A stretch of 64,000 bases of DNA from Podospora anserina (lineage: Eukaryota): assembly GCA_017654855.1 (NCBI GenBank), contig CM030333.1, forward strand, positions 2,914,001-2,978,000, given 5' to 3'. Within the stretch, counting starts at the first letter, position 1. Every line of letters starts with the position of its first letter. Both the position numbers and the translations under genes were made by a program. Below the pieces are notes generated by a model. That model was not told the origin of the DNA. It was given only the letters and a program-made list of their open reading frames with translations, and searched no databases. This document shows, piece after piece, positions 1-64,000 of this stretch.

Positions 1-2058
1 CGTTTGGTGGACCCCGCAAGAACCGTGGTTGTTGTTGGCTTCTCGGAACTGGGCCCATGGGGCAATGCCCGGCTACGCTGGGAGATGGAAACTTTTGGCC
101 AGCTAAGTCCTGACGGGTACGTTGAAATGGCTTGGCTTATGGGGTTGATACGACACGTTGATGAACCTTGCAAGGGTGGTCATTATGTTGGGTGGGTCGA
201 TGCCAAAACAGGGGAACCGGTCGACGACAACGACGTGCGGCACAAATACGGCGAATTCATCAAGGCGCACACCGGGATCAGATTTGTCGAGCCAGATACG
301 ATTACAGGCTATGACCCAGCCTGCAAAGAGCTCTTACAAGAGGTCGCCGTGGAGGAAGACCTCCCTCCCTTTGAGACTTCTCTCTCTACGGCTGAGGCCC
401 TGCGACTGAAGCATGGAGACAAAGTAGCCATATTGCGCCTACAAGGGAACTCTGATAGTTATCAAGTTCAGATCAGACGCGGTGCTACCATCCTTGTCCC
501 CAAAGCCATTCCGTTCCCTTGGGGTTCAGTGGCAGGCTTGCTGCCGAGTGGATGGGATGCTGCCAGGTACGGCATTCCAAAAGACATCATCCAGCAGGTG
601 GACCCGGTGACGTTGTACACTTTGTGCTGTGTCGCAGAGGCCTTTTACAGTGCCGGAGTCCCAGATCCAACCGAGGTGTTTCAGCACATTCATCTATCCG
701 AGCTGGGAAACTTCATCGGTTCATCCATGGGCGGTGTCCTCAAGACCCGCCATCTCTACCGCGACGCCTATCTGGACCAAGATATTCAGGCAGACACACT
801 CCAAGACACGTATCTGAACACCACGCCCGCTTGGATCAACATGTTGTTGCTGGGTGCAGCTGGACCCATCAAGACCCCAGTGGGGGCCTGTGCCACTGGC
901 CTAGAGTCTATCGATTCCGCCATGGACTCCATAATGGCAGGCAAAACCAAGATGTGTCTTGTGGGAGGCTACGACGATTTCGGAGAAGAGGAGTCACTCG
1001 GATTCGCCAAGATGAAAGCCACAGTCGATGTGGCCGCGGAGCTGGCACGGGGCCGCCTGCCCTCGGAGATGTCACGGCCGACTGCAGAAAGTCGGGCTGG
1101 GTTTGTCGAGTCCCACGGTTGTGGCGTTCAGCTGCTCTGTCGTGCCGATGTTGCACTGGAAATGGGACTCCCCATCTACGGTGTCATTGCCGGATCGGCC
1201 ACGGCTGCCGACGGCATTGGTCGCTCGGTGCCCGCACCTGGCCAAGGTATCCTGACCTTTGCTGGCCAGGCAGAGCAGCACATGCCACTATACACTCAGC
1301 TGTCCATCAGAAACGATAGCTTTTCCTCTGGCTCATCTTCTGAGCCGGAGCTATGGACCCCTGTGAGCGAAAAGGCTGGCTCAAAATCAACATCTTCTTC
1401 CATAGGGGCGGCTTTGGGGGCTTGGGGCCTCACGATCAATGACCTCGACGTGGCCTCGTTACACGGCACCTCTACCAAAGCCAACGACCTCAACGAGCCT
1501 GAGGTGATACACAAGCAAATGACCCACCTGGGCCGCACCGATGGTGGACCCCTCTGGGCTATCTGCCAAAAGTCCATCACTGGTCACCCAAAAGCGCCTG
1601 CTGCCGCGTGGATGATGAACGGATGCCTGCAGGTCCTCGACAGTGGTCTTGTTCCGGGAAACCGCAACGCCGACAACATCGATCCTGCCCTAAAGGCATA
1701 TCACCATCTGTGCTTTCCCACTAGGACTGTCAGGATGGCTGGTGAAGGGCCCAAGGCCTTTCTGCTCACGTCATTTGGGTTTGGACAGAAAAGCGGGCAG
1801 GTTGTTGGTGTAGCACCGCGCTTCTTCTTTGGCTCGTTGCCTGCCAGCAGCTTTGCAGAATATTGCGGCAAGACCAAAGCAAGGCAGGCAAAGGCTGATA
1901 GGGCGTTTGCAAAAGCGGTCATGGAGAATCAGGTTGTGAAGGTGAAGACGGAGCCTCTGTATGTCAAAAGAGATGCGTCCCGTATCTACTTGGACCGGTC
2001 GTTGAGGGTTGGGCAGAATGATATCACGGGAGCGTACCAGTTTGCCACTGTCTCTTAG
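1..2058 (+). CDS. stcJ: Hexanoate synthase (fatty acid synthase) alpha subunit, 3' part (KS domain); 5' end lies outside the window
   Basis: ORF has fungal FAS2-type motifs GFSELGPWG, TPVGACAT (KS Cys), SLHGTSTKAND, TGHPK and TSFGFGQK. It lies next to the esterase in an ST-type cluster (aflA/hexA ortholog). Confidence 0.93.
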   Translation, partial: RLVDPARTVVVVGFSELGPWGNARLRWEMETFGQLSPDGYVEMAWLMGLIRHVDEPCKGGHYVGWVDAKTGEPVDDNDVRHKYGEFIKAHTGIRFVEPDTITGYDPACKELLQEVAVEEDLPPFETSLSTAEALRLKHGDKVAILRLQGNSDSYQVQIRRGATILVPKAIPFPWGSVAGLLPSGWDAARYGIPKDIIQQVDPVTLYTLCCVAEAFYSAGVPDPTEVFQHIHLSELGNFIGSSMGGVLKTRHLYRDAYLDQDIQADTLQDTYLNTTPAWINMLLLGAAGPIKTPVGACATGLESIDSAMDSIMAGKTKMCLVGGYDDFGEEESLGFAKMKATVDVAAELARGRLPSEMSRPTAESRAGFVESHGCGVQLLCRADVALEMGLPIYGVIAGSATAADGIGRSVPAPGQGILTFAGQAEQHMPLYTQLSIRNDSFSSGSSSEPELWTPVSEKAGSKSTSSSIGAALGAWGLTINDLDVASLHGTSTKANDLNEPEVIHKQMTHLGRTDGGPLWAICQKSITGHPKAPAAAWMMNGCLQVLDSGLVPGNRNADNIDPALKAYHHLCFPTRTVRMAGEGPKAFLLTSFGFGQKSGQVVGVAPRFFFGSLPASSFAEYCGKTKARQAKADRAFAKAVMENQVVKVKTEPLYVKRDASRIYLDRSLRVGQNDITGAYQFATVS

Positions 2059-2154
2059 TAGTTGTTACCAGTTTCGTATTATCGGTACCCAGCTTTAATT
2101 GTTCACGCATTGGTTCAGCTTCAATGATGATTGCCATTCTTCTAACCCAACTGT

Positions 2155-3174
2155 CTAGTCACTGGCCACCCAATGAATTCCCTTGAACATGTTTCCCCAG
2201 AATACCTTTTGATGCTCCGCAAGACTCTTGCAAGGGAACAACCACGAGTAGTGCGGATAACCAGGATAAGCATCGTACAGAACCGCCACGCCAGCTTCCT
2301 CAAGACTATCCTTCATGAGCCTTGCGTCATCTCGCAGCGTATCCGCCCCAGACTCGGTCACGTATACCTTCTTCAAATCCCCGAGGCGGGGGTGAAGAAG
2401 AACAGACAGATATGGATCCTCCGGCGTGCCACCATACGTGTCCAACCAGGATAGCATCGCCGACTTGCTGTTGACCGTGTACTCGTCATTCTCGTCATAC
2501 GAGGTATAACCCTCCCTCTTGTCCAGCGGCACAGCATCAGGGTGAACCGTCACCGGAGCCAACGCCACCACTCCCTTGACCCTATCCCGCATACCCATCA
2601 TCTCAATGAGCTTCAGCCCGACCCCAAACGCAAGATTGCCACCGCTAGAAGTCCCCATCAAGGTAATCTCGTCAGCACCAAAGTGATCGAGGGCCCAAAC
2701 GGCAGCAGCCACCCCGTCGTTCAACCCAGTCGGGAACTTGAACTCGGGCGCGAGTCGATACCCGACGCTGACGATCCTCATCTGGGCATTCTTGCTTAGG
2801 GCGCGGGCGAAGCCATCTTCTTGCTCGACGCTGCCCATGACGAAGCCGCCTCCGTGGAAGTAGACCCCGAGAGGGAGATTGGCGTCACTGGCGTCGTTGG
2901 GGGTGTAAGTCCGGACCGAGAAGTCGCCGAGATGGACTGTCTCGGTGATTATGGTCGGGTCGGGGGGAGGGAAGCCGTATCGTTGCATCATTTTGCTGAT
3001 GAGGATGTTCCATTGCTGCTTGGTTTCGTCCGTGGAGCCGGTTAGATGGGGTGCTTGGCCGAGGTCGGCGATGAACTGGCGGGATTGGGGGTGAATATGG
3101 GGGCCCTTTCCCGATCATGTAGGGGTGAGTCTTACCTCGCGATAGGGTTTTTCCAAGCGGGATTCGGCGTTCAT
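2155..3174 (-). CDS. stcI: Alpha/beta-hydrolase esterase (versiconal hemiacetal acetate esterase type, estA/aflJ-like)
   Basis: HGGG oxyanion motif, GTSSGG nucleophile and C-terminal YPGYPH. Exon 1 is 3174-3136 (MNAESRLEKPYRE); a GT..AG intron at 3135-3076 joins in frame to the 278-aa ORF. Confidence 0.9.
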
Positions 3175-3275
3175 TTTGGGCAAAGCGGGTGGTAGACAGT
3201 GGGACAGAATGAGGAAAAAGGGGCAGCCTTGTCTGACCCAGGATCAACTTTGAGTGGAATAGGTGCTTTTATGGG

Positions 3276-3358
3276 TCGGTGGCCGAAGGGTTCATCCAAG
3301 TGCGGATAGCGCACGGCGTCTTTAGGTGTCAATAACTCCAGCAACCTTCGGCCACCGG
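3276..3358. promoter_or_regulatory. Pair of AflR-type sites in the stcI/stcH divergent promoter
   Basis: TCGGTGGCCGA at 3276-3286 and TCGGCCACCGG at 3348-3358 fit TCGN5CGR. Confidence 0.75.
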
Positions 3359-3487
3359 GGTTTTATACATGTCAGTTATTCGGGTCAAGATGTTCATTGC
3401 CCTCGCCCAAAGTCAACCCTTCACACCTAGCAAGTCAATAAACGATTACGAAGCAATCTTATCAGCAAGCCAGCCAACCAACCAACG

Positions 3488-3932
3488 ATGCCTGTTTACC
3501 ACGTTGCTCTTTTCAAACTCAAACCAGAGGCTGACCCCAACAAGGTGAAGCAGTGGCAAGCACTAGCTGAGGGAATGGTCGGACAAGTACCTGGTAGCAC
3601 CAGCACTCCATGCATCTCACCGAGGAGGATTGCTAACAGGTCTTCCAGGCCTTATAGGTCTTCAGGCAGGCGCGCCCATTGCCTTGACGGCACCCATGGC
3701 AAAGGGCTTTGACATGGGCGTGGTGGTGCACCTGGATTACGTCGAGAGTCTGGCGACCTTTTTTACCCATCCCAGTCATGAGGAGTGAGTTGTTCTTGTG
3801 TCCACTCCATTGATAATCAGGTATTTTTCCAAGCAAGGGTTCCTCTAATTCCAGGTGTCAATCAGGGTCAATGAACTGTACAAAGATGTTTGTGAGATGG
3901 GTAGCACTATTGGATATGACATTGAGTTTTAG
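3488..3932 (+). CDS. Stress-responsive A/B barrel (Dabb) protein, about 102 aa, at the stcH position
   Basis: Exons 3488-3593, 3649-3784 and 3866-3932 splice in frame: MPVYHVALFKLKPEA...AKGFDMGVVVHLDYVESLATFFTHPSHEE...GYDIEF. The HVALFKLK and HPxH pattern is typical of Dabb proteins. It lies between stcI and stcG. Confidence 0.8.
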
Positions 3933-4110
3933 TTTTAAAAGTTTGCTGCTTGCCAATGGGACGCTACACATTGAGACTACCTAGGTGCCGTGAAACCACT
4001 CTGTGTCATACCTACCTACCGGAGTTAAAACCAATCATATGTGTAAAAGAGATAAGGCACATCAATGATATTCAAAACTCTCACGTCAGTGTCAGCCCAG
4101 GTGGCTAAAG

Positions 4111-5066
4111 TCACGCATCAAACCCAGCCTCCCTCCTCCTCTTCATAATCGGCCTCAGTTGATCCCCCGCCCACCCATCCTCATAGTCATCCTTGAGATC
4201 AAACGTCCCCTCAGGCTGAATAGCCAGTGCCCGTCCTGCATTTCCAAGTCAGCATAGTTCCCCTCAGATTTGAAAGCAAAACACATACCATGCACACCGC
4301 CATCAACCGCACAATAACTCGCAGCCTCCACACAAGCCTCCACGCTCACAAAATCCAACACCCTCGCCATATCAACCCCCCTAGCCGCCATCGCATTCTT
4401 AATCGGCGCAACAAGCGGCGTGTCCACAAACCACGGCGCCAGCAAATTGCACCTGACGCCGATATCCAGCGTCCGGGCGCGCGTGCTCCTGAACAAACCC
4501 CGGACGCCGAATTTGCTGGCGGGGTAGGTCGATGCCTTGGGACTGTCCATGTACGCACCGATTGAGGCGACCAGGATAAGTGACTTGTCCGGCTTTGCAC
4601 CTTCCGAACCACCAGTAGGAGGCAACAATCGGAGGTAATACAGCGCCAGCCAGGAGCTGTAATAAACCCCAATCAGATTCACCTCTATATTCCTAATGTT
4701 TGGCTTTGCAGGGTCGGTGTCGAGGCTGGGCTGGCCGGCGGCGAGGACATGGTCGACTTGGTTGCCTGGCATGAAGGCTGTGCCGGCGAAGGTGGCGACG
4801 ATGTCGAGCGCTTGGGTTGGGGAGGAGGTGATTGCTGTTTTGAAGGCTTGCACTTGCGAGTCCCAGTTTGTGACGTCGCACTGGACGTACTTGATGTTGT
4901 TAGGTAGGGAGTCAGGGGGGGTTTGGATGTCGGCGATTGTGACGTGGGCTCCGGCGGATGCCCAGGCGAGGGCGGTGGCGAGGCCGAGGCCGGAGGCGCC
5001 GCCGGTGATGAGGGCTGATTTACCGCGGAAGGTGGAGAGGTTGACGGTGGTGGAGATGGGGTCCAT
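4111..5066 (-). CDS. stcG: Short-chain dehydrogenase (5'-hydroxyaverantin dehydrogenase, adhA/aflH-like)
   Basis: TGGASGLG and YPASK SDR motifs. An intron at 4288-4236 gives the C-terminus [24 protein letters not shown]...GFDA, with the stop at 4113-4111. Confidence 0.88.
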
Positions 5067-5228
5067 TTCGACGGGAAAGGCTGGGGGCGTGCTGGTGGGT
5101 GGGATGATGGGGTTTGTTCGTATGAGGTTCGGTTGACTTCAAGTTATTCTTTTTGTAAGAACTAGCGGTGCCCTGATCATGCAATCTATGCAAACACGTG
5201 GGACGGCCTTCTTCTGGTTGGTAGAAGC

Positions 5229-5299
5229 TCGGGGCCCGGAGGAGGGTTGATGCAGGTTCGGAGGGACAAAACTAGAACTCTAGCAACCTCGAGTATCGG
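5229..5299. promoter_or_regulatory. Two TCGN5CGG AflR-like sites in the stcG/stcF divergent promoter
   Basis: TCGGGGCCCGG at 5229-5239 and TCGAGTATCGG at 5289-5299; these match only the relaxed consensus. Confidence 0.5.
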
Positions 5300-5353
5300 G
5301 CCCTCTACCATCTCTTGTTTGCCCCTCTCACTGTGAAAGGACAAAAGCCCTTC

Positions 5354-6966
5354 ATGATGGAGCTCGTCACACAGTACATCCTTGCTGTAAGTCACGCTTT
5401 GTGAAAGATGAAGAGCCAAACAGATACTGACCAACCCACGGCTCCTTCTCCTAATCCCCATGACGATAGGATTCCATCGCCTATACTTCCACCCACTCCG
5501 GAACCACCCAGGACCACGATTGTGGGCCGTCTCACGTCTCCCCTGGCTCTACAGCACAGTCAAAGGCACCATTATCCAGGACCTCAAAGCCTTCCATGAA
5601 CAATATGGCCCCGTAGTTCGAGTAGCACCCAACGAGCTATCATACACCACCCCCGCCGCAGCAAAGCCAATCTACCAGTCCAACCCGGAATTCCCAAAGG
5701 ACCCCATGCACCTCCCCCCCTTTCACAACGGAACACCAGGCATCCTCGCCGCGGACCACCAAAACCACCGGCGCTACCGCCGCCTCCTCTCGGGAGCCTT
5801 CTCCGACCGGGGAATGCGCGCCCAGCAAAACATGATCCAGCATCACGTCGACCTGCTAGTCTCACAACTCAAACAGGCGGCGTCACAAGACAACAACAAC
5901 AACAACTCGGTAGACATGTGCCAATGGTACAACTGGACAACATTTGACATCATCGGCGACCTCGCCTTTGGCGAATCCTTTGGCTGCCTCTCCAACGCGG
6001 CCACGCACGAGTGGATCGCGTCCATCCAGGGAAACGTCAAGGCCATCCCCGTCATCAACGCCATCCGCCGGCTGAGGCTGGACTGGATCATCCCTCTGAT
6101 CGCCCCCAGGAAACTCCTCGCCATGCGGGCTCGCAACGCAAAGTTCACCGAGGACAGGGTGGACGCCCGGAGAGGGCTCGGGACAACGACGCCACGGGGT
6201 GACTTGTGGGATGGTGTGATGGAGGGCATGTCTCGGGACGAGATGATCAGCAACGCCAGCGCCATTGTCCTTGCGGGGAGCGAGACCTCGGCTACGCTGC
6301 TGAGCGGGTGCACGTGGTTGCTGCTGCGGAACCCCGAGGTGCTGGGGAGACTGACGGAGCATGTACGGGGGTCGTTTGGGGATGAGTCGGAGATTGACCT
6401 GATTAGTGTGGGGAAGCTAGATTACATGCTCGCTGTCCTGGATGAGGCTTTGAGGTTGTACCCGCCTGTTCCTATGCAGAGTAACCGCGTGGTGACTGGC
6501 AAGGGGGGGGGTTCGATTGCGGGTGGATGGGTTCCTGAAGGGGTAAGTTTGTTCCTGTTCCCCAAAAGGAAACATGACAAAGCAACTGGTAGGCTAATTT
6601 GAAAGGACCTGAGACAAGACCTCAGTGGCACTCCAGCTCTACGCGGCATGTAGATCCAGCAGTAACTTCCACCGGCCGAATGAATTTCTCCCTGAGCGCT
6701 GGCTCGGGGGAAAGGACGGGGGTGCCTTTGCCGATGACCGGCGTGAGGTATCCCAGCCGTTCAGCATCGGTCCCCGCAACTGTATCGGCCGCCAGCTCGC
6801 CTACGCCGAGATGCGGCTCATCCTGGCCAAGATCTTGTGGCACTTTGACCTGAAGCTTGATTGCGCCAAGATGCAGGGCCGCGATTGGATGGGGGGCCAG
6901 GGGGTCTGGATCTTGTGGGATAAGCCACCGCTCTGGGTGACGGTACGTCCCAGGCCGCGTTCCTGA
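5354..6966 (+). CDS. stcF: Cytochrome P450 (averantin hydroxylase, avnA/aflG-like); intron-1 acceptor is anomalous
   Basis: PGP, AGSETS, EALR, PERW and FSIGPRNCIG motifs. Exon 1 is 5354-5386 followed by GTAAGT; intron 2 is 6543-6618. It lies between stcG and aflS. Confidence 0.9.
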
Positions 6967-7929
6967 GTTGCTTGGGCGTGCCGCGGAGGATTCAGTGTGT
7001 GAGTGGTAGTGCAGTAGTAATGTGATAGTGCCCACTCCCTCCCCCCACCTGAGCCCCTATTCAGATAGCAGAGGGTGAATTGTGAGGGCCTTGTAGGATC
7101 GATAAGCCCATGCGTGTCAGTGCAAGGGATTCCCTGCGAGGGATTCCCTTGTCGGGGCTTGTACCGTAATGACTACCCTTTGCAATATCACGTCAATCCC
7201 CATCGACCGGTTAAGGCTTTGAACGTAGCAGTCGTGCTGCAGAGTTGTTGTCGTACATACATGAGGTATCTACATAGTACGTGGTCCAGCTGGCTGGTTT
7301 GATGGTCCCACAAGATTACCTCGGCATGAGATCTAGGTATGTGATTGCTGTCCCTTCCTGTTCCAAGATAGGTATGCAGGTGAGAGGCGTTCGCAAAGTT
7401 GAGCGGCCAATGGGATGAGTGAGCCACCATCTACAACCCACCGGTTAGGCGTCCCCGGTGAGGGCCCTATCACCCAATCGACCCATCTTCATATCCTTCA
7501 CCGCTTTTTTGGTGTAAGTCGTCTGCTGCTGGTAGGAGGAGATACGCCGTGCTGTGCCGTGATGCTGCAGCCGGAAGGATTTAAGGATGGCAAAGGATAA
7601 AGTCTTGTTGTATGTGGCCCACTTACTCAGCTGAGCGTGGTACGACAGGCGCTATCGTTTCTTCAAACGATAGCGATCCGCAGTTCGTTCAATTGGAAAA
7701 TGATGTGATGATCGGCTTGGAGTTGACGTTACAGTTATGTCATGGTGTGATACCCCGCACTCTAGACCTGCTGTCAGCGAGCACAGTCTTGCCCGCTGGC
7801 ATGAGGATCAGACGATACAGTAGGTTTCCAGTATGCCTCTAATGCTGCGAAGAGTTCTGATTCACCATCACCATTTGATACAATGCTATCAAAGATATAA
7901 TGCATCAATATAGATTGGCCACTGGAGAA

Positions 7930-9376
7930 TCAGCGCCTAAGATCATCATAGGACTGATATCGAATCTCCAGCGCCACAAACGGGCTGCTTGGGCATCGGA
8001 TCTCATCCGTGACCACAAACCCTCCCGAGCTATCGCGGATACCGTTTAGGAGGTCCACCACCTCTACCTTTTCCGCGTGGCGGCCATTGGAGAGCTGCAG
8101 CAGGGAAATATCCCGCAGCCGTGCCGTCGCCTCAACTTCAACGTCCACCGTACCTGGAGGCGGGAGAACCAGGGCCGTCAGAATGAGTCGGGACCCTGGA
8201 TTGGCCCGCAGCACATCGACGTGTGCGGTAAGCTCTGCAGTGGCGTGGATGGCGATAGTGCTCCACTTGAGGGATGGGGTTGGAGACGGGAGGTGTAGAA
8301 TGTAGATGGCGGCGTTCCGTACCGGTTGCGAGGTCCCTAGAGACCGTTTCTGAAGGGTGACCTTGGCATTGTGATCCGAGTACCCGATTCCGGGGACCGG
8401 TGGGAGGGCGGCAGGGAGGTGGGGGAGACGGGGTAAATCAGAAGAGGAGGGTGTGGTGGTCGAAGGAGCTTCATACATTTGTACGATGAACTGGAGTGTC
8501 GGAAACAAAGCCACCAGGCCAGCCGCTGTAGCGAACGAGTGAGCGCCAACCTGCGATTGGTGGTCAGAGTTATTGTAGTTTCGCTAGTGGGAGATCTCGT
8601 GTGACCAGCTAGGTGGGTGTAGGAGTGTAGCAGGGGTAAGGTAACTTACGTCCACCACCGTGGCATTTCCCAAGCTGCCCCAGTCCACCCGCATCAGCAC
8701 ATCGCGGGTGCCGGCTTGGTCACCGTTTGTAACGGATTCGAGATAAGTGCCAAACTGGCGCTGGAGTCTGGGTTGTAGCTCAAAGACACTGGCTATAGGA
8801 ACGCCGGTATCAAAGGCAACTGTGTAGGCAGACTGATCGGTGCGGTCTGAAGCTCCGTACTGCCTGGTGGCAGTTGCCATCTTCAACGAGGCTGGGGCAG
8901 CGGTGCCCGAAAGAAACATGACGGCGTCGAGAAGTGCCGGCTCGGTCACAAACTGCGCCGATAAAGGGCTGTGGGCGACATGACCCTGCTGGGGCTCCTG
9001 AAGGAATCCCGAAGTGATCATCAGGCGGCTGACTCGGAATAGCTGACCCTCTGGCACGCCACAGATATCGGCCACGTCCTTGAAAGGAACAGCATCGTCG
9101 AGCGGGATACACGCCAACACCTGGAATTCGCACAGCCATTGGAGACAGGCAACCAGTTGAGTCTGCCAACAAGGAGAAGTCTCAGCTTTCCGAAATACCT
9201 AGGCTTCCAAGGCTCGTAACAGGAACCTGGGGAAACACGGGCATGGTAAAAAGTCGGCACGGGTGGGACTAGAGAGACAAGCGGGTAGAAAAAAGCCGAA
9301 ACCGGGGAGATAGGGAAAGAACGATACGCACGTGAAGGGCTAGGCCCCGAAGGAAATCGCTAGGTTGTCGCTGCAT
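7930..9376 (-). CDS. aflS: AflS (AflJ) transcriptional co-activator; start codon uncertain
   Basis: Exons 9376-9332, 9162-8650 and 8550-7930 give QLVACLQWLCEFQVLACIP...GFLQEPQQGHVAHSPLSAQFV...ATVVDVGA...ARLRDISLLQLSN. It is divergent from aflR. Confidence 0.85.
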
Positions 9377-10482
9377 CACCTGTTTCCAACAGGCTTGGTG
9401 ATGGTCAGAGATAATGAGTTCCCAGACCGTGACTGGGAAGTCTTGAGATAAGTATGGGGGCCAGTGGCACCAAATTCTTAGGATATCAGGTGCTCGGCAA
9501 AGTGATTAGGTAGGTATTGAAGGAAGGTAGGATTCCGCTCCGCACTGACGGCGACCTCGGGAGGCTAACAACGAGGAGAGAGAACGGTTGTTTGACAAGC
9601 CATATACTGAACAGCCGTGGGGTCTCAAGTCGATCTGGTGAAGTCGTGTGCGGGTTAGGTAAACGTGAAACATATGGTTTCCGAAGGAAGCTGGGGATCA
9701 AGGAATGGAATTGGTGGAGGACTAATCGGAGGGTGTTTCCCCTAAGAGGAACGAGAAGGGATCTTCCGGTCGCTACTATGGGTGATATCAGTGGTCTGGA
9801 CCCGACAGTCGTATGGCTGGGCTCTGTGCTCGCTGTCAACTCGGTTCATGCGATTATTGTTTTTTCATGATCCTGTGCAGTTCATTTACCAAACGAAGGG
9901 GAACTTACAGCGATGGTTCAGTGTAAAGCGGCTCGACCCAGTGGCGGTCACTAGGCCGGAACAGGAAGGTTGGCGAAAACGCAAAGGGTACCTAGACGAA
10001 GTTGGGGTGGTGGGGGTTGTGATTCAAATCGAGTGTAAGACACTAAGTAATCTGTCGGACCTACTTCCCTCCGTCGAGGATTTCGACCTTCCAATCTCTC
10101 AGTTGGTCTCTGATATGAAGGGTCTCGATACCTACCTGCTGTAAAAGCCCGTCTGACAGACTGTGACAGCTGCTCATAGGGTATGGTGTCACATTCCGCA
10201 TTATGCAAGCAGCATGTCTCATAAGCCTCCGAGTATCTGCTGTGGCCCAGATGCACGGCCAAGTAGCATTGCGTCTGCAGTTGGCTTTGTGAGAGCGGGG
10301 TTATTATGTGCCATAGACAGATGTGTAATGGACTTGAAGCTCGAGCTCGCTTATCAGAGAACTACAGGTACCTCACTGGTGAAGCCGTTCTATATAGACA
10401 GACGCTCTCACCTTCGTGAGCGGCATAACAAGCTCGACGTCAGGTCTGTGTAATCTTATTTTACGCACCTTTTTTCGCGGTA

Positions 10483-11922
10483 ATGCTCGACAAAACAGCT
10501 CCGAGTCCATCGTCAGCCGGCCCACCCAGCGCTCAGAATGCCCGGAAGTTGCGGGATAGCTGCACCGAGTGTGCGAGCTCCAAGGTCAAGTGCGGCAAGG
10601 AGAAACCCACATGCTCACGGTGTGTTCGTCGGGGGGCCAAGTGCACCTACATGGCGTCAAGAAGGACAGGACGAACCTCGTCCAACGCGTCCAAAATTGC
10701 TGCCGAAAACAATCCGAACGGCGCTACCATCGATGTCAACAGCGGCACAGGCTCGGCCCGGAATGAAAGGACTGAACCATCGAGTCCAGTACTGCGCGTG
10801 GGGACGCCCTTGAATACACAGTCCACGACGATGACAACGACGACAACAAACACCTCCGCCGCCGGGGACCAGCAGACCCGCCACAGCACCCCAGGCCCCG
10901 GGCCCGAATTGGATGCTATCGACCCCGAGCTGTGGAGTTCCATCATGTCGCCCAGCGGCTTGATCACGTGTGACCCGGCCAGCCTCTCACCCCCCTTAAC
11001 AAGCATCGGCACCGATGTCGGGAGTCTGTTCGACTTGGACTTTCATTCCCCCATGGTTATCGATTACCCGGTGGCAGACCAGGCAGGCGGCGGTGAAGGC
11101 CGGCCGGTATCGGATCTAACCAGCAGGATCAACGCCTCGGTCACCGATCGTGATGTCTTTGCCTCTCACCATCTGACGTCCGAGTTCGACTGGTCCGTGG
11201 TTCAGAAACCACAGTGTTGCTTCTCCATCGCCATCGACATCCTCAGCCGCCTGTTTCCGCCGGCACCAGCTGGGTGCAAGCATCCACCAGCGAGCCAGGT
11301 TGACACACCCAAGGCACGCACCATCGAGTCGGTCATCTCGGAGAACAAGCAAACCATAGAGTCCCTCGCCAGGCTCCTGGATTGTGATTGCTCGACAGAC
11401 CAGTACCTCATATCGCTCATGACGCTCATTGCGCTCAAGGTCATGGGTTGGTATGCTGCTGCGGCCGACGACGCTGCCTCGGCGCACCCTGCCGCCTTTG
11501 AGTGGCCGGGCTCCCAATCTTCGTCCCGCTCCAGATCATCTGTCTCGTCGGGCTCTGTGGCTTCGGGCTCCCTCGGTGAGCAGGTGTTGCGGCTACCTAC
11601 CATTGTCGGCAACTACTGCGTCGCTGGCCAGCACCAGGGTCGCATGGCAGCTCAGCTCGTCCTGAGCGAGCTCCACCGAGTGCAGAAAATTGTGAACGGA
11701 CTGTCATCGCGGTTAGAAAGCATCCGCCTGCGTGCAGCTCAGGACGGCGGTTCCGGGGCTAGCTCTGGGTCGAGCAGTGTGGGCGATGTAAGCGAGCAGC
11801 CAGTAGGCGGTGCTCGTGCCGGGCCCCTCTCGGTTCCAACCTTCACCCAGCTTGAGGATGACCTGAGAAAGCGATTCCGGGTGTTGTCGTCGGAAACGAT
11901 CAACATCCTTCGTCGCGCCTAG
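10483..11922 (+). CDS. aflR: AflR Zn(II)2Cys6 pathway regulator
   Basis: RKLRDSCTECASSKVKCGKEKPTCSRCVRRGAKC cluster and AflR C-terminal motif RMAAQLVLSELHRVQ; single exon, 479 aa. Confidence 0.95.
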   Translation: MLDKTAPSPSSAGPPSAQNARKLRDSCTECASSKVKCGKEKPTCSRCVRRGAKCTYMASRRTGRTSSNASKIAAENNPNGATIDVNSGTGSARNERTEPSSPVLRVGTPLNTQSTTMTTTTTNTSAAGDQQTRHSTPGPGPELDAIDPELWSSIMSPSGLITCDPASLSPPLTSIGTDVGSLFDLDFHSPMVIDYPVADQAGGGEGRPVSDLTSRINASVTDRDVFASHHLTSEFDWSVVQKPQCCFSIAIDILSRLFPPAPAGCKHPPASQVDTPKARTIESVISENKQTIESLARLLDCDCSTDQYLISLMTLIALKVMGWYAAAADDAASAHPAAFEWPGSQSSSRSRSSVSSGSVASGSLGEQVLRLPTIVGNYCVAGQHQGRMAAQLVLSELHRVQKIVNGLSSRLESIRLRAAQDGGSGASSGSSSVGDVSEQPVGGARAGPLSVPTFTQLEDDLRKRFRVLSSETINILRRA

Positions 11923-12930
11923 AGGTTCTATTCCCCATCGACTGCACGTGTCACGAGTTATGACTTGGCGTTGGCGTTGGCGAGTTTTCAGGGGCCTATG
12001 ATGTCTTTGTTCCAATCTCGCTGTTTCAGTGTTGTTCACTGATAAGATATAATAAATATCAGCAGAAATCATCGTCATTGTCTCATCAATGACTTTTTGT
12101 GTGCGAGTCCTCAAGTCGTGCGACTTCCAGAGGTCCCATGCCAAGCCTAACCTGTTAGCCCCCGAACTGTTTTTCCATTCGGTCCAGTATTGTGGAGCCA
12201 AAGCATTGGTTCTAGGGCCCCTGACGGATTTACTGTAGCGGGGCCCGACTTGGCTGTCAAGGCAAGGACTCAAGCTGGCTCATTGCCCATCATGCAGTGA
12301 GCAAAAAGATAACAGTCCAATGCAGGTGCAGTACACCCCTCATCAATCAAAGCTCTCAAATCTTGGGCGAGGGATCTCCTGAACCATGGCACAATCTCTT
12401 GGCAATTGTTTGTGACCGCGGTTCCTTGGGACCCCCGCAACGCTAAACCAAGAAGGAATTGGGGTCGATTCCTGTGGGGTCGTAACGATGCGCTAGCAGG
12501 CGCTAAATCTTATTTGTACGACACTCATGATCATGATCAGTCACTTCAGTCCAGCTCAAATTGTCACAGACCGGTGTGGCAAAGCAGCCAGTGTCAGTGT
12601 CCCTGCATTTGCGATCCTGTCTCATACCCAGGAACCCAGGATTCAGGAGCAGAATATTATTTGTAGCACACTCGCTCATTGTATGCTACCCTCTTCGCGC
12701 AGGCTGACCACCCACCAGGGCCACCACCATCAGCTCGTATGCATTGTACTCATCCTGGCAGGGTGTGGCCGCATCCGCGTACTCGCTTCCATATTTCTCA
12801 CAATTGGCCCGCTCTAGGCGTGCTATCACGACCGTTGCTTACGGGGTGTGCTACCATCTACAGCCTCGTTCTGTTTTCGCTCTCTCATGCATGTGTGAGA
12901 CATCGGAGACCCTGCAGCATCCTAAACCCT

Positions 12931-13920
12931 CTACCAAGCCAACTTTGATCCATCCTCATGCAGCACAAACTGGCCAGACGTCTTCTCCTTGGTCGCTTCG
13001 TCAATCTGTCGCGCAAGAGAGGCCCGGCACGTCAGCAAGTGTTTTTCCTTTGCCCACCAAACAAAGAAATAGCTACATACCCGCGCGCAAATTCCCGTTA
13101 TGCTCTCCTCGATCGTGGTAGGCGCTTTGCTTCGGCCCATGAGACGCGCCCCCTGATCTCCCATGTCGGTTTGAACATGACTACCCAAACCGATCAGTTC
13201 AGCCTTCGGAAAAGTTAAACGCCATCATGAAAAAATATCTTACCCGGGATCCACAATAAAAGCCACCAGCCACTTATTCTCAAAGTGAAACTTTCTCACC
13301 AACCAGTTCGCCGCCAGCTTGGACACGCAGTACGCACTCAGCGGGACGCGCGCGTACTCTTCCATCCCCGTGATGGTGCTCAGCGGTGCCCCGACGAGCA
13401 CAAACTTTGCGTTTCCCGCCTTTGCCGCCTGGAGCAGGAGGCGCGTGGCCTGGAACAGGAGCAGCACCGAGTACGTGTTGACCATCATGTGATTTTGCAG
13501 GTGCTCGAGCTGCATCGTCGAGGCGGGGCCGTAGTTTGTCGCAATGGCGGCGTTGGCGATGACCACGTCCAGGTGGGTGATGCTGTGATTGGTCTGGAGC
13601 TGCGAGGCGGCGGCCGAGGCGTCGCTTTCCGAGGCGCAGTCCAGCTTGACGACTACGAGGGACGAGGTGTCTGCCTTTGGGAGAGACTCCAGGGCGGCTG
13701 ACTGAGTCGCGACATCACGCACGCAGGCGATGACGATGCTGTCGGGGCGGAGGAGGTAGGCGGCTACGAGGCCTTTGCCGATGCCTGTGGTTGTGTTATC
13801 ATTAGAGATGCAAAATGAAGCAAGATGGGAAGCAGCAGTACCTCTGCTGGCGCCAGTTATCAGATAGGTCTGTTTGTAGTTTCCTTTGCCGTTGATGCCG
13901 TTCATGATGGCGGCCATCAT
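12931..13920 (-). CDS. stcE: Norsolorinic acid ketoreductase (nor-1/aflD-like), 4 exons
   Basis: TGASRG|IGKG, ANAAI, YCVSK, DPG|HVQTDMG and IDEATKEKTSGQF. Three GT..AG introns join the 13240-13920 and 12931-13188 ORFs. Confidence 0.92.
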
Positions 13921-14033
13921 GTTTGTCTGCCCTCCTTGGCAAGTCTACGTTCAAGTCTGACCCGAGTATCCAAGTGCTTGGGAGGTTTTTGTACAGCCAA
14001 CGCGGGCGATAGTTCATTCCCGAATCCACAGCA

Positions 14034-14044
14034 TCGGCATCCGA
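14034..14044. promoter_or_regulatory. AflR site upstream of stcE
   Basis: TCGGCATCCGA, a perfect TCGN5CGA about 114 bp upstream of the stcE ATG. Confidence 0.75.
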
Positions 14045-14226
14045 CCAAGCTTCCCCCGGACTACATCCGGCAACTGGCATCTGTCATCGCAACGTGCGGG
14101 GCCATGCATTTTTGAGAAACAGGACGTTTCATTTTGTTGCGTATGCCAAAGAACGACAAAAGGTGAATATCTAATTACATGTTCTTTCATATCATTGATG
14201 TCCTGCTCTCAAAAGGCACCGACGGC

Positions 14227-14640
14227 TTAGTTCCGCTTCGGCGCGGGGGCACCGTCCAAAATACCCAGTAGTACGGCGCCAACGGCGGTGATCATGGGCG
14301 CATACCCCCAGTGGTTCCACTCTCCCTGCCCGTGACTCCAGCACACAATGCCGTCAACCACGGCAACACCACTAGCGGCAACGAGGGTCCAGCCAAGCGA
14401 CTTCTTTGTGCCGAAGAGGGCAGCAGCGTAGATGGCCACTCCCATAAAAATGTCGCGCGCACCATACACGGCCATCAAGCTGTCCACCATCTTGGCATCG
14501 GCAGCGGACGCCGGGGGAGCGAACTCGAAGAAGGTGAGGGCATGTTGCGGGCGGAGGATAGCGTTGATGCCAAAGCCGGTGAAGATGGTGGCAAAGGCGT
14601 GGGCAGCATACTGCAGAGCGGAAAGCTGAGAAGGGGCCAT
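14227..14640 (-). CDS. Small integral membrane protein (DUF4267-like) at the stcD position, possibly hypD-like
   Basis: 137-aa hydrophobic ORF with about four TM segments, YGARDIFMG and HWGYAP motifs; lies between stcE and stcC. Confidence 0.8.
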   Translation of the reverse strand: MAPSQLSALQYAAHAFATIFTGFGINAILRPQHALTFFEFAPPASAADAKMVDSLMAVYGARDIFMGVAIYAAALFGTKKSLGWTLVAASGVAVVDGIVCWSHGQGEWNHWGYAPMITAVGAVLLGILDGAPAPKRN

Positions 14641-15096
14641 TGTCAATTGTTCGTCTTGTGATTTGACTGCGATTGCGGGTCAGCAAATGCCTGTCAATGA
14701 CATTTTTAACTTCTCTGCCCAAGTTACGTACGTGTGATGGTGTGACTCTTGCGATGACTCGGGCTGCTGTGCTCAGTGCGAGATGGAAGGAAGGTTTTGG
14801 GGAAGAAAAGGAAGAAGCGGGGAGACAGTTGGACAGTGCTACAGCTGAAAGTTTGGAGGCAGCAACAAAGCTCCAATGCCGTTTCGGGAAGGCATGCAAA
14901 CTCACTTCCCGTCCTTAGCGGCAAGGTGCAGCGTCTGCCTGCCAGTGTAACCACCCTCTTACAGCAGGCTCTTTGTCTGGTGGTGAGCATTTCAGCCCTA
15001 ACCCTTGGGCATCCGGGCACCATCGGTGATTCCCGCACCATGCTACCCTTCCTGCGCCCGCCTCTGCACTCACGTGCTGGGTCTTAACAACACTCA

Positions 15097-15150
15097 TCGG
15101 TCAGCGAAAAATTCCAACCCCGAGCTCCCTCACTGGTACTCGGTGACCGG
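15097..15150. promoter_or_regulatory. Two AflR sites in the stcD/stcC divergent intergenic region
   Basis: TCGGTCAGCGA at 15097-15107 and TCGGTGACCGG at 15140-15150. Confidence 0.7.
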
Positions 15151-15894
15151 TCATGTTTCTGTGCCACACAGCCTCTCAGAGGGTGACGCTTTGGCGAACG
15201 CCTGAGCTGGCACACAGCTACACCCACAGCTGTCACTGTCATCTATTTTGGGACAAAGGCTGCTTGTCTAGGAAGCCACCTACCTGTCAAACGCCTGCTG
15301 GGCGTATCACCAGCCGCCGGCGCTAATTGCCTACCTACTGCTGCGTAGTGTCTGACTGCGGACAGCACACATAATGAGTATTTCAGCACCGTCCAAGGTG
15401 GTACCATGTCTCAATACTTCTCTCTCCATGACAGCCAAGTATACGATATTCTGAACCGCCATCAGGCGTTTCCTGCCATATCAGGAAACCATATCGTGAC
15501 ACGGATAAACCTTTGTATCCGGATGGGGATATTTCATAGACACATACGGCCAGATCTCGCATGACGCGAAGTAAGACGGGAGATTACCACTTGTGCATAT
15601 ACCACGCAGCTGAGGACCCGAGGCAATGGTAGGGAGCCTTCTATCAGGCTTCCTCTGTCAGGGGCACCCTCCTTCGCTCAGGGGCAAACCAATCAACAGA
15701 GCAGCAATCCTTCAGCCTCCACGTGGTGTAATATCGCTTGCTGTGCTCATGAGGCGCTGCATGACGGCCCCCATCCATCCAAGACCATACTCGGTTGCCC
15801 CGAGCATAAGCCTGCCATGAGGCGCGGCCGAACTAACGGGTGATGGCGTCGTCCTTGAGGCGAAGAGGGAACATTCCAGCAATGGGAGCAGGCC

Positions 15895-15932
15895 TGGATC
15901 ACGATGGCTTGGATGGATCACGATGGCTTGGA
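15895..15932. repeat. 19-bp perfect tandem duplication
   Basis: TGGATCACGATGGCTTGGA occurs twice, back to back. Confidence 0.9.
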
Positions 15933-16013
15933 CTTGAGGCAAAGACTCAACTGGGGAAGGGGATGAGACGGACTCGAGTACTTAAAGGTGCCTGGAGCTC
16001 AAGCGATTCTCCC

Positions 16014-16073
16014 CATCATCATCACCACCACCATCACCACCACCATCACCATCACCATCACCATCACCATCAC
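16014..16073. repeat. (CAY)20 microsatellite upstream of stcC
   Basis: Twenty consecutive CAT/CAC triplets ending about 105 bp before the stcC ATG. Confidence 0.95.
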
Positions 16074-16178
16074 CAACAGCTTCAGGTTTTTACACTGGCA
16101 AGATCCGCCACTTCCTGGATGCTTAAGCCGAACGTTTGTTTCCCAGATACCTAGCTAGTGGTCTTGCCCCTATTCAAA

Positions 16179-17051
16179 ATGTTGGGCATTCGCCTGGTAT
16201 CTCTGCTGGCCTTCACTGGCTCAGCCCTCGCAGAACTCGACTTCTCCAAGTGGAAGACTCGCCAGCCCGGCGAGCTCCGCGCTCCCTGTCCGGCCATGAA
16301 CAGTCTTGCCAACCACGGCTTCATCCAGCGTGATGGCAAGAATATCACCGTCGAGGGCCTCACCCCTGTCCTCAAGGAGGTCTTCCATCTCAGTCACGAG
16401 CTCGCCTTCACCGTGTCTCAGCTGGGCCTCTTTACGGCGCTTGACCCATCCAAAGGTGTCTTTACTCTTCAAGACCTCACGGATCGTCACAACGTCTTTG
16501 AGCACGATGCTTCCCTGTCTCGCGAAGATGCCAAGTTCGGCGGTGACCAGTCTGTTCTTCATAAAGGACAGTTCCAAAAGTTCATGGATCACTTCAAGGG
16601 AGAAAAGTACATCTCCTTCGAGGCCGCTGCTAAGGCCCGCTATGCCATGGTCCAGGACTCGCGCAAGAGAAACCCCGACTTCACCTACGATGTCACGCAC
16701 CGCATCACCAGCTACGGCGAAACCATCAAGTACCTCCGTACCATTGTCGAGCCCTCTACAGGGAAGTGCCCGGTTGACTGGATCAAGATCCTTTTTGGTA
16801 AGTTGCCACCTGTCAGCCCCCATGCATGCCTCTCAGCCCAACCTGCTAACATGTCATCTTCAGAGCAAGAGCGTCTTCCCTACAACGAGGGCTGGAGGCC
16901 CCCTACCAATGAGCTCAGCGGCTTCAGTCTCGCGAGCGAGGTTTTGGAGCTGGCTTTGATCACTCCTGAGAAACTTCCCGTCGATGAGTGCTTGGGCAAG
17001 GGCAAGGGTAAAGGAAACTGCAAGAGACGGCGCAGCTACCTTGGTATCTAA
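16179..17051 (+). CDS. stcC: Heme-thiolate peroxidase/peroxygenase (chloroperoxidase family), secreted
   Basis: Signal peptide, RAPCPAMNSLANHG (PCP heme-Cys) and EHDASLSR; intron 16798-16863. Confidence 0.9.
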   Translation: MLGIRLVSLLAFTGSALAELDFSKWKTRQPGELRAPCPAMNSLANHGFIQRDGKNITVEGLTPVLKEVFHLSHELAFTVSQLGLFTALDPSKGVFTLQDLTDRHNVFEHDASLSREDAKFGGDQSVLHKGQFQKFMDHFKGEKYISFEAAAKARYAMVQDSRKRNPDFTYDVTHRITSYGETIKYLRTIVEPSTGKCPVDWIKILFGKLPPVSPHACLSAQPANMSSSEQERLPYNEGWRPPTNELSGFSLASEVLELALITPEKLPVDECLGKGKGKGNCKRRRSYLGI

Positions 17052-17176
17052 CAGCTTGTAACAACACACCATGTTCATGACACATTGGTTTCCCTTTTCA
17101 CTGTACCATATACCTACTTTTAATACATTACAAAGGAATCGCAAATTACTCTCATTGCCCAACTATGTCCCGTCTG

Positions 17177-18797
17177 TTACCCCTTCATTGTGATTTCTAG
17201 CCTCCGAGACTTCGGAACACCAGCAATAAAACTATCCACCACCACCATGCTCTCTGGCGTAGCAGAAGCGGCAAGCTTGGCTCCCGCACATTCCCGGAAA
17301 AACATGGCCGCAGCCAGCCGCATTTCGATTCGGCCGAGATGCACCCCCAAGCACTGCCGGGCACCGTACCCGAACGGGTTGAACGACATCTTGGCCCGCT
17401 CCGACAGCTGCTTACCCGGCAGCCAGCGGGTATGGTCAAACACATCCGGATTCTCCCACGCGACCGGATCGCGGTGCAGGCTCCAGTTCTGCGTAACCAC
17501 CACTGTATCATCCGGGACATAGTACCCACCAAGCGTGGCTCCCCCCTTCGGCACACTCCTCGGCATCGACCCCGGCGCTGCGCCATACAGCCGCAGGCTC
17601 TCGTCAATAACCGCGTTCAAAACCGGCAACCCTTCGCACACCTCATCAGTAATCTCCCCACTCCCCATCCCCGCCACCTCCGCCTCAACCTCCCTCTGCA
17701 CCTCCGGCCGGCTGAGCACGCACCAAAGCAAAAACGTCAACGAAATAGCCGTCGGATCCGACCCAGCAAGCAACAAAGCACCAGCATCAGTGACAATATC
17801 CGTATCACTCAACCCAGGCGGCCCCCCTTGCTCTTCCTCCGCCAGCGCATTGGCAAACAGATTCCTCCTCCCCCCACCATCCACAACCTTCTCCCCCCTC
17901 CTTGCCTGCGCCACAACCCTATCCCCAGCAGCAAACATCCTCTCCTGCGAGTAAAACACATCCCTTAGCGGCCTCACCACCAAAGCAAGCATCCTCCCGA
18001 GGTAATAAACCGGCGGAACAAAATACTTGAGCAAATGCGCCAAATCCCCCATCCTCCTTTCCAGCATAACCACAAACGGGTCCTTCACCCCCTTTTTCAC
18101 CGTGTCCTCCCCACCACCAAACGTAAGCCGACAGACGATCTCGTTGGCCATGAGGGTGAACCACCCCATCACCTCCGCCCCCTTTTCTCCTCTCATTGCA
18201 TCAGCCTTGATTTTCGCCACCGCGAGGGCAACAGTCTCGCGGATGGTGGGTTCCCATTCTTTGCGGAGGCTGGAAAGGGTAAAACCCTTTGCGTAGAGCC
18301 GACGCCGGGCAGAGTGTAGCTTTGGGTCCCGAAAATTGAAAATGTTATCCACGGGCCCGGGGGAGAGGAGGGCGTAAAAGGGGGCTTTTGTGAAACCGGA
18401 GCCCATCTTGTGGATTTCGCGGGCGGTGGTGGGCTCGGCGATGTCGATTTCGCGGGGGCTGATGCGGACGATGGGGCCGTAGCGGCGGTGGAGGGAGTGG
18501 ACGTAGTGGATTCGGTTGTTGGAGAAGACGGAGTAGGTCAGGCGGAGGGAGGTGAAGCGGGCGTGGAAGGGGCCGGGGATTTTGCCGAGGGGGGAGAGGA
18601 AGGCTGTGCGGATTATCTGGGAGTGATTTCGATGTCAGGAGAACATAGGGCAAAGGTGTGACGAGGGATGGTGGCATTATGGAAGAAAAACTTACGGTGA
18701 TGGCTTGGAGAGTGACAAAGGCCAGTACAAGTAGAATACCCACAAAGGGAAGGGGCGCGCCTGTTGTGGCGTCGAGGATCGACTGGTAAATCGTCAT
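17177..18797 (-). CDS. stcB: Cytochrome P450 (cypX/aflV-like)
   Basis: TM anchor in exon 1 (18797-18696), intron 18695-18617 in frame; AGSDPT, ESLR and FGYGARQCLG motifs; divergent from stcA. Confidence 0.9.
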
Positions 18798-19155
18798 GTT
18801 TGATGCGGCAGTCTCTCAGGAAAGATTTGTGAACAGTTTGGAACTGCTGATGATGCATCAGATGGGCTGTCATAAAGGCGACACAAGTTGCTTGGGGTAT
18901 TCGATATTAAATGGAGAGCAGTAGTGCTTTACGGAAGGTTTTTGTTGCGGTCCCCGTGAGTGGCCCAAACTAGGCACAAAATTCATTAATAGAGGGAGTG
19001 ATACCAATAATCGTCACAAGCCGAGCGACGGAGCAAAATTATTGACAGACTGGCCCTTTGATGGTACGATACCTAGCTAAGGTAACACGGACCCCAAAAA
19101 TTGTGAGTTTCTGCCATCAGGACGAGATTGTTCGCCATGGATCTCAGCCAAGGCC

Positions 19156-19166
19156 TCGGCCACCGA
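19156..19166. promoter_or_regulatory. AflR site in the stcB/stcA divergent promoter
   Basis: TCGGCCACCGA, the exact reverse complement of the site at 3276. Confidence 0.75.
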
Positions 19167-20070
19167 ATGATATTCCATCTATTTAGCCTACCCCGGATAC
19201 AGGCACGGAGGTCACCGTCACTCCGTCAGCCCTTTTACATTCTGGATATCATTATTTGTAATGCATATGTTACACAAAATGCTTGGAAAGATCAGTACCT
19301 ACCTACCCTTCCTGATCTGGGCCGTGATATTACCTGTAGAAATCAGTCCGGTAATGAGATGGCTGCAATATCCCACCGGTCGTTGGAAGAGTTCTGACAT
19401 CCCAGATGAATTTCTGAACTTCAAGTTGTGTAGCTTCATAGGTAGGCTATCGTTTACTTTTCGAGTCTGAGCCAACACAAATGGCTCCAAGAAAGCCTAG
19501 GTCGATCAGACATTACCAGTCTAGGTATATCACCTTCATACCTGAAGCACTTTAATAAATAAACATCTACTCATATACTTACAATCCCAGCGTGTTACCT
19601 GTGAATTGGGTACCTCTGGCTCTGGGAGAGACCATGTATCTGACGACAAAGCACCAACAAGTCCACAGATAAAATCTGTATAACGAAGCTTCACTCCGTG
19701 TCTGCCGGCTCAGTCTATCCCCCTTACAGGTACCTGATTCGTTCCAAGTACCATCACCCAAGCGAAATCGCAAGCCCGAGACGCTTGATATCGGTCCCCT
19801 ACTGACTATGACCGCTGCGGAGCAATATTGAAACGGAAAGCGATAGACTAGTGTTACCTATCGTCACCCTCGGCATCGGCTTGAGCTTGTGCCAGCTGAT
19901 GCTGTGCTTCTATCCTCATTGAGAAACTTGAGTAATAATCCCTCGTATCTCCTTTCTTCACCGCATTATAGATGAGCCTTTTTTCTCTTTCTTGCTTCCC
20001 CGTACCTATAACCATGTGGTCACCTTCCTCCCATCATCATACTCCTTCGACCGCCTTTCACACACCAGCC

Positions 20071-23000
20071 ATGGCCAACAATACAAGCATATTTCTCTTC
20101 GGAGACCAAACATTTGACTTTGTGCCAAAGCTGCGCGAGCTCTTGACTGTTCAGGACTGTCCTCTCCTGGCAGCCTTCCTGGGCCAGGCTCATTATGTTG
20201 TCCGGGCACAGATGATCCGATCGCTGCCGCCGCAAGAGCACAAACTCTCCAGGACGGCCAACCTGGCTGAGATGTTGCAAAAGTATGCCGACGGGAAGTT
20301 AAACCCAGCATTTCAGACTGCCTTGTCGTGTATATCCCAGCTGGGCAGCTTTATGCAGTGAGTCTCATCTCAGTCTCTTATAAGATGACCGGACATACTG
20401 ACCATATCCGAAGGACATACGAAGAAGACAGCACAAAGCCCTACCCGCGTGCCAATGATAGCTACGTTTTGGGTGTATGTACCGGCTCGCTTGCCGCCGC
20501 TGCCATCAGCTGCAGCAGCTCTCTCTCAGAACTGCTACCCATAGCCGTCCAAACGGCCTTGATAGCATTCCGTCTTGGCCTCTGTGCGCTCGAAATGCGA
20601 GACAGTCTCGAGACATCGGCTCCCGATCGTGCACGTCCATGGTCTGTTGTCGTCTCAGGTCTTATGCCACAAGTCGCCGAGGCATTCGTGAAGGAGTTCT
20701 GTGATGGGAATGCCCTGCCCAAGACTCGATATCCCTGGATTACAGCTACTGCCGCCAAGTCAACAACTATCACTGGAAGCCCCCGTGTTCTGGACCAGCT
20801 GCTTGCTGCCAAGTCATTCAACGGCTACAAAACAACGGAGATTCCAGTCTTTGTGCCATCGCACGGCGACCATCTCTTCACGTCCAAAGACATCGATTTC
20901 ATCCTGGAGACTACTGCTGTTGCGCCATGGTCGGGCTATTCAGCCAAGATCCCTTTCCTGTCAAGCGCGTCCGGCAAGTTAGTGTGGGTGGCAAACTTCA
21001 GAGCTCTTGTCGAGCTGGCACTGTCTCAGTGTCTCCTGGTACCCATCGGCTGGGACAAGGTTGAGACCGAAGTGCCTCGTCTACTCAAGTCTCGCGGTGT
21101 TAGCAGCGCTGTCATCGCTCCCGTGGGGTCATCCGCTCAAAAGAGCCTGTCGTCAGCTCTAGCAACAGGCGGTATCGCCAATGAAATTGGGACCGTGACC
21201 GGTGGGACCAACAGGTTTTCCCATCGCCCCGGAAGCAACAGGTGCAAGCTTGCCATTGTTTCCATGTCGGGAAGATTTCCCGAGGCTCAGAGTACTGATG
21301 CCTTCTGGGATCTCCTATACAAAGGCGTCGACACGTGCAAAGAGGTGCCACGTCGACGATGGGACGTCAGAACCCATGTAGACGACACCGGCAAGGCTCG
21401 CAACAAAGGCGCCACACGATGGGGCTGCTGGCTGGACTTTACAGCTGAGTTTGACCCGCGGTTCTTTAGCATTTCGCCCAAGGAGGCGCCTCAGATGGAT
21501 CCGGCCCAGCGAATGTCGTTGATGTCGACGTACGAGGCCATGGAGCGTGCCGGCATCGTCCCCGATACAACTCCATCCACGCAGCGCAACCGTATTGGGG
21601 TGTTCCATGGTGTCACTAGCAACGATTGGATGGAGACCAACACGGCCCAGAACATCGACACGCACTTTATTACGGGAGGCAACAGAGGCTTCATCCCCGG
21701 CCGTATCAACTTTTGCTTCGAGTTCTCGGGCCCAAGCTACAGCAATGACACTGCTTGCTCGTCCAGTTTGGCAGCGATCCACCTGGCCTGCAACTCGCTC
21801 TGGCGCGGTGACTGTGATACAGCTGTTGCTGGTGGTACCAACATGATCTTCACGCCCGATGGCCACACCGGTCTTGACAAGGGCTTCTTTTTGTCTCGTA
21901 CTGGAAACTGCAAGCCGTTTGACGACGCTGCGGATGGCTACTGCCGTGCTGAGGGTGTTGGCACTGTCTTCATCAAGCGATTGGAGGATGCCTTGGCTGA
22001 CAATGATCCCATCCTCGCCACCATCCTCGACGCCAAGACGAACCACTCTGCCATGTCAGACTCGATGACGAGACCACACGTCGGCGCTCAAATCGAGAAC
22101 ATGACTGCTGTGCTTAGCAGTGCCTGTGTTGGGCCCAACGAGCTGAGCTACATCGAGATGCACGGGACCGGCACCCAGGTCGGGGACGCGGTCGAAATGG
22201 AGTCTGTGCTCTCCGTCTTTGCCCCTGACGAGGAGGCTCGTCCCAAGAATCGCCCATTGTACGTTGGTTCTGCGAAAGCCAATGTTGGCCATGGTGAAGG
22301 TGTCTCGGGCGTGACCAGCCTTGTCAAGGTGCTCTTGATGATGCAGCACAACACCATTGTGCCTCACTGCGGGATCAAGCCTGGAAGCAAGATCAACCGA
22401 CATTACCCTGACCTTGGAGCGCGCAACGTCCACATTGCCCTGGAGCCCAAGCCGTGGCCTCGGTCTAACGGGCCTCGCCGCGTTCTCATCAACAACTTCA
22501 GCGCCGCCGGTGGCAACACGGCACTGCTGGTGGAAGATGCACCCGAGCGCCAGGACTTGTCTGCACCAGACCCGAGAACCAACCACATTGTCACCGCTTC
22601 TGGCCATGTGGGAAAGTCGCTCAAGACCAACCTGGAACGACTCCTCGAGCACATTCAGAGTACTCCGAATCTCTCGATCTCTCAGCTGTCATATACCACC
22701 ACAGCTCGCCGCTGGCATCACCTTCACCGCGTGAGCATCACCGGGTCCACCATCACCGAGGTGGAGCGCAGCTTGATAACGGCCATCGCCAATGGAGACG
22801 GTATCAACCGTCCCAAGACCAAGCCCAACGTCGTTTTTGCCTTCACAGGTCAAGGCTCACAGTACCTTGGTATGGGTCGACAGTTGTACGAGGCATATCC
22901 GGTATTCCGTGACGCCGTTGATCGCTTCGACCGTCTCGCGCAGAGCCATGGCTTCCCTTCTTTTCTGCACATCATCACCTCTGCTGAGGGCGACATGGAT

Positions 23001-25905
23001 GCCATGCTCCCCGTAGTGGTGCAGGTCGGTCTGACATGCCTTGAAATGGCCCTTGGTGACCTCCTCCGATCCTTTGGGCTCAGGCCTAGCGTTGTCGTGG
23101 GACACAGTCTCGGAGAGTACGCGGCGCTGTATGTGGCCGGTGTCCTTTCAGCGTCTGACGCGATTTATGTCGTCGGGAAGCGAGCCGAGCTTCTTCAGGA
23201 ACGCTGTCAGCGCGGTACCCATTCTATGCTAGCCGCTAGAGCTTCAGCTGCCTCTCTTACCGAGACGTTGGAAGGGTTGAGCTGTGATGTTGCGTGTATC
23301 AATGGCCCGCATGATACTGTCGTGAGCGGCTCGATCGAGGATATCACCGAGGCGCAACGTGTCCTCGCTGGAAAGGGGATCAAGGCGACAGTATTGAAGC
23401 TTCCGTTTGCCTTTCATTCGGCTCAGGTGCAGCCGATTCTGGAAGACTTTGAGAAACTGGCAGGTGGGGTGTCTTTCTCAAAACCGGTTGTGCCTGTCTT
23501 GTCGCCACTATTGGGCAATATCATTAACGAGGAAGGTGCCATCGGTGCCAACTATCTTGCCAGACATTGCCGCGAGGCGGTCGATATGGTCAAAGCTCTC
23601 GAGACAGCCAGAGATAAGGGCCTCATCAACGATAAGACCATCATCGTCGAGCTTGGGCCAAAACCGTTGCTCAGCGGCATGGTGAAGATGACACTCGGAA
23701 ACAACATGACCACGCTATCCACTCTGCATCAGAATACAGACGTCTGGCCTAATCTCACCACCATCCTGTCGACCATCTACACTGCTGGTCTCGACGTCAA
23801 CTGGGTCGCCTATCACGCCCCTTTTGACTCGGCCAAGAAAGTGATCCCTCTACCCGACTATGGCTGGGACTTGAAGGAGTACTACATCCCTTACGAAGGC
23901 GACTGGTGCCTGCACCGCCACGAGATCAAATGCGACTGCGCTGATGCCGGCAAAGAGGTGCACACTTCTGCCTACCAGGTGCCCACCGAGTCGCCCCTTC
24001 GCAAGCCATCAAAGCTGGATGCCACGAAAGAAGCCTACCCTGAAATCAAGACTACAACCACTGTCCACCGTGTGGTCGAAGAGAAGACAGAGCCGTTGGG
24101 AGCCACCTTTATCGTCGAAACAGACATGTCCCGTGCCGATGTCAACCCTATCGCACAAGGCCACCTCGTCGATGGCATCCCCCTCGCCACGCCTTCATTC
24201 TACGCCGACATTGCCCTCCAAGTCGGCAGATACTCCATGGCCCGACTGCGAGCCGGACACCCCGGAGCCCTGGACGGCCTCGTTGACGTGTGTGATCTTG
24301 TTGTCGACAAAGCCCTTATTCCCCACGGACAAGGTCCCCAGCTCCTCCGCACTACCTTGACAATGAGCTGGCCTCCCAAGGCAGCCGCCACCACCCGGAA
24401 AGCCACCGTCAAGTTCGCAACATATCTCCCCGACGGAAAGCTCGACACGGAGCACGCCACCTGCAGAGTCCGCTTCACTACAGATGCCCAGCACAAGTCC
24501 CTCCAAAAGAAAGTACCCGACTACAAGGCCAAGATCCACCAGCTCCACGATGGCATGGCGAAGGGAAGATGCCTCCGATACACCCGCAAGAGCGGGTACA
24601 AGCTCATGAGCAGCATGGCTACTTTCCACCCTGATTACAAGCTCCTCGACAATCTGATTCTCAATGAGGCAGAAAATGAAGCAACTTGTAAGATGAACTT
24701 TTCCGATGCCAAGAGCGAAGGGGACTTTGCTGCCCATCCAGCGTATGTGGATGCCATCACCCAGGTGGCTGGGTTTGCCATGAACGCCAGTGACGAGACG
24801 GATATTGCCAAGGAGGTGTATGTCAACCATGGCTGGGGGTCGTTGCAGATCTATGAGCCGCTAGTGAAGGGGAAGGAGTATGAGGTTTACACCAAGTTCA
24901 GCAGGGATAAGGGGGGTGATCTTGCTCACGGTGATGTGGTTGTTCTGCATGGGGACAAAGTGGTGGCGTTCTTTGGGAATCTGTCGGTAAGTTGTCGTGA
25001 CGTCTATTTCTTTTCAGTGTGTTTGATGAAGGGTAAGATGCTGATACTCGATGATACAGCTGCGGAACGTGCCACGAAAGGCATTGCATGTTGTGCTCAA
25101 GTCAGCACTTGACAAAGGCATCCGTCAACGCGGCGGAAACCCGACAGCTCCTGCGAAGTCCAAGCCATCATTTGTTGATGTCAAACCAACGCCTGCTCCG
25201 ATGACGACGAAGCAAGCAACCCAGCCAGCGTCAGCCTCAGACCCGGTGAAGAAAAGGACAGCCCCTAAACCCAAGGCAAAGACTTGTGGGACACCCAATG
25301 ATGAGAAGTTCCACGCGGTCCTGCGGGTTGTTTCCGAGGAGAGCGGTGTTGCTCTCGAGGAGCTCACAGATGAGAGCAACTTTGTCGACATGGGCATCGA
25401 CTCACTGAGCTCCATGGTGATTGGCAGTAGAATGAGGGAAGACTTGGGCATGGACATGGCCTCGGAATTCTCGCTCTTCATTGACTGCCCAACTGTTGGT
25501 GCCTTGAGAAACTACTTGGGTGCTTCTTCTACCGCAGCAGAAGTAGAAGATGACGAAGATGACGAATACCATGACGCCGAGCCGGTTGCAAGTCAACAGA
25601 CACAAGACCCATACTTTGCACATGTTACAACCCGAGCTTCCGATGTATTGGCAACACCCACCACGGAGTCTGGCGCAGCCTTCGACAGCAGCCAGTTTCC
25701 TGCCGCACTGAAGATCATCTCTGAGGAAAGCGGCGTCGCGATTGAAGAACTCACCACCGAGACAATCTTTTCCGACATTGGTATAGACTCCCTCAGCTCC
25801 ATGGTCATCTCCAGTCGTTTCAAAGAGGAACTCGGCCTAGGCCTCGACTCAGCCTTCTCCCTCTTCGACGACGTCCCCACCGTGGCCAAACTCTCCGCGT
25901 TCCTC

Positions 25906-25936
<31 letters not shown>

Positions 25937-26957
25937 GCAGCAGCAATCTTGCTCCGGAAGAAGTCGCCTCCATCTCTTCCACCACCTCAGACCTAGACCA
26001 TAGCTCCTCTATCCACGAAAGCAGCAGCAGCAGCGCCAGCGAACCCGAGGATGACGACAACGATTACCCCCCATCCATCAAGCGCGTGCCACACTGCCGT
26101 CCCTGCACGTCCGTCATCCTCCAAAGCCTCCCCCGCGTCGCAAAAAGAACCCTCTTTCTCCTCCCGGACGGCGGCGGCTCCGCATCCTCCTACGTCCCCC
26201 TCCCCCGCCTCAAATCCGACGTCGCCGTCGTCGGCCTCAACTGCCCCTACGCGCGCGACCCCGAAAACATGAACTGCACCCACACAGCCATGATCGAGTC
26301 TTTTTGTGCCGAAATCCGGCGCCGCCAACCCCACGGGCCATATCACCTAGGCGGGTGGTCCTCGGGTGGGGCGTTCGCCTACGTCGTGGCGGAGGCGCTG
26401 GTGAATTCCGGGGAGGAGGTCGGGAGCATCATCATCATCGACGCGCCGGTGCCACAGGTGATGGAGAAGTTGCCGGATAGCTTTTACAAGCATTGTAATA
26501 GTGTGGGGTTGTTTGCGAACCAGCCTGGGGGGCAGGGGGGTAGTACTGAGCCGCCGGGGTATTTGATTCCGCATTTTCAGGCGGTGGTGGATGTCATGTT
26601 GGATTACAAGGTTGCTCCGCTTAAAGCCATCAGTGGTAGGATGCCCAAGGTGGGCTTGATTTGGGCTGCGGAGACTGTGTTAAAGGAGAGCGAGGCGCCG
26701 AAGATGAAGGGGATGCATTTTATGGTGAAGAAGAGGGTTGATTTTGGACCGGATGGGTGGGATGGGGTGCTGCCTGGGGCCGAGTTTGATATTGTGAAGG
26801 CGGAGGGGGCGAATCATTTTACGCTTATGGTGAGTGGACTGATTTGTTGTGAGGAATATGAAGATGGGATGTTGGCTAACGAACAGAACAGAGCAAGGAG
26901 CATGTCGGGTTGATTAGCGATCTGATTGACCGTGTTATGAGTGGTTATACTGGGTGA
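20071..26957 (+). CDS. stcA: Non-reducing PKS, norsolorinic acid synthase (SAT-KS-AT-PT-ACP-ACP-TE)
   Basis: LFGDQT, GVCTG (SAT), DTACSSS (KS), GHSLG (AT), GHLVDG (PT), two GIDSLSS ACPs and GWSSG (TE). Introns 20358-20413, 24987-25059 and 26830-26891; ends [21 protein letters not shown]. Confidence 0.96.
25906..25935 (+). repeat. (AAC)10 coding microsatellite giving poly-Asn after ACP2 of StcA
   Basis: Ten AAC triplets in frame. Confidence 0.95.
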
Positions 26958-27510
26958 GAAGATATGGGGAAGGGTTTTGACTGTGACGAAGTTATGAGTT
27001 TTATTCACTGTATCTAGGCGAGTTGTGATATTTGAGTTCGTTGGCGTTTTCTGGATGGTCAGGCTTGAACTTGTATCTCTGATCTCTTATGACCAGTTGG
27101 GGTTTTATTGCTAATCCCTTGTCCTTCGTATTGCTACCTCGTTCGTTCTGGAGAAATGGTTCATTCGATTCACGTTAATGGGCGTAACCCCTAAATATCT
27201 TATTGCTCGCTCCACTCCCATCACCACTGTTCATTCCTCAACTGTGGGAGGTATTACTCCCGGCGGATTGGTCAAGCAGGTTGCTCCAGGGCTTGGGCTT
27301 CGGCCTGAGGCCCACTTATTGGTGAGAAGATAGGAAAAGGTTTTTGCTCTCTGGAGCTGTTTGTTTGAGTATCTAAGAATATCATCAACTATTACACATC
27401 TCTGCGGACGTACAACATCAACCCACCCGGCCCCTAAGATTACACCCGCCCCCACTCCTCCGCTAACCACTCCAAAACCAGCATGCCACTGCCCGCACCA
27501 CCAAAACACT

Positions 27511-27537
27511 CATCATCATCATCATCATCATCATCAT
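27511..27537. repeat. (CAT)9 microsatellite between convergent stcA and stcO
   Basis: Nine CAT triplets. Confidence 0.9.
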
Positions 27538-27580
27538 TATCCCTAGAGTCACAAACTACAAATAAGCCCATGCTCACACA

Positions 27581-28486
27581 CTAACTACTTCTCACCGTCA
27601 CGGTCGCATAAGCAGGCAACCCGGGAGCCTCAGCATACATACCAATCGCGAAAAAAGGCGCCATTGGGCCATACAAAAATGTCACCCCCTCTCTCAACCG
27701 TTCCCCCACCCTCCCCATCGCCCCCTTGACTAGGAACCCCATCAATGGCATCCATTTTTCTCTCACCTTCCCCCTCGCCGTGACGCCCACTGCCTTTCCG
27801 TGAAGCCGTTCCTTAGTCGTGGCAAGCTCGCACATCGCCGCCCCAAGATCGGCGTAACTAAGCGCGACGTCTTGCTTTTCGTCTGCTCGGGTGACGAGAG
27901 AATATCCCGTCGGGGGGGACTCGTGAAGCGTGGGCGGGTCGATGAGTATGTAATTTAACAACCCGTTTCTGGAAGCTGGAATGTAGAGGTTGCATGCCTG
28001 TTCTAGGTCGGAGTAGCTGTTGTGGAGACAGAAACTGACAATGGAGTGGACTAGCTTGGGCACTTGGGAGGAGAGGGCGGGGTTGAGGCTTGCGGTGCGG
28101 AGTTGGAGGATTGTGGGGGGTTGGTAGTGGCTCTTGTTGGTGAGCGAGATGGTGGTGAGGGAGGAGATGATGGCTGATGCGGTGGTGGAGTGGAGGGTTG
28201 TGCCGGGGTTGCTGGCGTTGGTGCCGACGCAGTTGAGGATTGTGGTTGCTGAGGTTAGGCAGGGGGTTAGGGAGTGGGGAGAGGTGGAGGTGCCTTCGAA
28301 GATGTGGATTTTGAAAGGAGGGGGAGGGCGGGATGAGAGGAGGGTTGGGAAGGTTTGGAGGAGTTTGGGTTTGGAGCGGACGAGGATGTTGAGTTGGATT
28401 AGGTCTTCAGGGGGGTTTTGGAGGAGGTGGCGGAGGACGCTGGTGCCGGTTGCGCCGGTAGCTCCGAGGAGGGCGTAGGTGGACAT
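27581..28486 (-). CDS. stcO: NAD(P)-binding oxidoreductase (avfA/aflI-like)
   Basis: YALLGATGATGTSVLRHLL, QLRTASLNP, DPPTLH and LSYADLG match my recollection of StcO/AvfA. Confidence 0.88.
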   Translation of the reverse strand: MSTYALLGATGATGTSVLRHLLQNPPEDLIQLNILVRSKPKLLQTFPTLLSSRPPPPFKIHIFEGTSTSPHSLTPCLTSATTILNCVGTNASNPGTTLHSTTASAIISSLTTISLTNKSHYQPPTILQLRTASLNPALSSQVPKLVHSIVSFCLHNSYSDLEQACNLYIPASRNGLLNYILIDPPTLHESPPTGYSLVTRADEKQDVALSYADLGAAMCELATTKERLHGKAVGVTARGKVREKWMPLMGFLVKGAMGRVGERLREGVTFLYGPMAPFFAIGMYAEAPGLPAYATVTVRSS

Positions 28487-28642
28487 GTTGATGATGGGTG
28501 AGCTTCTTTTGGTGGCGTTTACCTATGGATAGTCAGTCTCTTTCACCACGGGTGTACTGATGCCTACATGTATGCGTGGAATAGGTAGGTGAGTGATGGG
28601 TGGAGATCTGGCTTGCTGTTGGTTGATGAAGCTACTGCAATA

Positions 28643-28668
28643 TCGGTGTACGATATTTCGGGGAGCGA
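28643..28668. promoter_or_regulatory. Tandem AflR sites upstream of stcO
   Basis: TCGGTGTACGA (28643-28653) and TCGGGGAGCGA (28658-28668), 4 bp apart. Confidence 0.8.
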
Positions 28669-28917
28669 ATTCGTTGGCAAGTGCTCGTCGTACCGCACAA
28701 TTGTGTCGCTAACCTGACTCAACTAAGCAACTTTTTGCTTTGGTGTCAACACAAATGACGTTATGGACATGTATTAGGAGTCATCGTTCCATCAAGACAA
28801 CCTTGAAGCCATGCAAGAAGTTAATGGTAGCAGAAGTCGCATTCGCCCTTTCCTATTCACCTTGGTCTGCATTCGTGTACATGCTACCTAATAGTATCAA
28901 CGCGTACATCCAATCCC

Positions 28918-30229
28918 TTACTTTGGAACCGTGACAATAATAGACTGCATCTTGGAGTCATACTGATGAATCTCCACAATCTTCAACCCAGCCTCGCTCA
29001 ACAGCGCCTCCCACTCAGGCTTAGTTCGCTCAACGCCTCCCAAGCTGTTCATCATAATCAAATCCATGTACGCCGACTGCCAAGGCACGCCCATTTCAGG
29101 AAGCACCACGTCGTCGATGATCAAACACGAGTCCGGGCCCATGGCAGGAATGATGTTCTTCAAGATCTGCAAAGATTCCTTGTCGGGCCAGTCGTGGAGC
29201 ACATGACGGAGATAATACAGCTTGGCCCCCTTGACAGTCTGTGGGCCGAAGAAGTCGTGCTCGACAAACTCAATGCCCGGAACCGGCCTGGCACCCGCCA
29301 GAGTTTGCGGGATGTCTTGGACAATAACGCGGCCGGGGAGGTTGGGAAACTTTGCCTTGAATGCGATGGCCTGCTGGCCAAAACCGCCGCCTACGTCTAC
29401 CAAGACGGCCTCGTCGGGTTTGGTGGCAAGGGAACCGAGCCTCTCCTCGACGGGATACTTGTCTACCCAATGAACTGGGCGTTCCAGTGCCATCAGGTGG
29501 CCTAGGCTCTTCATGTGCTTTGGGTGCTGAGGCATCCACTCAAAGAGCGTCAGGTCAGTGTCGAAGGCTTTCTGGAAGACGGTCTGCTTGTTGGAGGTGA
29601 TGTTTTGGTACTTGGTCTCGGCGAGAAAGTCGGGCATGGCCTGGGTACACGGGCCGGGAATATCGAAGCTACAGAAATAGTTAGCTTCTGCCGTTCTGGA
29701 GTCGTTGAGAGGGAGACTGACAGTTGGCAAATAGCACCCGCCGCATTGGGGTTCGAAAAGACCTTGGTGAAGGCGCTGGCGGTGTATTCGTACTTCCCGG
29801 TCTCTTTCACGAGGCCAAATGCTGCCATGGTACGAAGGAGGCGCGCTGCTATGCATCAGTATTCCGAGCATCTGTTGCTGAACGTGAATCCATGATCCGT
29901 ACCCAAAAGTTGCGCCGAGGCCCCAGTTTGCTCAGTCAGCTGGCTCAGCGTGACAGGAATATCACTCTGTGTGAGGGTCGTGAAAATGTTGAGGTCGATG
30001 CCAATCTTGGCCAGAGCCAGTTGAAGAGGCTTCAAGCACTGTTAGCCCCCTATATCTGACTAGGTGGATGCCGTAAAGGAAAACATACCCCGCTGGTGAG
30101 TCTCATAACAACATCCCAGTCTGAATAGAAGCCAACTTGCAGCTCACGGATGTAGCCCTGGATCTCTCTTTTCCCGGCATCCTCTGCCTTGGCGTAGAGC
30201 TCTTTGATCTGATTGAAGATGGACTCCAT
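28918..30229 (-). CDS. stcP: O-methyltransferase (demethylsterigmatocystin O-methyltransferase, omtB/aflO-like), multi-exon
   Basis: N-terminus MESIFNQIKELY...IRELQVGFYSDWDVVMRL, VDVGGGFG SAM motif, LHDW and ERT. Confidence 0.92.
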
Positions 30230-30409
30230 ATTGACAGTATGTAGTGGAACAGTACCTAGTGCGTGGTGGAAGGTAATACCGTGGTATTCTGTGTGACCAC
30301 TTTGGGCTGCGAGAGATGTCCTCAAGTAGTATGGGTCTAAACCGGGAAAGGGATGGGTGTACTGATTTACTCCGAGATATCGGTAAAACACAATTCGGAT
30401 TGTGAAGAT

Positions 30410-31207
30410 CTATGGAAGCGGGTATTCACCCAGATAGCGATATGTCCAGGGCATGTAATGATACAACAGCCCCGTCAAGGCAAAGTAAATGCCATCCCAC
30501 GGAAATTTGACATGGTCCGACGTTGGCAGCACGCTGACATTCCGCATACCGTACTTTCCATCCTCACTGGCCGCTATCTCCACCATTCCCGCCGCCAGGT
30601 CCAAGAAGGAGAGCGGCGTCTTGGCTGTCTCGGTGCTGATCTCGTGGCCACTCTGCCGGTCATGAACCAACCCTCCGGGCTTGACAAAGACGGAAGTCAC
30701 CCAGCCCTGCTGCGCTCGCAGGAACTTCTCGGCTTCAGCGAGGTCCTTGTAGAGATATGATACGGCAGTGCTGAGGATCGAGTGAACAAAGGCAGGAACG
30801 TCTCCGCAGAAGGACTCCTCGAGTGAGGCTGAGGAGAGCTGGATGAGTTTCGGAAGCCGTGGGTGGGAGTTGTGCTGGTCAGCCTCATGCCGAATCCGAT
30901 CGAGAGCCGAGATGACAACCGATGCCGTGTCCCGAGCCACGGTGCAACCTGGCATATTGTCCACTATTGCAACCACGAGGAACACGGCCCGGGTACCGCG
31001 GATGCAGTCGGCAATGAGCGAGATATCGTCGAGATGACCTTCAAACACCTTCACCTGCTTGTTGTTGGCGGCTTCGGGGCAGACACGGAAGAGCTTCTCT
31101 TTGGACCGACAATAGGCGTTGATCCGGTTGACGGGTGATTGCAGGAGGATTTGCATCAGAGCTTTGCCCGTGTTGCCTGTGGCACCAAGCACTGCATAAG
31201 AAGGCAT
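30410..31207 (-). CDS. stcQ: NAD(P)-binding oxidoreductase (ordB/aflX-like)
   Basis: MPSYAVLGATGNTG, AYCRSKEKLFRVCP, FVKPGGLVHD and LSFLDLAAGMVE; single exon. Confidence 0.9.
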   Translation of the reverse strand: MPSYAVLGATGNTGKALMQILLQSPVNRINAYCRSKEKLFRVCPEAANNKQVKVFEGHLDDISLIADCIRGTRAVFLVVAIVDNMPGCTVARDTASVVISALDRIRHEADQHNSHPRLPKLIQLSSASLEESFCGDVPAFVHSILSTAVSYLYKDLAEAEKFLRAQQGWVTSVFVKPGGLVHDRQSGHEISTETAKTPLSFLDLAAGMVEIAASEDGKYGMRNVSVLPTSDHVKFPWDGIYFALTGLLYHYMPWTYRYLGEYPLP

Positions 31208-31340
31208 CGTTGATAGCTATCCCGAGCCAGCACGGCAAACGCTTTGTGGAATGAGATGAGGGAAAGTCGATTATCGCACATGCCTAAGTACCTTAGCTGG
31301 GAGGGCCATTCCTGTCAGCAACGCCAAGTCCGAGGCGTTC

Positions 31341-31351
31341 TCGGTGACCGA
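31341..31351. promoter_or_regulatory. AflR site centred in the stcQ/stcR divergent promoter
   Basis: TCGGTGACCGA lies about 130 bp from each ATG. Confidence 0.8.
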
Positions 31352-31480
31352 TACCCCTCCCCGATGCAGCTGTCATGGCCGGTACAGTACCTGATTGGCG
31401 TACAAGTTAACACTCTTTCCTCAGCATCAACGAGCAGGTGAGGTGCTCTGTCAAGTTTCCGCTTCCAATTCACAACCGCA

Positions 31481-33033
31481 ATGGCTTTCCCAAGAGAAAG
31501 ATGCATCCCCAAAGAGATCTCCCCGTATAACATTCAACTTTCGCCTGAAGACACTCCAGGCAATACCCACGTCAAGGTTTTGACCCAAGAAAGCGCAGAC
31601 AAGGTCTCTGAGCTGCTGATGGTAAATCATGTACGCTACCACACTCTCTTTGATGCCGTGGGCTTCCACAGTAAGTTCGCAAACGCATTGTACTGTAAAC
31701 TGTATGAAACGGCTTCTGACATGGCTCTGTAGACCACACCGTGCACCATCTTCTCACACTTTGGGCCCTGGGCGCCACTCCATCAGAGGTGCAGGCCATG
31801 TACGATCTCAACAAGCCGTACCAGGCCCTCATCCAGTACCATCCAGCGTCAGTAGCTGCGGTTAAACTGAAAGAACCTGCATTCTTCAAGCAGTGCATTG
31901 GAAACCTGGACTACTACCAGGACTATGTTCGGTTTTTCCAAGACGAGATCGCCGTGAGGGGGGTCCCGGCTGTCGTGAACGAGTACCTGTTCAAGGGGGA
32001 TGAGTTATCCGACGACATTTTTGCGCGCATGCATTCTGGCTTTCTCCATCCTATGATCCACCTCGGCTGTGGCCTGGAGTTTAGCCAACCCTGTCTCGTC
32101 GCCGAGGCTCTCGCAGCGGGCTGTGTTCATGACGAATGGCCAGAGTGGTTCATCTTCCCAGTGGAGGAATATCTCAAGTCGAACCCGGATGTCCCGTCAA
32201 AATCGCTGCTGGAAATCGTCACTGGTCTTCAAAACGACCCCGTCATTGCTAACGCCGTGACACCTGACGACCCCCTCAACAAGATATCTGACGGCCTCTT
32301 GAAAAAGGTGGCCAAAGAGCTGGTGCCATATCTGGCCTCATACCAAGTCGATGCAACACCAGAGGACCTCCAACAAAAGACCACCGCCATGATACACACC
32401 TGCGCGTACATTCTCGGGGCAGCCCAGCATCCCGGCAAGGTAGAAGCCATCGACTTTGTCATGCTTCACATGTCCACGCTGGGAATCTTCTACCCGACCT
32501 TTATGGCACAAGATTGGATCTCCAACGAAAACAAGAAGCGGATGCTGCAGTGGAAGGCTTGGGGAGATGCGGTGATGTATGCCGGGTGCGGATGTCCCAA
32601 GCTGTACCCTGAGAGGGTTACTGGGTACACCCCTAAGCGCCCCCAGGACGGCTGGCCAGAACTCTGTCACCGGGCCAATGTCTATGGTGACGATGGACAC
32701 ATTTCCAAGGTCATCCGGGCTATGCTAAACACCCAGGAGCTACCCGAGCCGGTGGAAGGATTCCCCCTGGCGAAGAAGGATTTCCTCAAGATTGCGCATC
32801 TGGCTTTGGACTCTGTGGAGAGGATGCTGGAGCCAGGACAGTACAAAGTCCCTGATAAGATCAAAAAGACTGTGGCAGAAGAAATGCGACAAGATGAGGA
32901 GATTGTTAGGGTAATGGTGCGGTGGGTGCGTTGGTGCGGTGTGGAAGGATCGTGGGATAACTTCCCGGACCTTGTTGAGAAATCACGGGATGAGGAGGCA
33001 GTGGTTGGAGATGCTAGAATCGCTGCGACATAA
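31481..33033 (+). CDS. stcR: AflY/HypA-family oxidase (questin oxidase-like, Baeyer-Villiger type)
   Basis: GFH|NHTVHHLLTLWALGA across intron 31671-31732; HPMIHLG, DFVMLH and DDGHISKVIRA. Confidence 0.87.
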
Positions 33034-33417
33034 CGTAGTATCATCACTTGTCCTGTACTGCTTATTTGCCAAGACATAATCCACAGCCTGGTGCTCTAGA
33101 ATCCGATTTAAAAATAGATACATATTATGACCTCTTCTATTTCATGTAGTATATTACTATATCGTTATTAGCCTTATATTAATACAAGCGTATTGCATGT
33201 TATCCCAGGCCGAGAATCCCACTTTGAGAATCTTACTACATGCTACCACAGGCACATGTTACATTGCAGATCATCGCTTCCGACCGTACTCAAGCTTCAT
33301 GTTCTTACGGACTCATAAAGCGATGGATAGTCCCACCGCTGCCTCTCCAGTTCTAAACCACCTCGTTTGAATCCTCCCTATGCAAAAGTAAATATAGATC
33401 GAATTACGGTTTCCAAT

Positions 33418-34161
33418 ATGCTCGTGACAACCCTTCTTTCCGCCATGTCAACCCTTTCAAGGGCGGCACCCACCACAACCACCGTCGACTCAACAGAACT
33501 CGGCCAAGGTCCTTACCACTACGACTTCGGCTGGACCAAACCCTTCATCAGCTCCTGCAGCAACAAGACTGTCGATGTCAAGTTCCGCTGGTCCATCAAA
33601 GGCCTCCAATACACCACCTCTTCCACATTCATGTCACCCACCGAAGAACAAGAACAGAAGCCCAGCATCGAGTCGACTTACTTCAGCTTCAACCTCACCA
33701 ACCCCGCCATCGGGGGCCTAGCTCGCTGCAACACCACCATGTCCGGGCCGATACCAAACGCGACCCATGTATTCTGGTGCGACAAGTGGCTTTCAGTCGA
33801 CGCTGGGACGGTTGGGCTGTATGGGACCCGTGGTCCACGGCTTCAACTGAGGTTTCATGAGAAGACGCTGTTGCTTAATGATGGGTGGAAGTGTGATGAG
33901 CCAGGGCAGAGAAGTAATGGCGAGTAAGTACATCCTTTCCTTTTGATTTGGCGATGACATGGATACCGCAAGGTGTTGACACAAAGTGTGTTCAGCATAC
34001 AATACAGCGCAAGAGGCCTTGTAGAACTGGAATACTCGCAGTGTACTGGGGCATCTTCAGTCACCGGTGACTGGAAGCCCGGTCAGATTTATTCGCAAAA
34101 GACAATCGGTTGTCGCGCTGACCAGATCGATCTTAAGCCGAATTATCTACTTGGGGTGTAG
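33418..34161 (+). CDS. Secreted Cys-containing protein, possibly AA1 (Alt a 1)-like
   Basis: Signal-like N-terminus, WSIKGLQY..FSFNLTNPA..WKCDE, six Cys; intron 33924-33995 joins two ORFs in frame. Confidence 0.65.
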
Positions 34162-34712
34162 TGAGTTGCCCTCCATGTTTGGTTGAGTGTAAACGTGGAA
34201 CTATGTACAAGCTACTGACGTTGAATTAGCTCTGCTGACCCCTTTTTCTTGGTTATTGGGGAGTGGTAAAATGTTGAAGTCCTGCACGTCTGGGACACAG
34301 ATGGTAGCATCTCCTTGCGTCACATTGAGATCGAGCGATAAGAGACATGATATATGAAAATCACTTGGAATTCATTTAAGAGCAGCTCTACTTGTACTCT
34401 ACTCTTTCAGTCGAGGAAGATGCCTTGAACATTTGTCCCTTGAAAAGGGGTGAATAAGGGGGTGCACAGTATGGCCACTCAGGCCACACAGTGCCCGCAC
34501 TGTTTGGGCCACAACGCTCCAGAAAAAATTCACAACTTTTGGCTGCCCGCAGTGATGAAGTCACACACACCCCAGCTCTCACTTTCACATTCAATCTCAA
34601 CCCTCATATTCCAGTCTGCTGCCTATCTATTGTCGTGAGAATCAATCTCGTGATTTCCCCTCATTTCAATTCGATTTTACGTCACTTCTGAGGCCCCCCT
34701 CAAACACCGAAA

Positions 34713-35364
34713 ATGGCCTCGATCCAATTTCAAGAAGAAGAAATCGACGACCTCATCTACCTCGCCCGTGTCGGTGACAAAGACGAGCTCTCCACTCTCC
34801 TCTCAGGAATCATTGCCCGCCAGACCACCGACAGGATACCCACTCCCGCCGACGTTCTCGCCCAGGCGGTAGACGAGAGCAGCAAGAACACAACCCTGCA
34901 CATGGCCAGCGCCAACGGTCATGTTGGTGAGTTGAATTCTCTCATCCTATCCACTATTTTCTTACATGAAACTAAAATAATTTTTGTCAGAAATCGTCGA
35001 GTACATCCTCTCCCGGTTTCCAACCACCGACAAGGATCAAAAACAAGCCTTCCTCGACGCCACAAATGAGTTCGGCAACACAGCCCTCCACTGGGCAGCT
35101 CTCAACGGCCACCTCCCAATCGTGAAGCTCCTCGTTGAAAACGGTGCGTCTGTTGCGTTGGCCAATGACAAGAACTACATCCCTCTTGACCTGGCGAGCT
35201 TCAGCGAGAAGATCGATGTGGTGGATTACTTCCTCAAGGAGGTGCGTGAGATGGAGGCTGAGAATGCAAAGGAGGGTCTTGGGGAGGCTGTGGCGGATGT
35301 AAAGGTAGAAGACGGTGAGGAGAATGAGGGCTCTTCAAAAGGAAAGGAGAAGGAGTCAAGCTGA
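34713..35364 (+). CDS. YAR1: Ankyrin-repeat protein, Yar1-like
   Basis: EIDDLIYLARVGD, LHMASANGH, GNTALHWAALNGH and an acidic tail; intron 34928-34990. Confidence 0.8.
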
Positions 35365-35457
35365 GAGGAACGACGAATGATACCAAAAGAAGAAAAAAAT
35401 GACATGAACTGAGAACTGCTCTTTGATTTGTTTTGTTATTGCTGTGATGTACCCGCC

Positions 35458-36265
35458 TTACTCTGGCTTCAGAGCATACATCCTAACTGGCAACAACCCG
35501 CTACTCTGAAATCCCTTCTGCAGCTCAACCTGCACGAGCTTCAACTTGGCCTCCTTGAAGATGCGTCTAAACGTCGCGTCCTCCCTGGGGTGTTCTTCTG
35601 TTAGCAGCAACATCCCTCCCACTCCCCCAAAAAAACACACACAAACATACCTCGTAACACTACTATCCACCTCATCAAAATCATCCTTCCCACTTGTACT
35701 ATTATTCTCCTTCACAACAATAAACCCCCCCTTTCCCACATCCAACGCAGCTTTGCACCGCTCCAGAAAGCTCACCAGCTGGTGATCTGTCAAATGCCCC
35801 ACGCACCACTGGATCCATATCAAGTCATACCTCTCCCCTCCATCTTGCATCTCCCACTGCTCCAACCCCATATTCCACACTTTACCCACCCCCGTCTTCC
35901 CCTTGAGCTCATCGGTGAACTTCTGAATCGGCTCAATGACGTCGACTTGCTGGGCGATGCCATCGAGGAGCAACCCCGTCGTCACACGGCCTATTCTATC
36001 GGGATGTTGTCAGTGAGTATGAATTGATGGGAGACAAGGTGAAAACAAACCCAGCGCCCCCCTCCAACGCCCTCTCCACCTTCCTCTTCTTCGCGCCAAC
36101 ACCAAGCTTAGCCAAGAAATTTTTTGAGCCTTGGATATCGACTTTGCTGATGTGGGGAAACCCGCCCAACATGCCGTTCACATCTGGGGCAATAGACTCC
36201 CAATAGGCGAGGCCGTCGGTGGTGTTGATGAGGGCGTCTGCTGATTGTTGGTCCTGATTCGACAT
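35458..36265 (-). CDS. TAE1: Alpha-N-terminal protein methyltransferase (NTMT1/Tae1), 3 exons
   Basis: GMLGGF, ALEGGAG|IGRVT, IWIQWCVGHLTD, KENN, DSSVTR and PVRMYAL. Confidence 0.9.
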
Positions 36266-36864
36266 CTTGGTGGGTCCGAGCTGTTCGAGAAGAGGTGACG
36301 AAAAGAAGCAAACCTGATCTATTAAAAGTTCTGCTGAATACCGTGAATACTAGCGTGAGATACTGAGAGATAATGAGGGTGGGTCTCTCAGACTTTTGTT
36401 GTCGTTGTCAAAAGTTTACTCTGATGCAGTTTCAGTTGGGCAGGTGGTGATGAAAATTACATCGATGAGACGATGCGAATGTGAAATATTACGCGTAATT
36501 TATACGGTGTCACGTGCCTAGTGAACGAAAAGACTCAGGGAGAGAGGGTTAGGGTACAAACATTGGATGTCAGGAACAATAAGAATCGGACACAAAAAGA
36601 AGAGAAGGACATGGAATATAAGAAACATTAGGGACCCACAATGGTAGTGAATGGTTCGGAGATCTTTTCCGGTGGCTCGCCGCTGTTATTCAAGGTTTGT
36701 TGGCCGTCATTTGAACCTGCTGACCTTGGTATTTCTTATCTCATAAGCTGGCTAGACTCATACTCCTTTGGCTTTGGCTATGGCCTCAAAGTGATTCACC
36801 CCGAAAGTCAAAAATGAAGCTGGGTAAACCACAACCACGTGGCTCAAAAAGGGGCAAAAGATAT

Positions 36865-36952
36865 TCCCCTCGACCGGAATCGAGCCGGTGACCTTTCGGT
36901 ATCAATAAATTCCTTTACAGCCGAACGTGATAGCCAACTACACCACAAGGGG
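36865..36952 (-). tRNA. tRNA-Tyr(GTA) with about 14-nt intron
   Basis: Acceptor stem CCCCTTG/CGAGGGG, anticodon arm TTCGG-CTGTAA[intron]A-CCGAA, T-stem ACCGG/CCGGT, and downstream T4/T5 Pol III terminators. Confidence 0.92.
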
Positions 36953-37090
36953 TTTCCTGGTTGTTGATGGGGAAGGCCAAAGTGGCACCTATGTGGGGAC
37001 CAACCACCGTCGACTGGCTTATCTCCAAGAGACACCAACAACACCACTTGCACTTGAGGCAGCGAAAGCCAGCTGCAGGTTCCCGTATCA

Positions 37091-38794
37091 CTAGTCCGCG
37101 TGCATTCTCGCGCAGAGATTGTCATCCAGCCAGGTACTCAGATCCCCATAACTGTCCACGGCCTGTATCTCAGCTTTGATGTTCAACATCAGCATGCGCT
37201 GTAGTTCCTGTGCATGTTCCAACCCGCCGCCGGAGGGCAGCTCGACAGAGGAAATGGCCCTCAGGATATCGCCAGCTTTCTTTCGGTCCCTCAAAGTGAG
37301 AGAGGACACTTTGTCGCTTGGATTTTGAAAATCTGACAGCCTGGGTCTTTTGGCCGGCCGCTGATGATCGGAGTCTGGCGCGAGTAGGTTAATAACTGTC
37401 ACGAAACAGAAAGAAGGGGACCTGCTCACTTTCCACCAATTGAGGAGATCCCCCGCCTGTGGTTCCATGTAATTCTTGGTCCTCCTCATCGTCAACTGCT
37501 GGACTTTGCCATGAAGAGAGGAGATCGCGACTCTTAATCCCAAGCCAGCAGAGCGAGGGGACAGTTGCCTCGTTCTCATGCTCTAGGCGTCTACTGCCAT
37601 TCTGGTATGTTCTGACAATGGAAATACCGTCAGGGTCAAAGTCTGCGAGACCAAAAATCACTAGACTCGGCCGCATGGAATGTACAACAGACAAGAACCT
37701 TCGGGTGGCCAAGTCAGGGAATCCTTTGGCCTGGCAGACAGAGAACTTAGTTATGAACACATCATCTGTAATATTGAAGCCATACCGTGATGAGGATTCC
37801 GTGACCTGCTCGGGAGTTCTTTGCATATTGAGCTGCAGCAAGAGTTCGGAAAGTTGCCTTGATCCCATGTCAGCCGGGCCATTTAAGCGCGATAGTCTCA
37901 GCTGACCTCTTTCTCAATCACCAAAATCCACTGCACCTCATGAAAGCCAATGCTCCGGATCTCGCTTGTGGATGGCAAAAGAATACCCTACGACCATCAG
38001 CATACAACCCTTGTGTTTGATCGTCTCAGGTAATGTCTCACGGTACTATGAGAGAGCCCACAGTCAATGACGGAACCGTCTCGACTGATCAACATGAAGG
38101 GGCCTGAAATAAGGCCTTTGGCTGTCGCAACCTATGATCGTTCCAGTCAGAAATTTCACTCAATGAGAAGTAACAGATGCCTATTTACAATGTTCAAATC
38201 GCCTCGGCCGACACCGAGGGTGAAAGCAAGATTGTCCACCATGACATCAACTGCAGCTTGTGAGCCGAAAAGATCTGGACTTTGGTAGTATATGTTTCTG
38301 ATTACTCAGGTGAGTGAGCCAACATCCCAGTCTTGGAGGTAGGTCCTCACAAACAGACCTCTTGGTGATCAACATTCCCGACAGTAAAGCCTCGTGGGAA
38401 AGCTCAATGATGCATAGTAAGGCTTCTATCCACAGAACCAATTAGATGAAATCGCTCGATACGCCCCGGTTCACTAACCAAATTTCTTCGCTTCCTGGAT
38501 GGTACGACCTGGGAATCTCACCACACCAGCTTGGCGCGCCGCTGGCGGGCCTTGTGAGCGCCCGGGGCGTGATGCTCGGACAGTTCTGTAGGGAATCAGG
38601 ATTTCGTTTCCGGTCGTGACAGCATCAACAATTGCTTCGAGAAGCGACTCGATTCGGTCGAGGGCACCGTTGCCAGCGACAGCGACGACATTGACCGCGT
38701 CGTAGTTGACAGAAGAGGCACCAGATGAATCTTGGCTGTGAGTACCAGTGCCTTGAGAATACCCCTCAGTTGAATTTGTCGATATTTCGTCCAT
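37091..38794 (-). CDS. SPO11: Meiotic double-strand-break transesterase Spo11, 8 exons
   Basis: Spliced motifs TKR|NIYYQ (catalytic Tyr), LVIEKE|ATF, LIT|AKGFPDLATRRFL, LADFDPDG and KAEIQ; seven GT..AG introns keep the frame. Confidence 0.92.
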
Positions 38795-39256
38795 GGTGAT
38801 CGGGTTGGCGCCGACTTACACCAACATCTGACAGATGATGCACAAGTCGCTTGCTTCTGCACTGGGGAAATACCCAGGCTTTTCGGCTCCTTCCCATTCT
38901 TACTTGCAATTACGGTAGTACTGCAATTGTTGCCAGCCCAGTGTTCCTTCCTCGTCGAGTTGACCTGATCACACACTGATCTGGCAGTGCTCCTTCCCAA
39001 TGTCATCGGAAAGATTCCGACATGGATGAGGTCTCTCTCACATGCACTTTGGTGGGCCCGTGCGTCACTGCCAGCTTGACGGGTGGATCCCGTTGCTGCA
39101 GCCCCTGAAATTCAACGGACGACGGGTGATCGCTGTGGCCCGATTGGCGAATCCAAGACAGCTCAGTCCACGGCCAAAATGTTTGCTGGCTCTTAAAACC
39201 AACTGTTCCTCCGCTCTTTCGTGGTACGGCACCATAATTTCGTATAGCTCGTCACG

Positions 39257-41647
39257 ATGGGAAAGAAGGATGCTGCGGGAGTGTCCTCGGACACTCAACC
39301 TCTCCTCGAGAAGTCCTCCACCAAGAAGCGCCTGAGCTTCGACCTCACCGACCATGTCGCAAAACGCCAAAGAATCGAAGAGCGAACTGACCATACACGA
39401 TGGCGCATGCGCGACGACAAAGGACGCCAATCATGGGTGTATCTCGAGGACGACCAAGCTCTTAAAGATTGGCCCCAGAGCTTTGCTGACAAGTACTTTC
39501 TTGGCCTTCCTGTGGTACGTTCTTCTAGGCTTTTCAGGGCTTTACCATGGTCGAAACACTGCTCGAAACACTACTAACAATGTCTTAAAGAATGCCCCCG
39601 ATCTCCCAAAGCCGACGAACCCTCTCGATGCGGTCCGAAACGGTCTCGAATTCTTCGAAAAGCTCCAACTGCCCAGCGGTCACTGGGGCTGCGAATATGG
39701 CGGTCCCATGTTCCTGCTACCGTGCATCGTTATTGCTTGGTATGTCACCAAGACGCCAATTCCCTGGTATTACGCGACCGAGATCAAGAACTATTTGTTT
39801 GCGCGCGCCAATCCCGAAGACGGTGGCTGGGGTCTGCATATCGAGGGCGAGACATCAGTCTTTGGAACATCGCTCAACTACACTGTCCTGCGGATTGTAG
39901 GTGTTGATGCCGACCACCCGGTGATGGTCAAGGCTCGCGCCACTCTGCACAAGATGGGAGGAGCGACACATGCCCCCCACTGGGCCAAGTGGTGGTTGGC
40001 CGTGATGGGAGTTGCCCAGTGGGATATCGTTAACCCAACACCCCCCGAGTTGTGGCTTCTCCCAGACTGGGTCCCTATTGCCCCTTGGAGATGGTGGATC
40101 CACATTCGCCAAGTGTTTCTGCCCATGAGCTATCTGTGGTCCAAGAGGTGGCAGGCTGAGGAAACGGCACTGATCCGCTCCCTTCGGCAAGAGTTGTTTG
40201 TGGAGGACTGGGCCAAGATCAATTGGGCTTCGCACCGCAACACCATCAACCCCAGGGACAACTACCATCCTAAGACGTGGGTGCTCAACACGGTAAACTG
40301 GTGTCTTGTCAATATCTGGAACCCAGTTTTGCGGACACAGGCGATTGCTAAAAAGGGCGAGGAGTGGGCCATGAAGCTCATCGAGATGGAGAATGAGAAC
40401 ACCGACCATGCTGATTTGGCCACGGTGTCAGGGCCCATGAACACGGTGTGCCTTTATGTCAAAGAGGGACCCGATTCCTATGCTGTGCGCAGGCATCGCG
40501 AGAGAGCCCATGAGTTCCTCTGGATGAAGGACGAGGGTTTGCTTGCCAATGGCACCAACGGTGTTCAGTGTTGGGATACTGCCTTTGCCATTCAGGCTGT
40601 GATGGATGCTGGTTTAACCGAGGATCCCCGTTGGCGGCCAATGCTGATGAAGGCGCTCGAGTTCTTGGATGATCAACAGATTCGCGAAAATGTCAAGGAC
40701 CAGGACAAATGCTATCGCCAGCAACGCAAAGGCGGATGGGCCTTTAGCAACAAGGATCAAGGCTATGCTGTCAGCGACTGTGTTTCGGAAGCTCTCAAGT
40801 CTGTCATCATTCTCCAGAAGACTCCAGGTTTCCCAACCCTCATTGATGATCGGAGAATCTTTGACGCCATTGACACTCTTCTGACATACCAGAATCCTTC
40901 TGGCGGATGCTCGTCATATGAGCCCCCTCGCGCGGGTACTTGGATGGAGGTATTGAACGCTGCTGAGGTGTTTGGCAACATCATGGTCGAGTATGAGTAT
41001 CCCGAGTGCACAACTGCGGTGGTCACGGCTTTGTCCCTCTTCCGCAAGCACTGGCCGGAATACAGAACCAAAGAGATCGAGCGCTTCATCGAGCGCGCCG
41101 TAAAGTGGATCAAGACTGCCCAGAAGCCACATGGTGGGTGGTATGGGAGCTGGGGTATTTGCTTTACTTATGCCACCATGTTTGCCCTTGAGAGTTTGGC
41201 CAGCATTGGTGAGACATATAAGAACAGCGATTATGCCAAAAGGGGCTGTGACTTTTTGATCTCCAAACAGAGAGAGGACGGTGGTTGGTCTGAACATTAC
41301 AGGGTATGTTCTGCTTTTCCATTTTGTCACAATTGCAGGATGCTAACATGATGCAGGCATGTGAGACGGGCGAGTACATTGAGCATCCTTCAGGATCGCA
41401 AGTTGTCATGACTGCCTGGGCGGTAATTGCTCTCATGAAGGCAGACTACCCAAATCTTGAACACATCAAGAAAGGTATCAAGCTGATCATGGACCGCCAA
41501 CAAAGCAATGGCGAGTGGCTTCAAGAAGCCATTGAGGGTGTCTTCAATAAGAGCTGCATGATTTCGTACCCCAACTACAAGTTTACCTTCACCCTGAAGG
41601 CTCTGGGCATGTTTGCTCGCAAGTACCCGAACGAAACTGTGGTTTGA
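39257..41647 (+). CDS. ERG7: Lanosterol synthase (oxidosqualene cyclase)
   Basis: GHWGCEYGGPMFL, DGGWGLHIEG, GTNGVQCWD, VSDCVSE, WYGSWGICFTY and QW repeats; introns near 39515-39590 and 41304-41357. Confidence 0.95.
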
Positions 41648-42229
41648 GGACGATGGGTCAGAGAAAGAAAAAGATGATGACATGAGGCAAGATGGCAAAA
41701 GCATATGATGATGGTTTGGAGACATTCGATAATGCTTTATACGTAATACTTAATTCATTTATTCCCCTTTCAGTCTTCATACAATTTCATTTCCCCCCTT
41801 TCAGTGCCACCACTTGGTGATGTTACTGTTGAGGAAGGCGGTGAAACCATTGCTCGTCATGGACCCCACTTCTGCAGGCATCCGCAGGTGGCAGAATTAG
41901 GTTGGCTGCAGGCTGACCCAAGCTTGTTGGTGTGGTACCCCGCCAAAGCTTCCCCTGGTCAGAAGCTCTCTTGGGCTTCTTCTTTACAGTTCGACAAGTA
42001 TCTTTGGGCCAACCAGCTTTACACTTCTCATTCAAAGTTCCAGCTTCACTTTGTCTGTCACTTACAAAGATCCCTTCAACTACTTGTCTATAACAACCTA
42101 TCTCCGCCTCCGTTGATATCTTCTCATCCATCCATCACCCTCTCCCCAGCTGCCATCATCGCCAAGACGGAACTAGATAGGTACCTACCCGATCGACCCG
42201 TTCCGACCTCCCGGCAACTTCTCACCAGG

Positions 42230-43688
42230 ATGGCGGCTACATCGTATGCCTACCGTGGCCTCGAGGCCGTCGAAAAGAAAGATTGGGCCGCTGCCGTTCC
42301 CCTTCTCGACAAGGCGCTGGAGGGTTCAAACTCCCCTCTTTGGCTGTTGGCCCGCTCGCACGCCCACCTCGAACTTAAGAACTATGAGGATGCCCTCCGC
42401 GATGCCGAACTTGCGTACCACGTTGCTGCCGAGAGAGGATCTGGGAGAAAGCAAATGATCGACGCCCAGTATCGCCGTGCTACCATTTACCACAGACTTA
42501 AGCAATATGCCGACTCGGACTGCTGTGCCAAATGGAGCATGCTCTTGGCAGAGGGTCGCCCAGCTCGTGAGGATGACGGGGTTGAGAAGAACGTTGATGC
42601 CGACGGGTACTACACGGTTACATACGAGGATGCGGTTGCCGATAACGCGAACCAGCCGGATTACTCCATGAGGGAGAGCTTGAAAGATCCAGGCGTGAAA
42701 GACCCAAATGCAAAGACGATCAAGACTGGGTTTGAGTCACAGTGGAAACGAGCGTATACGTGGAGAACTGTCGTTTTGGGGATTCTAAAGAGGCTGCCGA
42801 AGAATGACCCAGGGCGCAAAGTCCATGTTTCCAAGATACCACCAAAGCCAGAGCTGAAGAAGGTCGAGAAGAAGGCCGAGCCTCTGGTTGTGGAGCTGGA
42901 CAGCGAGGATGAGAAGCCGGTTGCGAAGCCCAGCGAGCCTGCGCCGGGAAGTGTACCCGATGAGAAGCTCAAGCTTCGTACCGACTTTTACCAGTCCAAC
43001 CAAAACGTAACAGTTTCACTGTTTGTCAAGGGTACGAAGAAGGAAGAGCTTAACGTCAAGTTCTCGAAGAACCAGGTATGCCAATCTGAACTTGGGCACA
43101 TGCTGATCGGCTACTAACGGGCTGCAGGTTCAAATATCACCAATTGCTCGCGCCGCGGCCCCATACGTAAAGCCTGGCGACCGCGAGGCTTCCTCGACCT
43201 TGCACCTGAGCGGCGAGATCAATCCCGCTGGTTCTCGTTGGACCGCCACCCCATCGAAGATTGAGCTCGTTTTGCAGAAAGCTACACCAGGGAAGTGGGG
43301 CTCGTGGGGCAAAGAGGAAATCGGCATCGTAGAGAATGCGGATCAAGAAGAGGATATTGAAGAGGTCACCCCTTCTTCATCCAACCAGGCTTCGGCTCCT
43401 GCTGTCAAGCCTGCCGCTGCTCCAGCCTACCCCACCAGCAGCCGGACCGGACCTAAGAACTGGGACAAGCTGGAGGAGCTGGAAGGGGTCGAGGACACTG
43501 AGAGCGATGTCAATGCCTTCTTCAAGAAGCTTTACAAGGACGCCTCCCCTGAGCAGCAACGCGCCATGATGAAGAGTTTTACTGAGAGTAATGGGACAGC
43601 TCTCAGCACGGACTGGAGCGATGTGAAGGGGAGGAAGGTGGAGACGGTGCCGCCTGAGGGTGTCGAGGTCAAGAAGTGGGATAGCTGA
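42230..43688 (+). CDS. SGT1: SGT1 co-chaperone (TPR-like, CS and SGS domains)
   Basis: RTDFYQS (CS), YPTSSRTGPKNWD, FFKKLY and RAMMKSFTESNGTALSTDW (SGS); intron 43076-43127. Confidence 0.92.
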
Positions 43689-44302
43689 AGGTGGTCCCGA
43701 GGTTGGGATTTATTCTCTTGAGAAGTGGGACCGGTTGGAAGGTTAATGGCAGTGATAGCGACGTGAACTTTTGTATCATGTTTTATTAGAGTGGTGGATA
43801 GGGGATGATGGCGTTGTGTTAGGCGCTGGCGTTGGAGTGTTTACAAAAGCGAAGCAAACTGGGCTGGTAGTAATGAGGAATATTTTTTACTTTGATCGTG
43901 CAATGTGAAGGGATGGTTCAGAGATGAGACAAGTCGGTCTTGGACGCTCTTTGGAATGTGAACCAGGATATTTATACATTTGAGGGGTATTCCCAACAGG
44001 AAGGATGGCTCTTGGATTTGGAAGGAGCGTCAAGAGGCCACTTATAGGCCTCGAGGGTAGCTCATGGGACATATTGCACGTTGAGAAGGCGTAGAACACT
44101 TGAACAATGTTCCAAGATACCAAGATCTAAATATATCTGCGACAGTGCCCATCTTACCAAGTGAGCTCAGTCTTTTGCAAGAAGAAACAAACCTGGGCGT
44201 GTCGTGAGATATTCATCATCTAGGTAGGCTAATTACAATTCTATGTTCTAAAAAAAGGGGGTATAATCAAGTATTCGCCCGCTCATGCATCATGCTCATG
44301 GT

Positions 44303-45980
44303 CTAATCAACACGATCCTTACTTGTCGATCGGCAGCTGTTTGCGCCCTCAGCCGCGACCGGCGTCGACGGCCGCAAACTTGTCCCCTCCACATCATCCA
44401 GCCGGGTGACGCTCATATCCGGACGTACCCTGAAAGTCTGACCCCTCCAATTCACCGTGGCTCCAAGAAGGACAGCCCAGGTCCAGATGGGAAATGCCAG
44501 AAACTCTCTCCCCAGCCAAGCGGCAAACCAAGTCAAAAACGGCTTCTTCTTGATTCCTCCTGTTCGCGTCGAGCCCAGGGCAAAAGCCGGCGTGTTTTCA
44601 TCCACATCAACACTCTGCAGCTTATGCAGCTTGGCACTCAGCAATCTATCCACGACCATCCAGACAGTGACGGCCGAGATCCAAATGGTACCAAACGCTT
44701 TCCAAGTAGGAGGTATTCCAAAAAAAGAGCGGAACCAAGGCAATGTCGTGAAGGCAAAGGCCATGTGGAGGCACCCGATCAGAGATTCCACACCTGGCTC
44801 CACAAGCGTGGCCGTTAACACGGTCCACTTCCGTACTCGAAGCCATCGTACACGGCGAGCAATGTAAGCGGCAACAGTCATGCCCGACATGGGCTGAATA
44901 GCTACCTCGCCGTGGACGAGCCCGTGGTTCTTGAAGCCTGGGATCTTCGACTTGAAAATCAGATCGCCAATCAGGTGGTCCTCGCAGATGTAGGACGAGA
45001 AATAGTCGACACCCCGCCCACGAGCAGCATCGGCGGGGGGAATGAGGGGGTTTCGAGCGGGGTCGGTCAGGCGTTCCAAGTGAGACTTGCGAAACATGTT
45101 GCTCTTGCCAACGACACAGGGGGCGATACCAACTGTATTGATGGCGCTGTAGAATTTTGCGTGGGTGGTTGCCATGAACATCTCTTCGAGCCTGCCGCCA
45201 TAGTCAAGGAGGCTCTTTGGCGCGCTGGTGTTGATAGGCCCCGACAGAAGTGCCTGTTCCTCTTCTGTCGCTGTCTTTGGCGTCTCGAGATCAATAACGA
45301 GAGGTAGTTGGTGGACAAACTTGTAGGGCTTGGTGCGAGTTCCATCGGGCAAGAAACCGTCCAGCTTGTCCACCATTCTTCCTGCCGAGTTGGCCCCAAG
45401 CCAAACATTACAGTCTGCTATCCAAATAATATCGCCCTTAGCCTCTCGGTATGCGCGGCTGATGTTGCGGATTTTGGGATTTGGCCCAAGCTTGTCAATG
45501 TGCCCGCCATCGCCATGCAAAACAGGATCTTGCTCCTCAACGAACACCTTGGCGTCAAAGTCAGGATAGGCAGCGACGACTTTCTGTAGAACCGGGTAGG
45601 CGGGATCTCTCGTCGAATCAACGCATAGGTAGATAGTGAGCTTCGACTTGGGGTAGGCAAGCTGGAAGGTTGACGCGAGACATTCGTAGAGGCCAGCCTC
45701 GGCGCCCTTTACCGGTCGAATGACGGTGATGTGCGGTACTTCATCTTTCTCGAGGGTTGGGGAGAAAGGTTTTGGGTGAGGAGCTGAGTTGTTTCGGAGG
45801 CTAAAGACACAAAGAGGTGGTCGTTAGTAAACACCGAAGACAGTACCATGGTGGGACGTCAAGGTCGTACATTTTGCAGATACCAATTCCTTGAACGGAA
45901 ACGATGATGCAGGTCCAAACGAAGCTGACCAAGGCCGCGCCCTGGACGATCATCGGCATTTGGTCATTGTGAGCAGGCAT
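44303..45980 (-). CDS. Ceramide glucosyltransferase (GT21 glucosylceramide synthase, HSX11/GCS1-like)
   Basis: N-terminal TM, IRPVKG, GPNPKIRN, VVGKSNMFR, CEDHLIG and RRVRWLRVRK; one intron near 45870-45801. Confidence 0.92.
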
Positions 45981-47025
45981 CGAGATAGAATAGCAACGCG
46001 CGCAGAAACTTAGGGGAAAAGGAAAGGATCGTGATCGTGATCGTGACTGTGATCAGCAGCTTTGCTGACGGAAGATTTCGGTGACACAGGATATAATAAA
46101 AACAGAGGCGCATGGCTGGCTGGCAACAAGTCGCATGTCAGAAGCTAAGTCCCCATGTGGGGCGTCGCTGCCCTCTCTGATCGACCCTCGCACCGCGAAG
46201 AGTAACCACGACACGCGATGTGATCAGTCATTGCAGGCATGGGCGCGGTAGGATGAGGGCATTTTGCGCATCTCCGGAGGCGCCGGAGACATTTTCTGGT
46301 AGATGACAAGTTCGAAAACAAAGATTCCGGCTGGGCCGTTGGATTTCTGATGACGGTGCTCGGCGGAGCTTCTTCAGAGCTCCAGTGAGAGCCCCCGTTA
46401 GGTTTTGGCGCAACGGCCGGGGGGCACCTGGAAGCTTGTTCCAGATGTTCCGATAAACTGCCGGCCGGCAACCTTGGAGTGACCCACACTTCCAGGGCAT
46501 GGCGAGTGCCTTTTCGCCTGACAAGTCAGGCCAAATGCAGAAAATTTCGGGAGCTTCAAAAGCTTCCCACAAGCTCTTGTCAGCTGCATCCCACTTTCCA
46601 CTTCCATTCCAACAACAAGTCGCACAATCGCAACATTTCTTTCCACCGGATGTGACAGAACACCCCGTGTGCGATATGTCAACTTGATATCTTTGTTTGC
46701 TGTCAGCAGATATCTTTTGGACCGCTGAATGGGCCACAATCTGTTTGTACCTCGCAAGAGTGAGTTAACACATCATTCCCTTTTCTTCGACTTCTACCGA
46801 TACCATTGCCCTCGAGTGAGGCCAATTGGTATCGCACACATTGCGATGATGACTACTTTGGAGCTTAGAGCAAATATCCTTCAGTGGATGCTCAATGTAT
46901 GCCCATGTATTAGACTACAACGGTATCTGAGCAATGTCGAGTCAAACAATTTTTGGGGGGATCATGCACAGCTGCCATCTTGACTGTATACTGACGTTTC
47001 CTAGCTCAGGTCGATATGAGTGACA

Positions 47026-61269: not shown

Positions 61270-62378
61270 GAGGGCAGAGGGACGCCAATGGCGGAGGGGA
61301 ATGGTAATTACCAGCTGCAGCGGCAATGTCGGTGTGTGATCACCCCCTCTCCTATGCCTCAGCAGGTTGTTGCTGACCGGCAGGGATACCACCAGTATGC
61401 TCGCCCCCTTGCCACCCCGCCTGACAGAGAACCGGATAAGGAGACGGTAGAGTGGGATGAGTGGATGTGCAGACAGCTCGCGGCGTATTTACTGAATGGC
61501 ACGCCCGAGTGAGGTGTCCAGGGGGGATAGTGCGAGGAGAGAAGAGATCTGTCGACAGCGAGCGGGATTCGGTTGTATCAACACCCGAGGGCCAGGAGAA
61601 ACCTTGGAAGCTTGGAGTCTCACGGTTGTAGTGTAAGTTCCAGCTAGTGAACGTTTCTGTGTTTGAGGCTGTTAGTGGCGCCGGTTTGCGCGCCGGTTGA
61701 GCCTGAGGCTCGACGTTGAGTTGTGGGGGGGACTGGAAGGAGAATGTGGAGGAAAGGTTTTTGCCAAAGGGCAAGGCTAGCGTGAGATTTCGTGGACGGT
61801 TAGGGTGTGGCTTGCGGATTATGGGGTTTGGTTGTTGGACAGGCTTCATTGTCGGATGGTACAAGTTGGTCTAGGGGTGGAGGTTGGATGAGATGGTTTG
61901 GGTTGGCGTTGATGAAGTTGAGTTTGGTGCAGTGGTGCTTAGGCTTATATACCCGCTCAGCCTCAGCAATACAACACACCAAGTGGTTTGACGGGGTTAT
62001 TTGGCAGTTTCGGAGTCTTCCTCACGTTTCTTGCGATACCCCTGGTTTTCTTTGTAATGTCGATTTAGTTCATCGTCACACTATATCAATGGGGACAAAG
62101 GTTGTTTCAAAAATCACCACATGTGATAATGATATGTAATGAGTGGCTAATGATGATCATCCTGACAAAATTAAACAAAGAAGAGTTCATGAAGGAGTGT
62201 CGGTAAATCTGTCATATCTTATATCCATCCATCCATCCCAACCAGCGGTCCCAGGCTCGTCTCAAGATGTGATCATCAACCCATAAATCCCCTATTCACA
62301 GTTCCCCTTATTCACAGTCCTCCCAGTGGCTTGTGCGCTTCAGTGCTCGGAGCCTTGCCCCGTTGGTTTGAGGAGCAT

Positions 62379-62748
62379 TTAGCAAAAGCTGCCCAAAACG
62401 GGTCCCAGAGCAGGGAGTGATTCGACGCAGCTGCAAAGCTGTTGAATGTTAGAGACGAAAGAGCTAGATATCGGCCAACGAAGAAAGGGCTTCACGTACA
62501 GGAGCGATGTTGGTGACACCGCCAAGGCAGGCTGCGATATTGCTGAGGTTCAAAGTTGGAATGGCACCAAGCAGGCAAAGAGCCTGGAAGAGAGGGATGC
62601 CGACGAGGCTGTTGACGCAGGTGTTGACGTCCACTGGAGGAAGGGTGACCTGGCGGTCGACAAGGACGGGGGCAGTGTCCACCTGGGCGGGGGCAGCAAG
62701 GCCGGTGGTGGCGACGGCGAGGGGAAGGAAGATCTTGGAGAACTGCAT
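62379..62748 (-). CDS. Small secreted 6-Cys protein, about 102 aa
   Basis: Signal MQFSKIFLPLAVATTGLAAP; intron 62499-62439 (GTACGT..CTAAC..CAG); last exon LCSCVESLPALGPVLGSFC. Confidence 0.85.
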
Positions 62749-64000
62749 TTTGATGGTGGCCGGTGGTAATAGACATTGAGAGGATGTAGGTACTGGTGGT
62801 AATGATGTTGTTGGAAAGGTGGTAAGGATACTTGAAGGCTTGAATGCTGATGGAGAGAAAAGGGTTGAGGTGTTGTCGGGGATGGCGTGCGTTCCTTTAT
62901 AGTATTTTCCGGTCTCCGATCATCGGTCTCCCTCATCGGATCCTGTCCTCCCATGGAGGTGAAGTCGGATACGGAGCACAGCGCAACGTGACTTCGGTTA
63001 TTGGTTCAGCTCTCTTCGACCACCACCATCCTTTGGAGTTGATGTCGGAACGCACATCTCAAGGGGGTTCTGAACCCCACCTCGCATCATGAGGTGCCTT
63101 CGTTTCCGAGGCCTGCATAGTCACAAGGCGGTGCTCAACTGGAGTATCGACATCGGCAAGTCGACAACACTGTGTGGTGGACGAAAGCGAACCCTCCTGC
63201 AGGATGCATCTTTTTCAAGGACAACTTCCTGAACTTGACTTCCAATAGAATTCTGAGAAAATCCTACAGATTAGTCAAGGCCATCCATCTTCACGCATAT
63301 ACTGTTCCTATCTGGTAGTGATAGACAGCATAGCTGGGAACAAGACACTCGGTGAGCAACCACCTCGTGAATAGGGGGGTGCCTGACAGGGCAAAAGAAA
63401 ACAATGGCACCTCGGCTGGGGTCGGCGGCAGCTTGCACAGAATGGCTCGCTTCGGCACGAACAGATGAAGGAAGTCGGCCGGCAGCGTGACCCATGGGGG
63501 GTGGTAATCCGTCGGGATCAGCCGCCATCATGGCCCATCGGATACGAGTTACACCAATAGATACATCACAAAACCGCTCTAGGCCTCGTCAGCAAAATAT
63601 GTCAGAATTCGACGATAAAAGCCGGAAGCACGGCAATTTGCCGCCGCACCAACAAACAAGCAAGCACGTTGAGGGCCCTCATCCATGCAGCGGCGGTGTG
63701 TTGCAGAAGGCTGCTTCTTTTCTGGAAGTGAGGCCGGCCAAAATCAGTAGTCGAGGTCCCGTCACTCACCACCAACCAGCTTCCGGCTCAGCGCTTGCCA
63801 GTCCCAGTCTCGCCAGGCCCTACAAAAGTTCCATCGAGTTCAATAAAACATTGGACGACACGACATTCTTGGCGCGATCGCTATTCTTGTTCTTGGGACA
63901 TGTGGCTTTCATACCAAGAGAAAGTTGGTGTATGAACTCGGTTATTTCGGGCTTGGAGGTGAAGAAGTTTGAACCCTTCAACAGCCAACAAAGCCAGGAG

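Follow-up and report, generated by a model that had tools for sequence, protein, structure and literature searches.

A probable GT-GG first intron in the averantin hydroxylase orthologue of Podospora anserina

In the averantin-hydroxylase P450 gene of Podospora anserina, the first intron carries G in place of A at the penultimate position of its acceptor. We consider it likely that this is a genuine U2-type GT-GG intron, spliced inefficiently or conditionally at 5386|5442, and that the gene which it interrupts is not dead. The analysis concerns a single stretch of DNA, here called the window (64,000 nucleotides; assembly GCA_017654855.1, contig CM030333.1, positions 2,914,001 to 2,978,000 of the forward strand), and positions are counted from its first letter.

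Results

Intron 1 and the gene that it interrupts

Intron 1 (5387..5441, plus strand) is 55 nt long, lies in phase 0 and runs from GT to GG; its donor, branch and acceptor can all be read in the sequence, and the joint that removes it, 5386->5442, is present in RNA run X17. The donor, GTAAGT at 5387-5392, agrees with the consensus GTRNGT. The branch motif CTGAC (5427-5431), a CTRAC near the 3' end, sits within ACTGAC (5426-5431) and places the branch adenosine at 5430, 11 nt from the end of the intron. The acceptor is CGG (5439-5441), with G at 5440 and no terminal AG, and intron 1 is classed as a non-canonical GT-GG variant rather than as a GT-AG intron. The letter at 5440 (plus strand), acceptor position -2, is A in every relative examined.

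No AG occurs between 7 nt upstream and 38 nt downstream of the branch adenosine. The AG at 5422..5423 (plus strand), 7 nt upstream of the branch adenosine, would close an in-frame intron of 37 nt with no branch consensus inside it, and the first AG downstream of the branch, at 5468..5469 (plus strand) and 39 nt away from it, would close an intron of 83 nt that shifts the frame and runs into a stop after 59 codons; use of either site was not seen, with no joint to 5424 or 5470 in the contigs of any of the four RNA runs described below. These observations bear out, letter for letter, what the preliminary description of this DNA had read: an exon 1 encoding MMELVTQYILA, the donor GTAAGT at 5387, CTGAC at 5427, G at 5440 and an intron of 55 nt. 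The same is true of its remarks that the in-frame AG at 5423 precedes the branch point and would give a 37-nt intron, and that the AG at 5469 shifts the frame. U12-type introns have the donor RTATCCTT together with a matching branch consensus; neither GTAAGT nor ACTGAC fits, and we rejected this class.

The coding sequence of the gene spans 5354-6966 on the plus strand. Exon 1 (5354..5386, plus strand) consists of the 11 codons named above and encodes the first half of a membrane anchor, and the published coding span fits its start at 5354; a second in-frame ATG, at 5357, has a better context than ATG 5354, with A at -3 and G at +4. Exon 2 (5442..6542, plus strand) opens at 5442, right after CGG, where the P450 frame resumes (LLLLIPMTIGFHRLYFHPL), and first encodes LLLLIPMTIGFHRLY; to it belong the anchor's second half, the HPLxxxPGP hinge and the greater part of the P450 domain (PF00067, E 3.1e-34), as well as the internal ATG 5460. 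Intron 2 (6543..6618, plus strand) is a canonical GT..AG intron of 76 nt, and its joint (6541/6542->6618/6619) was found in four of four RNA runs. Exon 3 (6619..6966, plus strand; PF00067, E 4.2e-20) contains PERW and the haem-binding FSIGPRNCIG and ends with the stop codon at 6964-6966. P450 enzymes are marked by the haem-binding pattern FxxGxRxCxG, by ExxR and by the I-helix pattern AGxxT/S. The P450 domain and the motifs AGSETS, EALR, PERW and FSIGPRNCIG were all found, and the gene is intact apart from the acceptor of intron 1.

The letter at 5440 itself appears secure. Twenty public runs contain the stretch, and we tested 171 sampled words in them. All 171 were present (share 1.00) in 15 runs from five studies; seven of these 15, from two of the five studies, are a possible source of the window and hence not independent of it. 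In addition, a further three studies yielded X16, X19 and X20, whose contigs cross 5387-5441 unspliced with 0 differing letters. The suggestion that G might be a sequencing error thus found no support, and, as far as contigs can show, we rejected a sequencing or assembly error at 5440 as a candidate: the same letter stands in three RNA runs of three studies, with every sampled word present in the 15 further runs, and the probability that we attach to such an error is negligible.

Orthology and cluster position

Exon 2 shares 99% identity with P. pseudocomata QC762_207340, 78% with a Chaetomium olivicolor protein, 71% with Dothistroma AvnA and 60-64% with the listed Aspergillus StcF/AflG proteins. 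The closest named relatives are AvnA, AflG and StcF, at 60-78% identity, and in a tree the Podospora protein falls within a 21-row AvnA/AflG/StcF clade (support 98/98) that stands apart from six more distant P450s. Within it the protein groups with those of the Chaetomiaceae (100/99), outside a 12-row Aspergillus clade (100/100). The gene is an orthologue of stcF/avnA/aflG and maps onto P. anserina Pa_2_7340. The label stcF, under which the gene had been introduced, thus holds as a statement of orthology but not as the Aspergillus gene itself, since this is a Podospora orthologue, 99% identical to that of P. pseudocomata and collinear with Pa_2_7340. By orthology, the enzyme is predicted to convert averantin to 5'-hydroxyaverantin.

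Table S1 of the supplement of PMC9801653 lists where the transcripts of Pa_2_7340 and Pa_2_7350 end and how long their UTRs are. An offset of 2873657, with UTR sizes taken as inclusive, places these coordinates on the window and was checked at 6966, 7930 and 9376. Under this offset the published Pa_2_7340 coding span falls on 5354-6966, and the coding sequence of Pa_2_7350 falls on 7930-9376 of the minus strand, where the window has the end of a stop-bounded open reading frame at 7930 and an ATG at 9376-9374. The fit of both genes to one offset shows collinearity with the P. anserina reference at this locus. The curated Pa_2_7340 model, as placed in this way, appears to begin the P450 at the exon 1 ATG, so that exon 1 would already form part of it. 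By the same mapping, the shorter published transcription start would give a 5' UTR at 5282..5353 (plus strand), a segment that contains no ATG, and the second published start would lie at 5188.

A short-chain dehydrogenase gene (4155..5066, minus strand; PF00106, E 6e-24) adjoins the P450 gene, divergent from it and at the position of stcE in the cluster. The P450 gene also stands two genes from the aflR orthologue Pa_2_7360, which a preprint identifies as PaAflR. Together with the collinearity at Pa_2_7340 and Pa_2_7350, these neighbours place the gene in the sterigmatocystin cluster, which a review describes for P. anserina. In the literature that we searched, Pa_2_7340 was named in no main text and was also absent from one supplement of PMC9864250; PMC8939327 mentions neither stcF nor the gene identifier.

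The first intron in related loci

We then compared intron 1 with its counterparts in related genes. Among metagenome contigs we found 12 related loci, and 10 of them, representing seven distinct sequences, were examined for intron 1; the two omitted were L010, whose match starts at residue 49 at a contig end and which has no N-terminus, and L012, a distant P450 of 32% identity. In all 10 loci examined (seven distinct), an intron of 54-62 nt occurs at the same codon position, in phase 0 and with AG at its end; these introns are positionally homologous to that of the window. In all 10 the branch adenosine of a CTRAC motif lies 10-16 nt from the intron end, against 11 nt in the window. With phase, position, length and branch distance shared by 10 related loci, the arrangement is not a product of chance.

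Exon 1 of L002 and L003 has 11 codons and starts with MMEIT, where the window has MMELV; over the related loci exon 1 is 8-16 codons long, or 20 in L007 and L011 if an upstream in-frame ATG is used. The intron of L003 ends with ACCCACAG and that of the window with ACCCACGG, and the last eight intron letters differ at 5440 alone. When six rows are aligned, GG appears at the acceptor of the window alone, and the other five have AG. Furthermore, the Chaetomium olivicolor orthologue (78%) has 10 residues ahead of LLLLIP, the length predicted by the 5386|5442 junction. AG in all relatives examined marks the G at 5440 as derived, the product of an A-to-G change at acceptor position -2, and a single such transition in the Podospora lineage would be the simplest history.

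The P. pseudocomata protein, as deposited, begins with MTIGF at an internal methionine, the equivalent of ATG 5460, and lacks exon 1. Its model was made by MAKER with P. anserina proteins as evidence, yet it starts at the internal methionine; such a start would be expected if the sister species, too, has no AG.

RNA evidence for excision and retention

Four runs (X16, X17, X19 and X20) were examined as RNA. Their RNA nature is a guessed type, backed by intron 2 joints, and none of the runs that contain the sampled words is recorded as RNA. They were examined as contigs, in which minor forms are dropped, and which show the presence of a form but neither ratios nor absence. All four carry the canonical intron 2 joint, and all four therefore contain spliced RNA.

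Precise excision of intron 1 was found in one of the four runs. A 2505-nt contig of X17, of depth 292.7, joins 5386 to 5442 exactly, with 55 letters skipped, the borders GT..GG and no letters shared between the two sides (both=0). At least 255 letters flank the joint on each side, and X17 shows 0 differing letters over about 2 kb; the letter at 5440 is spliced out in this run and not seen. No contig of X17 contains unspliced intron 1. This joint upholds the proposal, made earlier as one of several, of a rare GT-GG intron. In the contigs of the other three runs intron 1 occurs only unspliced, at a depth of 196 in X19, 32 in X20 and 12 in X16. We also enumerated 86 in-frame GT/GC..AG combinations for intron 1, and none of them was seen as a joint in the four runs.

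Intron 2 behaves in the opposite manner. In X17, which splices intron 1, the canonical intron 2 is mostly kept (unspliced depth 158 versus spliced 95), and X19 and X20 show the reverse, with intron 2 fully spliced. The contigs of X16 contain both forms of intron 2 (unspliced 6.7 versus spliced 4.4). X17 and X18, which belong to one study, each contain 0.94 of the sampled words.

Several other origins of the X17 joint were considered and rejected. A reverse-transcriptase template switch is at odds with the lack of shared letters at the joint and with the coincidence of the joint with a conserved intron. An intronless DNA copy is at odds with the intron words found in all DNA-type runs. A-to-I RNA editing, known from related fungi, could not turn GG into AG, being opposite in direction. 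TopHat2 discovers new junctions at GT-AG, GC-AG and AT-AC borders and is not known to do so at others such as GT-GG. The junction calls of PMC9801653 were made with this program, and that work lists intron retention (IR) and an alternative 3' splice site (A3SS) for Pa_2_7340, without coordinates.

Predicted products and the averantin step

The predicted products of these transcript forms differ in their N-termini. Excision at GT-GG rejoins the hydrophobic N-terminus, with a best 19-residue Kyte-Doolittle window of 2.04, and this form alone yields an anchor. The 37-nt alternative would insert ILTNPR into the anchor (best window 1.66), and a protein started at ATG 5460 would have no anchor (-0.43). 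An mRNA that retains intron 1 offers a 16-codon open reading frame from ATG 5354, followed by an out-of-frame one of 63 codons (5408..5599, plus strand) that opens in intron 1, at an ATG with A at -3, exists in the intron-retaining mRNA only and overlaps ATG 5460. Little P450 would be expected from such an mRNA. A start at ATG 5460 without an anchor, which had been put forward as one way in which the gene might still be used, is thus unlikely as a productive route, its best window being -0.43 versus 2.04 and its ATG lying behind two upstream ATG-initiated reading frames.

The proposal of a splice-disrupting mutation that blocks the pathway at averantin fared differently in its two parts. That the mutation disturbs splicing is in line with the derived A-to-G change and with a dominant contig that retains the intron in three of four runs. 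The block itself fares less well: a precise in-frame product exists, and P. anserina is reported to make sterigmatocystin, its structure confirmed by NMR and its relative amounts compared between wild type and mutant (PMC7299030). A pathway block is therefore unlikely. The averantin step is evidently not blocked in P. anserina laboratory strains, whatever letter these have at 5440.

Discussion

The findings are probably best explained by a weakened acceptor that is still found by its position. An A-to-G transition at position -2 would have turned the AG of intron 1 into GG, leaving in place a perfect donor (GTAAGT), a consensus branch (ACTGAC, 11 nt from the end) and the last G of the intron, the partner of its first G during the second catalytic step. 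The A at acceptor position -2 pairs with the branch adenosine, and its loss should weaken docking, not abolish it. This is presumably why GG is tolerated, as an acceptor that is weak and yet chosen by position. With no competing AG over the interval around the branch described above, the spliceosome would therefore still ligate at the ancestral 5386|5442, so that the 11 codons of exon 1 continue in frame into exon 2 and the P450 acquires a normal membrane anchor at its N-terminus; the spliced mRNA would then be the source of active enzyme. The same weakness would make the second step inefficient or dependent on conditions, so that much RNA keeps intron 1, and the retained form would be non-productive, presenting to the ribosome the 16-codon frame and then the 63-codon out-of-frame one across ATG 5460. 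A weakened, position-selected acceptor would thus explain both the precise junction and the frequent retention. On this account X17 itself should have G at 5440.

The main rival is a strain polymorphism, in which the strain behind X17, and probably that behind X18, keeps A at 5440, and the unspliced G allele is null or strongly hypomorphic. We think this unlikely, although the pattern is near all-or-none and specific to one intron, with no unspliced intron 1 contig in X17 at a depth of 293 and no spliced one in X19, X20 or X16, and a difference in genotype would neatly explain the opposite behaviour of introns 1 and 2. The 15 full-share runs, from five studies, show no A allele. X17 leaves its own letter at 5440 unobserved, the intron being skipped, but it has 0 other letters over about 2 kb, and the prior chance that a difference would fall on exactly letter 5440 is low. 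In favour of the rival, the share of 0.94 in X17 and X18 fits the loss of all words that overlap intron 1, as presumably holds for X18 too. Against a polymorphism there also stand the automatic model of the sister species, which starts at the internal methionine as if it, too, were without AG, and the report that laboratory strains of P. anserina make sterigmatocystin (PMC7299030).

Two further readings would dispense with the GT-GG splice as the productive one. The working enzyme might be an anchorless P450 made from ATG 5460 on the intron-retaining mRNA, with the GT-GG splice a minor by-product. The retained form does dominate in three of four runs, and the deposited P. pseudocomata protein starts at that very methionine, but we regard this reading as highly improbable: the protein would have no hydrophobic segment (best window -0.43), whereas in all full-length homologues inspected a run of hydrophobic residues at the N-terminus precedes the YRL/HPL hinge, relatives conserve exon 1, and ATG 5460 lies behind ATG 5354/5357, which open the 16-codon frame, and behind the well-placed out-of-frame ATG 5408 with its 63-codon overlapping frame. 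Alternatively, a canonical intron might be the productive one, either the 37-nt GT-AG intron at 5387-5423 or an intron of 79 nt from a weak donor at 5391 to the AG at 5469. Both introns keep the reading frame, and PMC9801653 has an alternative 3' splice site event for Pa_2_7340, found by TopHat2, but neither junction occurs in any of the four runs, and neither fits the N-terminal length of the Chaetomium orthologue. Moreover, the 37-nt intron has no branch motif, its AG lying upstream of the only ACTGAC, and would leave ILTNPR inserted into the anchor, and the 79-nt intron would remove the LLLLIPMTIG half of the anchor. The chance that a canonical alternative is the productive form therefore seems to us very slight.

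If intron 1 is indeed a weakly spliced GT-GG intron, a further and improbable step would be to see in its acceptor a post-transcriptional gate on sterigmatocystin synthesis, with the intron mostly kept and removed efficiently only at some stage of development or in one physiological state. X17, and X18 by its word share, would then represent the permissive state, in which intron 1 is fully spliced while intron 2 is not, and the supply of enzyme at the averantin step would be set by the fidelity of second-step splicing and not by transcription. More generally, where a gene of an early pathway step has a weak acceptor, the acceptor could restrict the output of mycotoxin or set its timing; if it does restrict output, transcript counts alone would overstate the amount of enzyme made. 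The interest of the intron would grow if its splicing proves conditional.

There are also practical consequences. Gene finders that accept only canonical introns lose exon 1; the deposited protein of the sister species is without its membrane anchor, and the annotation of further members of the species complex has probably suffered likewise. The intron further represents a natural single-letter experiment, in which the AG of a conserved intron is without its A, yet ligation still takes place at the old junction, and it is suited to studies of how branch distance and pairing between the last and the first G contribute to 3' splice site choice in filamentous fungi.

Some of this was known before: the existence of a GT-GG class in fungi, the well-known enzyme to which the gene is orthologous, and the presence of exon 1 in the curated P. 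anserina model. What is added here is the ancestral AG of the same intron in relatives, the exact RNA junction, and the loss of the anchor in the automatic annotation of the sister species. The two annotations differ in just this respect, the Pa_2_7340 reference model spanning 5354-6966 with exon 1 and the automatic P. pseudocomata model omitting it. Compared with Aspergillus stcF and aflG/avnA and with Dothistroma AvnA, the Podospora gene is alike in its P450 domain and motifs, in its short-chain dehydrogenase neighbour and in the nearby aflR orthologue; it differs from these averantin hydroxylase genes in the GG acceptor of its first intron.

In S. cerevisiae, the spliceosome is able to use 3' splice sites of the non-YAG 'BG' kind for ligation, with UGG among the most efficient, and the use of such sites depends on pairing between the last and the first intron base, as described in a study of Prp18p fidelity (PMC10711555). 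The yeast sites are minor alternatives, mostly unmasked without Prp18p, whereas in Podospora, with a wild-type background, the conserved intron would have GG as its sole productive acceptor. Introns of the GT-GG kind are themselves on record from other fungi. GT-GG introns of Fusarium graminearum were confirmed by Sanger sequencing, within an 'other' class of 0.31% (PMC3577648), and the curated annotation of Ganoderma lingzhi counts 38 of them (0.041%) as the third commonest non-canonical type (PMC11590231). These introns resemble the one described here in having a normal GT donor, a GG acceptor, support from RNA and a rare occurrence. The Podospora intron differs from them in that its ancestral AG is visible in relatives, so that one A-to-G step at position -2 can account for it, in that it interrupts the membrane anchor of a mycotoxin-pathway enzyme, and in that retention dominates in most of the runs.

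Splicing and transcript extent of the P450 gene

Contigs from the public RNA-derived runs revealed that the second, canonical intron (positions 6543-6618) of the averantin hydroxylase-type P450 gene (5354-6966, forward strand) occurs in both spliced and unspliced forms in two of the four runs, X17 and X16. The unspliced form had the greater contig depth in each case (158 versus 95 for the spliced form in X17, and 6.7 versus 4.4 in X16), and X19 and X20 displayed intron 2 in its spliced form only. We note that this pattern across the runs is the reverse of that seen for intron 1 (5387-5441).

Upstream of the P450 coding region, the spacer (5067-5353) separating the P450 gene from the divergent short-chain dehydrogenase gene (4155-5066, reverse strand) was spanned unbroken by RNA contigs of X17, X19 and X16 (region 5000-5353), and the mapped sites of published transcription starts lie at positions 5188 and 5282. 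The transcripts or UTRs of the two divergent genes may overlap, as judged from contigs that carry no strand information. In X17, the 3' contig extends as far as 7057, where it terminates in a short loose end; the mapped site of one published transcript end (7061) lies close by.

Related loci and phylogenetic placement of the P450 gene

Among the related metagenome loci, we compared about 290 nt each, a stretch that takes in the N-terminal region and consists of the first 90 nt of the match plus the 200 nt preceding it. Three pairs of contigs from different metagenome records (L001/L005, L007/L011 and L008/L009) were identical within the pair over this stretch, each carrying an averantin-hydroxylase-like gene with the conserved first intron; the same fungi appear, from these sequences, to recur across several metagenome samples.

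Closer to home, an AAC repeat (5892-5906) encodes five consecutive Asn residues versus seven in the P. pseudocomata protein, which differs at three further residues.

In a 27-row protein tree of the P450 (5442-6966), Chaetomium olivicolor and Achaetomium macrosporum group with the Podospora protein (support 100/99), and a 12-row Aspergillus clade (100/100) excludes it. The identity of the Podospora protein is higher to Dothistroma AvnA (71%) than to StcF/AflG among the Aspergillus proteins listed (60-64%). On these protein sequences, Podospora is not nested within Aspergillus for this gene, in a tree rooted at its midpoint only, which bears on the published transfer of the sterigmatocystin cluster from Aspergillus to Podospora.
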